Part shown: positions 1 through 64,000 of the stretch, piece after piece
Layout of the letters: every line of letters begins with the position of its first letter
How positions within the stretch are numbered: position 1 is the first letter of the stretch
Assembly: GCA_038496445.1 (NCBI GenBank)
Contig: JALMLS010000070.1
Span: 96,574 to 160,573 of the forward strand
Length of the DNA stretch: 64,000 bases
Reading direction: 5' to 3'
Source of the DNA: Trichosphaerium sp. ATCC 40318
Lineage: Eukaryota; Protista; Tubulinea
Program-made: the position numbers and the translations under genes
The notes under the pieces: model-generated
The model's database searches: none
Seen by the model: only the letters and a program-made list of their open reading frames with translations
Told to the model about the DNA's origin: nothing

Positions 1-801
1 ATGATACGTGGTACGTAAACGCTTGCACAATGCTTGCTTAAACATTACTTTTTTGCTACTTAACAGCGCTTTATTAAATTCTAAAAGGTGGTTGGTATGC
101 TGAATCTATTGGCACTAAAACATGTACAACTATGGGTTTCGGTAAATGCAACCCTCGTTCAGTCGTAGGACACACTCGCTGGCAAAATTGCCCATTGGGA
201 ATGTGGAACGAGCTCAGAAACAATAATGGTAACTTTGATGATCGTACCATGGCGTTCTGGCATAAATTCGACAATATCACCTGCGGGTATGTTCACCACA
301 ACCGCGTAAAGAAATCTTTACGTTTTCACTAACAAACTGTGTAATCCTAACGGTTAACGTTTAGAGAAAAGGTTGGCGTAAATTTCGTCATTTCTGTTGC
401 GTGTGATCCTCAACGTGCCCGTGATCAATACGAAGAAGCATACAGCAACTTGTGCGCACCAGATGCTACATACATGCCAGACTTTGATGATGCTCCAACA
501 ATGTACGAGCTTTTTATTTTAAGTACCAATTTAATGACTTTGGACTTAAACTCTTCGTAGGTATTGGCCTTACGAGTGCAAGTGTAATGCACCTACTGGA
601 AACTACTCAGAAGTACCTTGTAGATGCGCTGACGGTAAGTAGTAGCTGTTTTTTTTGTTTTGTAGAGTGCAAATCTTTTCTTTCTTTCGTTCTTTTTGGA
701 ATTGTTTTCTGATCTTATTGTTAGGTTTATTCGAAGGGGTTCCTCATGGTATGATGATGACTCGTTCTCTGGGTGACGCAGACTATGATGACTCGCTCTA
801 G
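1..801 (+). CDS. 3' part of an intron-containing hypothetical Cys-containing protein (5' end outside the window)
   Basis: Exons joined by GT-AG introns (MGFGKCNPRSVVGH..., YWPYECKCNAPTG..., ending ...DADYDDSL* at 799-801). No family recognised. Confidence 0.4.
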
Positions 802-1013
802 AGTCGCGAAAACGCTCGTATTACTTATCCCCTTTTGTCCCAAAAAAAATTAGTCTACAAATAAACAAAACCCTGCAAAACTATTTTATTGCAACCAACT
901 ACGAGTAAATTGAATAGTGCCTCTTGTTATTTCGGCCAAGCACGTGAACGTGTCAAAAAGTCAACAGTTTTAATTTGGCTGATAGCTTTGTCGGTTGTTT
1001 CATTGAGCTTACC

Positions 1014-3191
1014 ATGAAACAGTTTGGTTGGGGTGAGAAAACAGGTGGATACACACACGAAGAGACGAGTGAGCTGTTGAATACAGTTCATGCCTTCTTT
1101 GGCGTTGAAAAGCGCACTCCTTACCCTTCAACTATATCTGAAGCTGTTTTGGATGGTTTAAGAAAGCCTCGTTTTAAACTACCACAAAACTTGTTAAAAA
1201 TCTCTACAAGCGATGGTGAACAGCGGATAAGGCATTCTTATGGCTGCAGGTATGTTCCGTTTGAAGATATGTGACATATGATGCGTTTTTAGTTATGTTG
1301 ATGTTATGACTTGTTTTTATCAAAACTTTGACAACCTTGTTGATTATGTCGCCTTCCCGTGCTCTGAACAAGACTTGCAGTTGTATTTGGCTTATGCCAA
1401 AGCTAAAAAAGGTAAGTGCCGCTTCTTTATCACGTTTATAATAAACGTGATGACATTTAACGTGGTGAGCTAATTTTTTACAGTTGCACTTCATATTTAT
1501 GGTGGAGGAACATCTGTGGTAAAGGGCGTAGAGCCTACACGCGATGGAAGGTATATAGGAAGTATATCAGTGTCACTTCAGAAGCTCAATGCCGTGATTG
1601 GTATGGTATTGTCTGAAATATTACTTCTAACAATGCTAGATCTGGACGAAGAAAATCTTTTAGTACGAGTGCAAGCCGGCATACTGGGTAGAGATTTAGG
1701 GAAAATACTTAAGAGGTATAAACTAGCTTTCAGGCACTATCCACAGAGCTATGAGTTTTCGTCTGTTGGTGGATGGATAGCAACAAAAGCAGGAGGTAAA
1801 ATCATTCTATCTTTAACTACTTTTAATAGTATTCCTTAGGTCACTTTGCTACGGTATATACACGTATAGATCACTTTGTCCATTCTATGAGGGTACTATT
1901 ACCTAATGGAAAGATTTTAGAAACCTCCAAGTTCCCGTCTAGTGGCACTGGCACGACTCTTAACAAAGTGTTTTGCTAAGCTTTTTACAGGACCTACAGC
2001 TGATGATATATTTCTGGGCTCAGAAGGCTCACTTGGTATCATCACAGAAGCAACGTTAAAGATACAAAAACGACCTAGATATCGCATAAGTGGAACTGTA
2101 CAATTTTCTTCCTTCAATGATGCAGTTTCTGCAGTTAAGGAGACGGTACAAAATGGCTTGACACCAAGGTACAAGAGTAGAACTGTTCGCTTTTTGCTCC
2201 TTAATGTAACCTTTTTTTTTCAGCAATTGCAGGCTATTAGACTCTAAAGAAGCTCTTTTGAATCAAGTATCCCTAGAGTCCAAGTCTGTCCTCATACTAG
2301 GTTTTGAATCGGCTTGTGACAGAAACTTGGAAGCATCAATAGCACCTTGTTTAGAAATATGCAAAAGATACAATGGAGCTTTTGACTCATCTAAAATCAA
2401 AACACGTCAAGGTGATGAAGGATCTAAAACTGGATCTGCAGGTGAATGGTAATACCTGCTATAATCACAAAATTACCTTCGATGTGCTGATAGTTTTTTT
2501 TTATAAGGCGTAGAAGATTCTTAAACATGCCATACCTCAGGGATGAGTTGGCTCGTTTTGGTATTATTTCTGAAACTTTCGAAACGTGTTGTACTTGGAG
2601 CAACTTTCCAACACTTCGTAGTACTGTAACAAAGGCGGCTAAATCGGTAATGAAGTCCTTGAATATCAGAGGCGAAATAACTTGTCGTTTCACGCATATA
2701 TATCCAGGTAAGCGCTATCTACCAGTAACGTAGACTTCCTCTGAAAATAATTTAGAAATTTAACCTACCTATATTTAGATGGACCTGCTCCTTACTTTAC
2801 AGTTATTGCTTTTGGGCATAGCGGACAAGAAATAAAAGAATGGAAAGAAATAAAAACGGCTGTATCTAAAGCGCTGGTGAATGCAGGTGGAACAATGTAC
2901 GCCATGAAAGAGATATCTTTTCTTTACATAAAGATCGAAAACATTTTGTATTTTGGATTGGACCTTTTGACTTTGTTAGTTCCCACCATCATGCAGTCGG
3001 AAGAGATCATATGGAATGGTATTTAAAGCACACAGATACTGAGTTTATTAAAATACTATCAGATATAAAAAGGTATAAAGTTTACATTGAATGAGTTGAT
3101 AAACCTAAAACTGTTCTTGAATAGAAGCACTGACGTATCATGGATTCTTAACCCTGGCATATTAATTCCTATTGCTTCCAGTCACTTATAA
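1014..3191 (+). CDS. FAD-linked oxidase, bacterial-type alkyldihydroxyacetonephosphate synthase-like, with C-terminal PTS1 (SHL)
   Basis: Spliced protein has FGWG, YGGGTSVV, HYPQSYEFSSVGGWIATKAGGHFAT, LGSEGSLGIITEA, TCRFTHIYPDGPAPYF and HHHAVG; it ends ILNPGILIPIASSHL*. Confidence 0.85.
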
Positions 3192-3492
3192 AATCGGTAT
3201 TACTTCCAGTAAGGTTTCATGCTGTTGCTCAAACAATCACGTGCCTGTCAAAAAAGATACAAATAGCAAGAATATAGTTACGACTGTCTACACAATTTTT
3301 TTTTGCTACGCCAAGCGTAGTTTAAGTCAAGATTTAAACGTCCTCCCACTACGTACTACATACTGTAGCTTGGCAAAATTTAGTTTTCGCGTTGATAGGA
3401 GAAACGGTTGCTCCGATTGCACGCGGCTTAACTAAGGGGGAAAAGTTTGTCCCTTTTTGAAAACCAGTTAATACATAGTTGAATAATACATC

Positions 3493-4852
3493 ATGACAGA
3501 AGCAAAACAGCGCATTGTTGCTGTAACGGGAGCTACTGGCTATCTAGCAGGACATGTCATCAAACAGCTTCTCGAAAAAGGTTACTCTGTGCGTGGTACA
3601 GTCCGTAACAAAGCAAACAAAGAGAAATCTCAGCACCTCATGGACATTGCCTCGAAACTCGGTGGAAAACTAGAACTATTCGGTAAGTTCCACAAAGGCA
3701 CTGCGGTATATTTACGAAAGGTACTTGTTTAGAAGCTGATTTAACGAAGAAAGGATCATTTGATAAAGTAACGTCTGGTGCGGACTTTGTGATACACACA
3801 GCGTCACCGTTTCAAATGGTGGCAAAAAACCCTGAAAAAAATCTGTTAAAACCAGCGTACGTTTCATTTTGATGTTCTGGTTTAAACGACTTTAATTAAT
3901 GACTAGTGTTGAGGGTACAATAGATGTACTAACATCTTGCAAAAAATCAGGGAGCGTCAAGAAAGTATGCAACGATTTCCTGTTTTACAAATTTGTGAGA
4001 AAACACGTGCTAATTTTCTTTGCTAGGTGGTTTTGACGTCTTCTGTTGTTGCTATTGCATTCCATGGAAAAGTACCAAAGGGGCAAATACCAACATTCAC
4101 TGAGGAAGATTGGAATACTACTTCAGACATAAAACATGAAGCGTATGCTTTAAGCAAAGTTCGAGCTGAAAAAGCCGCTTGGGACTTCATGAAAGATATT
4201 GATGATTTCTCCCTTGTCACCATAAACCCTGCCCTAATCATAGGACCAGTTCTTTCAAAAGGAAGGTTAGGTGAAAGCGTAGGAATAATCAAAAGGTAGC
4301 AAAACCTCAGAGGGAAAACTAAAGAGCTATTTTTATCAAAATTAACTTGTTTGTAGCCTTGTTAGCGGTGAGTATCCTCGAGCACCTAACTTCAACTTTT
4401 GCGTTGTCGATGTACGTGACGCAGCTAAATCACATATACTTGCTATGGAGAATGAGGAAATTAAAGGTAATATAGTCTTTCTCTTGACTTCTCATAAAGG
4501 CAACAGGTCAACGATACCTTTGTACAAAAGAAGGCAGTATAGCTTGTTTGGAGATGTGCAAAGTGCTCAAGAAGAGCTTTCCAAAAATGCCAATTCCTAC
4601 CAAGCCAATGCCAAATTTTGTCCTGTATGTTGCCGCTATAGTGGACTCAAGGCTATCATGGGGATGGCTAAAAAGGAATCTAAACAAAACGTTATTGTTT
4701 GATAATACCAAAATTAAAAAGCACGTTTATAGTAAAATTGTGTCATACTAACTTGCTGCAGAGACATGAAAGTAGAATTCCGAGATGTTGAAGATTCGTT
4801 AGTAGATACTGTTAAATCTTTGATTGAATTTGGATTTATTACAAAGAAGTAG
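3493..4852 (+). CDS. NAD(P)-dependent extended SDR, dihydroflavonol reductase/cinnamoyl-CoA reductase/Gre2-like
   Basis: VAVTGATGYLAGH, VIHTASPF, catalytic YALSK, INPALIIGP, VDVRDAA. Confidence 0.9.
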
Positions 4853-5059
4853 AATATGAAAAAAAAAACAATGCAACTGCTCACGTGGCATTTTTTTTTT
4901 ATTTCTTCCACAAGGTCGCCTTGTAAACTCTTTAAGAAATAAAGTCACGTGCAAGGCAGTGGTAGAAAAATTTATCACCATTTGAATAAGTCCATGACGT
5001 TAACGCAATTATTCTTTTTATTTGGTTCAGGGGGTGTTTTTTCAGTATTGTTTAGTTTA

Positions 5060-7150
5060 ATTAATGTAGTACATTAAGTCACATAGAGCTGTTATGCCAA
5101 GCCAATTCTGTATCCTTGTTTGTGATTGTACCTAATTCTTTTTTTAAGACATATCATAAGCTTTTTATTAGCTGATGCGCTCCAAATAATAATTGAAGCG
5201 TGCTTATAAGATAACAGTTCAATACCTGTTTTGAGTTAGTATTGTTGGAAAAGAAGAAAATGTTTAAAGTTTGGTACCAGTTTTAGCACAAATGATGTGT
5301 ACAGATTTACTCTCAGATTTAGATAATAGAAACACACTTTTCTTGAAATCAAAATGCATCATACAAGGTAAGAAAGTACAATTAAGGTACTTCCAAACTT
5401 GTTGGCGGGTATGAACATTGTAGAGATAAATACAGGTTTTGACATCCATGCTGTTTTCAATTGGTAGAGTATGGCTATACAACACATAATCTAGAATACT
5501 TAGTAAGAGGTATAAACTTGAAAGACGATACTACCTTTGGTTTTATAGTACTCGTATTGCACACAAGCAAAAGTATTGGGAGGAGCGAGAGTGATACACT
5601 TTTTTTCCTCCATAAAAAAAAGATGTAATCCGCCAGATTCAGTTGTTATCACCAAAAATTGTAAACCACTCGCTGAAGAGTACAGTTTGGCTTCGCTTGT
5701 TTGATGAGGAATTCCTTCGATACTTGTCAATACTTTATGCTTTTAGACTATGTCAGCAATTACAAATATAGATAGATATTTCTCACCCTTTTTATTCGGT
5801 TCCAAGAGCACAGTGTGATTCCTCTCTTTGTCAATAGAAATACCCCTTCTGGTGTTGTTCCCACAATTTTAATGTATGATGATCCGCAATTGCTTTCATC
5901 CGGAAACACATAAGAGGGTCGTAAAGGTACACTAAGACACAATAAGTATCATAAATGGATGGTCAAGTACGTCTTTGTTTCAAGCCTTGTGATATCAAAG
6001 AATGCCGCTTTCATGAATGTATCAGTACTTAGAGTGTATGTAGTTTTGTATATCTACAACGCATTATATAAGAGCGTATTTTGAACGGTACCCTTACCAC
6101 AACGGCAAATTCTTTATGAACTACAATGTCAACAATACAAGATCCTCTTATCTCAGAATCAAATACATCATCTGGATCAACAGCCAGTTTAAGTTGTCCT
6201 TTAGATTTTATTCGCCCTATATCACTGACACTAAACAGTTCTAGATCCCTCAATCCTCTTTCTGCTACTATGAGCATCTCAGACAATGCATCTATTCAGG
6301 CGTCAACTGTCAAAAAATAGTTTAGTTACGCTACCATTCACGTAAACACCACTGCAACCCTTTCCTAAAAAATTCGACACTTCGTTCTTCTTTTGTTGGC
6401 ATCCTTCTTTTTTCAAGAAATACACCGTCGCACTCTCTTTCTTGTAATTGTGCATTACGTCTTTGTGTATTTTGGGATAGACTCGGTCAAGTGCTAAGTT
6501 TTGAACAAAAAACCAATCAAGTCTTCTCACTCTTCGTCCAGGCTTACAAACTGTTCCCGTTTTGCAAGTAGGCCGGTACGTGGTCTTGGATATTTTAATA
6601 TAGTTCTCAAGGCGACTATTCTAGTTCAGCAAGAATATTGTCAAAAATCACGTGGACGTACCTCTTCCACTCCTGAGCCGCATCAAACGCCATAAACTAC
6701 TAGTGTTAGCAGCATGTTTGTAAACTTCTTCTTACCTTTGCTTTCCACGTGTCATATGGACCTGTTGTAGTATCGCCAGGTAACTTGTCAATCCAGAAAT
6801 AGTCCTCTTGAATAAACAAATACCACTCCCAACACACCAACCTAAAATGAACCTTACTAAAAGCCTTACAAAAACAGCATTGAATGTACGCACTGTAGAG
6901 ATTGTAGTGTTACAGCTGATGAGTAGCTCCAAATCATATAATGACACTCGACAGGTATAACAGGGGGGTCGTTTACGCGTCTGAGAGCCGGTTTTGGCTG
7001 TATATTGAATGTCCATAGTCGTTGATGCCGAGTTTTGCATGGTACTTTTTTTTTGGGTTTTTTCTTTTTAAACGGATTGTCTGTTTGTTTATTATTTAAT
7101 TGGATAAACTGGTACGTCGACTTACTTGGTTCTTCTATTGCCCACTCCAT
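5060..7150 (-). CDS. F-box protein with a probable beta-rich C-terminal domain (3' end approximate)
   Basis: Splicing joins IPVECHYMIWSYSSAVTLQSLQ to LVCWEWYLFIQEDYFW, an F-box-like motif. Several downstream exons appear in the ORF track. Confidence 0.55.
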
Positions 7151-7505
7151 TTTTATGACAAGGGAATAACAATCGAAGTATTCAGAGAACATTTTAACCA
7201 AATATACACGGAAAACAATAGCTATTGTTACTCTAATTTTTTATTGTCATATTACACTCAATGCTAAGGTACATATACTTACAATAAAATTAAGGCATCT
7301 GCCATTTAGAACTAGCACAGCTCATGAAACCTATTGAAAGCCACTTCTTCATGGATAAATGGGCCATAAAAAAATGTGATTTAAGGTCGTCCTCTAATTT
7401 TACTAACTAGTATATGCACCTCTTATTTTAGACCATTTCAGTCACGTGTTTTAGAAAATTACCATTCTGTTAACAGTAATTCAAACGCAAAACAGCCATC
7501 TATAG

Positions 7506-8264
7506 ATGTTTCGAGCCATTCACAGAACGATTACCACTAAGTTCTCATCTATACTCAAGGTTATCGCAATGGAAGATTACTCAAGTGAAGAGTATTTTGA
7601 CGACTTTTTGGACGAGTACGATGACATTGAGAGTACATTTAAAGTTTGGAAGCAAAGACGCTTTGGTTCGGCATATACACCTTCTCGTGGTCGCAGCAAA
7701 GGACCCAAAAAGCAAAATCGCAAATTAACTACACCAGAGGTCATAAAGAAACCGACTGTAACTTCAGATAAGCGTAGCTTGCCTGACAAAAACCCTAAAG
7801 TGTACACTGCCAAAAACAAAAACAAAGGAATGGCTGACGGGTTATGCAAGATGCACGCGTTGAATGCATTTTATGGAAGAGCAAAGCTTAATGAGAAAGC
7901 ATATAGAAGTTTATGTAATGAGTTTGATGTATCACGTGGGTTACCAAAGGGTACATCAGTAAGATATTTCTTAGTTGATGAAGGAAATGTTCTATCATTT
8001 ATTGTGGAAAAGGGTGGAGACTTCGAAACAAAGTACTTCTCTTTCGGCGAACAATTACGTATTGGTGGCAATGTCATTGGATTTTTTGAGTTTAATAGTA
8101 AGCATACTTGGTATTGGGCAGCACAAAAGAACGGTCAATGGACAAAATGTGATGATATGAAAGGTGCAAGGAGAAACGTTGTTCTCAATCTAGAAAAATG
8201 TAAAAACTTGGGTCAAGTTGTAGTGTATAAACGACAGAGCAATGAAGTCAACGTATCACATTAA
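7506..8264 (+). CDS. Intronless Josephin-like (MJD family) cysteine protease, putative deubiquitinase
   Basis: GLCKMHALNAFYG resembles Josephin LCxxHALNN; HTWYWAAQKNGQWTKCDD supplies candidate His and Asp. The true start may be the ATG at 7569. Confidence 0.55.
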   Translation: MFRAIHRTITTKFSSILKVIAMEDYSSEEYFDDFLDEYDDIESTFKVWKQRRFGSAYTPSRGRSKGPKKQNRKLTTPEVIKKPTVTSDKRSLPDKNPKVYTAKNKNKGMADGLCKMHALNAFYGRAKLNEKAYRSLCNEFDVSRGLPKGTSVRYFLVDEGNVLSFIVEKGGDFETKYFSFGEQLRIGGNVIGFFEFNSKHTWYWAAQKNGQWTKCDDMKGARRNVVLNLEKCKNLGQVVVYKRQSNEVNVSH

Positions 8265-8294
8265 ACCTGTATTCTTTAATTATAATAAAGGGTC

Positions 8295-8576
8295 TTACGA
8301 ATAACATTCTACTTTTCCTTTATTCTTTGCTTGGTGCCATGTAATTTCATCGCCATGTTGAGTCCAAGCAGAAGCAGAAATCATTTGGCCATTTTCAAAT
8401 ATGTGCTCGTTCATGTACTCAGCGTAATGCCTTCCTTCCTCAAGTGCATGTAGCTGACCATAATGGTAGCTAATCTGTAAATCAACTACAACATTTCTAC
8501 GATACGTTGCTTATGCCGTCTTTAGAAGTCAGTACTATGAAAAGGCCTTGTTCCTTGCTGGTACCTTGGTCTCCAT
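8295..8576 (-). CDS. Possible small spliced hypothetical protein
   Basis: METK, then a GT-AG intron, then ISYHYGQLHALEEG...KVECYS*. The 5' end is uncertain. Confidence 0.3.
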
Positions 8577-8997
8577 TGTTGAAGTCAACACTTTATTTAG
8601 TAGAACGAAAGGTATTAGGTGTTCTGGGAAGCTCGCTTGTATAAGAATGATCAAATACTATACGTATCAGGTAAGATATGTGTTCCACAAACAAGATCAG
8701 ATTAGCTAACCAGCTAAGCAAATGTGTTAACACCTTTGAAATCAAATAGTTGATGATTTGCTTCCGTATGCTTTGTGTATCTGGGAATGATTTGAAAATG
8801 CAAGTAGCTTCAGCGCAAGCTGCCTTGCACTTGGGTGATGAGATAAACTATTCTAAGTCAATTGCTGCGCTACAGCCCTTCAAAACGCAAGGGAGACCTT
8901 ACACGACACCTTGCCAGTTTGAAACAAATGCAAATTAAAAAGTCACGTGTTTTCTAAACGAATCAACCGTTGGTTAGTATTATTGTTTCACCTCACA

Positions 8998-11031
8998 ATG
9001 GCAGCTTTAGTTACGCCCAAAAAGTCAATAAAAACCATCCTAAGTGTAACCAGCATCACACAAATAAACGTACTTATCCAACTGTTTTAGGAAGCGGCTA
9101 CACTTCAATCAGTGCCTTATGATGTACTAAACGAGATTACGTTATATTTAACTGCCAATAACGTTTTCACTCTTCGACTTGTGTCAAAGCGACTGTGTAG
9201 GACACTAAACGAGAAATCATTCATGAAGGTACGAAGAAGACTGAATTATTTTTATTTTGAGTGTAACAATGTAACGGTTTTTTGTGCTCTACAAGTAGCG
9301 TTAAATGTGTAATTTGATACGTTAACGCTGAACATTGCCGTTCTATGTTGGTTTCTTTTAAAACACTTTGGACAATGGCATAAAAGTTTGAGTTTTTCTA
9401 CCACCTACGATAACTTAAACCCTTTTTTTTTGTTGTACTAAGAAATGGTACATGGTTGGCTGTGTGTTTGTTGGACTTTACCGACTAAATCGTTGTAAGA
9501 AAATCACAATTTTACGCTTGTCCAAACTTTTTTTTTCGGCTGCGAGCGTAAGGAATTCATACCAAAAGGACGAAGGAGAAATAAAAATGTCCAGTTTTAA
9601 ATGAAAGTCAACATATAATAGCTCATCCTTTACGAGGCCATTGTACCAATGCTTTTATGGGGCAGTGACACACAGGATGCTGTTTTCTTGAGTAATGTTG
9701 TACGTTTTTTAACACGGCCAAAGTAGCACGTGCTTTGATGTTTGATTTTTACTTAATTACCTTAAAGCCAAATGAAGCGCAACAATACTTTGAAGCAATG
9801 CTTGCCTATATTCGTAATAATGTATTTAATATTGCTGATCGACATGCAAGACAAATGGCAGCCCATTTTCTTTCTCGTCTTGATACTTGTACGGAGGCAG
9901 AATTTTATGATGTGGTCGAACAAGTATTACTCTCTTAATCTCTTATTTGCTTAAACACGTGTAGATTGAAACAATGGCATTGAAAGCTCTTGACAGCACA
10001 CGCCCAAGCATCAGGAAAGATGCCTTGTATGTCTCCCTTCATTTTTTTTTGATTCTTGTTTTATTCTAGTTTTTGTTAATCGACACTGAGCTGTTTCTTG
10101 CTAACTGCATTTCAGTGAGGTTCTTGGGCTTAGTTCCGTGCTATCCGTAGAGACTATTAAAGTAAAAAACGCAGTTATTAGCCGTTTAGGTGATGAGGAA
10201 CAAATGTTTGATATGGCTAGATATCTCGCCAGAATGAGATATTTTGTAGAAGATTACAGATGGGTATGTTTAATGTACCGTAATCTATTAAACCTTTTAC
10301 CATCATTAGGAAGAAATTATTATAGAAGAACCTCTGAAAAAGCTTTTAGACATAATCAATTTTGAAGAGATACTAAAGTAATACAGATTGTATTAGTTGA
10401 CAAAGTACTAACTGTAACTTTTGTAGGTCTGATTCAATTCTTTTTCACCAACGAGGACCAGATTTTGTACAAGCTTTACAAGCAGTTCTAATGGCATCAG
10501 GACCTGCATTTGCAAGGAGAAAAAGGCGTATCTTGCACAATATGGTAAAGGCTATCAGAGATATTGATGAAAGTACACCTTTCGCCACTCCTTCAGCCAA
10601 GCCAGCAAACTTCATGAAGAGTCTTATTATAGCGGTTGTTGCAGTCATTATGAATATGAGTATGTTTCATCCTTTTAATCCGCTTGATGCCACTGTTAAC
10701 TGTTGCTGTAGGAACAATAGACAATATGTTATACGGACATCTAATGCCAATTCTTGTTCGCATCATTAGATATGTAGTCACCTGTGAAGAACAACAACAA
10801 TTGCAACGAGAAGCTTTATCAGCTATGCATCGTGTTGCTTTAGGTGAATACAACTCTATTCAAACTTGTAACGTTAACCTCTATTATTAGCTCATCCAAT
10901 ATTAATAATATATGAAGATGTTGTACCTTTGTTTGTACAACATCTAGAGATACAAAAAAAAACGGATGTGCAATCTCAACGGGTGCATTGCTGTTACTAG
11001 TAGTATCAGAGGAGAACCTAACCATGTATAG
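8998..11031 (+). CDS. F-box protein with helical (HEAT/ARM-like) C-terminal region (3' end approximate)
   Basis: F-box motif LQSVPYDVLNEITLYLTANNVFTLRLVSKRL, followed by many amphipathic-helix exons. Confidence 0.6.
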
Positions 11032-11736
11032 ATTATTTGTGAACTGATTGAGCTGATAGAATATCGTGCTTGCCAACAAGGACGTCGATTTGTTAAACAT
11101 ATCAAATCTGTGATGCACGTGTTATTTGATGTTGAGGTAAATTAATTACTGCATGTGCAATAAAGCTTCAGAAATTATGCACCTGCACCTCATCTCTTCA
11201 CTGAGGCAGGTTTGATGAATAGATATGGCTGTTTGCCTACTATGGTAAGATATTCGAATGATCTGCTTGTTAGTGAGACGGTCGAACTTCTAGCTGTACG
11301 TATAACTAGGCACAAGTTTAGATTGTAATTCGTGATTCTCACAAGTAGAAGATTACCTTTAAACGGCGAATGTCCGTTTGTAAAAACGTTTAGTATGACA
11401 GATTACATTCGCAAAGCATAACCTAAAAAGCTGAATACTGTAACGACGGGGCTATTTCCTCATAAATCGAGCTGGGTACTATTAATATCAGTATTTTTGG
11501 GCAAATGCCCAAATATTCTTAACAGGTAGCACAAATGCGTCTAAACTTAGCCTTTGTGCGAGCATTGTCACCACCACTAAACAACCGATCCCTATACTCT
11601 ACGCCAAAACAGACTACATCATGATTCTGGCGTTAACGATTCATTGAAAATTGTTGTTTTGGATGCCAAATTCTGCCAAAAATAGTACATAGCGCCTCAT
11701 AAATTACAACAAGGACACGTATTGCAAGCAATAAGA

Positions 11737-12343
11737 ATGGCAGTTAGGTCTATACAAACGCTTTCAGACATCCTTAATTGCAGTGTTGGAGAGCACATCC
11801 TTGCTGATTTCCGCTCCTTTTTAAGAGCTCATGGATGCGTTGACTTGGCTATGCTTAAGTACCGCACCTGGTACCGCCCGTTCCTCATGGACAACTCGAA
11901 CGGAGAATACCCAGACTGTTATTGCACTCCTATTGTCAATACGATAATAGAGAACAGTACGTAGACAGATAACTTAATTCAGAAGAAGACCAATATATTT
12001 TTTATTTTTTTTTGTTTTTTTGAAACGAACTTTTTTTTGCCGCCGTTTTGGTTATCTTATTGTTACATCATTAGTAAGTCATGTGGGCATCTTAGATGAG
12101 AGAGAAGAGATACCACCTCTTCACGTAGTAAACAGAATGATAATAAACGGGAGAGCATTTAAGGGTTCATGTGCCATCGAGAAACACAATCTGGCCGTAT
12201 TAGAAAAAGTTTACGAGCTATTACTAAACCCACCAAGGATTCTAGAAAGAGACTACGACTATCCTCTCCGGCTGAAAAGCGCTGATTACTTGTTTACGCA
12301 GACGTATGAGCAAGCTTACGAACAGCGCCGAGATTTCGAGTAG
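11737..12343 (+). CDS. Two-exon hypothetical protein
   Basis: ORFs 11722-11964 and 12020-12343 are separated by a T-rich GT-AG intron. Confidence 0.45.
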
Positions 12344-12483
12344 TCTAAGCTTTGTATAGTGTTTAAATAATACTGCAATAAACCTGCTTCAATTTGTAGA
12401 GTTGCAAGTTCGAACTGTTTGAGATAAACGTTGACTTCTAGTTTTAAAAAAATTGCTCGTGTGCAATTAATAGAATAAACCAC

Positions 12484-13050
12484 ATGCTAGTAGTGGCGGC
12501 TGCCCGTCAGGCGGTTTTAGGTAACCATCCTCACGCACGCGTAACTCTTCTGTTTTTATTCGTCGGCTTTCTTTTACTCACAGTCGGCGGCCCTGGTGTT
12601 ATAGTTTCTAGTTTGCATATCACTGCGACTGGTAAGTATAATATCAATATTAAAGCGAGAGCCAAGTGTCAAATCACACTTTACTTTTTGAAAAAGTTGT
12701 AGATTCCATAAACGTGCTAACTATTGATTTCGATCCATCGTGTGGGTTGCTTTGTCAGTTCAGAAGTAGTTTAGCATTTTGGATTGTATTCTCGTTCGGT
12801 TCATTATTTATGGTACTTGCGCTTCTTTTGGCGCTGGTTCCTCTTGCAGAAATGGCTAGAAGAGTGCGTAATGATTTTAAGAGCAATTCTAAAAACAAGA
12901 AAACTAACCTGGCTTTTTAGCGACTACTTGGTGCTGCAGAGGATGCACCCGTTAGTGAGGATAGACCGCTGTTACAGAGTGCTAGGGTTATTGATATTGA
13001 CAGGTAACAAACTCGTTTAAACAGTCAAACGAATAAAATCTTATCTTTGA
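12484..13050 (+). CDS. Small two-transmembrane hypothetical protein (3' end uncertain)
   Basis: Hydrophobic segments VTLLFLFVGFLLLTVGG and LAFWIVFSFGSLFMVLALLLALV lie in consecutive exons. Confidence 0.4.
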
Positions 13051-13254
13051 TGTCACTCTACAAACTTCAAAAAAGTCGCAAGTGAGGATACTGAAAGCGA
13101 AGCTCTGATCGCGGAACAATGGAGTTCAGCGCATTACGTAAGAAGCCTAATACGTAGTAACGTGACGAAAGGAAAGAGAAAAAAGGATGTCAGGAACAAA
13201 ATGTTGTTTATTTGTACAAGTCACAACGCATGAATTTTTTTCAGATGATATCAT

Positions 13255-14445
13255 TTAAATGTCATCATCATCGTCGATCGCAACATTAGCAGCGTTCTGA
13301 GCTGTTTGTTGAATTTGTTGAATATCAGCTTGAGATAATTGGACCTCAGCAGGTTGGAGAGCAGGCTCCTTAACCAAAGCCAAAGCGTCATCACTAAAGC
13401 AAGGTAAGAAAACAGCTAAAGCGAAAACAAAAAAAACACAAAATAGCGTTTTATTGTGAGTAAAAAATAGCAGTACGTACCCAGCAAGTTTGCGGAGCAA
13501 ATGAAGGAAAGGTTTCTCGAAATTGTAGTTTGCTTTTACGGACATTGGGTAGTATTGGAGACCCTTTTTACGGTGATATATAATTTGTCTAGCCTTGACC
13601 TAAAGAGAACTGTTAAAACCAAAACATTTTCTACGAACCAATGCGCTAGCCGCGCAAATAAACAATAAAATTACGATTTTTGGGTTTGTTATTTTTTTTC
13701 AGTTGCTTTTCTGTGATTTTAGAAGCAAGTACGTACTTTGCGGTCTTTAACATCAACTTTGTTACCGACAATGCACACTGGGATCTTGTCGCATACACGG
13801 TGGATATCCTTGTGCCAGTTTGGTACGTGTTTGTAGGTCATACGGGAAGTAACGTCAAACATGATAATAGCAGCACGTCCTTCAATGCTATTGAACAATG
13901 TTAGGAAAAAATTCGCGGGAAAAAGAGAAAATCGATAAAAAATGCCGCCTCGTAATTATTTGTGAAAAAAACGTACTAGTACGCATCGCGAAGGGTGGAG
14001 AACTTTTCTTGTCCGGCCTAAAGCGTGTTAGAAAAGAAAAAGTGATTTTTGCCACGTACAGTATCCCAAACGTTGAGAACGACCTTACCGCGTGTAGTGT
14101 ACCTGATTGATGTAAGAACTTGCCCTAAATCGAAAAAAAAAACCAAAACCTACCATGGAAGTGGATGAACTTCAGCTCCAACGGTTGCTAAGTAGGTTAT
14201 TAGACGAGTTCGGTACAGACGAAGCAAAGAAAAAGGAAAAAAGGCTATTTCATGGCACGTACGATAGTATCTCCTCTCAAACTCTCCAGAAAGATGACGT
14301 TTTACGAAGGTAGTTTTTCCAGTACCACCGTCTCCGCAAAGGATGACTTTGAACTGAGGGATGTTTTGCTAGGGCTTTTATTAGCTGAGATTATAGCTGG
14401 TAATGTACGTACAGGTACAGTGGAGAAGTTTCCTGCGTTAGCCAT
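13255..14445 (-). CDS. RAN: Ran GTPase (divergent)
   Basis: Spliced protein has [64 protein letters not shown] and the acidic tail DDDDDI*. Confidence 0.95.
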
Positions 14446-14720
14446 TTGATATAGATAAGGTGTAGTGGTTGGCGCCAAGATAAAATAAGTCAGTGAGAAA
14501 AAATCTCGAAATTTCCGTGCGTTTTCACCGTAGAATGTTCTAGAAGCACTACATTCCACCAAAAAGTTATTAGATAAGCAACTTGTAACATCAAGTGTTA
14601 CGCCATAGTAAAACAATGCTGTTGAAGTGAAGTTATTAGTTTTTATAGTGAAGTCTTCTTCAAAAATAGCCGTCAATGAGCAATCGTTAACATTGGCTAC
14701 AGTTTGCAGTCACCTAGAAA

Positions 14721-17700
14721 ATGCAAAGGCCTAAGGAAAGACTATCAATAGAAACACTCTTAGAGTCTGTAGCCGATGCTATATCTGCTTTGGTTATCTT
14801 CGCCTCTGAAGCTCATCTCAATGAGAAGATTATGACTAATCTCGTTAACGGCTCCAAGATGGTTAAAGGAGCTACAGATTACCTCATTCAGGAAGCTCTT
14901 AAAACCGTAGCACTATGGAGAAAGATTGGATCGGCTGTTATGGCAGATCAGATGCAAGAGTGCTGTGATGGTATTAGAGATAGCGTTAACGATGTCGTGA
15001 GTGCTTGTAATTCGCTTTCAAGAAACAATTACGATAAGAATGCGAAACAGCTCATTCTGGACGCTGGTAAAGGTAGGTAGTATGCTGTGCGAAGCTCGGA
15101 ATGCAAATTCTTTCATCACGTGATAAAAGAGACTTGAAACAGTTTTTTTTTTCTGTTTATCAAAATAACGTTATTTTTTAGAGATAATGAGACATATGGT
15201 TAGGCTGTTGCAGCTAAACGATCTATATGAGGTTACATTAATATTAAAGCATTGCCAAATGTCAAAAACTAAATTAGAGGCACGTGACTATGCTCTAAAA
15301 AGAGAAAGGAGAGCATTCATTTTCTTTTTTCTGTTTATTCAGTTTTTTTGCAGTTGCGCTAGAAACTGTGTACACTTTTATTTTTTTGTAACTCCTTTGC
15401 TTACGCTCTCATAGAGTTATAGTTCACCTACATTCGCAGAGGATGAGTTTAAAGCATCAACTGATTATGCGTTGGACCTAGTTGATTACCGGCTTGAAAA
15501 TGTTCATGAGCCGAAGGTACTATCATTTTTTTTATCTGTCTGAAGGTTAAAAATCCGTTATAGGCTAAAGGGATGATGTTCGAAGCAGCTAAGGATATAA
15601 AACAATTAGCACCACAATTCACAGCGCTTTGCGAGCGTGTTACAATACGCAAGGTACAAGCAAACGAGAAAAACCAAGGTCAAGACTAATACCTAAATAG
15701 GATCGGAGTGCTGTTTCCCAGAGGGATGCTCTAGTTCCTAGAATACAAGATGCGATATATAGACTAGCAGAAGGTGTAAGAGAGAGTGCTAAATCTCCAT
15801 TTGATTTAAGCTTATTGGATCACGAAATGGGCGCTATGATAATTAATCCACAAGATAGAGTTCAGGTCATGTACGGTTTTTGTGCCTTTGGAAGTCGGCA
15901 GAGTTTGTTTCTAATGCTTTGAATTTAAAGGGAAGTACCACGTTTGATGAATTGTTTGAAAGATGCTATACGTGCAGGTGAACTAGGTGACGTAGATCAA
16001 CTTGTTAAGGCGATAAGAAATGAAATTGAGGATCAATTGTACGCTTATGTTAAAACTTCTCCTTAAGAGCATTTGTCGTATTAAACGCACGTGATTTTTA
16101 TTATTTTACTCATCTTGTATCCAAGGGATGCTGCTGAAGACGCATTAAAAGGAATCAAAGATCCAAATCTGAGGAAAAAGCTCCAAGATGCAATAGACAA
16201 TTTGCGTGACAAGTTGGGTAACATGATAGATAAGCTTGGTGATGCTTCACGTGCAGCTGCAAGGAGAAGAGATCCTTCAGCAATACAAGGACTATTAGAT
16301 GAACTTGGAAAAGAACAGTACGTCACAAACTTTATGTTTTTTGAAAATTGGTTAACAGTTTTTTCTTTAAGTGCGAAGGTAGTTCAAGGGATTGCTCGAG
16401 ATCAACTACTTCAAGCTGCAGCTAATATGGATGATTTATTGGATGAATTACCACCAGCTGTAAATAAGAAAGATAGACCACAAGTGGCGCAGATAAACGA
16501 TGAAATAAAAGATAATGCAGATCAACTTGTTGATCTGGCAAATACATTAATTCCTGTTATTGATGACGACCCATTTCGTGCTGGGAGGCTTCAAGATGCT
16601 TCTGATTATGTTAGAGGTATGAAAATGAATATATTTGAGTACTCAACTGTGTTTAGCTGCACCTGATGAACTCAGAGAAGCTGCAGAAAACTGCATGAGA
16701 AGGGTATTTTTTTTCTTGGCTTTCACATAGGTTTTGTTTGTACTTATATACTGCTATTAGCCTGGTGATTCTGATGCTAGAAAGAGATTACAAGATGCCA
16801 TAGATAGACTAAGAGATAAATTGGGGAATCTAGTAAATGCCAGTGAGAAAACAACACCGCAAGAAATCTTGGCAAATGCAGCTAACATTGATGATAAAAT
16901 TAATAAACTTCGACCAGAAGTTGCACAACGTGTTATGAATAAACCAAAAGTGACTCAAGGTACGATTGTGTATATAGATAACTTGTATATTAATTATCTC
17001 ATAAAAAGGTGTAAGAGATGTTGTGAACGCAGTAAAACCTCAAGTCGAACTAGCAAATCAATGGGGAAATAAACAAGATCCAAACACTAGACGTGTTATG
17101 GGAGATGCAGCCAAAAACTTGAAAGGTATAACTTTATTACTGTTTGTATATACTCTAAGATAAGTATTATAGACTCTACTGCTCAACTTATGGCCGCTAC
17201 GAAGCAAGCCTTGGGACCGTCAGGAGCCGTAAGTCTCTTTTCTTTACTTTTTTTTTGGTCTTTTATTAATAGTTTGCTTTTAGCAACGTGGTGACGCTCA
17301 AAAAAATATGAAGCGAGCTTTGGATGCAGTGGCAGCTGCTAATAAAGCTTTGGCTGACGCAGCTATTTCATCTCCTGATGCAGAAATGGAAGCAATAAAC
17401 GGAAGAGTGAAGGAAGATGTACAACGTCTCAGAGATGCGATCAAAGCTGGTGACCTAAACGCACGTGATTTTCCTTACTCCTTTTTTTCTACCCTACATC
17501 TATATGCTCGCTTTCTTATTATAAGGGTAGGATATTGCCAATGCACTACAGAACCTCAATGATGATACCAACGCTCAAGCAATACTCGCAAGTCTTATTG
17601 CTGAAGGTATTGATGATCCAGAGCTACGTAGAACACTCCTAGAGCTAGCAGAGCAATTGAACAGAGGTACAACTTTCTTCTTGCTCCTCGCTTTGGATTA

Positions 17701-19129
17701 TTTTTGTTGAGCTAAAGACCTTTTGTTTAGACTTGATACACGGATTACTCCCTGCTATAAAGGCTGCCTTGTCTGATGAAGATAGACGTGCAATTGCTGA
17801 TCTTGATAAACTACTTGACGAGATTGAGTGGGCTTCAGATCAACTCGTTAATGCGACAGATGAAGTTGCTGCTGAGGATAAACTAGCTGGGTCTGCTAAA
17901 ACGCTGAACAGAATTCTTGATAGACTTTTGAATGATGTTGAAGATTATAATGTTCAAGCAACAGCAAGTGGCTTGAAAGACTTGTTGAATTACGGAAGAA
18001 AGCATAAGGCATTGATGAATGCGATCGCAAATAACAGCGAACACGATCCAGCAGGTGAGTCATCGTTTTTCTTCTTTCACTTTTTTCAGAAACACAAAAG
18101 TTGACCTTTGCTTGTGTTGCTCTAGACGAAGTGGTTTTGTTTGACGTTTTATTTTAGCTGCTGAACGTATGCGCCAAAAGGCAAAGGTTTTTGATGATAT
18201 GTATAAAAAACTAGTCGGTGATGTAAAGAGGAGGTTAGCTGATAAAGATGATAAAGGAGCATTGGAAGAAGTAAGGACTGATATCAGAAGGTTCAAGAAC
18301 CTCATAAACGAAACTGATGCTATGGGTAAAGCAATGAAAGATTCAAGAAAAGCATGGGAAGATCGTCAAGAAGAAGAAGCAAGGTAATACTAAGCAGTAT
18401 GTTCATTCCAGCTAAGTTAATTATTTAGGTTGAAACGCGAAAGACTTGAAAGAGAAATGGCTAATAAGGACCAGATTTATCGTGCAGGAGCTCAAATTGA
18501 AGGTGACATGGCTCGATGGAGAGAAGATGGTACACCAGCAGGAAGACTTGTTGGATTAGCGAATAAGATAGCGATGCTCATGAAAGAACTTTCAGAGGTA
18601 AATTTTTTGACTTCTTTTTTTTATGGTTGTTTCTTTTTAGTCACGTGGGATATTTGGGTTAATTTTTCGTTTTTATTAGGTATCTAAGAGTGGATCTACA
18701 AAGGAGATTATCATGAAAGCGAGAGAAATTGCAGATATGGTAAAAGACGTACGTCGGACACCAAACTTGGTTCAAACTTGTTTCTCGCTTCGAGTTGATC
18801 CTCGTGTTGTGTTATTTATTTACTTTGTTTAGGTTCAAAAAGCTGCAAATGATGCTTCTGCGCAATGTAGGAACAAGAAAGCTGGAGCTACAATTTCCGA
18901 TAATGCCTCTGTGTCTAACAATCACTCTATTCAACTAAAAATTTTGGCTGCTGTGAAGGTACAATCTATTTAAAGATATCTTTTTTGTCTTGTTAATATC
19001 TGTTCTTTTCAGGCTGCCTCAAATACTACAGAAGACAAAGCATTGATAAAATGTTGTAAAGGATTAGCTAGATCTGTAGTCGATTGTGTAGAAGCATGTC
19101 AAATGGCACAACTGAAGAAGTACATGTAA
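14721..19129 (+). CDS. Vinculin/alpha-catenin family protein
   Basis: N-terminal IETLLESVADAISALVI, repeated helical-bundle units (DPxLRxxL) and a tail IQLKILAAVKA like vinculin TQLKILSTVKA. Confidence 0.8.
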
Positions 19130-19477
19130 TGGTGACACCTTTTTTATTAAATCAATAAACGTCCTTAGTGGACATAACATGAAAGAGAATCATCAAATAT
19201 CTTCTTTGATTTACTCTAGATTTATAATAGAGAAAGAAATTAAGACTTCCAATAGCTTGATCAGTAAGCAAAGGCAATACAAGTGAAAAAGTCTTTGAAA
19301 ACTGTTTATTTTGACTTCTGGTTAACGTACCTCCTCATCAGTCAACGTTGCTCCGTAGGTATGCAATATGAGCTATTAGACGTTGTCTTGTTTAAGTTGT
19401 TGGGAAGAATATTCTTTTACTTTTTGATGCTTTTTCAACAACTTTTTTTTGTACATGTTGGTTAACGTTATTTTAGG

Positions 19478-20416
19478 ATGAGAAGCTCAACGAGGCCACT
19501 ACTCCAAGAATTCAAGATCAGCAGAAGTATTGAAGCAATCTGCGATGACGTTCTGGTGATAATCGTAGATGCTTTGCTTTTTATGAAAGCAACAAGCGTT
19601 GTACACCTAGGAGCAACAAACAAAACATTAAGAAAGCGTATTAAAACATACCATTACGCAGACGAATCAATATTACGTGATATGGCACTATTACAACTTC
19701 TGGGCGTAACAAAAGCCAATGCGATACGTATAATGGACAATCTAAAACAAAAAACGTGTACATTCTTCGAAACAGGAGAAGACAAACAGGTTTATCCTTC
19801 GTTTTGGAACATGCTTATAAGGACAAGATCAAACTTTTTTTACGCAATTGCTAATCCCGAAGAATCTCACGTGAACGATTATGATGTACAGCTTCCTAGT
19901 CACGTGTATTGTGATGGTTGTTCAAGTTCTGTTTGTTCATTTACAAAAGAGAATGTACGTTTTTGTAGCGCATGTGTTGTTAGTTGTACACCTGATGTAG
20001 CATGGAAGAGATTAACTTGTTCTGTTTGTTCTTCTGATACACGGAGTGCTTGTTTTAAATGGAATGATAGGGATTACTGCTCAAAATGTGTAACAACAAG
20101 AAGACCTTTGATTGGAGCTTCTCTTACGCTTGCCTATGTTGAAGATGGTGCTTATGGTGTAAGACTTCCAGACGATAAGTATATTGCTTCTTGTAAGGAC
20201 GAAGTGGTTGTTGCGGAAGCTGATGAGAGTTCTATTGAAAGTACTGATGAATATATTTATGGTAGATGGGAAGATAATAGACAGTATGAGATTGAAGAGA
20301 AGGACACTTTTGGAAACATACTTATAAAACTAGATGAGAAGAAAGGTTGTCTTTTTAATATTTATGCGTATGTCGGTTTAGGAGCTAACTACTATTGGTT
20401 TTATTGTGAAAACTGA
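19478..20416 (+). CDS. Degenerate F-box-like N-terminus plus CxxC-rich (zinc-binding) region in a single long exon
   Basis: ICDDVLVIIVDALL...LGATNKTLR; CDGC, CSAC, CSVC and CSKC pairs. Confidence 0.55.
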   Translation: MRSSTRPLLQEFKISRSIEAICDDVLVIIVDALLFMKATSVVHLGATNKTLRKRIKTYHYADESILRDMALLQLLGVTKANAIRIMDNLKQKTCTFFETGEDKQVYPSFWNMLIRTRSNFFYAIANPEESHVNDYDVQLPSHVYCDGCSSSVCSFTKENVRFCSACVVSCTPDVAWKRLTCSVCSSDTRSACFKWNDRDYCSKCVTTRRPLIGASLTLAYVEDGAYGVRLPDDKYIASCKDEVVVAEADESSIESTDEYIYGRWEDNRQYEIEEKDTFGNILIKLDEKKGCLFNIYAYVGLGANYYWFYCEN

Positions 20417-20779
20417 TGTATGCATCGTATATCACTTGTTTTCTCATTCTTTGATCCCTTTACCGACAGTAGTATTGACACGAACGTTATACATTCTTTT
20501 AATGTACAAACGCAAATAAATCATTCACCCACCACACTCTAGCGATGTTGAATGAATATGTTATTGCACGTGTACAAACACCACAACGTCCCATGAAAAA
20601 CTTGTATTATTGTCGAGTACAATAAATAGTCTTTGTTTTCATAACCCCTTCATACAGTTAAGAAAATACAGCCATATCTAGGTGTTTCATTTCGCATACT
20701 TCAAGGGAACGAAAGTAGAGTTCTAATCCTCTTTTTTTCCTACATTTTTGGCAGTCTGTAGGTATGCATAGAAGTGTAC

Positions 20780-21567
20780 TGTTAGAACTTGCAACATAAC
20801 ACATTACAGTATCCTTATATGTTACTTTACGTGGTAAGAGATACTCACGTGTTTGTATCATGAGTGTACCGGCTAGCTAAAAGTAAGTCAAACATAACTA
20901 AGCTACAACAACAAATGCGAAAAAAACAAGAAACGAAACTGCTTCATTTATCTCATTTTTAAGCAGCTTCATTTTGGTCTCAACCGTTGTTTTGTTAACA
21001 TCTCTATTTAGACGACAATTAACGGAAGAATTGTTGTAGCTGGCTAAGCCAAGACGTGACCGCGACTACACTATGTATATGTGTAATTTTTGATGGCAGG
21101 GAATCTGTTGTATCACAGTTACGCTAATACGCTGTAACCGTGCCACATTATTTCATAAAATTACAGTGTTAGCGGTTTGTTTTGGCCATGGTAAATGTAA
21201 GATATCCCGTTATTGTTCATTTGTGCGACAAAAGCATACTCAACATTTCTTAAAGATCTTCACGGCGTGTTTTTTTCTGGTGCCAACATTTAGCAACTTT
21301 CGGTGTAGCACTATGTGTATAAAGTGTACGTTTTGGAAAACTACTGGAAGTTTATGGTGTTTGTGTTTACTACTCTAATACTAATTATTGACAGGTTTAG
21401 ATTTTATAGAACCCCAATAAACGTTACTCAAACCCATCGACAAGTCCCGGCTAGCTCAGTTGGTAGAGCGTACGGCTCTTAACCGTACGGTCGAGGGATC
21501 GAGACCCTCGTCGGGAGTTTTTTCAACTCAGTTAACTGAGTATGCAAAATAAATTTAATAAATACTT
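20780..21567 (+). repeat. Copy 1 of an inverted duplication of about 0.8 kb (tRNA-Lys gene plus long 5' flank)
   Basis: Collinear with the reverse complement of about 63173-63940. Shared blocks include attacagtatcctta, ctgcttcatttatctcatttt, tgtaatttttgatggcagg and tttggaaaactactggaa. Confidence 0.9.
21445..21517 (+). tRNA. tRNA-Lys (CTT)
   Basis: 73-nt cloverleaf: acceptor TCCCGGC/GTCGGGA, D arm GCTC..GAGC, anticodon arm TACGG-CTCTTAA-CCGTA, T arm GAGGG-ATCGAGA-CCCTC; T6 Pol III terminator at 21518-21523. Confidence 0.95.
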
Positions 21568-21590
21568 TTAATATAAATAAATATTTATTT

Positions 21591-21656
21591 GCTTCATCTC
21601 AGTTGGTTGAGCGCACGGCTCTCAACTATGCAGTTGATGTATCCACACTCATTTTT
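21591..21656 (+). repeat. tRNA-Lys-derived short element, copy A
   Basis: ctcagttggttgagcgcacggctctcaactatgcagttgatgtatccacactcattttt; near-identical to the copies at 50822 and 53520. Confidence 0.8.
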
Positions 21657-21986
21657 ATTAACCGTTTGAGGGGTTCTAATGTGCCATCACGTGCAAAATC
21701 GAAAAGGCTAGTAGATGGAGCAGTGCTAGGGAAGAATACGTATTAGTGTTTGAAATAAAAGTTGTCCAATTTTTGTTTTGATTTGACAGCTGGGTTTTTT
21801 TGGAATTGACACTCAACAATTCAGCAAGCTCATTTCACCTTCTACTGCTTTAACGACCAAAAAGTGACACCTTGGTCATTTCTTTTTTACTAGCTATCAT
21901 TCCCTACTATGGACATACTTGGTTTTTATTTGCTTTACACCTACACAATATTTTACAAAAACTAATGAGACATTTAACTGCATTCA

Positions 21987-22882
21987 TTACAAGTTGTCAT
22001 CTATGACATTAAAGGCATGATGGAAGTAGTCCATATCATCAATATATACAACTAGCTCATAAGATCCAGTAACAGATATGTTACAAGAAATAATAACATC
22101 ACTACCCTCTCCTGTAACGACAGTAGACAAGGTTTCTACAAACAAAAAAACTGAGCTTTGAACAAAATGAAAAAGGAAGAGCTTAGTTGTATATCGTACC
22201 TGGGCCGCCAGTGATACTAGCATTAACACGGAACGGTTGAAATGAAACTGGTTTATACATGGAATCCTTTGTTTCAATTGTGAAACGAGCTGTTTGGCCT
22301 AATGCCATCTGGGTGTTTTTGTTAGTTTCTTGAGGTTTGTGAGCAGTGAAAGAGAAATACTGTACTTTTTGAGGTCCTTTGATGTAATGCATGAGCTAGC
22401 AAGATGCGTCAGTATCCAAAAACGGCGAAGAATAAAATTAATTGGTAGTATTGAGCTTTCACGCTGCAATTAGCGCTTTTGTGGCGTTGTTTGCGTTTTG
22501 GACGTATGCTAGCGCCGCAAGTAAATACGTACATTTCCTTGTGCTTCTGGTTGGTAACCACCTCTGGCGCCGCTAGGTGAGTGTGTGTTACCAGTTTGGC
22601 CATTCCCAGCGCGATTACTGAGAGCGTTGTTTAACTTGGCTCGATCTGCAGCTGTCAAACCGGCAAGAGGACCATTTAGCGTAGTGCGTTAACATAGCCG
22701 AATTCGGAAACCCATGCAATAAAACAAAATTCCTAACTCACCAGTTCCTTTTTGAACGCTATTTTGCGCATTCTTAGCGTCTGACGCTATGCGTTGTACA
22801 CCTTATAATTCATTTAGAATAAAAATCTTCTAATAACCTTACGCAAAGCGTTCTGTATTTTAAAATCCATCAAATGAGCCAT
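21987..22882 (-). CDS. Small protein with a C-terminal filamin-type Ig repeat
   Basis: Exons assemble in frame from MAHLMDFK. GQTARFTIETKD...ITGGP...GSYELVVYID resembles a filamin/ABP280 repeat. Confidence 0.55.
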
Positions 22883-23011
22883 ATTTCTTGTCTAAACGAT
22901 ACTGCGCAACTGTAGTGTACTTGTTATTACACAAAACTTAAAACGACAAGTTCAGTCACCATTCTCCTCAACAATCCTCGCATTATCAAAATAACCATAC
23001 AAACATCTTAA

Positions 23012-24891
23012 ATGTCAAATTCACGTGTTGCTGATCCAAAGAAGCTCAAAAGAGGGTCTTCAGCGTCAGATGTTAAAGATAAGAGGTTTCAAATGTTTAC
23101 TCATATAGATACTGCGTCTAAATCGTACGTAACGATATCTTTTGGAGAAAAAAAAAAAGAATTTGGAATTTATAACCAAAACGATTAGTTTTTCTGGCTT
23201 TACTGAGCGTATGATGTACGGAGAGAAAATATCAGAGGACAGTGTCATTGACGACATCGTAAACGAGAAACCAAAGACTGCAGCAGACGGATTAGGTACC
23301 CTTATCCTCCCTTAGACAATTCTTGGGAACAGACTGTCGTTAACCATATATAATTCTGTAGGAAAAGGATTGCTGTCTCTTGGTCACAATTTAGTTAAAG
23401 GCGTTACTGGTATTGTGGTACACAAATCTCATAGAAAAACATTTATTTATAATACACGTGGCTGAAGTGTTTTCTCTTTGTTAGGTTGAGCCTGTAAAAG
23501 GAGCAAAACATAGTGGTGGTGTAGGATTTTTAAAGGGAGTTGCAGTTGGTTTAACAGGGTAAGCTCACGTGGTCATAGTAGCCACCCTTTTTTTTTCTTT
23601 TTTGAACGAACAGAAAAAAAATACCAGAATTCGTGTTGTGGAATTTCTATGCCTTCGTAAAAAATCAGCGCCTAAGGAAGGTAATTCTAGTGACTACGAA
23701 CCTAGTTTCTATTGTTGGGAGTTTAGATACATTCGTTATCAATGCATATGTTTTAAGTGACCAACAACGCACTTTTATTTCGAATATTTCAGAAAACCAG
23801 ATGTCCTGATATTGTTGTTTTAGTGTTGTAACAAAGCCTGTTGTCGGTGTAGTTGATCTTGTCGCAAAAACATCTGAAGGCATTGCAAATACACCGCATA
23901 CTATACACAACGCTTTGATGATTGCTAGAGAACCACCACAAGAAGGTAGTATTACTTTGTGTTTGTTTGATAAACGATTAACACAATGTCCTAGATAAAA
24001 TAGCCCATTTCGGACAACCACTTTCTAGTTCTGTTCAGAAAGCAGACGATCAAGGAAAAATACACATTGCATTTGCTTGTTATAAACATATTAGAGAAAA
24101 CGGTTTACAGTCGGTTGGTATTTTCAGGTTGGCTGCGAGCAAGAAAACGCTTTTAAAGTTGCGCGATCAAGTTGGTACGGTAAATGGCTTATCGTATCTT
24201 TCATTTACAAGTCTTTTTAGATTCAGGAGAGACATTAAAACTTGATCAGTATAATATGAACACGGTTGCTTGTCTGTACAAAGTATGTTTTTTTTTTTGT
24301 TTTCTTTTGCTATGCGCATTCTTATTTATTGTGTAGCTTTATTTTGCTGAGCTTCCTGACTCTGTTATTCCATCATCTTCTTACTATGATCTACTACGAA
24401 TGGCAGAACAGAAGAAACCAGAAAACGAAATAGTGATGCTCCTGAAACCGTTTGTTAAAAACTTAGAGGCTGTCAATCGAGTAAGTATTTTGTTTGGGTT
24501 TTACTTCGATTTTATGTGCTTACTTTTTATAGCACGTGCTTTTACAACTAATGGACGTATTATATGAAATTCATAAACAAAGCAAAGTAAATAAGATGGA
24601 TGCCCATAACCTTTCAGTAGTATGGGTAAGTATAAGCTAAAACGTTTTTTTTTCTCGTTTTTTTCTTATTTTATTTTAAAGGTTCAAAATGTTCTAAAAG
24701 CTCCTCCTGCAACCCCTGACCAAGATGAAAACGCGTACCTCATGCAACTTCTACGAAATGCGCCAAAATTGGCAACTGTTATTAAAGTGATGATTGAACA
24801 CTTTGAAGAAATATTTAGCATCACTGCTGAAGATCAAAGTGCTGGGAATGATGATGGTGAAATTTTAACTAATGATTGTCCGCTCGATTAA
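23012..24891 (+). CDS. RhoGAP with an N-terminal ATG2/VPS13 C-terminal (ATG_C)-like Gly-rich amphipathic region
   Basis: GVTGIVVEPVKGAKHSGGVGFLKGVAVGLTGVVTKPVVGVVDLVAKTSEGIANT, then FGQPL, GIFRLAAS (arginine finger), YFAELPDSVIP and NKMDAHNL. Confidence 0.85.
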
Positions 24892-25053
24892 AAAATAAGG
24901 TGTAAAATAAATAATAAGGTATAGGCATTTCATAAAACCGTCGTGAACAAAACCCGAAAAAAACATTTGAATTTTTTTAGCTAAGTGGAGCTCCTTTGGT
25001 AAGAACTTAGCTAATCATAACAATGGTTTATTTAATGTGGTACAACGTTTTTG

Positions 25054-25714
25054 TTACACGATTGTGGCCTTCTCCAGTTCACCATCAAAATACCATCTCT
25101 TGTATTCTCCCTTTGGCTTACCATTTACATAAAAACCCTTTTCCCATAATTGACCATTAACATGCCAAAGCTTATGCTCTTACACCATTCTCATAAGTGG
25201 TTTTTTCATACAAGATACCATTACGATGCCACTGAGTCTTCAGACCCACTTGAGCACCATTTACAAAATAAGACAGCTCCAATAACTGTCCGTTCTCATG
25301 CCACTCAGTGTACTCACCTTCTCTCTTACCATCTCGGTAATTATACTGAGAATACAATTCGCCGCTCTCATACCACTCCTGGTAGACTCCTTCATTTTTA
25401 TTGTGGACAAAATAACAGAGGTTCCTTAAGACACCGTTGTCATGCCATAACTTAAACTCACCGTGTAGTTGACCGCGCATCCAAAACTCTTGACATACAA
25501 TCATTGCTGTGAGTGTATTGTTTTCGTAGAATACCTTCCGTTGTAACCATTTGCCGTTTTTCTCGATGTTGCCGTCAAACCTTGTTGTTAGTGCCGTGTA
25601 CTTTGATAAGACAGGCCATTTCAGGTAAACCTCGAAGTCTCTGTAGATTATTGCTATTTGAATCTCCATTGGGAGTAGTAGTAATGCGTTATTTGCAGGT
25701 ATTAATGAGCTAAT
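25054..25714 (-). pseudogene. F-box-like plus MORN-variant (YwqK-like) repeat gene with a frameshift near 25175
   Basis: The ORF stops at YENGVRA*, but the repeat continues in another frame as HKLWHVNGQLWEKGFYVNG...ATIV*. It is a paralog of 53820-55247. Confidence 0.7.
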
Positions 25715-26210
25715 CTAATTAATGTCTGCGTCAGAACACACGATACTAGAGACTACAAAACAAGCAAGTTTTAGAAACACGTAGATTGCGAATTGGTCAG
25801 CGTGCAAGAAGTAGATTGAGTGATTTTCTTTGGTAGAAAGGCTTTTTGTACAACAGGAGAGTTTTGTAGAATAAGAGGTTTTTTTAAAAGTGCATAGCCA
25901 AAGACTACGGAGAACATACAACACGGCTAACAGACAACAATGCAATTTATCAAATTACTCGTTTCATGCTTTGCTCTGTTAGCGCTATTTTGCATGCTAT
26001 TGGTATGATGGTAGTCTTGGCAGTATAGCGTTGATCAAAGCAAAGCTCAACGAAAAGAATCAAAAGGGTTCATGTACCTCTTTAGAGTATCGAGCCATGA
26101 TGTAAGAACAAACGGTCGGCGGACACTGTTTGTCAAGATTAAAGAAACAATCTTGCTAACGAAGTGAAGGACTTTAAGCCAGCCTTTTTGGCTTAATAAA
26201 CATATTTTTA

Positions 26211-26270
26211 TCCTTAGCTCAGTTGGTTGAGCGGGAAGCTCTTAACTGTAGGGTTACGGGATCTAGACGG
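26211..26270 (+). repeat. Degenerate tRNA-Lys-like element, copy D
   Basis: tagctcagttggttgagcgggaagctcttaactgtagggttacgggatctagac retains the A box, the CTT loop and GGGATC. Confidence 0.65.
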
Positions 26271-26420
26271 ATACATGCACGCGAACATTCCGAAAAACAA
26301 AAACGATATCACGTGATAGTGACATTTAGTATGTAAAGGAACTGATAAAACTGATTTTATTGCTGCTTTTGTATTGATATCTGCAATAAATAAAAAAAGA
26401 CGTGGTGTCGATTATATTGT

Positions 26421-29265
<2,845 letters not shown>

Positions 29266-29437
29266 TGTGAATAAACAACAAGGACAGATTTGGGCGACAA
29301 AAACTTTTTACATTTTTCGTATTTGAGCACGAAACCCAACAAAGTTTTATTGCGTTAATACCACATTTGGTGTCGTGTTTGGACGACAGCAATAATACAG
29401 CCGTTACAATTGTGAAACAATTATGGATGACGAATAA

Positions 29438-32400
29438 ATGTCGACAGGGAGAGCCTCTGCGCGCCTGAAGGGCAAGACAGTACTATTTCCTGCTCAAATA
29501 CATTTAAATGAGGCCGCGCTACCCTGTAATAATCAATTGAGCGATTTCGTTGCTAAAGGTATTAAAAACTCGTTGGTTATGAATAACATAATATTTGTAG
29601 ACGACTTCTCTACGCTGAAACAAAAACAGGTTTGTAGTGGTTATTTTTTCTTCTAACTACTCGTACAGACATTTCATGAGCTTGAACCTCCCGTAGCAGA
29701 CAATTTCCACTCGCCTACGGCAGAAAAATCAAAGGAAAAACGGTTATCAGCTCTACAAGTACACAAACGCCTAAATTCAGCGTAACCTACAAGAAACGAA
29801 TAACAATTACCTAGAAATTTAACCGCGATAGAGAACGGGCGCGTTTCTCGAAACTTCGAAAACAGGCCATCCCAGACCTTCTATCAATACCAGATGGATC
29901 AAAAAAATCTCTTCCAATATTTGATGATCCTTCACAGTACGTTTAGCTATACAATTTGCACGTGCAAGTTGGCTAAACTTGTTGTTGTAAAACATTTCAA
30001 CTCTAATTTCTCTTACTTTATGTAGGTCTCAAAAAAGCGGAAGTACATTATTCTCAAATGGTAGGAGTGCTAGAACAGTGTTTGGGAGGGATGACAGTGA
30101 TGAAGATAGCTTGGAGAACCTAGAAAAGTGCGTTTTGTTTTTTGTTATATTTGCTTTGTCGTGTTGATTATTTTGTAGAGCAAGCGACATCGAGGATGAG
30201 GTTAGCTTCATATCAAACAAAAGGGTTGCTTTTTAACATACTTTAGATACCTGATATCCCAGCATTCCGAGACGACTTTATCGTCAATGACGTTGAAATG
30301 GGTACTTGAAGTTTTTTTTCGAATTCTTAGTAATGTATTAGTCTATGATCCTTTATTTCCTACCAATGACACAACACGATCCCCAAGTCCAAAAAAGAAA
30401 TCCCCATTCAAACGGCGATTGTCTCCTAAAAAGGAACGTAAAAAGAGAAATTTTATTGATATGGTGCATGACGATGACGAAGGCAGTACAGTCGACGAGC
30501 ATCATAGACCAAGCAAAAAGTGAGTAATGCCTTTATTTTTTATTGTTATTTAACTCACCATTATTGTAGAGCACGTATAGATTCTGCAGTAAACGACATC
30601 ATGATCATCGATTCACCTCACCAGTCAAGTAATAGAATTCCACAGTTTAAACCAGACGAACGTGTCAATATCAGTGATGACGAAAGTAAAGATGATATGG
30701 CTATTGATACTGTTTCTTCGAGTTCTAGGCGAAATGTACTAGTCTACAGACTTTTTCCATCTTGGATTACCTATGTTTTCTTACAGCATACTAGTCGCGT
30801 TCTAGTGGATTTGTGGTTGTTGTTGCTCCTAAAGGTGGTTCAGAGATGAGACTTTATGTGCAAGTACCACGAGGAGTTGATATTGAGGCGGTACGCCTTA
30901 AACACATCTATGTTATTCTAAGTCGTCTATTTAGTTGACCGTTGAGCGATTTTGTGCGATTGTGATAACACGATACAGCAAAAAAACTAAAATAGATGAA
31001 AAGGCTGTAAAAGTAAATGCTTTCAAGCTAAAAGGAGAATATGACATGGACCCTGATGATCTTGTATATAATGATATTGTAGATCCATCCGTTGATGCTT
31101 ATCGCATAGAGATTGAAGGTATGTTAAGAGATTTCTAACCTGCTCTAAACGAAACATTCAGTTAAAGAAAAAACAATGGCAGATATCTACGCTTCCGAAT
31201 ACAACCCAAAAGTTCGTATGTTATCAGCTCTGAAGGAATCTGAGGAGAAAAGCGAGCTCAAAGTTGAAGAACGTAGCCAAGCTGATGTTGCACTTAAACT
31301 TATCCGCGACTCGCATCGTCCTAAGATCAATAAGCTGATGTTTTGGCGTGGTGCCTTGCTTGGTTCGTAGTTTTTTTATTCACGTAGCGCTATGAGCTTT
31401 ACGTGATTAGTTTATGTTTGTTTTACAGCAAATAACCTCTTATATAGCACAGAGCACAGCTAAGCAATTCGCACAAGTGTTACATCATGAAAACTTAGCA
31501 AATCTCACGTTATTGGATTTCAGCGATAATAACTTACAACACCCTTACATTAGCAATATTCTAAAGGCTGCCAGTGGGTTGAAGCACTTGAAGACTTTAA
31601 ACCTTTCAGATAACCACCTTTGCAATTCAAGTATACATCAGCTATGCATGGTATTACTACAATGTGGTAAACTAGAGGTATTGGAGCTAGCTGGTTGCTG
31701 GATTGATCAAACATTGATTTCTCTGTTGCTAAAGCAGAAAGTACGTCAAAAACATGCCTCACGTTTACTAGTTTAACGGGATTATCGTTAGGTGTTTGGC
31801 CACGCACGTAGCCTACATACTTTGGACCTTTCTCGTAATAATATATCTGGTGAAGGTTTAAGAGATTTCTTTTTGTATTATAGTAGAGATTGGGCTGATA
31901 GGCAGTGCCCACTAAAGGTATGAGCTTTTCTTGGGGTTATTTTGTAGAGCGTCCTGGGTCTTCAATGTCAACCTAAGGAGACCATTCTTTCTGTACAAGC
32001 TGACGCGTTTATTGTAGAATTTCATCCTTAAAGATAACTTTGGTTCTTCTTGTTGCTCTGGGATATCTGTCGCTCTTAAAGACTTTCTTGTTACAGTAAG
32101 ACTGAACAAACTTATTTTATCGGGTAGTCATTTAGATGATAAATTCATTTCTGGTCTGCGCTCTGGATTATCGTTAAGTTCTTCAATTCAAATACTTGAC
32201 TTATCAAGATGCCTCTCTTTTTCGAGTTTTTCAAATCTAATACCTTCTTTGTATAAACTATACAAACTGGTACATCTCTTTCATCATTACTTTGATAGCT
32301 AATATATTGTTGTTACATAGGAGCACTTAGATATCAGCCGTTGTAATCTTACAGATGAGGTTTGTGGGCTACTTGCTCAGTTTTTGCATACTTCTAGAAG

Positions 32401-32743
32401 CTTACAGACTCTTGATCTACGTGGAACATCTTTATCTTATGAAGGAGTTTTATTATTGTTTAATACGTTTAAAACACAACCAGAGAGGAGACCTAGTATT
32501 AAAGAACTTTCAGTCACTTTACCAGATATCAAAGAACATCAAGAAGAAAGATTTGCTGAATCTTTATTGGTTTTATCTTGCTTAAAGAAACTAACACTAC
32601 AAGGATACTTTAACGATGATTTTAAAAGAAAGTTAACTTCTTATTGGGCTATTGGACATACTAATTATGTAAATGACTCATCATGTGATGGCGTAGGAAA
32701 TTTTTCAGTATTCTCAACAAGCAATAACTTCTCACACATTTGA
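29438..32743 (+). CDS. Low-complexity N-terminus plus RI-like leucine-rich repeat protein (resembles the TONSL C-terminal region)
   Basis: LRRs LTLLDFSDNNL, LKTLNLSDNHL, LEVLELAGCWI, LDISRCNL and LQTLDLRGTSL; basic/SP-rich middle region. Confidence 0.65.
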
Positions 32744-32968
32744 AATTGTATCAAAAAAAAAACCAAATAAAAACCACGAGCAATCATTATACTATTGTGG
32801 TTATGGAATTACTCCACCTAACAAGTAACAGCAGGATACGAGAGATCCATGCCCAGAGTCTGACCTGCATTGAAGCGCCTCAGAACCGCCGACAATCTTT
32901 TTGGCAGTTTTTTTTACCCAATGCTGGTCAAAGCTCGTTCAAAACAATTCTTACAACGTGTTGCGTAA

Positions 32969-34510
32969 ATGACTTGCTTTATGTCATCGCTACCACGAGA
33001 GATGGTATGCGAAATCCTGATGTTCTTACGCACTTCAAATCTGAAATCTATCTCTTTGACCTGTAAACAGTTTCTACACGTAGTACGAAATGATATTGGC
33101 TTTGCTAACATTGACGCAAAAAATTACAACGTACTGGACCTCTGCAAGAACAAAGGACTTTTAAAGTCAACCCATATTCATGTACCAATGCTATTGAGGC
33201 CAGAAATAGCCATTCTTCTTCACGGAGCGTATAATCTGAGGATGGACATCAGAAAAATCAGCGATGAGGTCATAACACACTTCGGAAACGTCCGCACACT
33301 AGATATTGGTCGCAGTACAATCACGGATGTTGGTTTGTCAGCGCTTACAAATATTACCAAGCTTTCCTTTGTTCCTAATGAAATAATCACTCCAAAAGGT
33401 CTAAAATCACTCTCTAGACTCAAAGAAATATCATTGATTGGGGAGTGTGTTACTGACAGTCATCTGGAAGCTATTTCTAGAGTGCCAACCATTGACTTAT
33501 CTTTTTGCAACAACATCACTAACAAAGGTGTTGGAGCACTTGCTGGTGTTAAAACAATAAGAATCAGTAACTGTGACAAAGTATCTGACGAAGGATACGC
33601 ATCTTTGGCAGGTGTCAAAGAAGCAAAGCTTGCTCCTATTGGATACAACTTTGGATCAAATAATCTGACAGATGTTGGATTGAAAGCACTTGCAGGTGTT
33701 AAAAAGCTTATTATCCACAGGAATCCTTATATCACTGATAAAGGTGTATCAGCGCTTTCTGGTATACACACTATCAACTTGAATCGTTGTAACATTGGTG
33801 ATAAGTGTATGAAGGCGCTATCAGGAGTTCACACAATCGACATTTGTGATACATTTATAACAGATATTGGTCTTAAGTGTCTTAAAGGTGTACATACAAT
33901 TCTATTAGATAACTGTTTCAATGTGACTTCATTGGGTATATCATACCTTGCAGGTGTTCACACAATATCACTAAGTGGCTGTGACTATATCACTGATGAA
34001 GGTGTCTCAGCATTACGTGGAGTATACAAGATAAATCTAAAAAATTGCACATTAATTACCGACTTGTCTTTGAAAGCACTGGGAGGTGTTTCAGAGATAA
34101 AACTTGATCACTGTTTTTTTATAACAGATGAAGGTTTGAAGTATATTTCAGGAGCACGTGATGTCAGTTTGGTTAATTGTAGTGAAATTACAGATAAAGG
34201 ATTAAAATATCTTGTTGGTGTAGAAAAACTTGATATTTCTGGATGTCAAAATATTACGGATGACAGCATTATATCTCTCTATGGAGTCACTAATTTGACT
34301 GCAAATGATTGTCCTCTTATCACTGATTATGGTATCTTGTATTTATTTGGACCTCTTAAGCATTGCAGATGTGATTCTGTTTCAGCAAGAATGTCTTATT
34401 TCTTTGTTTGGTCTTGTGGTACTTTAATAATTAATGGAAAAAAACCTGCATATGAACATCTAGAACAACATTCACCATACCAATCGTACACTATACGTGA
34501 CTTTTTGTGA
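32969..34510 (+). CDS. Intronless F-box plus LRR protein (about 22-aa GVHTIxL repeats)
   Basis: F-box SLPREMVCEILMFL...ISLTCKQF; tandem ITDxGxxxLxGVHTIxL repeats; 513-aa ORF. Confidence 0.9.
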   Translation: MTCFMSSLPREMVCEILMFLRTSNLKSISLTCKQFLHVVRNDIGFANIDAKNYNVLDLCKNKGLLKSTHIHVPMLLRPEIAILLHGAYNLRMDIRKISDEVITHFGNVRTLDIGRSTITDVGLSALTNITKLSFVPNEIITPKGLKSLSRLKEISLIGECVTDSHLEAISRVPTIDLSFCNNITNKGVGALAGVKTIRISNCDKVSDEGYASLAGVKEAKLAPIGYNFGSNNLTDVGLKALAGVKKLIIHRNPYITDKGVSALSGIHTINLNRCNIGDKCMKALSGVHTIDICDTFITDIGLKCLKGVHTILLDNCFNVTSLGISYLAGVHTISLSGCDYITDEGVSALRGVYKINLKNCTLITDLSLKALGGVSEIKLDHCFFITDEGLKYISGARDVSLVNCSEITDKGLKYLVGVEKLDISGCQNITDDSIISLYGVTNLTANDCPLITDYGILYLFGPLKHCRCDSVSARMSYFFVWSCGTLIINGKKPAYEHLEQHSPYQSYTIRDFL

Positions 34511-34745
34511 TAACTCAGCTTGTACTCACCGTCAAGTTGTATTTCAAATAAATTGCTTTTTTTTTTCTTGTTGTTCAGTATTGTACAACAGTGGTGGCCA
34601 TGAGCAACACAGTATTGATAAACAGTGGCTACTACAGAGGTGTACAAGCTTACAGGTTAATACAATATTGGCAGGTCGAAAACCGTTTTTTGTTAGTAGT
34701 GCTTAGAAAACTCGCAATAATTAGACGACACCTTGATTACACGAC

Positions 34746-36599
34746 ATGTTGAGCACATGCACTAGTGTTAATCTACGTACATGTCTTACACGACGCACTA
34801 GCAGTATTATTGGTGTGCGGCGAGTACAAATTGCTAAAGATGCGCGGAAGAACATTATTGGTATGACAATAGAGGAGTTAGAGAAGGACATGATAGAAAT
34901 GGGCGTTAAACAGAAATATAGAGCGCATCAAGTTTATTCGCAAATATTTAACGGTATATGAACGCTATACGCTAGTTTTCTTACATTGGCGCTATAGGAG
35001 TCGAAGATTTTCAACATTTAACAAATTTACCTCGCTCTTTGCGTGACAAGCTTAGCGACAAGTATCGCATATACTATGGCACGGTAAAAGAGGATCAGCT
35101 TGCAGAAGATGGAACAAGGAAATGGCTAATTGATTTTGATGGAGATCAAGTCGAAAGTACGCTAGATATATATTAGAAGCTTAATTAACGCGTAAAAAGC
35201 GGTATTTATTCCCGAGAGTAAGCGAGGAACGTTATGCGTAAGTTCACAGGTTGGATGTACGCCAAAACGCCATAAAACTCTTCTAAAAGCACGTAGGCAC
35301 GCTTTCTTGCGCATTTTGTCATACAGGCCTTCAACCAGTAGTACGGCTTTACTCATTCAAATCCCTCAACGCCCTACGCGTCGAAAACTTATACAATGCC
35401 TTAGAAGCGGAATCTGAAAGTATCAGAAATACTTGGTCAGTTATTCACAGCCAAAAAACTCCTGTATGATATACCGACGCAAGTGGTACACCCCAATGAC
35501 TTTTTTTTTTCAGTATCTGTAAACAAAGGCGTTTTATATCTTCTAATTTTTTGTAGGATAGAGTTGTTTCAAATGTTGTTTTCATGGGCCAGGGCGAACC
35601 TTTCTATAATTACCTAAATGTTAGACGTTCTATTGAGTTTATGGCTGCTTCTAATGGCTTTAAAATATCAAAAAGGCGTATTACAGTATCAACTTCAGGT
35701 GAGACTTTGACGCACTAATTTTTTTATTTTCTTTTTTTTTATCGCCTTGTTGTTGACCGGCTTGGGTGTACAGGTGTTGTTCCTAAGATTAAAAAATTGG
35801 GAGATGAGACTGGCGTTAATTTGGCTATATCTCTTCACGCATGTGATGATAAATTAAGGTACATAATTGAGCCTTTGATAAAAAACCTGGTTTTGGCGAA
35901 CCTTTTGTGTTTAAGTCTCCACTCTTTTATGTCGCAAAGATTTATTACTTTTCCACTAACCTTCTTATTTACAGAGATATTTTAGTACCTATAAATAAGC
36001 AATGGCCGATAAAAGGTTTGTATAACGAAGATAACTTGTTTTTTTTCTTTCCGTACAACTTTTGCTGATAGTCTGTTTTAGAATTAATGGATGCATTGAA
36101 ATCGTATCCAGCAAGTCCTAATCAACCAATTACGTTCGAATATATTATGATAAAGGACGTGAATGATACAATAACACATGCAAAATCATTAGTAGCTCTA
36201 TTGAAAGAGTCGGAACTGGATGCAACTGTAAACTTAATGTACGGCAATCTCATCACAAATAATCTTCTCTACTTATCTTATTTATTAGACCATATAATCC
36301 TGTGCCTGGTATACGATTTGAAACATCACTAGATGACACAATTTTAGATTTTGCAAATGTAGTAAACGGAGCAGGTGAGAGTAAAACTTTCTTATTTTTT
36401 TCTTGCCAAGAGATTAACTGTAGTTCGTTTAGGTGTACGTGCACCTGTACGGTGGCCACGTGGTAGAGATATTATGGCCGCATGTGGCCAATTATCATCA
36501 CTAGCAAAGAAAAAGTCACCAATGGCTCAGACTTTGGAAGATATTGATAACAATCGACTGGATCCTACCAATTTTCGTAAAAGTGCACATTCAACGTGA
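34746..36599 (+). CDS. rlmN: RlmN-family radical SAM RNA m2A methyltransferase, probably mitochondrial
   Basis: DGTRKWL, CVSSQVGCTLSCAFCHTG (CxxxCxxC), VFMGQGEP, ITVSTSG, LAISLHA, ITFEYIMIKDVND, RGRDIMAACGQL; Arg/Ser/Thr-rich N-terminus. Confidence 0.92.
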
Positions 36600-37223
36600 G
36601 GTGTTTGTTCGCGAAATAACGTGGACGGCAGTTCCTCCAAAAAAAAAAACCATAAAAAGCTAAATGTACAAATAACAGAAAAAACTAGTTTTGGGTTACT
36701 TCAATTTTCCAGCGTCTTAGTCTATTCACTTTAATTTCTTTCGTACAGTCACCATTAACGTTTATTTTTGCTATACACAGTGAGATAAGTGTTACAACTA
36801 TCAAGGTAACTAAAGCGCTTTTAATCATGTGGGTTTACCAATTGTAGCAGACTTAATTCCTGATTTGTCGATAGTACCTGAAATTACGCTATTTTATTGT
36901 ACGGGTAAAAGCCCCCAGTTTGTGGCACGCACCTGAGTTTCTGCTCTTATCCTCATGTACGTTACTCTGTAAAGATACACTAATTGCATGGGCTAAATAT
37001 GTTCACGAAGCATCCCGAAAATCAGGCTTGTGGCTAGCACAAAATAGACTTTATATCACGTCAAATCCTGTGCAACCAAACGTTAAACCAACACGTGATA
37101 GAAAACACTATTTACATCACTCCTAAGCGTGTAGAGTACTCTCCAAGTAGTTAAACGTCTTTTATTATAACTACTCTTTGACCTATCTTTTTACACATGG
37201 GCAGGTTTTTTTCAATCATTTCA

Positions 37224-38594
37224 CTAGCTATTTAAATAAAAAACTACGCCACGACTTGACTCACAAATATCTTTGTCCTCATCACGTGGTATCGTCGTCA
37301 AAATGCGGTTCTTGCAGAATACTGTTACTCCTTTGTCCATTATCGCTTTAAGGCACCCAACTGTGAATCTAGTGACCTTAGTGAACTTTAACACCTTTAG
37401 TCTTGTTAACGGAATTAGCCAATCATCTGATACATTAGTTTCGTTTAGATCAAGTGTGTGTACACTTGACAGACTTTTCATACTCTCTTTTGTGATAACT
37501 TCATTACTAGAAAGGCATATACTATGTACACCAGACAACGCCATAACTCCTCTATCTGTAACAGAAGTACCACCCAAATTAATTGTATGGACACCTGCCA
37601 ACGCCGAAATACCTCTATCTGTCACATGTGTATCCGCTAAGTCTATAGTATGTACGCCAGCTAGTGCTACTATGCCTTCATCTGTTATTTCTCTACACTT
37701 TTTCAAGTTTATCACGTGTACTCCGGCCAAAGAAGAAACACCTTTATCTGTGATATGTTGGCAAAATTCTAAGTTAATATCGTACACTCCAGCTAAAGCG
37801 GAAATACCTGAATCTGATACTTTAGTGTCATGTAAGTCTATAGTGTGTACTCCAGCAAGAGCTGAAATACCTTCGTCTGTGATACCATAGCAGTTATTTA
37901 AAATTATGGTATGTACTCCAGCCAACGCCTTAATTCCTTTGTCTGTTACTGAAGTACCAGCTAAGTTGATGGTATGTACTCCAGCCATGACGTACAACGC
38001 TTCATCTGTAACTTTGGAATAGGGGATGCTGACCTTAGGCACGCCAGCAAGCGCTTTAAAACCTTTATCTGTCAATGCGTCATCAGGTCGAGGCCACAAA
38101 GTGGTGTCACTTGTGTCAACTTGATGCAGACTAATGGATTTGAGGTGTTTCGCTAGACGTTTCAAGCTTGAGTCTTTGAACCTTGGACATCTTGAGATGC
38201 TCAAGTGACGAACACCTCTGATGGACTTGAACCCTTTCTTTGTAATGTAATCAGAGTTGGCTAGTTCGAGGGAGCGAACTCCGGTAAGGTAAGCGAGATC
38301 GTCGTCTGTGGTTTTGCGTAACTTCAACGATATTTTTGTGTTTTTGAGAAGAGGACTCCCGCGGAGGCGAGAACACCATGTTGTCGATCTAATATTGATG
38401 GTTCCGTATCCAACAACGTAGCGTATGATGTTTGAGAATAGTTTACAGGTCCGAGATGCGGAAAAGCGACTAGAAACATCAAAAAACTCGAGTAAACAAA
38501 CGAGGAGTTCCGTTGGAATGTCTAAAACATGGATATTTGCTGGTTTATCTTTAAAGTGCTTTCCACTTAATTTAGCCTTCGGGTTTGGTTCCAT
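37224..38594 (-). CDS. Intronless F-box plus LRR protein, paralog of 32969-34510
   Basis: F-box DIPTELLVCLLEFF...SRTCKLF; repeats TDxGISALAGVHTIxL; first ATG at 38594. Confidence 0.9.
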   Translation of the reverse strand: MEPNPKAKLSGKHFKDKPANIHVLDIPTELLVCLLEFFDVSSRFSASRTCKLFSNIIRYVVGYGTINIRSTTWCSRLRGSPLLKNTKISLKLRKTTDDDLAYLTGVRSLELANSDYITKKGFKSIRGVRHLSISRCPRFKDSSLKRLAKHLKSISLHQVDTSDTTLWPRPDDALTDKGFKALAGVPKVSIPYSKVTDEALYVMAGVHTINLAGTSVTDKGIKALAGVHTIILNNCYGITDEGISALAGVHTIDLHDTKVSDSGISALAGVYDINLEFCQHITDKGVSSLAGVHVINLKKCREITDEGIVALAGVHTIDLADTHVTDRGISALAGVHTINLGGTSVTDRGVMALSGVHSICLSSNEVITKESMKSLSSVHTLDLNETNVSDDWLIPLTRLKVLKFTKVTRFTVGCLKAIMDKGVTVFCKNRILTTIPRDEDKDICESSRGVVFYLNS

Positions 38595-38929
38595 AGAAGC
38601 GCCGGCAGGGTAAACGATGATGTACAATTGCTGTAGTTAAGTTTCAATGCTGAGGTCACATTTCATAGTTCTTGTGCAAGCGCACCTGATTTTCGCTTAT
38701 TTCTTCCTAAATAATTTACACGTGCTCATATAATTAAGATCTGAATAGTTCTATTTTTGGTTTCTCCGATTTAACCATTGGAGCAATGGTGATAGGCAAT
38801 TTTTGACTGAAATTGGAAGGACAAGAATGACTTCTGTCTTTTCGCTCTTACAAATACTTAAGGGCAACAATATGGGTTCTGACGTACTGTTTAATAAATC
38901 CCTTATGTAGAGGGACTGAACTTGAAAAA

Positions 38930-40200
38930 TCACAATATTATTGATAGTACGATAGGTAATAACATGTACACGAAACTAACAACAGGTACAGATGCTGATG
39001 TTTCACTTGGTGAGTTTGTTGTGGATGTGTCAACCGGAGGTGTTGAAGAAATTGAGGTTGGAGCAGTTGTTGTAGGTACCGAAGGAGATGTAGGCGGTAA
39101 TGTTGTAGGTATAGAAGGAGCAGTTGGTACGGTAGGTGCAATACTAGTTGGTCCCGAAGGATCGTCTGTGGTCGAAGGTGGAATAGTTGTAGGTGTCATG
39201 TCAGGCGTTGTTGTTGATGGTACTATTGTTGTAGGTACAAGTGTTGGCGACAATGTTGAAGGTATTGTGGTAGGTGCTACAGTTGTCGGTGGTAATGTTG
39301 TTGGAGGTGTTGTCGGCGATGCTGTGGAAGGAATTGATGGTTCAAGTGTAGGCAGTGACATGAGTTCATATACAATCCTCCATGTATTTGATACGCTATA
39401 CCTTGCACTTGGGATTGTTATCCTATTGAATATGTAAGCGTTACAAGAGAGCATTATTAGTAAATAAATATCACTGCCGTACGTAAAAGAAGTGTCATTA
39501 AATACAATTGTAGGCTCTCTTATCCATGTGTTTGTAATTAATGTCATATCTATGCGAAGTAAGGATTACTTTTGATCGTGTTGTGTTATTCATTATGAAG
39601 TTTTCGTACTTGATATCATTGTAGTTTGTGGTGTAATAAACGTTGCACCAACAGTATGTTTTCCAATAGGGCATGTTTCACCCATTTCAGGTATGCACCC
39701 TGACGATCCATCTGCCAAGGTGATGGTTACTTGCGTTTCGGTAATTGATAACGAAAGTGCTGCAAAATCGAAATAAGAAAGTGAAGACTACAACAGTTAG
39801 TTTTCATGTAGTTTATGTGTCATTCACATACGCCGCCTACTTCTATGTACGGTAGAGTCCCGTTACCTCCTGTAGCCACCGCAACCTGTTCAAATTCATT
39901 TACAGTGCTGCTTCCTGTGTTTATGAATGCATAAGCTGTATCTCCGTTTGCTAATCTGTTTAAGAGTTTTGTTTTGTAACCTCTTGTGTTTTGGAGTATT
40001 ATTGCGTACTCAGACTCTGTCCTTGCTGGATTATGCTTAAAACAACCAATAATACTAATATCGCTTTCGTAGAAGTCATAACGTGTTGCTGTGTGTTTAA
40101 TAAAGACGCAAAAACAATTAAGCAATCCGACAACATCTAAGGTGCGGAGATGTTCCGAAATTCTAAATATACCAGAGGGTATAACAAACAAGGTGCTATA
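38930..40200 (-). CDS. Probable cell-surface protein with a Thr/Pro-rich stalk and a hydrophobic (GPI-signal-like) C-terminus (5' end uncertain)
   Basis: PTT-rich tract in ORF 38930-39547 ending SASVPVVSFVYMLLPIVLSIIL*; upstream exons at 39590-40190. Confidence 0.6.
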
Positions 40201-40469
40201 TATACGTTAGGTCTATTATATACACAGGTTATAGCGTTATATCTTCGGACTCACACAGCCCGTAAAATCTCGGATCATTAACAGAATCTTAATGTTACTT
40301 TTGAAACAGGCAAAACAGAAAACACAAAATGAACGCCCAGCTTGCTTTTTCTCCTTCTGTCTAGCGTATTTTGAGTCCCGCTGTAATGTCTATAACAGTA
40401 CAATAACAACTTATTTTCGCACCCAACTCTATAAATCCCGATTCATCACGTGTTTTCACTTTTTTTCAG

Positions 40470-40933
40470 GGCAAAAAACAATGACAAAAGAACTTGTTTG
40501 GACGTATTTATCATCATCAAAGACATAAGACCTCGCTGCAGGGAGTTCCATAATGCTTTTAGATCATTAGGACAGCAAATAGGTGCATTTTATGCGCTCA
40601 GTAATGAAGTTATATCTGCGGTGTTATCGAAACGAGTGCTGGGTTAATACTAGATCTCAGGTGCCAAGGATTTTAGTATCACTTGTTTTAGTCATACTGG
40701 CAGTAGCTATTACTGTCGTAGTAGGCGTGTCTTTCTTTTCAGATGGGCTTATAGACAAATACCCAAAAAACCGTGTACAGCAAACACCACCAACACAATA
40801 CCAATACCTGTACATTCATAGCATAGATACGTATACGCACATGACGACATACTTGTTCTTTAATAAAAGATTAAGCCCGAACAATGTACCAACCTTTATT
40901 TTTGAACCTTGCCTACAACCAAAACAAGCATAA
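40470..40933 (+). CDS. Possible small single-pass membrane protein
   Basis: Hydrophobic segment ILVSLVLVILAVAITVVVGVSFF; exon structure unresolved. Confidence 0.3.
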
Positions 40934-40981
40934 ACCATATGTCAGAGAATCATTATTAGTGGGACTTAACGAAGTGGCAAC

Positions 40982-43900
40982 TCAATTCCAATTAATTGAT
41001 GCAACATTTAGGACCTCCTTATTCTTTGTAAGCTTTACGCTATGCCTTGTAAAAACCCCGTGAGCAGTTCAGATGTCATAGTAGGTAGAAGACTTTTTAC
41101 GAACCTCGTAACATTTTGTTGAGGAGTGCCGAAGTTAGTGTAAACAGACACTGTGGCAATCTATGACATTGGGATAGTTAAAATCTGTAGGAAAAAAAAA
41201 GAACATATCATAAAGGTTTTAGCGTACAGTTCCAAGAGCAGTAACACGACGTGCATGGAATAGTTTAACGGATACTTGGTAATTACCATACTGTGCAGAG
41301 CGTATCAAGTACTCTTCTGGGCCATATCTTGAAAAAAGTTAGCCATAACTTGTAGTACGAGCACTAAGTATATTTTGGATTTTTTAGCTTTCCATACCCT
41401 GCAGCGCAGTCTTTAGATAATAAGCCTCCAGCTAATGTTCTGTTGTTGAAACTGTAGCACTTATCACCGTTAGGTTCAGTCACGTGCAATTCTACATCGG
41501 TTTTGTCGGTATGCTACAGACGTCTTTAGAAAAAAGATGTACTAAACTAGTATACCCATTGTAAGACGACTCTGATATCGACCGGTAAGTTCGTTATTAA
41601 TCTTGGGTCAACAAAATCATAGTTGACTCTTAAATGAGGCGGTGCAAGCATATTGATATCTTTGACACGATGTAAAAGTGCATTTAGATCCCTTAATACA
41701 AATACTAAGAAAAAAACGCAGAAACAGAACAGAAAAAAACTTGTACATTAGAGCAATGACCTCGATTTGTGCAAAGCGGTTGTCCCATTTCTTTTCAACT
41801 ATATCATATAAAACTCTAACAGCCTTATTAAGATCTTTTCTCTTGATTAATACTTCAGCAAGATCTCTACAACTTTGAGGCTCCTCAGGTCGAAGTTCAT
41901 GTACTTTCTCAAGAACATGACAAACAACACTATCAACATCCTTCATAAACTATTAGTTCTTGAAACAAGCAATAGTACTAGTACGTACATTTTGTTCTTG
42001 TAATTTTCTTGCTAGAATGCGTAGAAAATGTGGGTTATCCAGATCAATCTCAGCAAGATTTGATAAGATGCGAATTCCTAGGTTAACGTGACCCATTTCA
42101 AAAAATGAGCATGCTGCGTCAAAGTAGAATTCAGGACCAGATTTTTCTGTTCTTAAACGCAAGTAATCCTGGTGGAAAGTTAGCAATGTGATTGGTAGGA
42201 ATGAAGGATGTACAGAGTAGGCTTGAGTTGCTGATACTTTTCGTTGAGCATTTTTTGATGTCGTGAAAGAGATCACGGGTTGAGGAGCACCGTATGAGGT
42301 ATCATTGTCTTTAAGAGACGCAATAATCTCTTCCATATTATTAAAAGCGCTTGTGGGCATGGAAGAATATAAATCGCCTATTTTAAAGTGGTTTAAGAGA
42401 ATAGTCTGGAAGGAATTTGTTGATTTAATCTTACTTTGAAAACTATCTTGCTCCTCTTCTGATTCAACGAAGTCATCGACAACGTTTATCGTAAAGTCAT
42501 CATACTTGTCTTCAGATGCATATTTCTGACTGATGTCTTCGACAACCTCTGACTCTGGGCTGTCAGACCCTTCCGCATCACTACTTGATGCACTTGAGGA
42601 ATGATCTTCTTAAAGGAAACATGTCAATAAAAAAAACGTTGTGAACAAAATTCTGGCTATACCCTCTTTCTGTTCTTCCATTATTAACTGTTTTACTGGA
42701 ATAGTAGCACGTTGTATGGTAGTAACTTTCTTACCAGTAACAACATCAGTTCCTTGTATGAATCTCTAGTAGAACTATGAGCTGATTTGCACAGTATGCT
42801 AGCATGCCTTTCGGATTCCGTGCTTTCCTGCTTTGGCATATCTGACTGCGCCAACTTTCATAACTTTGCCCTAATACGGTCAACACAAAGAAAGAAAAAG
42901 AAATTCATACATCTACTTCTATTGTGGCGCCCAGTGTTGGCGTTGTAGTATCAAATCTAGGGCTATAGCTTGTGGACGACGATAGGTTACTTTCTGATCT
43001 CTTAGCAGATCTCCTTCTTTTGTGCTTGTCTATAAAAATCAAAATAAGCAACACTCACGTAAGATAACGTACTTTTATTACTAGCTGCGGTCTTACGTTG
43101 CCTGTCATCCCTTGATTCAATAGATTCAGTTTTCTTTGTGTTTCCAGCCTTAATGTTGAAGCTATCATTACTCCTTTTTAACTGTTCTACTTTTTTTCCG
43201 GACGAATCTATGCCTACGAAAATCCATCACGTGATTTGAATAAACACGATTTAATAGCACGAAATGAAAATAGTAGAAACATTACGTACCTACAACAGCA
43301 ACCTTCGCTGGTCCATGCTTACCAGGGCGAGATCTTCGTACTTTTTGAATAGTTATTTCTTTTCCGTTTACGACAATAACATCTCCTGCTTTAACACTCA
43401 TTGCCTTACCTATAATAAGAATAAAAAGTAAATATCATTACTAAAAAGGCATGTTGTACGTTTTTCGACTGTATTGGTATCTGACGTGGTAATTGGTTGG
43501 ACTTCTTGTGGTACGGATTTCTTTTCCGCCTTTTTCTTAAGCGGTCTTCCCTTATTCGTTTACGTGAGAATTCACGTTGTGGTTCCCTCAGATGCTGATA
43601 GAGGTATCATATAGGCTGCCAGACTTCGATCAACAACTTCGGATGAAGTACTAGGCAACGCAGAAATTGACGTTTCAATGTCATTGTATTGTTCTGCTAC
43701 TTTTCTCTGTAGCACTAGTGGTTGATAAACGCGATTCAATTTCCCTCCCTTCTTGACAACTCTCCTACTACTTGGACTTGTATCTCTTTGTTTTTTCAGA
43801 TGTTTCGTTTTAAGGGCATTGAGACCTTGTGCTAGCTCAGCAGCCTTAAAAGTTAGTTGTTTCAAGAATCAGTACTTTCATACCTCTGCAGAACTAAGAG

Positions 43901-46783
43901 CTTCTCCCAATCCACTCATTAAAGAATGTATATCGCCTTTGGTGAGCTCATCATCCCCATCTTTATCAAACATCTGTCGAAATTTGTTATTATTGGGGAA
44001 GAATATTTTTTGTACACTGAAGATTTCTGTTATGTCTGATTGATTAATACCCATGGCTACCAATAATTCAGGATCATATTCATCTTGTTTAATTTCTGCA
44101 GCCATCACTGAAGGTTGTTCTTCAGGCATACGCAAGATTTGAGGAACATTGGTAAAATCATCTTGTTTAACGAAGTGTTAAGGTTTGGCTTGTTGATAGC
44201 TTTACGTACGAACACATGAATGCTTAGTCTCTAGTTCAATATTGTAATCTAAATGGTGCTGAGCCAATGAAACATTTCCACCACTCTCACCCCACCAAGC
44301 TAATGTTTTAGTGAATAAACAAAGAACCTTTGAGTATTTTTACATACCGACTCTTCTATTCCAAAGAGATAAGACGTACTGAATGCGCTCTTCTTTTTCA
44401 TCCTTTTTATCCTTAATTTGGGCGTTCATTATTGCAAAATAAGTTGCTCTCATATCTAACAGTTAAGTAAATTAAAGCACGTGTAAGAAATTTCTTACCG
44501 GGTAACATCTTTGGAGGTGGTATTTCGTACTTGACGTATTGCATAACTGACTCAAGTACCAGCATAGATGTCTTTGGCGTAACGATTCCATACATAGTAC
44601 TTAAACTTATCATTTCTTTCGCAAGGCGCTCGTTATTATTGGCATCTTCTTGGATATCTAAAAATGTAAGCTGGAGACATTAGTAATTTGTTACAAACCT
44701 GAGATTCTCTTTTGAGCCCATAGCCTTCCAAGAAATCTGCCTCGTTTCACTCCCTTGACATCTACTTTAAACTCATGGGCAATGGATTCACTGGTATAGC
44801 CATAGCCTACGAAGGGTTAGTAGTGGTACAAACAAATAAGCTGTACAAAGCTTCAGATTGGTGCTAGCGCTCAGTTTTCCTACAACCATGACAGTCTGGT
44901 CTTGACTGACAGCCTCTTTTCGCTTGGGGTACACATCGGTAACGCAATTATCACCTCTTTCAATACGCAACAAAGAAAATTGGTTCTGGACATTGAGAAT
45001 AGACGCAGCAAGAGAAGAAAAGTTCACAGATGACTAAAGACAAACATTAGTATAAGTGCAAACTACATAATCTTGTGTTTGCCTTCAAATTGGTGTATAC
45101 GCCACCAGAAGCTTTAGATATCTTCCTCAAACCATCATGATTTACTTCTTTATCATGAGAGAATGAGAATACACGTAACTCGGTACTTCCAAGCTCAAGA
45201 GGACCTTTTGTGCTTTAAAATACGCTTATTTGCAAACGCAGTACCTATTGTTGCGAATCCGTTCGTAAACAGAAGACAAGCCTTATAGGCTGTACCACTC
45301 TTGTTCAATGCTCTCGCGTGTAGATTATAGAAAGCGCTGGCTAGATACTAAGTGAGAATCGTTACTAGGTCACGTGACTTACCTCCATCGTATACAATGT
45401 TGTTCAGGAAGTTCTCCATTTCGGAAGTGCTATGAGACACATCAAACGAAGTCATTGCATCTGGTTCATTGCGAAACGGTATTATGTCGACAACCACTTT
45501 GCCAAGTGGCGAACATATTCTTTTCAATGATTCCAAACACTTGCTATTCTGCTGGCTAAGCGAAGCATCCCAAAGAACAAGCAAGTGATTCACAACTGAA
45601 CCAATTCTACAAAAAAGCATCAGTTAACGTTGTAAACGCAGACTATCTTCACGGTACCTTGGCTTACTGGTTTTTTGTTCAGAAACAATGTCCATCAACG
45701 AAAAAAAACAGTACTTGTTTTACTGTCTTTTTCAACCAATAGTAGAGGTTCATCTGTTGTAGCACGTATGATTATACTGCAATTTGCAGATATATCTTTT
45801 TGCTCAAAATGACCTGAATGACCCTTTGTAGCTCGTTAATAAGAGAACAGACATATCTTGTATGTTCACTACAATGTACCTGATGACCTTTCGAGAAGGT
45901 TACTGGCTTGCCATTACAACTAAACTTAGTTGGTTTAATGCCACAGTCACTGGACACCTAAACGAGTCAATTAGTGGTAAAACATGCATAGTGTAAGCAC
46001 TCACATTCGCTAGAACGGAATAAGAAGGAATCCTTTCAACAAATTGAAGAGGGAAGTTGTACTCAAGTTCCTTAGTTGCTTTTTCTTGTCTTTGTTTTTC
46101 TTGGACCTTCAAAGGCGAAGAGAATACAAGTCTAACAGCTCGAGAACCCCTTTTTTGTTGTCAGGTTTTAAGCTTTCTTGGTTTTATCTTACTTTTTAGG
46201 AACTGGGTAGATACGTGTTTTGTACACGTTTCCTCGCACGTGTTCAACCATACCACAAGTATTATTGTTAGTCCTTTCTGAGGTTTCAAAAGCAGCTCTA
46301 GTTTGATCTTTAGGGACTACAACCTATGTAGTAAAGTAAGCATTTCAAGACACTAACTTTTTTATTCGAACAAACAACCACTTACGCCGTCTACCATGAC
46401 ACCGTTTACATCTAAAGCGTAACCGCAAACTGTAGAACCTAGATTAAACTCTCAGTATTCGAGTAGCCATATTGATAATCTCATTCACTTAAGAGGTGAA
46501 GAAACGAGGAAAAAGTTTGGATTCGTTTGGCGAATTTTTTGGTTTGTATCCTCACCTTCGTTTAAGGGAAATTCAATTCTGCCTCTTCCTCAGTGTCTCC
46601 ACGATTAAAAAAAGTCATCTAGATAGGTATTTAGGTTCTTCAGGTGACAAAGTTGGTAAAACGGTTGTAAAAGACCTGAACGGTTGTTTTTGCGAGAAAA
46701 CCCCATATATCTACACGAATAGAGCACTCTTTGATCTCCAGCAGTCTGCCATCCTTCGTTCGTACTGAGCAAAGTTTATCCAT
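40982..46783 (-). CDS. VIT-vWA-like-TPR-DUF2135 (YfaP-like) protein with an inserted EF-hand and two eIF5A-like domains
   Basis: VIT region (IRVDIWGFLAKTTVQ, EAELNFPL, VCGYALDVNGVMVDG, GNVYKTRIYP), LWDASLS, YGIVTPKTSMLVLE, RILSNLAEIDLDN, LRPEEPQSCRDLA and DUF2135 motifs DIRVVLQW..TDVELHVTEPNG..GYGPEEYLIR. Confidence 0.85.
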
Positions 46784-47108
46784 ATTGTAACAGCTGATGT
46801 TGGTTAAACCGTAATCTTTTGTTAAGTTAAATCAACAAGTGTCAAAACGCTGTCAAACAACTGACTTATGTACCCACGTGACCAAAACTATTTACAAATA
46901 CACACGATTCAACCAGATAGCAGCTATCACTATTCAAGCTCTTTGAAGAAGAGCTAATATTTAAAATAGCAGGTACAGAGGTCTTAGAAAACCGGTTAAG
47001 TCTAGGTACAAAGTCTATGCAAAAAAGTACCAACAAACTTTGCTAGCCAAGGTGTCTAAAAAACCTTGTATTTAAAGCCTAGCGTACACACTTGTTCATG
47101 GAAATAGT

Positions 47109-48509
47109 TTATTTTGGAGCTGGTTTACCCATTGCCTTTGCAAGAGCCGCAAACTTATTTGTATTTAATTTCTTGACAGGGCGCTTTTCAGTCTTTCCAT
47201 AATGCTCAGGAAGGTGAGATTCTTTTTCTGTACCTCCGCTACTGCCACAAACAGCGCCAAGATCCTTTAAAATACTCAGCGCTGAAGTATTACCTGAATT
47301 AACAGCCACATCAGCAGGAGTAAGACCTTTATCATTTAGAGCATTAATATTTTTTTTGACCCTCTCGTCTTTTAGTAAAACATCCACAGAAGCAGACGCA
47401 TGCATCTCAATAGCACAATGTAAAGGAGTGTCACCTCCTTGACCCTTCTTTGAAATATTCTCTTCGCCAACACGAGGGTCACTTAGCATTGCTTCTATAC
47501 ATTGTGACTTGTTCCACGAAGCAAGTTTATGAAGTGCCGTCCACTTGTACATATCGCATCCCAAGATATCAATGTCATCTTCTTTGAGCCACCCCAAGAA
47601 CTTCTCTGTACTTAATGGCGCTTCCATAATTTTGCTTAAGATTCTCTTCCTGCCTTTTACACCGGATTTCTTTGGTACCGGCTGAGGTTTACTTTCATCT
47701 TTGGCTACATAAGTTCCGGCAATAAAAGATGTAATTATTTCGCTTATTTCCGTTTCTCCGTGTTCCTTAGCAGCCTCTGATGGTGTTCTATTCCATTTAT
47801 CTTTTATCTTGTAGTCGGCACCACCTTTGAGAAGAGACAACATGACCTATTGAGCAGTTTAGAATGCGTAACGTTCCAGGGTTTTTTAAAGGGTTTAGGT
47901 CACAAACCTCTTTGTTAGCACCGTTTGCAGCCTAGAGTTATGTTAGACGTTGCTACCTTTTTTTGTGCGTCCGTACCAGAAAAAGCGGAGTTTCACCCCA
48001 TTCGTTGCATGCATCTATCTTCACGCGTGAATCCTTTAGTAGACGCTCAGCTGACAACGCAGAACCTTGTTTTGACAACATGTCATTTAAACGAGCAAAA
48101 AGAATTGGGTTGATTACTTACCGTACATCGCAGCTTGATGTAATGGCGTATTTTGCCTTTTGTTAGGCACATTAGGATCAACACGTTTGTCATTCAGCAA
48201 AGCGTCTACAACTCTTGGCTCGTTATAAGCAGCTGCCCAATGAAGCGCTGTCATTGACTCTTCATCTTTTGCGTTGACATTTGTGTTAACGTCTTTTAGG
48301 AGTTCATTTATTGTATTAAGCTCTCCTTTGAGCGCAGCGAATATAAATGCGCTGTTTGGATCATTTGGTACATTTTGCGCTATCATAACGTTATAACTCC
48401 TTAATAACACCGAGGGGAAACAATAATCATATCGCTATGTACCTAACTTTGCAGTTGCGTCTTTGAGCCTATCAAGCTTTGCCTGTAGGGTAGTTTGAGT
48501 ACTAGCCAT
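47109..48509 (-). CDS. Ankyrin-repeat protein
   Basis: TALHWAA, NTPLHQAA, WTALHKLA, DTPLHCAI, GLTPADVA. Confidence 0.88.
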
Positions 48510-49857
48510 CTCACGAGTGATGTTGTGTATTGTTTCAAGCGTCACTACGTACTTAAACAAAAAACCAGCACTTTTTACAAAAATGGCAAATTGGTTTTAT
48601 TGCATATTATTACAGACAACGCATTAAGCTGTTTAGTACGACTCGGTGTATGAACATTTCTTACAGTTCATCTGAAATACACTTGTAAGGCGTAAAAAGC
48701 AGGTAAAGATAACGTACTGTATCTGCCGTGCCAGACATGTAGTGGAACTTGCCTTTAAAGGCGCATGTCCCTTTTATTTTTCGCATAAAGGCAGAAGGCG
48801 AAATAAGTGTCACCCGGTATGTACATATGCTATCCTCACATTTATAATGCCATCTATACTGTGTACTTGATTTATGAAACGATACCTATTTTAATTAGTA
48901 CCACACGCGATTACACGGTACTACCATCGATTTGCGGCAAACTTTACACTTGTCTGGAGCTTTTTCCTTGGCTGGAAGCTGTTGGTTGTTGGGATCATCC
49001 CAACTAAGGTTTCGGCACCTCTGTTGTGGGATATTCATTACTTTGAGACCAACTCTGCAATTGAGCTATCTATTTCACATAACGCATTTAACGGACTTCC
49101 TGTGGCTTTTTAAAACAAAGTTGGTTTGTTTCAAATTCTTGAAAACTTAAGTAACGTTTTGGTTTACTAGAGTAAGTACGTCATATCATGCGCGTGGGGC
49201 GGAGTTTTGGTTCGTTCTTAGATATCTCAAGTGTAATTCACGAGCCAAAGGATAAAATGAATGAACACGTGCTAACAATGTAGTAAAAACAACTTTTGTT
49301 GCATTTAGTCTGTTTCTTGTGCATTTAGTATAACGTGATTGCCATAGCATTGACTTATATGCTATACCTGAAATTACCTAAAAGATTTGCAATTCCAACG
49401 GAGGTATTATTCTTCCGCTCATATAATGACATCCGGGTGAACTAAATGTGCCGCAAACTAAAAAACCTACCATATCTTTTTATTTTAACGTGCACAAGCG
49501 CACCCCTTCTATTTGGTGCAAAATACAAAAGCTGCGTACAATATCGCCTTTGCTCTAAGAATTACTGATGGTGAATTATCACAACAGTATTCTGGTATCT
49601 TAAAAAATACCTTTTTGCAGCCTCCGAATACTCCTATCATTGACCCCTTGCCAACACAACCTGCAAGCCTCAACTCAAAAAGTAAAAAGATCACACTTGC
49701 ACCAGTAATCGGTTTAAACTTCCGTAAAGGAGGATTAGTAACTGTAAAAAATCTCTAAATTTCTCAAGGAGTTTTGATAGGGTAAACCGATCTTAACATG
49801 TGATTTCTTCAGAATGACGTAATATAGGTAAAAAATTTTATCCGAGCAACGCCTCTA

Positions 49858-50617
49858 ATGGAACCATCCAAGAACGAGCAAAATCATAATGCTAGAAAGC
49901 GTAGGAGATGTAATTCGATGACTAGGTTGCTTGGCCACTTCAAACTAGATAAAAAGGTAAAACCCAAATTTACAAAAACTTCCAAAAACTGATGTATGCT
50001 CATACGAATTCCTAAAAACACGTGTTCAGGTTACAGACAATAATCTTCAAAAACCATTAGATGATGTACCGGTAGCTTCAGTATGGATACCAAACAATGA
50101 AAAAGAAGGTAGCTATAAGAATAGAAAACGTACAAATCAGAATATTCTTACAAGATTTTTTTTTTTAGGTAGCGAAAAACGACAGAATCGTCTTGTTGAA
50201 ATCGATGCTTTTCTTGGGATGTACAGAGATTGTAAAACTTTTGAACCTAATCTATCTCTTGCTGGTAATCCACATGGACGAATACATCATCAAAAGTCTC
50301 TTGTTACAGGCAGCAACAGAAGCACCACTGAAATCACTTTACCACTTAAAAAAAAACAAAGACGTTTTCCTTCTCATAACGAACAATACCAAAATGCTCA
50401 ACAAAATACTGTCCGGAGAGCTAAATCTCTTCCATCATACAGAATGATACAGAAAACTACCAAACTGGTGCCTAATGTACCGCCATTGAATAGAGAAGAG
50501 GCAATATCAAATGAAGTATTAGGGTTTGATGAGTCAATGGAAGTCGATACTGATGATGAAGACAAACGTATGGGATTGGAATATATTGTAAATGAGCATG
50601 TAAAAAACGAGACATAA
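49858..50617 (+). CDS. Hypothetical low-complexity protein with basic NLS-like patches
   Basis: Three exons with GT-AG introns, from MEPSKNEQNHNARKRRR to ...HVKNET*. Confidence 0.45.
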
Positions 50618-50821
50618 TTGTGATTAAGCTGTTTTATTTGCACCACGTGGTGCTTGAAGTAAAAATTAAGGATGCTGAAAATCATCTCTTTTTGTCCGGA
50701 AAAAAAAGTCGCCCTGGGTATTTAGATATATTTTCCAACCTTATGTGAGTAGTAATAATAGAGATTTACGTGAAATTTCATTCTAATTTCATCTTTTTTG
50801 TCGATAATCAGGGTCAATTCC

Positions 50822-50888
50822 AAAAGTGAGTGTGGATACATCAACTGCACAGTTGAGAGCCATGCGCTCAACCAACTGAGCTTGGCGC
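50822..50888 (-). repeat. tRNA-Lys-derived short element, copy B
   Basis: Reverse complement reads gctcagttggttgagcgcatggctctcaactgtgcagttgatgtatccacactcactttt. Confidence 0.8.
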
Positions 50889-51210
50889 AAAATAAATATT
50901 AACTAAAGTTCCCGCACCTCTAAAATGAGTTAAAGTAGTACGCCGAGATTTCGATAATCACATCTTTGCTTGTATTTATGTTAGAGTAACGACGGACTGA
51001 AAAATGGGATTAGCGATCATCTTTTTTCTTGATAATCTTGGTCAATTCCTTTGCGTACACGACATAGTTTTATCAAAATTTTGAACTCTTTTAGGCGAAA
51101 ACCATTGACATTGAAACCCAACGGTTGCTACCCAGTAACACAAAGCTAAGCTAAGAAGTGGCGTATATTTTTACCTCATTTTTGAAGAACATTAGTTTCT
51201 ATGAATAGTA

Positions 51211-53298
51211 TTACACTGTTTGTTATTTGAGAGATTCTAATATTATTGTGAGATCTGGATTTGGCTCATTAAGAAACCCTCCATGATACGTGGCCCGAAT
51301 ATCAGATGGATCTTCATTCTGGTCTACAAATAAAATCATCAACTAACCTTATTTCTAAGTTCACATTGAACGCTTGAATAATTACCTGGTGGTTTTGTGA
51401 TTTTAAAACGCCTCACAATACTGCTAATCACGATAATGAGCTCTGTCATTGCAAGGTTCTGACCAATACAGTTTCTTGGACCAGCACTGAAAGGGATCCA
51501 AGAAAAAGGGTTCGTTTCCACAGACAAGAATCTATCTGGATTAAAAGTATTTGGCTTTTTCCTACAAAATGGCTTAATACCTATCTTAGAGTGTTACACA
51601 TACCATAGTTCTGGGTCACGCATCACAAAAAAAAAATTGAGCATTACAGGTTGACCTGCTTTTAGTGTTATATCATCAAACGTTGTATCTTTTGCTAGAG
51701 CACGTGGTATCTCAGGAACAGGTGGATACATTCTTAGAGTCTCCCTTTGGATTTAATTAGATTCTGGTTGTTTTTAAAGAGAGCGTACTTGATGAATGCT
51801 TTGGTGTACTTGAACTCATGAAGTTGTTGCTTTGTTGATATTGTTTCACCGTCACCTTATTCGTTCATTTAGTTCATTGTTATTGCTGGAATTGTACGTA
51901 CTTAGCAGGTCATTCGCCTCTTGTCTTAGTTTTTCTTGAACTTCTGGATATCTTGACATGACGTACAGTGCCCAAGCAAGTGTAACAGATGTCTAGAACT
52001 GTATTTTAATAACAAACCAATTCCGCTTAATTACATACTGTATCATGCCCTGCAAAGAAGAATAACAGAGCTTCATTCGCTATTGTAGCATCTGTAAGAA
52101 TATCTGGATTGTCAGGCTGTGCCAGCAACATTAGAGTTATCAAGTCATCACAAGGGTTTCCTTCCTTAATACGCTTACGTCTGTCATCTATAGCAGCATG
52201 TAACTTATCAAGAAGTTCAGCTTTGAGTTGTTTAAACAGTCTAAACGACAATCAGTAGGCTTGTACTTGGAGTAACTTTGAAGAGAAATCAGGTTCTCGT
52301 ACTTGTATTCATAGAGCCCAGCGAAGGCAAACTTATAGAGAAAATGTGTACGAATCGCTTCAATCAGTTTACGAAAGTGATTAGCAAACCACACGTGATC
52401 AAAATCGCCACCAAATATCACAGCAATTATGATACGCATTGTTATGAAAGGTGTTTCTTTCTTTGATGGAGTATCATATTTTCCGTTTGGCTTATCTTTT
52501 ATCTTCTTTTCAAGGTCATCTAAACCCTTTTTTGATATCTCTGAAATCATAGGAATCATTGCTTTTAATGACTGAAAATGAAAGGCAGGCGTTAACAGTC
52601 TTCTACGTGTTTTCCAGATATCGCCTGTTTGCATAGATACAAGGCCATCTCCAAATATTTCACCAATCTAAACACAACATTAAAAGCCCAATTTTTCGTT
52701 GAAGAAAAAAATAAAAAACAATCTGTTGCAACAATTTCTTTGTTCATGACGTTTTCTCCGTTCGATTGCCTGTAGTACAGCTAAATGCTTAGCTCAAGCA
52801 ATACTTTTTCTTTAAAAGACCGGAATATTTGTAATTCCGCACGTGACAAAACAGATACGGAGGTAGAACGATTTTTTCAATAAAGTGAACGCACTGTTTC
52901 GTAGTTTATCATATTTTTTGGTATGTTATCTCTTATAAGCTGCTTAATAGTGTTACTATCGCTAACGCCAATAAACGAAGAACCGTGTAAAGGGTTAAGA
53001 GACAGAACTGCCAATTTGTGGATTTTACCATCTGTGGTTGTTGGCCACTCAGTAATACGCTTAACAGGCCTACACCTCTATTAATGAACTTTTGTCGTTA
53101 TTTTATCGTTTAAACTATTTCGTACGCTTTAGGACTATAGCCAAACTTCCAAGGGAACGTTTCCGCGTCTGGCTGTCTTGGTATCCCAGTATAGGTAAAC
53201 ATAACTTTTAGATAGCCCTTTAGCTTACTACCATACACGCGTAAGAACACTACAATAAAAATTGCAATGACTAGTGCAAATGCCGTTGCTACAATCAT
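51211..53298 (-). CDS. Cytochrome P450 (CYP4-clan-like)
   Basis: N-terminal TM anchor, WKTRRRLLTPAFHF, FFFAGHDT, ETLRMYPP, FNPDRF and heme motif PFSAGPRNCIG. Confidence 0.95.
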
Positions 53299-53299
53299 G

Positions 53300-53311
53300 T
53301 GTCACGTGACA
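53300..53311. promoter_or_regulatory. Perfect 12-bp E-box palindrome TGTCACGTGACA next to the P450 start codon
   Basis: The sequence is seen directly and contains GTCACGTGAC. A regulatory role is unproven because CACGTG is common throughout the window. Confidence 0.3.
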
Positions 53312-53519
53312 AGCAACCGTTAACTAAAAAGAAACTAAGTGTACATCTCACATTTTGTGAAAAGTGCACGGCTTCCAGCCGCAAGTACTTCACCAACATC
53401 AACAGTAAACAAGAGCTTAAGCACACCAACTGATCTCTCATGGGCAAATAAACAATGAACCACAAACCAATGAAAGCTCAAAAGTTGAGCCAACATTTCT
53501 TCTTGCTTGTACTTTTTTT

Positions 53520-53586
53520 GCTTCTAACTCAGTTGGTTGAGCGCATGGCTCTCCACCGCACGGTTGATGTATCCTCACTCACTTTT
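53520..53586 (+). repeat. tRNA-Lys-derived short element, copy C
   Basis: ctcagttggttgagcgcatggctctccaccgcacggttgatgtatcctcactcactttt. Confidence 0.8.
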
Positions 53587-53819
53587 GTGCGTACTTACAC
53601 CAAAAATGAGCAACAGAGAACTATTGAGCACAAAAAAGACGATTTTACAGACGGTCTTAAGTATGATTTATGGTTCCTTGACGCTGAATCCATATCAATC
53701 ATAGCTACTATCTTCCATTTGAGTACCATAACTATGTTATGTAAATTTACAATTTGGTGAATATCCAAAAGTTGTTTTGTTTTAAGACACGTGAGCTTAT
53801 AACCAAAAATAACAGCGAA

Positions 53820-55247
53820 ATGAACAACGAAAATCATACAGGTTTTTCTTTAACCCTATGCGACCTACCAAGCGACATTCTACGCGAAATTTCGCAATAC
53901 AACGCTGAATCTTTCAAAAAGCTTCATACCCTCTCAAAAAAGGCTGCTTTACGCACTCACTTTGATGAACGTCTGAACCGTACAGGATTATGGCTATCTT
54001 GGTTTCCAAACGGCCAAATCGCAAAAAGCGAACGTGAAAATGGACTATGTAAACACTGGCACGTGAACGGACAGTTATCTTTTACCGGATGGAAAAAATG
54101 CGGTCAGTACGACGGAAAAGTTTCAGAGTGGTACGATACTGGTGTATTGAAAAAAGAGTGTACAAAGGATTTTGGCCTGAAAGACGGCGAGAAAAAGCGC
54201 TGGTATAGGAGTGGTAAATTACAGTACAGCATCAACATGAAAGGTGGAAGGAGACATGGCGAGTGTAAGGAGTGGTATGAGAATGGTCAGATCTCTTCAG
54301 AGTGTACCATGAACAATGGAGAAAAGGAAGGTGCTTGTAAAGAGTACTATGAGAATGGTTTTCCAAAGGCAACGTATTTTATGACGGAAGGTAAAGAGGA
54401 AGGTGAGTCAAAACAGTTTTATGGAAACGGATTGATAAAAACATTAAAACAAATGAAGAAAGGAAGAATAAAAGGAGAACATAAAACTTGGTATAAAAAC
54501 GGAAACCCAAAAGTTCACAGGATTGTTAATAATGGTAGAGAGGATGGAGAGTATATATCTTGGCATGATAATAACCAAATAAGACTTCAATGTACTATGA
54601 AGGATGGTAAAGCTCAAGGAAAATGGAGAGAATGGCATAAGAATGGAACACTTTTTATTGAATGTAATATGGTTGATGATGAAGAAGATGGTTTGTTTAT
54701 GAAATATGATGATCGTGGTGTGTCAACTGTTTCTTATTACAAGAAAAAAGGCGTAAAAGAAGGTCTGTACAAAGAATGGCATAAAAATGGTCAGCTAGCT
54801 TTGACGAAAGAGATGAAAAATGGACTCGAACATGGAGAGTGTTTCAGATTTTTTCCAAACGGAGCTAAAAAGTCAATTACAGTCATGAAAGAAGGTAAAG
54901 CCCATGGCGCTTATAAGGAGTGGCATGATAACGGTATGGATTGTATTCAATGTACAATGGTCGATGGGAAGGAAGAAGGTGAACACAAAACGTGGTTTTC
55001 TGATGGTCAGTTAGCCGTTCTGAAGAAAATGAAAGGCGGTAAGAAAGAAGGAGAGTACCTTGAATGGTACAGTAACGGCCAAATGAAGATGATGTGTACT
55101 ATGAAGAATGATAAGGAAGACGGAATACATAGAGAGTGGACACTTTCTGGCGAGCCTAAAGAGACTTACATGATGAAAAATGGAGTAAAGCAGAGTGGGA
55201 AAAAGTGGTATTCTCGTAACTCGCTAAAGCTGTATCTGAGTAAGTAA
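53820..55247 (+). CDS. Intronless F-box-like plus MORN-variant (YwqK-like) repeat protein
   Basis: N-terminal LCDLPSDILREI, then many 24-aa repeats G(E)YKEW(H/Y)xNGQ.....MKxGKxE. Confidence 0.9.
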   Translation: MNNENHTGFSLTLCDLPSDILREISQYNAESFKKLHTLSKKAALRTHFDERLNRTGLWLSWFPNGQIAKSERENGLCKHWHVNGQLSFTGWKKCGQYDGKVSEWYDTGVLKKECTKDFGLKDGEKKRWYRSGKLQYSINMKGGRRHGECKEWYENGQISSECTMNNGEKEGACKEYYENGFPKATYFMTEGKEEGESKQFYGNGLIKTLKQMKKGRIKGEHKTWYKNGNPKVHRIVNNGREDGEYISWHDNNQIRLQCTMKDGKAQGKWREWHKNGTLFIECNMVDDEEDGLFMKYDDRGVSTVSYYKKKGVKEGLYKEWHKNGQLALTKEMKNGLEHGECFRFFPNGAKKSITVMKEGKAHGAYKEWHDNGMDCIQCTMVDGKEEGEHKTWFSDGQLAVLKKMKGGKKEGEYLEWYSNGQMKMMCTMKNDKEDGIHREWTLSGEPKETYMMKNGVKQSGKKWYSRNSLKLYLSK

Positions 55248-55847
55248 AACAAGAATCATTCGCTGAGATTACAGCACTCCTATTGTAAAATAATAATAAA
55301 CGTATTTTAGCTCATGCAACCCGATAATCCCGAAATTAGTTGTACGCACCACCGGCAACACCAATGACCATTACACTAAAGGGAAACGCAGTAAATGTGA
55401 GAAAAGCAACGTTACTGCGTTGTAGAGTTAAAAGCGTATTGAAATACGCGAGTACATTTAGTCTTGGGTTCTTGGCTGCGGTTTGTAGTATGTGTATCTG
55501 GATGATTCGCGTTGAGTTTTCGTATGCGGTTATTTTCCGTACAGATCTTGTAGAACTGCTCGCTCCACTACTGTCAGTGCTAGTCACTTATTAAGAAACT
55601 CCAAATCCGCATTTACAACAACGATTTTATTTATAACAGGCTGCTTGCACGCCAAGTGCGTCAGTCCAGTGTCAGCAAGCACTTGCGAGTGTTTACGACG
55701 AAAATAAAAAAAACTGCTTAATTTATGGTAACGAAGCGTAAAACGTATCCCACAGCAATTACAAGATTATCAAACGGGTTTTACTACTGTCTTTCAAACA
55801 ACGTCTGTTTGCAAAACCCTTTTTCCTTTTTAGTTTTTTTTTTTGGT

Positions 55848-57305
55848 TTAATTCGCCACTGCAGCAACAGCACTTGTACCGTTTTCATCAGTTTCCATCT
55901 TTTCTGGTGTTTCTGAGTCAGGTGTACCAATTTTTTGTTTCTTTGCTGGTGGTGGAGCTGTGCTATTATCTACATTTTTATCTAGCTCTTCAGCTTCTTT
56001 AGCTGCTTGTAATAAAGCCTCAACCTTTCGTTTCTTCCTTGGTTGATCATCGTACGCTGACGTCTGTGTATCTACTGTCATAGGCGTAGGTACTGATGCA
56101 GGTGCCGGTGTCGGTGCTGGTGCTGGCGCCGGTGTATTCGTAGATGTAGGACCTGCAATTGGTGTAAAAGAAGATGTTGTAGAAGGCGCTGGTTCTGAAG
56201 GCTTGGGTTGCTCTACAGGCGCATTTGTTGTAGGTGCAGGTGAAGGTGTTGGTGCAGGTGCAGGTGCAGGTGCTGTCACTGTCGCTGGCGTAGGTGTTTG
56301 CGCAGCTGGTGCTGTAGCAACTTGTTCCGGTTTAGGCGCTACAGCTACAGGTATTGGCGCAGGTGTAGGTGTTGGTGTAGGCGCTGGTGCTGTTACTGTA
56401 GCTATACGCCCAGGCACTGGTGCTGCAGGTGTTGGTTTTGGGCCTGTTGCTGTAGGTATTGGTGGTTGTGTAATAGCTAGTGAAGAACCTGACTCTGCTG
56501 ATTTTGGAAGCTCTCCTGATTCTGTAACAGAAGTTGCAGAATTTGTAGATTCTCCTGGACGTTCTGGAGGGAGTTCAGTGACGAAACACCACCTACATTA
56601 TCCAGTAAATTTTCAACTCGTGGCTAGTTAAAATACAAAAATTATGGCACAGAGTAGAACGCTGCACGTGCCGCGTTGGAAGGTCGTGAAAGCAGGAATT
56701 TTTTTTTCAAAACGCAATTTTATCCATATTTTAATTTTTCTCATTTTGGTGGCTTTGGTTTTTTTTGTACCTCTCTGTATTGCTTTCACTCGTTGTATGA
56801 TCGGTTTCTTTGAAGACAATAAGCTCGCTGTCTCCATTGTTAAATTCCACTCTATAAAGAAGTCAGTATGAATATTAAAGGGTAAAGCGGTTCAGTTGGA
56901 GGGAAAATTGTAACGTTTTACCGCGATTACGTTTTATAGTGAATACTGATCAAATTGAATTACAACAGCGGCGTTGAATACATAGAAAACAAAATGGTGC
57001 ATTTGCATCTTTTTTCAAGCAATGAAAGCAGTTTTTGTTAAGAACATAATTGTGGGACACTGTTATCACTAGATGAGCGCAATGGGCGTCAAGATTCAAG
57101 TTTTATAGAAAGTTCTTTGCTGGGCTGTTACGTACTCAAAAGCTTTCTCTCTTTCGTTAAAATCTGTGACAGTGCCTCTGAAGTAGCGTTTTTGATCATC
57201 ATACCAAACTGCCCTACAAAAAAAGTATTACGCCGATGCTGAATGGCGGGTTACGGACACTTCTTTATCGAGGAGATCTACGACCACTGCGTGATTATTG
57301 GCCAT
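55848..57305 (-). CDS. Tudor-like domain protein with a Pro/Ala/Thr-rich tail and NLS-like motifs
   Basis: Spliced N-terminus LLDKEVAVWYDDQKRYFRGTVTDFNERE..VEFNNGDSE..ERWCF matches a PDS5/MSH6-type Tudor; PRKKRK and PAKKQK near the end. Confidence 0.65.
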
Positions 57306-57433
57306 ATTGGGTTTTACGGCGTTTTGTTATCTGGTTTTGATATGAACGCTATGGTGCGTCGGCGTTAGCTTTATCAAAGGTAGAACCCTGTGTATTGTGA
57401 TGTTTAGGCACAAAAACTGGTAAGTCACACCAT

Positions 57434-59585
57434 TCAGTTTTTTGCATAAACCGCCTCAATACGCTGGAGTTACGTAGTTAACGCATTAAATAGAACAATG
57501 GAGTACATTACAGGATTTTTATTAAATGTTGTCTTTAACAACTCGCGTACACGCTCAAATTGATTAGAATACATTGGATGAATCAGTTGTATTGTCCTTA
57601 GTGGTATCTCTATTCGAGAATTTTGTATCAAAAACTGTCTTAGCGATTTTATAGTTTCTTCTGCTCGTGAAATTAAGATTTGTGTAGAATACAGATGCTT
57701 GAATTCGGGTTGAACAAAAAATACAGGGATTGTGAGCTTGCAAATATCGTATTGTGCAGCAACGCTTAAAATGTTACGAAGACCGCTTAGAATACCATCC
57801 ATTGAACGTGCTATAGTAATCATTAGAATATGGAGTGAATGGTAGCGTTTTAAGATAACTAAAAATCGAATACTTTAAATTTTTCCGTTTCTACGCGTAA
57901 AAACTTGTCACACGTACTGGTGCCTTGCTCGACCACCATGTGGAATACAACATGAACATGGGATAAGTTTGAATGCTTAGTAACCACGAAATCGCCTTTT
58001 AAAGGAAGGAATTAGATATTTTTTTTAGTAGAAGAAAAGAATAAAAAAACTGATGTTCAGAAAACAAGAGCTTTTATCTTCCCGCACCTGTACATAATTT
58101 TGCTCCAGCAGCTTTCTTTTTGGCGGTTTCGAGTTGAGCTTGAACATCATCAAAGTGAAACTCTGTAGTGCTATTGCACGCACTCATAAATTCTATAAAC
58201 AAAGAAATTAATAATTTTTTTTCTCATCTCAAAGTACCTTTGGATGCAGCTGAAGTGAAAGAAAGTTTTTCATCTACCATTAATACAACTCCAGATAATG
58301 CTGTTGAGTATAGTTTAATTTGTTTCTTAACGCTTGGCTTAGCATTTGAAGTTTTTGACGCGCAAAATCTTTGAATCTTGCCATTACCCAATTGAATATT
58401 ATAAGGTGTCTTTAATTGTGATCCCAAGTACACAGTAAATGTTTCGTATCTTTCATGAGACATATCACCAGCCTCAGCGCTTGAAAAAAGGTAAGACAAT
58501 TACCAAACAAGACAAGAATAGAAATTCAAACAAAATTACCTGTCTTGCTTTAGTTGTGCTTGATGATCCTTTTTGACATTCTCAGCGATACTTAATTCTA
58601 GATTTATAAAGTAAATACTACTGCATACATACTTGGTTTCAATGCACCTTTTTTATCACTGTTTCTGTACATGCCACAAACAAACTCTTGATAATCAAGT
58701 TTTTGTCTTTCCTTTGCTTGTAATATCTCTACTTTCCATGTTTGTTCCGTATTATTCATTTCATACACGTGCTTATCAACAACATCTGCAATAATATCTT
58801 GAGGAGAATGCGTTTGTATCAGTGATTCCATTTCCACACGCTGACTAGAAAAAAGTTAGCCAAAAAAAGGTGGCACCTTCAAACAAACAATAAAACCCTC
58901 ACAAGCCTTTGATGACACGTGACGTAAAACGTCATCAGCGCAAACGTCAAAATAACTTTAACAGCGATGAGATGTGGGCAAATGACACGTACTTGTCTTG
59001 AAGGCAAGCAAGAGAATCGCGCTCTTTATCAATTAATTTACGCATATCTAGTGCGTATTGCTCTTCAACTTGCAATAAAACGCGCCTAGTTTCTTTATTG
59101 CTCATTAGCGCTGCGTATGCTTCTGCAAATGCCGCCTGTAGATGAAAAGTAAGCACCAGTTTTCAAATAAATAAAATACGATGCTTGTATAAACTATTGC
59201 GCGTGTGGTAGTGGCGTAGGTACCTTTGCTTCGAGTTTGGGGTCGACAGTGGCATAATTCGCGTCATGAAGTTGGTATGAGTGCGCCAACAATCTAGCGT
59301 GCTCAACAATTTGTATTTGAGATGTCACTAAGTAGAATAGGCGTTTAGAAACAATCAAAAAACTTTACTTGTAGTTTAAATACCAGCACAAGACTCTTCG
59401 ACTTGATATCTACGCTCTTCTTGTTGTAGCGAATGAACAGACGACAGAATTGAATTGTGAAGGTAAACTGGCACATCTTCGTCTAGGAAGAACTTTTGGA
59501 GTGTTTCTGTACTTCCTGGCTCGTCAACATCAATGTCTGCTATGCATAACTTTTTACCCACGTTAAACTGTAATTGTAAGGACAT
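57434..59585 (-). CDS. C12orf4/FERRY3 (DUF2362) homolog (3' end approximate)
   Basis: ETFTVYLGSQLKTPYNI, LYSTALSGVVLMVD, TEFHF, DFVVTKHSNLSHVHVVFHMV, ILSGLRNIL..RAE. Confidence 0.8.
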
Positions 59586-59732
59586 TGGTGTTTGTAATTT
59601 ATCCTGAGCGTGGCGTGCTACATGCGCTAACAAAATGCGTTAAGCGCGCGTTATGTTCACATTACTTGTTCGCAACTCTACAGGACCATTGCCTTAGCGT
59701 GTAATGATAACCAGGCGCGTTTCCAAGTGGTA

Positions 59733-62700
59733 ATGAGGCGATTGTCTGTACAAGATGCTAAAAAAGAATTTAATCAGTACAAAACGATGTCAAAATAATC
59801 ACTAACGCTATATTATGTTACTACTGAACGGGCAACAAATTATAAAAGCGCTAGAACTAGACATTGACAGAATCAACTCCCCTCGCCAGACAACACCCTC
59901 TGGACTTAGTACAGCTGAGTATGTCCTCAAAATTATGTCGCTTGTAACAAATATAGACGCAAAGCGATACTGCACGATGCCTTGCAGCGCCAACATACTC
60001 AAGAGCTTATTAAACTAGAACTAGAAAAGAATAAACGTATTAAAGACGCTATACGAGGACTTGAAGCCTTGTACGTCAAATAAAACTATTTCAAGCACGT
60101 GGTATTTGACATATTCAAAACTAGAGTACGTGTTGATGTTCCCGATGACTATGTCGAAGTCTTTATGGCTGGAGTGTTTTCTGAAGAAAGTATCAAATCA
60201 TATCAGAAGCGTGTTGATGACTTGAACCGTCAAATGGCTATAAATGAAGGTAAGTCAACAAATTTTTTGTTGTTTTTGATTGTACTTAGTACAAACTTAG
60301 ATTCTGATATTGAAAAGCTTGGTTTTGTATTTTTAGAAGACCCCTCACCAGATGTGGTGCGCATGCAAAGTACCAATATTGTACAAAAGGTGTACGTACA
60401 TGAATATCGTTAATTAGAAATCAGTCATTGTACTTACAATTGCTTTTCAGGCAGTACGCTTTGAATCACACTGATGAGATAATACGCGCTATTAAAACGC
60501 ATTTGAATGACGAAACACCAGATGGTGTTGGTTTCCACGTGACAAAGTTTTTCACAACTTATCCGTATACAGGTAATGCAAACATCCTCTTTTATTATTT
60601 TCAAAACCAAGTTGACTCTTTTACAGACATGAAGGTCAAGGACTTCCTTGAAGTCTTAAGTGTAAATATAATACGTCTTACGGGTTCTCCACCAAAGGGA
60701 ATAACGAAACTGCAGTTTAAGGTACTGAGTATAGCGTAGTTTTGGATTGTAATGTTGTTTAGATTTGTCTTGAATCACATTTATATCCAAAGTTGTATTT
60801 CAAATGTACAAGGCAAGTTGAGTGCCAGGAAGAGGATACTATACTTCTTAAGAAGTGTCAGTCATTCGCAGATATTACGCAAGCTCAATTAGACATAAAA
60901 GAAGAGTTTTGTTCAGATGACTATGCGCCTTACCTGGCTGCAATATCAAAGTTAAGAAGAATGACATTTTGTCACACGCCAACAAAGATATTGTATGTAG
61001 CTCATTTTATCGCATAATTATACTTGTTGTAACATTAAAATATATAGCTAACGGATCATATAGGGAGTGTGTACTAAAAGCCGCAAAAGAAATTATTAGA
61101 GAAGCACGCCAAGTCTCAGGAAAAGAAGTCGTTTCTGCTGATGATTTTTTGGATATCTTGATTTATGTTACTTTAAAGGCGAAGATACAGTCACTCAGAA
61201 CGTATGTGTATATCATATCACATCTCTAAATTTTTTGTTATTAATAACACGCTTATTTTAGACTACTTGCGTTTGTCCAAGAGTTTGGAATTGACGAGTT
61301 GTTTTCCGGCGAGATTGGATATTATGTTACAAATCTTGACCTTGCTGCAACGTTTATTAAAGGTGTGTTAATATTCCTTTTGTCATATGTACTCTAAATT
61401 ATATGAATAGAGTTAACTGTAGATAAATTAAAGCATAGGGGTATAGCACAAGGGCAGCGTATTGTCATTTGTGAACCAAGTACATTTTTTCCTCATTTTT
61501 TTTGAAAGTATATCTGATTCCTTTTAGGAAGATACCGTCAGTATGCAAAAGAAGGATTAATAGATATTGAATCCGAAGGGGAAGTATTAAAAGGTTATAA
61601 ATTGTATATTGTGGAAGAGTGGTACATTATAATGAACTGTCACAATGTTGATGTGCTGACGTTTTATAGGCTTTTTAATACAACAAAGTATGTTTCAACA
61701 TTGCTTGAGAAAACTGATGATTTTCGTGATATTGTACGGTTACCCTCTTTGTGTTTGTGCTTATATATTTTAGGTGTACGCTGTGGTCGTGACAGCTAAT
61801 AAGAAAACAAATGGAAGTGCTATTGGAAAGTTCATGCAAACAACTTCTGACCTATTCATACCGGTACTAAATCAAAACTCTTTCGCAACTTTCTTAGCTT
61901 ACTTTCTCATAGACACCAATCGGTGATGCTCTTGGTTGTCCAGCAGATACTTCTAAAACAAAATATACGTTACATCATGTTCCAGGTGGGAACTTTGATA
62001 GATACCAGCTATTTCTTCAGTTAAATCACAACTTAAAGTTATTTGGAACAAATGTATCGAACAAAGTTCGATTCAATATTGTAAGGAGTGAAGCAAAACA
62101 ATTCTGCAAATCATATCATAATGGTGCGTGTTGTATAGACAGAATTGATATCTAGCTTACAACTTGTTTTTCAAGTGTTCCAACAGTCGATGCTTGTTGT
62201 TACGATAGATGCAGATATTGATGGCAAGACGGAGTTTTTGGATGAGCGTCAAGTAAAAATACTTAATGACGTTGTTTGCAATCTTATAGATAAGTTGCAC
62301 ATGTATTTATACTGCTTGGGTTTTCTTAAAAGTTATACACCAAAGTTAGATGTCATATCTAATGTGACATGTGAAGCGCTTTCAGTAAGTTAATCTTGTT
62401 TTTTTCTTGTTTTTTTTGGCGTAAATCTCGTTTTGTTGCTAACATCTACAGGGTTTTGTTTCGCTCATTTCAGGTGCTATGGAGGAAGAATTAATACATG
62501 TACGTTGATTGCTTGAAAGCTTCCTATGGCAGGCTGATTGAAGCTTAGAGAAACAAATTTCCTTCTTTTTCCATATTTTACCTCAAGCGCCTTTGTGGCG
62601 CAGTGTTCTGCTTTTTGTTGAGTACATTACTTACTGTTTCTTTTATAGCAATTTTTGAATGACGCTTGTTGTGATATTAACAGAGCGTTGATGGTCGCAC

Positions 62701-63058
62701 CAGTTACTGAAGTTTTAGCACCAATTTTTTTACTTTTAAAACAAACAGTAATCAAATGTCAATCTAAGGTATCCGCTAAACAGGTAATCAAATGCTCAAT
62801 CGTTTTTTGAAGTATAAAGTTAATTGACTTATATTTAGGTCATTGACGTTGATGAGGCTTTTTGCTTTTATGATTTGATAAAGAGATATCAAAACAAAAA
62901 TAATCTAGTTGTCAGTGGCAAGATGAACCTTGAAACATTAAGACACATGGCATCTGTGGAAACTAATAGTGATACTTGTGGTTTGTTAATAGAATTTACA
63001 CAAAATTAATTGACGAATCGTTTGATAAGGAGAAAAGCAAAAAGTTATTTTGCTTTAA
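59733..63058 (+). CDS. VPS9-domain (Rab5-family GEF) protein with an STB6-like C-terminal region (3' end approximate)
   Basis: TPTKIL..VSADDFLDILIYVTLKA..GEIGYYVTNL (VPS9), then GYKLYIVEEW and a terminal IKRYQNKNNLVVSGKMNLETL. Confidence 0.8.
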
Positions 63059-63172
63059 GTGCTACTTGTGCTATGCAACAGCCAATGATAAAGTCGTCTT
63101 AGCATAACTTGTTAGTATATTCCGTTCGTGAACACTACACTTAAGTTATTTCATGAGAAAGTAAGTCGCGAT

Positions 63173-63940
63173 GTAAGTATTTATTAAATTTAGATTGCAC
63201 ACTCAGTTAACTGAGTTGAAAAAACTCCCGACGAGGGTCTCGATCCCTCGACCGTACGGTTAAGAGCCGTACGCTCTACCAACTGAGCTAGCCGGGACTT
63301 GTCGATGGGTTTGAGTAACGTTTATTGGGATTCTATAAAATCTAAACCTGTCAATAATTAGTTTTAGAGTAGTGCGCACAAACACCATAAACGTTCCAGT
63401 AGTTTTCCAAAACGTACACTTTATACACACGGTGCTACATTGAAAGTTATTAAATATTGGCACATAAGAAAATAACGCTCCATAAAATCTCTATGAAATG
63501 TTGAGTAACATGCTTTTGTTCGCACAAATGAACAATAACGGATATCTTATATTATCATGGCCAAAACAAGCCGCCAACACTGTAAGTTTATGAACTAATG
63601 TGACAAAGTTCAAAGCGTAGTAACCAGAACAACAGATTCCTGCCATCAAAAATTACACATATATGCATAGATGTGGTCGTGGTCAAGGTCTCGGCTTAAC
63701 CAGTTATAGCAATTCTTCGGTTAATTGTCCTAAATAGAGATGTTATTGTGTTCAAACGGTGCGACCAAAATAACCTGCTTAAAAAATGAGATAAATGAAG
63801 CAGTATCGTTTCTGGTTTTTTCGCATATTTAGTAACTTACATTTATTTAGTTAGCCAGCACAGTCATGATGCAAACACATGACTTTTCTCTTACCACCGC
63901 GTAAGGATACTGTAATAGTAGGCAAAACCCTTCTAACTTG
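63173..63940 (-). repeat. Copy 2 of the inverted tRNA-Lys duplication
   Basis: Reverse-complement match to about 20780-21567, with scattered substitutions and indels in the flank. Confidence 0.9.
63225..63297 (-). tRNA. tRNA-Lys (CTT), identical to 21445-21517
   Basis: Exact reverse complement of the first copy, followed by a T6 terminator. Confidence 0.95.
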
Positions 63941-64000
63941 AATGACACAGACAATAAATAAATAGCAGTCACAACCTCATTTATCTCATATCAAGCCACG

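Follow-up and report, generated by a model that had tools for sequence, protein, structure and literature searches.

The window analyzed here, a 64,000-nucleotide stretch of Trichosphaerium sp. ATCC 40318 DNA whose positions serve as coordinates throughout, contains a minus-strand gene in which two tandem copies of the eIF5A N-terminal domain, each with an intact hypusine-acceptor loop, are embedded in a large protein of otherwise unrelated architecture. The gene, at approximately 40982 to 46783, is predicted to encode about 1300 to 1400 amino acids in the order VIT, vWA, a variable slot, TPR, and DUF2135/YfaP_C, with the eIF5A-like copies lying in the slot. It is real and expressed, with 11 of its introns spliced out in public cDNA contigs. 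Our preferred reading, to which we assign a probability of roughly one half, is that the protein would be a scaffold whose eIF5A heads are recognized by deoxyhypusine synthase (DHS), are probably hypusinated, and serve as a displayed bait or handle.

Five short minus-strand exons (43409-42663) encode the two domains, D1 and D2. The first exon of D1 (43290-43409), whose 5' acceptor lies at either 43409 or 43404 and whose 3' splice site is backed by cDNA, supplies strands beta1 to beta3 and the hairpin loop SRPGKHGPAK, and the second (43073-43213), with cDNA backing for both splice sites in runs X1 and X3, supplies the rest of the barrel (GIDSSGKKVEQLKRSNDSFNI) before running into a basic low-complexity linker. 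The third exon (42911-43029; both splice sites cDNA-confirmed) holds linker and the first strand of D2 (...TPTLGATIEVD), followed by the loop exon (42808-42870), which encodes AKAGKHGIRK and has both splice sites backed by cDNA, and by the last exon of D2 (42663-42765; RFIQGTDVVTGKKVTTIQRATIPV...), which has a cDNA-confirmed 5' splice site and a putative 3' donor at 42662. A low-complexity linker comes after each head. The initial annotation had read both peptides correctly, residue for residue, and had placed the loop lysine codons where we find them (43320-43318 in D1 and 42825-42823 in D2, AAG in both). Of the Pfam profiles it had named for checking, IF5A-like_N (PF21485; cutoff 27.1 bits) matches the spliced D1 at 35.5 bits (E 9e-9), the first D1 exon by itself reaching 28.3 bits, and the spliced D2 at 26.2 bits (E 7e-6), slightly below the cutoff; the bacterial EF-P profile, EFP_N, scores 14.9 and 14.8 bits, under its cutoff of 23. 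In a sequence search of the entire PDB, all the D2 matches are e/aIF5A chains (best E 1.5e-3), and D1 (best E 1.9e-5) has a sole match of another kind, its weakest, to a de novo TIM barrel at E 0.46. Matches of this quality lie far outside what chance would give, and they bear out the earlier call of two tandem eIF5A N-domains with GKHG intact. Basic in character, the heads have net charges of +10 (D1) and +6 (D2), and their identity to human eIF5A is 37% and 29%, respectively, the copies in the counterpart from Arcella intermedia described below having 41% and 35%.

The C-terminal OB domain (PF01287), which had been noted as not evident, gives no match in the exons searched after either D1 or D2 or anywhere in the Arcella protein; since it is absent, the heads are, on their domain content, judged not to be translation factors. 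With eIF5A/aIF5A they share the homologous N-terminal beta-barrel, the hairpin G-K-H-G with the Lys that follows it, and the basic character of the domain. However, eIF5A/aIF5A are stand-alone proteins of about 130 to 170 aa, whereas the window copies lie in tandem on disordered linkers in a product of about 1300 aa, the chassis gene around them spanning about 5.8 kb (an ORF of 1191 aa in Arcella).

The chassis itself belongs, as judged from profile matches, to a family of VIT-vWA (inter-alpha-inhibitor heavy-chain-like)-TPR-DUF2135/YfaP_C proteins for which the closest clusters on record are bacterial. An HMM made for the family from 39 relatives, with Arcella excluded, matches 11 minus-strand fragments in order (profile positions 85-997), with colinear fragments at 46451-46192, 45623-45050, 44679-44343, 42609-41956, and 41949-41222 and E values down to 1e-24; at E 0.01, it finds no plus-strand or other fragment in the window. 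From a predicted start ATG at 46783, the gene passes through the VIT exons (46192-46451; HMM positions 85-145, E 7e-12), which are 59.5% identical to residues 9-48 of the Arcella protein by tblastn, and the vWA exons (45050-45623; positions 267-412, E 7e-13). The MIDAS DxSxS motif of the vWA domain reads WDASLS and lies in exon 45623-45351, the W-D-x-S-x-S columns being nearly invariant in the family alignment. Downstream of the heads, the exon at 41956-42608 encodes an acidic Ser-rich linker and then the start of the TPR-like part (positions 664-834, E 1e-24); a 45-nt intron within it (42213-42169) keeps the frame and is spliced in cDNA, and as a phmmer query the exon retrieves 151 family members. 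The exons at 41222-41949 (positions 831-997; E 6e-20, 2e-8, 6e-16, and 2e-8) complete the TPR and supply the C-terminal beta-sandwich (DUF2135/YfaP_C; motif GYGPEEYLIR), with a predicted end near 40982. No signal peptide is recognizable in this large protein. Pfam VIT scores 16.6 bits on the VIT exon, below its cutoff of 26.5, and Pfam DUF2135 has no match in the spliced DUF2135 region; matches to these two models are weak in the Arcella protein as well. Among the family members, 38 of 40 match both models, and both eukaryotic members are divergent.

The eIF5A exons sit between family-profile positions 588 and 664, which is the variable insert slot between the vWA and TPR parts. In the window gene, the slot consists of one EF-hand and two eIF5A N-terminal beta-barrels on long low-complexity linkers. 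The EF-hand is encoded by two minus-strand exons (44161-44016 and 43973-43884; loop DKDGDDELTKGD), whose spliced peptide gives a sub-threshold match to Pfam EF-hand_7 (27.2 bits, E 5e-6, cutoff 30); the introns around these exons (44209-44162, 44015-43974, and 43883-43845) are absent from the cDNA contigs and hence spliced. In phase with the last of these introns is the linker exon upstream of D1 (43576-43844, with an approximate 3' end). From there to D1, across 43575-43410, one or more short exons are expected; splice paths that use one or two introns and stay in frame number 565, too many to single out a model. A minimum-intron dynamic-programming model of the full gene skipped the first D1 exon and was rejected as wrong.

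Within the D1-D2 region, introns 43289-43214, 43072-43030, 42910-42871, and 42807-42766, the last being of the GC-AG type, are all spliced in cDNA contigs (runs X1 and X3), and a single 460-nt contig includes both heads. Hence, the splicing of these exons into a VIT-DUF2135 mRNA, as supposed in the initial annotation, stands for the four internal introns; the joins to the flanking exons fall in stretches that the cDNA contigs leave uncovered (43340-43707 and 42420-42603). We infer that D1 and D2 are joined to the upstream VIT, vWA, and EF-hand exons and to the downstream TPR exons because in-phase splice solutions, family-profile colinearity, and a full-length Arcella transcript all point to it. 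The unbridged stretches, an ATG at the start of D1, and the lack of significant similarity between the D1-upstream linker and the Arcella linker (a score as high arises in 104 of 500 shuffles) would also fit a gene-model artefact, in which D1 and D2 form a separate small transcript from the ATG at 43401, nested between two unrelated genes. This we consider extremely unlikely: the family profile splits exactly around the D1 and D2 exons, its parts being colinear and sharing their strand, and Arcella keeps the identical order within one ORF. The earlier placement of these exons in a VIT-to-DUF2135 gene holds. Further, the gaps amount to just about 170 and 55 nt, with in-phase GT-AG solutions available, and D2 continues in phase across intron 42662-42609 into the following exon.

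A search for the same fusion in other protists, proposed at the outset, finds it in Arcella intermedia, where a transcriptome ORF of 1191 aa (EP01124_P028676; hereafter P0152) has the arrangement VIT-vWA-two eIF5A N-domains-TPR-DUF2135-like. By tblastn, P0152 is colinear with the window from 46323 to 41225, at 27 to 60% identity per block, and IF5A-like_N matches it at 89.8 bits over two stretches. The architecture is thus the same, here in a single ORF, and D1 has its nearest relatives in the Arcella heads; however, the Arcella slot has no EF-hand, and identity between its two heads is 52%, versus 29% between D1 and D2. In a comparison over about 60 residues that included only three eukaryotic fragments, D1 matches, apart from itself, the Arcella heads best, at 41 and 37 bits; archaeal sequences reach at most 33.8 bits and human 27.6 bits. 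The window and Arcella heads have a common origin. We modeled the D1 head of Arcella with AlphaFold2, including the window exons in the alignment, and obtained a pLDDT of 91.7; the best 35 Foldseek matches of this model are all e/aIF5A N-domains (TM 0.70 to 0.82; rmsd 1.2 to 2.8 Å). When the whole Arcella protein is modeled, pLDDT is near 90 over the chassis, which resembles inter-alpha-inhibitor heavy chain 1 (PDB 6FPY; E 1.6e-9), and residues 541-875 are disordered apart from two beta islands, a picture in which the eIF5A heads would be displayed on disordered tethers.

Searches for further fusions covered several collections. Among 5.8 billion protein clusters, queried with Arcella P0031, P0152, and the excised region, tandem heads occur only in the Arcella cluster; the same search also returned P0155, a 326-aa ORF from a contig of 71% GC with one eIF5A-like head. 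A metagenome scan with SSKTGKHG- and SGKKVESIM-like patterns gave 30 loci, all of them ordinary eIF5A/aIF5A or of the P0155 type and none fitting the chassis profile. In the ESM Atlas, neither the head model, searched by shape, nor P0152, searched by features, yielded fusion clusters, and the clusters closest to the chassis are bacterial. Our literature search found no paper on a fusion of an eIF5A head to a VIT-vWA scaffold and none that mentions DUF2135.

Across the family, the slot between the vWA and TPR parts is variable. In Amoeba proteus (P0001) it holds ubiquitin, and in relatives whose closest known clusters are bacterial it holds CarboxypepD_reg (13 in a first survey), Plug (3), TonB_C (2), GspD_N0, or Trans_reg_C, some of these relatives having nothing recognizable there. 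These relatives are like the window protein in chassis, full-length profile match, MIDAS DxSxS motif, and slot position but differ in their envelope-type slot domains, and introns are not apparent in the bacterial loci inspected. The range of cargo, to which IF5A-like_N adds a further kind, suggests the alternative of an integrated bait or decoy, in which the scaffold would show copies of highly conserved host proteins, enzymes that hit the real targets would also hit the copy, and the chassis would report or absorb the attack. Such enzymes could be pathogen or virus effectors, or else host regulators, and the eIF5A heads would mimic the hypusine loop, their modification by the host's DHS being either incidental or required for a faithful mimic. 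The disordered tethers that carry the heads in the Arcella model would fit such a role, as would the tandem paralogs of the chassis family that occur in bacteria. Nevertheless, the chassis has no recognizable signaling or killing domain, PADLOC gives no match for P0152, P0001, or three relatives whose slots are of the envelope type or unrecognizable, and the bacterial gene neighborhoods inspected are uninformative. No effector directed at eIF5A is known to us. On balance, we regard an integrated bait or decoy as possible but somewhat doubtful. If it were correct, the closest analogy might be the integrated decoys of plant NLRs, which likewise place a copy of a host target in a sensor scaffold, with cargo that varies by paralog; unlike these, the window protein has no NB-ARC, LRR, or known immune signaling domain, and its chassis is unrelated.

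The hairpin tip of the eIF5A heads, G-K-H-G-x-x-K, is unvarying in all four fused copies from the window gene and Arcella, GKHG being conserved in both heads of this ortholog. Selection on the loop, as the initial annotation had suggested, is supported because this motif is invariant at an overall identity of 29 to 52%. Around the tip, the window loops do not follow the eukaryotic eIF5A consensus in full: D1 has Pro at both the Thr48 and the His53 position, and D2 has Ala and Ile there, respectively. The flanks of the window loops are thus degenerate, whereas the Arcella loops (SSSKTGKHGSSK and ASSKTGKHGSTK) are near-canonical, keeping SKTGKHG and departing from the eukaryotic consensus at His53 and Ala54 only. 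The D1 loop (SRPGKHGPAKV) is close to that of archaeal aIF5A, a type that occurs at 9 archaeal loci, and Pro at the Thr48 position is the normal archaeal state. Between the cDNA contigs and the window, 2 of 460 nt differ in the D1-D2 region versus 18 of 862 elsewhere in the gene (p = 0.018). One might see in the heads a generic small beta-barrel of the KOW/SH3-like kind, serving as a spacer or binding module, with GKHG kept for its tight hairpin only and with no link to hypusine, DHS, or the ribosome. The high divergence of the window copies from each other, the drift in their loop flanks, and the presence of other slot cargos unrelated to translation are consistent with this. However, besides the glycines, the Lys, the His, and Lys55 are also invariant in all four copies, the Arcella copies retain SKTGKHG in full, and the D1-D2 region differs less between strains than the remaining gene, which together make a generic barrel quite improbable.

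Another possibility is a ribosome docking handle: the heads might enter the E site or touch the peptidyl-tRNA end in the manner of eIF5A, tethering the scaffold to the 60S or 80S particle. The heads keep the domain I fold of eIF5A along with its basic loop, and a precedent exists in the eIF5A-like module of Nmd3, which docks in the ribosomal E site and contacts it together with uL1 (PMC6795138). Like the window protein, Nmd3 has an eIF5A-like module within a larger protein, there used toward a partner of eIF5A. In the literature, the Nmd3 module goes by the name eIF5A-like; it looks like eIF5A in structure, OB part included, and is not known to have the hypusine loop. The window modules, in contrast, are homologous in sequence to domain I alone and have the loop. 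We consider ribosome docking unlikely, as the OB domain is missing, one E site has no room for two heads, and the loop flanks of the window copies have degenerated. In the case of eIF5A itself, ribosome binding uses nearly the entire N-domain and part of the C-domain (PMC10042821). A use outside translation is seen in the Woronin body protein HEX-1, which carries an eIF5A domain (PMC5656841). HEX-1 is derived from eIF5A but, unlike the window protein, is a stand-alone protein with both domains, and it is a far weaker Foldseek match (TM 0.50 to 0.51). It assembles into crystals.

We return to the preferred reading, recognition by DHS. The statement in the initial annotation that no protein besides eIF5A is known to carry hypusine agrees with a review, according to which aa 30-90 of eIF5A are the smallest stretch that serves DHS as substrate (PMC9117371). 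The N-domain alone touches DHS, the C-domain making no contact; Thr48 is one of the contacts, and T48N is pathogenic (PMC10042821). Hypusine is taken to be confined to a single lysine of a single protein, and this strictness has been attributed to recognition of the folded eIF5A N-domain by DHS and DOHH (PMC9117371, PMC10042821). Given that DHS requires only the N-domain, it is plausible that the heads could be DHS substrates. We propose that the hairpin tip would be retained since some partner must still recognize it; DHS being the best-documented partner of this loop and requiring the N-domain only, we expect the heads to bind DHS and, at minimum in Arcella with its near-canonical copies, probably to carry deoxyhypusine or hypusine. 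In that case, loops of the eIF5A type, perhaps bearing hypusine, would be presented by the scaffold to act as bait or to provide a docking handle, with the remaining contacts perhaps supplied by the vWA MIDAS site and the TPR. More tentatively, the heads may be true substrates of the amoeba DHS and hydroxylase, in which case the window and Arcella scaffolds would be the first non-eIF5A proteins with hypusine or deoxyhypusine, and the loop would serve outside translation, displayed as bait or docking handle. Running counter to a hypusine reading, Thr48, which contacts DHS and belongs to the eukaryotic consensus, is replaced in the window loops, the structural needs of a tight hairpin could by themselves preserve its glycines, and relatives carry unrelated domains in the slot, so that the reason for the display may lie elsewhere.

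Taken as a gene, this locus places an eIF5A N-domain with an intact acceptor loop twice in an unrelated expressed protein, an arrangement conserved in two amoebae. It also directs attention to an undescribed scaffold family, of a type otherwise known mainly from bacteria, that would display core eukaryotic domains in one variable slot, namely, eIF5A here and ubiquitin in Amoeba proteus. The display of cargo from one slot resembles, by analogy, the baits built into immune receptors; should the bait reading hold, one would predict effectors or enzymes whose target is the eIF5A loop. Through the fused heads, the rule that hypusine occurs on eIF5A only becomes open to a direct natural test.

D1 and D2, the two eIF5A-like N-terminal domains (here called heads), are encoded on the minus strand. 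On rereading this strand and joining the exons (43409-43290 and 43213-43073 for D1; the end of 43029-42911, 42870-42808, and 42765-42663 for D2), the peptides given in the initial annotation were recovered exactly, with AAG codons for both loop lysines (43320-43318 and 42825-42823, respectively; minus strand). Against the Pfam IF5A-like_N profile, D1 in its spliced form reaches 35.5 bits (E 9e-9), above the cutoff of 27.1 that its first exon (exon a) passes by itself at 28.3 bits, and spliced D2, at 26.2 bits (E 7e-6), falls slightly below that cutoff. In a sequence search of all of the PDB, every match to D2 is an eIF5A or aIF5A chain, as is every match to D1 except the weakest. The annotation had seen no C-terminal OB domain, and the Pfam search likewise finds none after D1 or D2. 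These heads are homologs of eIF5A domain I that carry the acceptor loop.

Public contigs from two runs (X1 and X3) of one study, labeled “RNA?,” were aligned to 41500-47000. Their joints at 43212/43289, 43029/43073, 42869/42910, and 42765/42808 mark four introns within the D1-D2 region, whose ends were checked, and seven more introns elsewhere in the gene are likewise removed; the contigs thus derive from RNA. As a single 460-nt contig spans D1 exon a to the last D2 exon, both heads lie on one spliced transcript. The gene is real and expressed. Of its introns, that at 42766-42807 (minus strand), inside D2, is of the GC-AG type, its removal being confirmed by a cDNA contig joint, and a 45-nt in-frame intron (42169-42213, minus strand) within a 218-aa open frame (41956-42609) reads through, yet is spliced out in the cDNA. 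Of the proposed splicing of these exons into a VIT-DUF2135 mRNA, the contigs confirm the four internal introns and the common transcript; the joins to the flanking exons fall outside the contig cover (43340-43707 and 42420-42603 are covered by none of the X1 and X3 contigs). D2 joins the next exon in phase via a GT-AG intron (42662-42609), and the join upstream of D1 admits many in-phase splice solutions.

The longest exon downstream of the heads, used as a query against 1.84 billion representative proteins, recovered 151 weak relatives, mostly of about 1000 aa; a Pfam scan of 40 of these found VIT in 38 and DUF2135 (named YfaP_C in newer Pfam releases) also in 38. A family profile built from 39 relatives, with that from Arcella excluded, matches the window on the minus strand only and in order, with E values down to 1e-24: profile positions 85-145 at 46451-46192, 267-412 at 45623-45050, 507-588 at 44679-44343, 664-834 at 42609-41956, and 831-997 at 41949-41222. 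The vWA MIDAS motif (WDASLS) is intact. The eIF5A exons fall in the profile gap between positions 588 and 664, together with a single EF-hand upstream of them (43884-44161, minus strand; loop DKDGDDELTKGD; 27.2 bits with Pfam EF-hand_7, below its cutoff of 30). With colinear profile matches on either side and D2 in phase with the next exon, the heads are embedded in the VIT-DUF2135 gene, as had been claimed, and lie where the VIT-vWA-TPR-YfaP_C scaffold has its variable slot.

A second amoeba shares this arrangement. Among the 150 matches listed, one relative has GKHG heads, a transcriptome protein of Arcella intermedia, whose full isoform (P0152; EP01124_P028676; 1191 aa) has two IF5A-like_N stretches (89.8 bits in total) between its vWA and TPR parts, with the loops SSSKTGKHGSSK and ASSKTGKHGSTK. 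In tblastn it is colinear with the window along the whole gene; Pfam finds neither an OB domain nor an EF-hand in it. Searches of 5.8 billion protein clusters, a metagenome scan, and the ESM Atlas yielded no further case of the fusion. The metagenome loci recovered are ordinary eIF5A genes, bar one GC-rich single-head ORF type (P0155 and locus L126). This type, seen in two samples (L001 1039-1218 and L126 808-984; 71-72% GC), carries, after an Ala/Gly-rich N-terminal part, a single eIF5A-like head whose loop reads SSSKTGKHGSMK; no OB domain is visible on these short contigs, and the length of the N-terminal ORF may stem from the high GC content. A full-text literature search returned no paper mentioning DUF2135 and none on a VIT/vWA-eIF5A fusion; Dictyostelium has cytoplasmic VIT/vWA proteins without eIF5A-fusion parts (PMC10539598).

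Structure models concur with the assignment to eIF5A. The first Arcella head, modeled by AlphaFold2 from an alignment that included the window exons, reaches a pLDDT of 91.7, and its best 35 PDB matches are all e/aIF5A N-domains (TM 0.70-0.82); EF-P domain I comes next behind these, and HEX-1, which derives from eIF5A and functions outside translation (PMC5656841), is a far weaker match. When the full-length Arcella protein is modeled, the scaffold (residues 1-540 and 880-1191) is confident, its N-terminal half structurally matching inter-alpha-inhibitor heavy chain 1, and residues 541-875 are disordered bar two small beta-barrels. The heads are thus beads on a long tether looping out of the folded scaffold.

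The slot carries other cargo elsewhere. Among the 84 family members surveyed, relatives that have bacterial clusters as their nearest known ones carry CarboxypepD_reg, Plug, TonB_C, GspD_N0, or Trans_reg_C there; Arcella has the eIF5A heads, and a 755-aa Amoeba proteus transcriptome protein (P0001) has, at the place of the heads, ubiquitin (residues 279-349). One bacterial locus (L153, 4194-11567) encodes tandem scaffold paralogs of 1220 and 1188 aa with a TonB C-terminal domain in each slot. The scaffold could display the heads as bait for enzymes whose target is eIF5A; however, it has no match among known defense proteins, and the bacterial neighborhoods examined give no functional hint. The neighborhood in the window contains many repeat-protein genes: an F-box plus LRR_6 gene (32969-34510, plus strand), an ORF of similar appearance (37224-38627, minus strand), two MORN_2 repeat ORFs, and one ankyrin-repeat-like ORF, the last judged by appearance (53754-55247, plus strand; 25172-25669 and 47109-47843, minus strand).

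As the annotation had noted, the loop is retained though the rest has diverged: G-K-H-G-x-x-K and a few core residues do not vary among the four fused heads, which are 29-38% identical between species, 52% (Arcella) and 29% (D1 versus D2) within species, and 29-41% identical to human eIF5A. The nearest relatives of D1 are the Arcella heads, rather than archaeal or human factors, which suggests that the heads entered the scaffold once. The cDNA contigs, about 2% different from the window overall and so from another strain or allele, show 2 differences over the 460 nt of D1-D2 versus 18 over 862 nt in other parts of the gene (p = 0.018); the single change listed is a Thr-to-Ser replacement in the linker after D1 (43129; G in the window, C in contigs of both runs).

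The loop has presumably been kept because it must be recognized by a partner, and deoxyhypusine synthase (DHS) is the one for which a requirement for the N-domain alone is best documented. A piece of eIF5A as small as residues 30-90 is still a substrate for DHS, and one of residues 20-90 for DOHH (PMC9117371). When eIF5A is bound to DHS, all contacts are made by its N-domain, which is basic and sits against an acidic patch on the enzyme; the loop 46-SKTGKHGHA-54 reaches into the active site, where Thr48 touches Asn173 of DHS (PMC10042821). The fused heads are basic too (net charge +10 for D1 and +6 for D2). The D1 loop reads SRPGKHGPAKV, as is typical of archaea: nearly everything matched in a codon-pattern search for P-G-K-H-G-x-A-K is an archaeal aIF5A gene, and nine of these genes share one 11-residue loop sequence. 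In archaea at least, a DHS substrate can thus have Pro at the Thr48 position. The heads could also be a handle, either for the hypusine pathway or for ribosomes, given that Nmd3 uses an eIF5A-like domain for docking in the E site (PMC6795138), or they could be a mere spacer. The likeliest explanation for the retention of the loop would be that the heads bind DHS and are probably modified by it, more so in Arcella than in the window, where the copies have drifted. In these amoebae, a known domain, eIF5A domain I, is found in a new, conserved context. Hypusine is known on no protein besides eIF5A (PMC9117371), and a scaffold bearing such heads makes the rule of a single hypusine protein directly testable.
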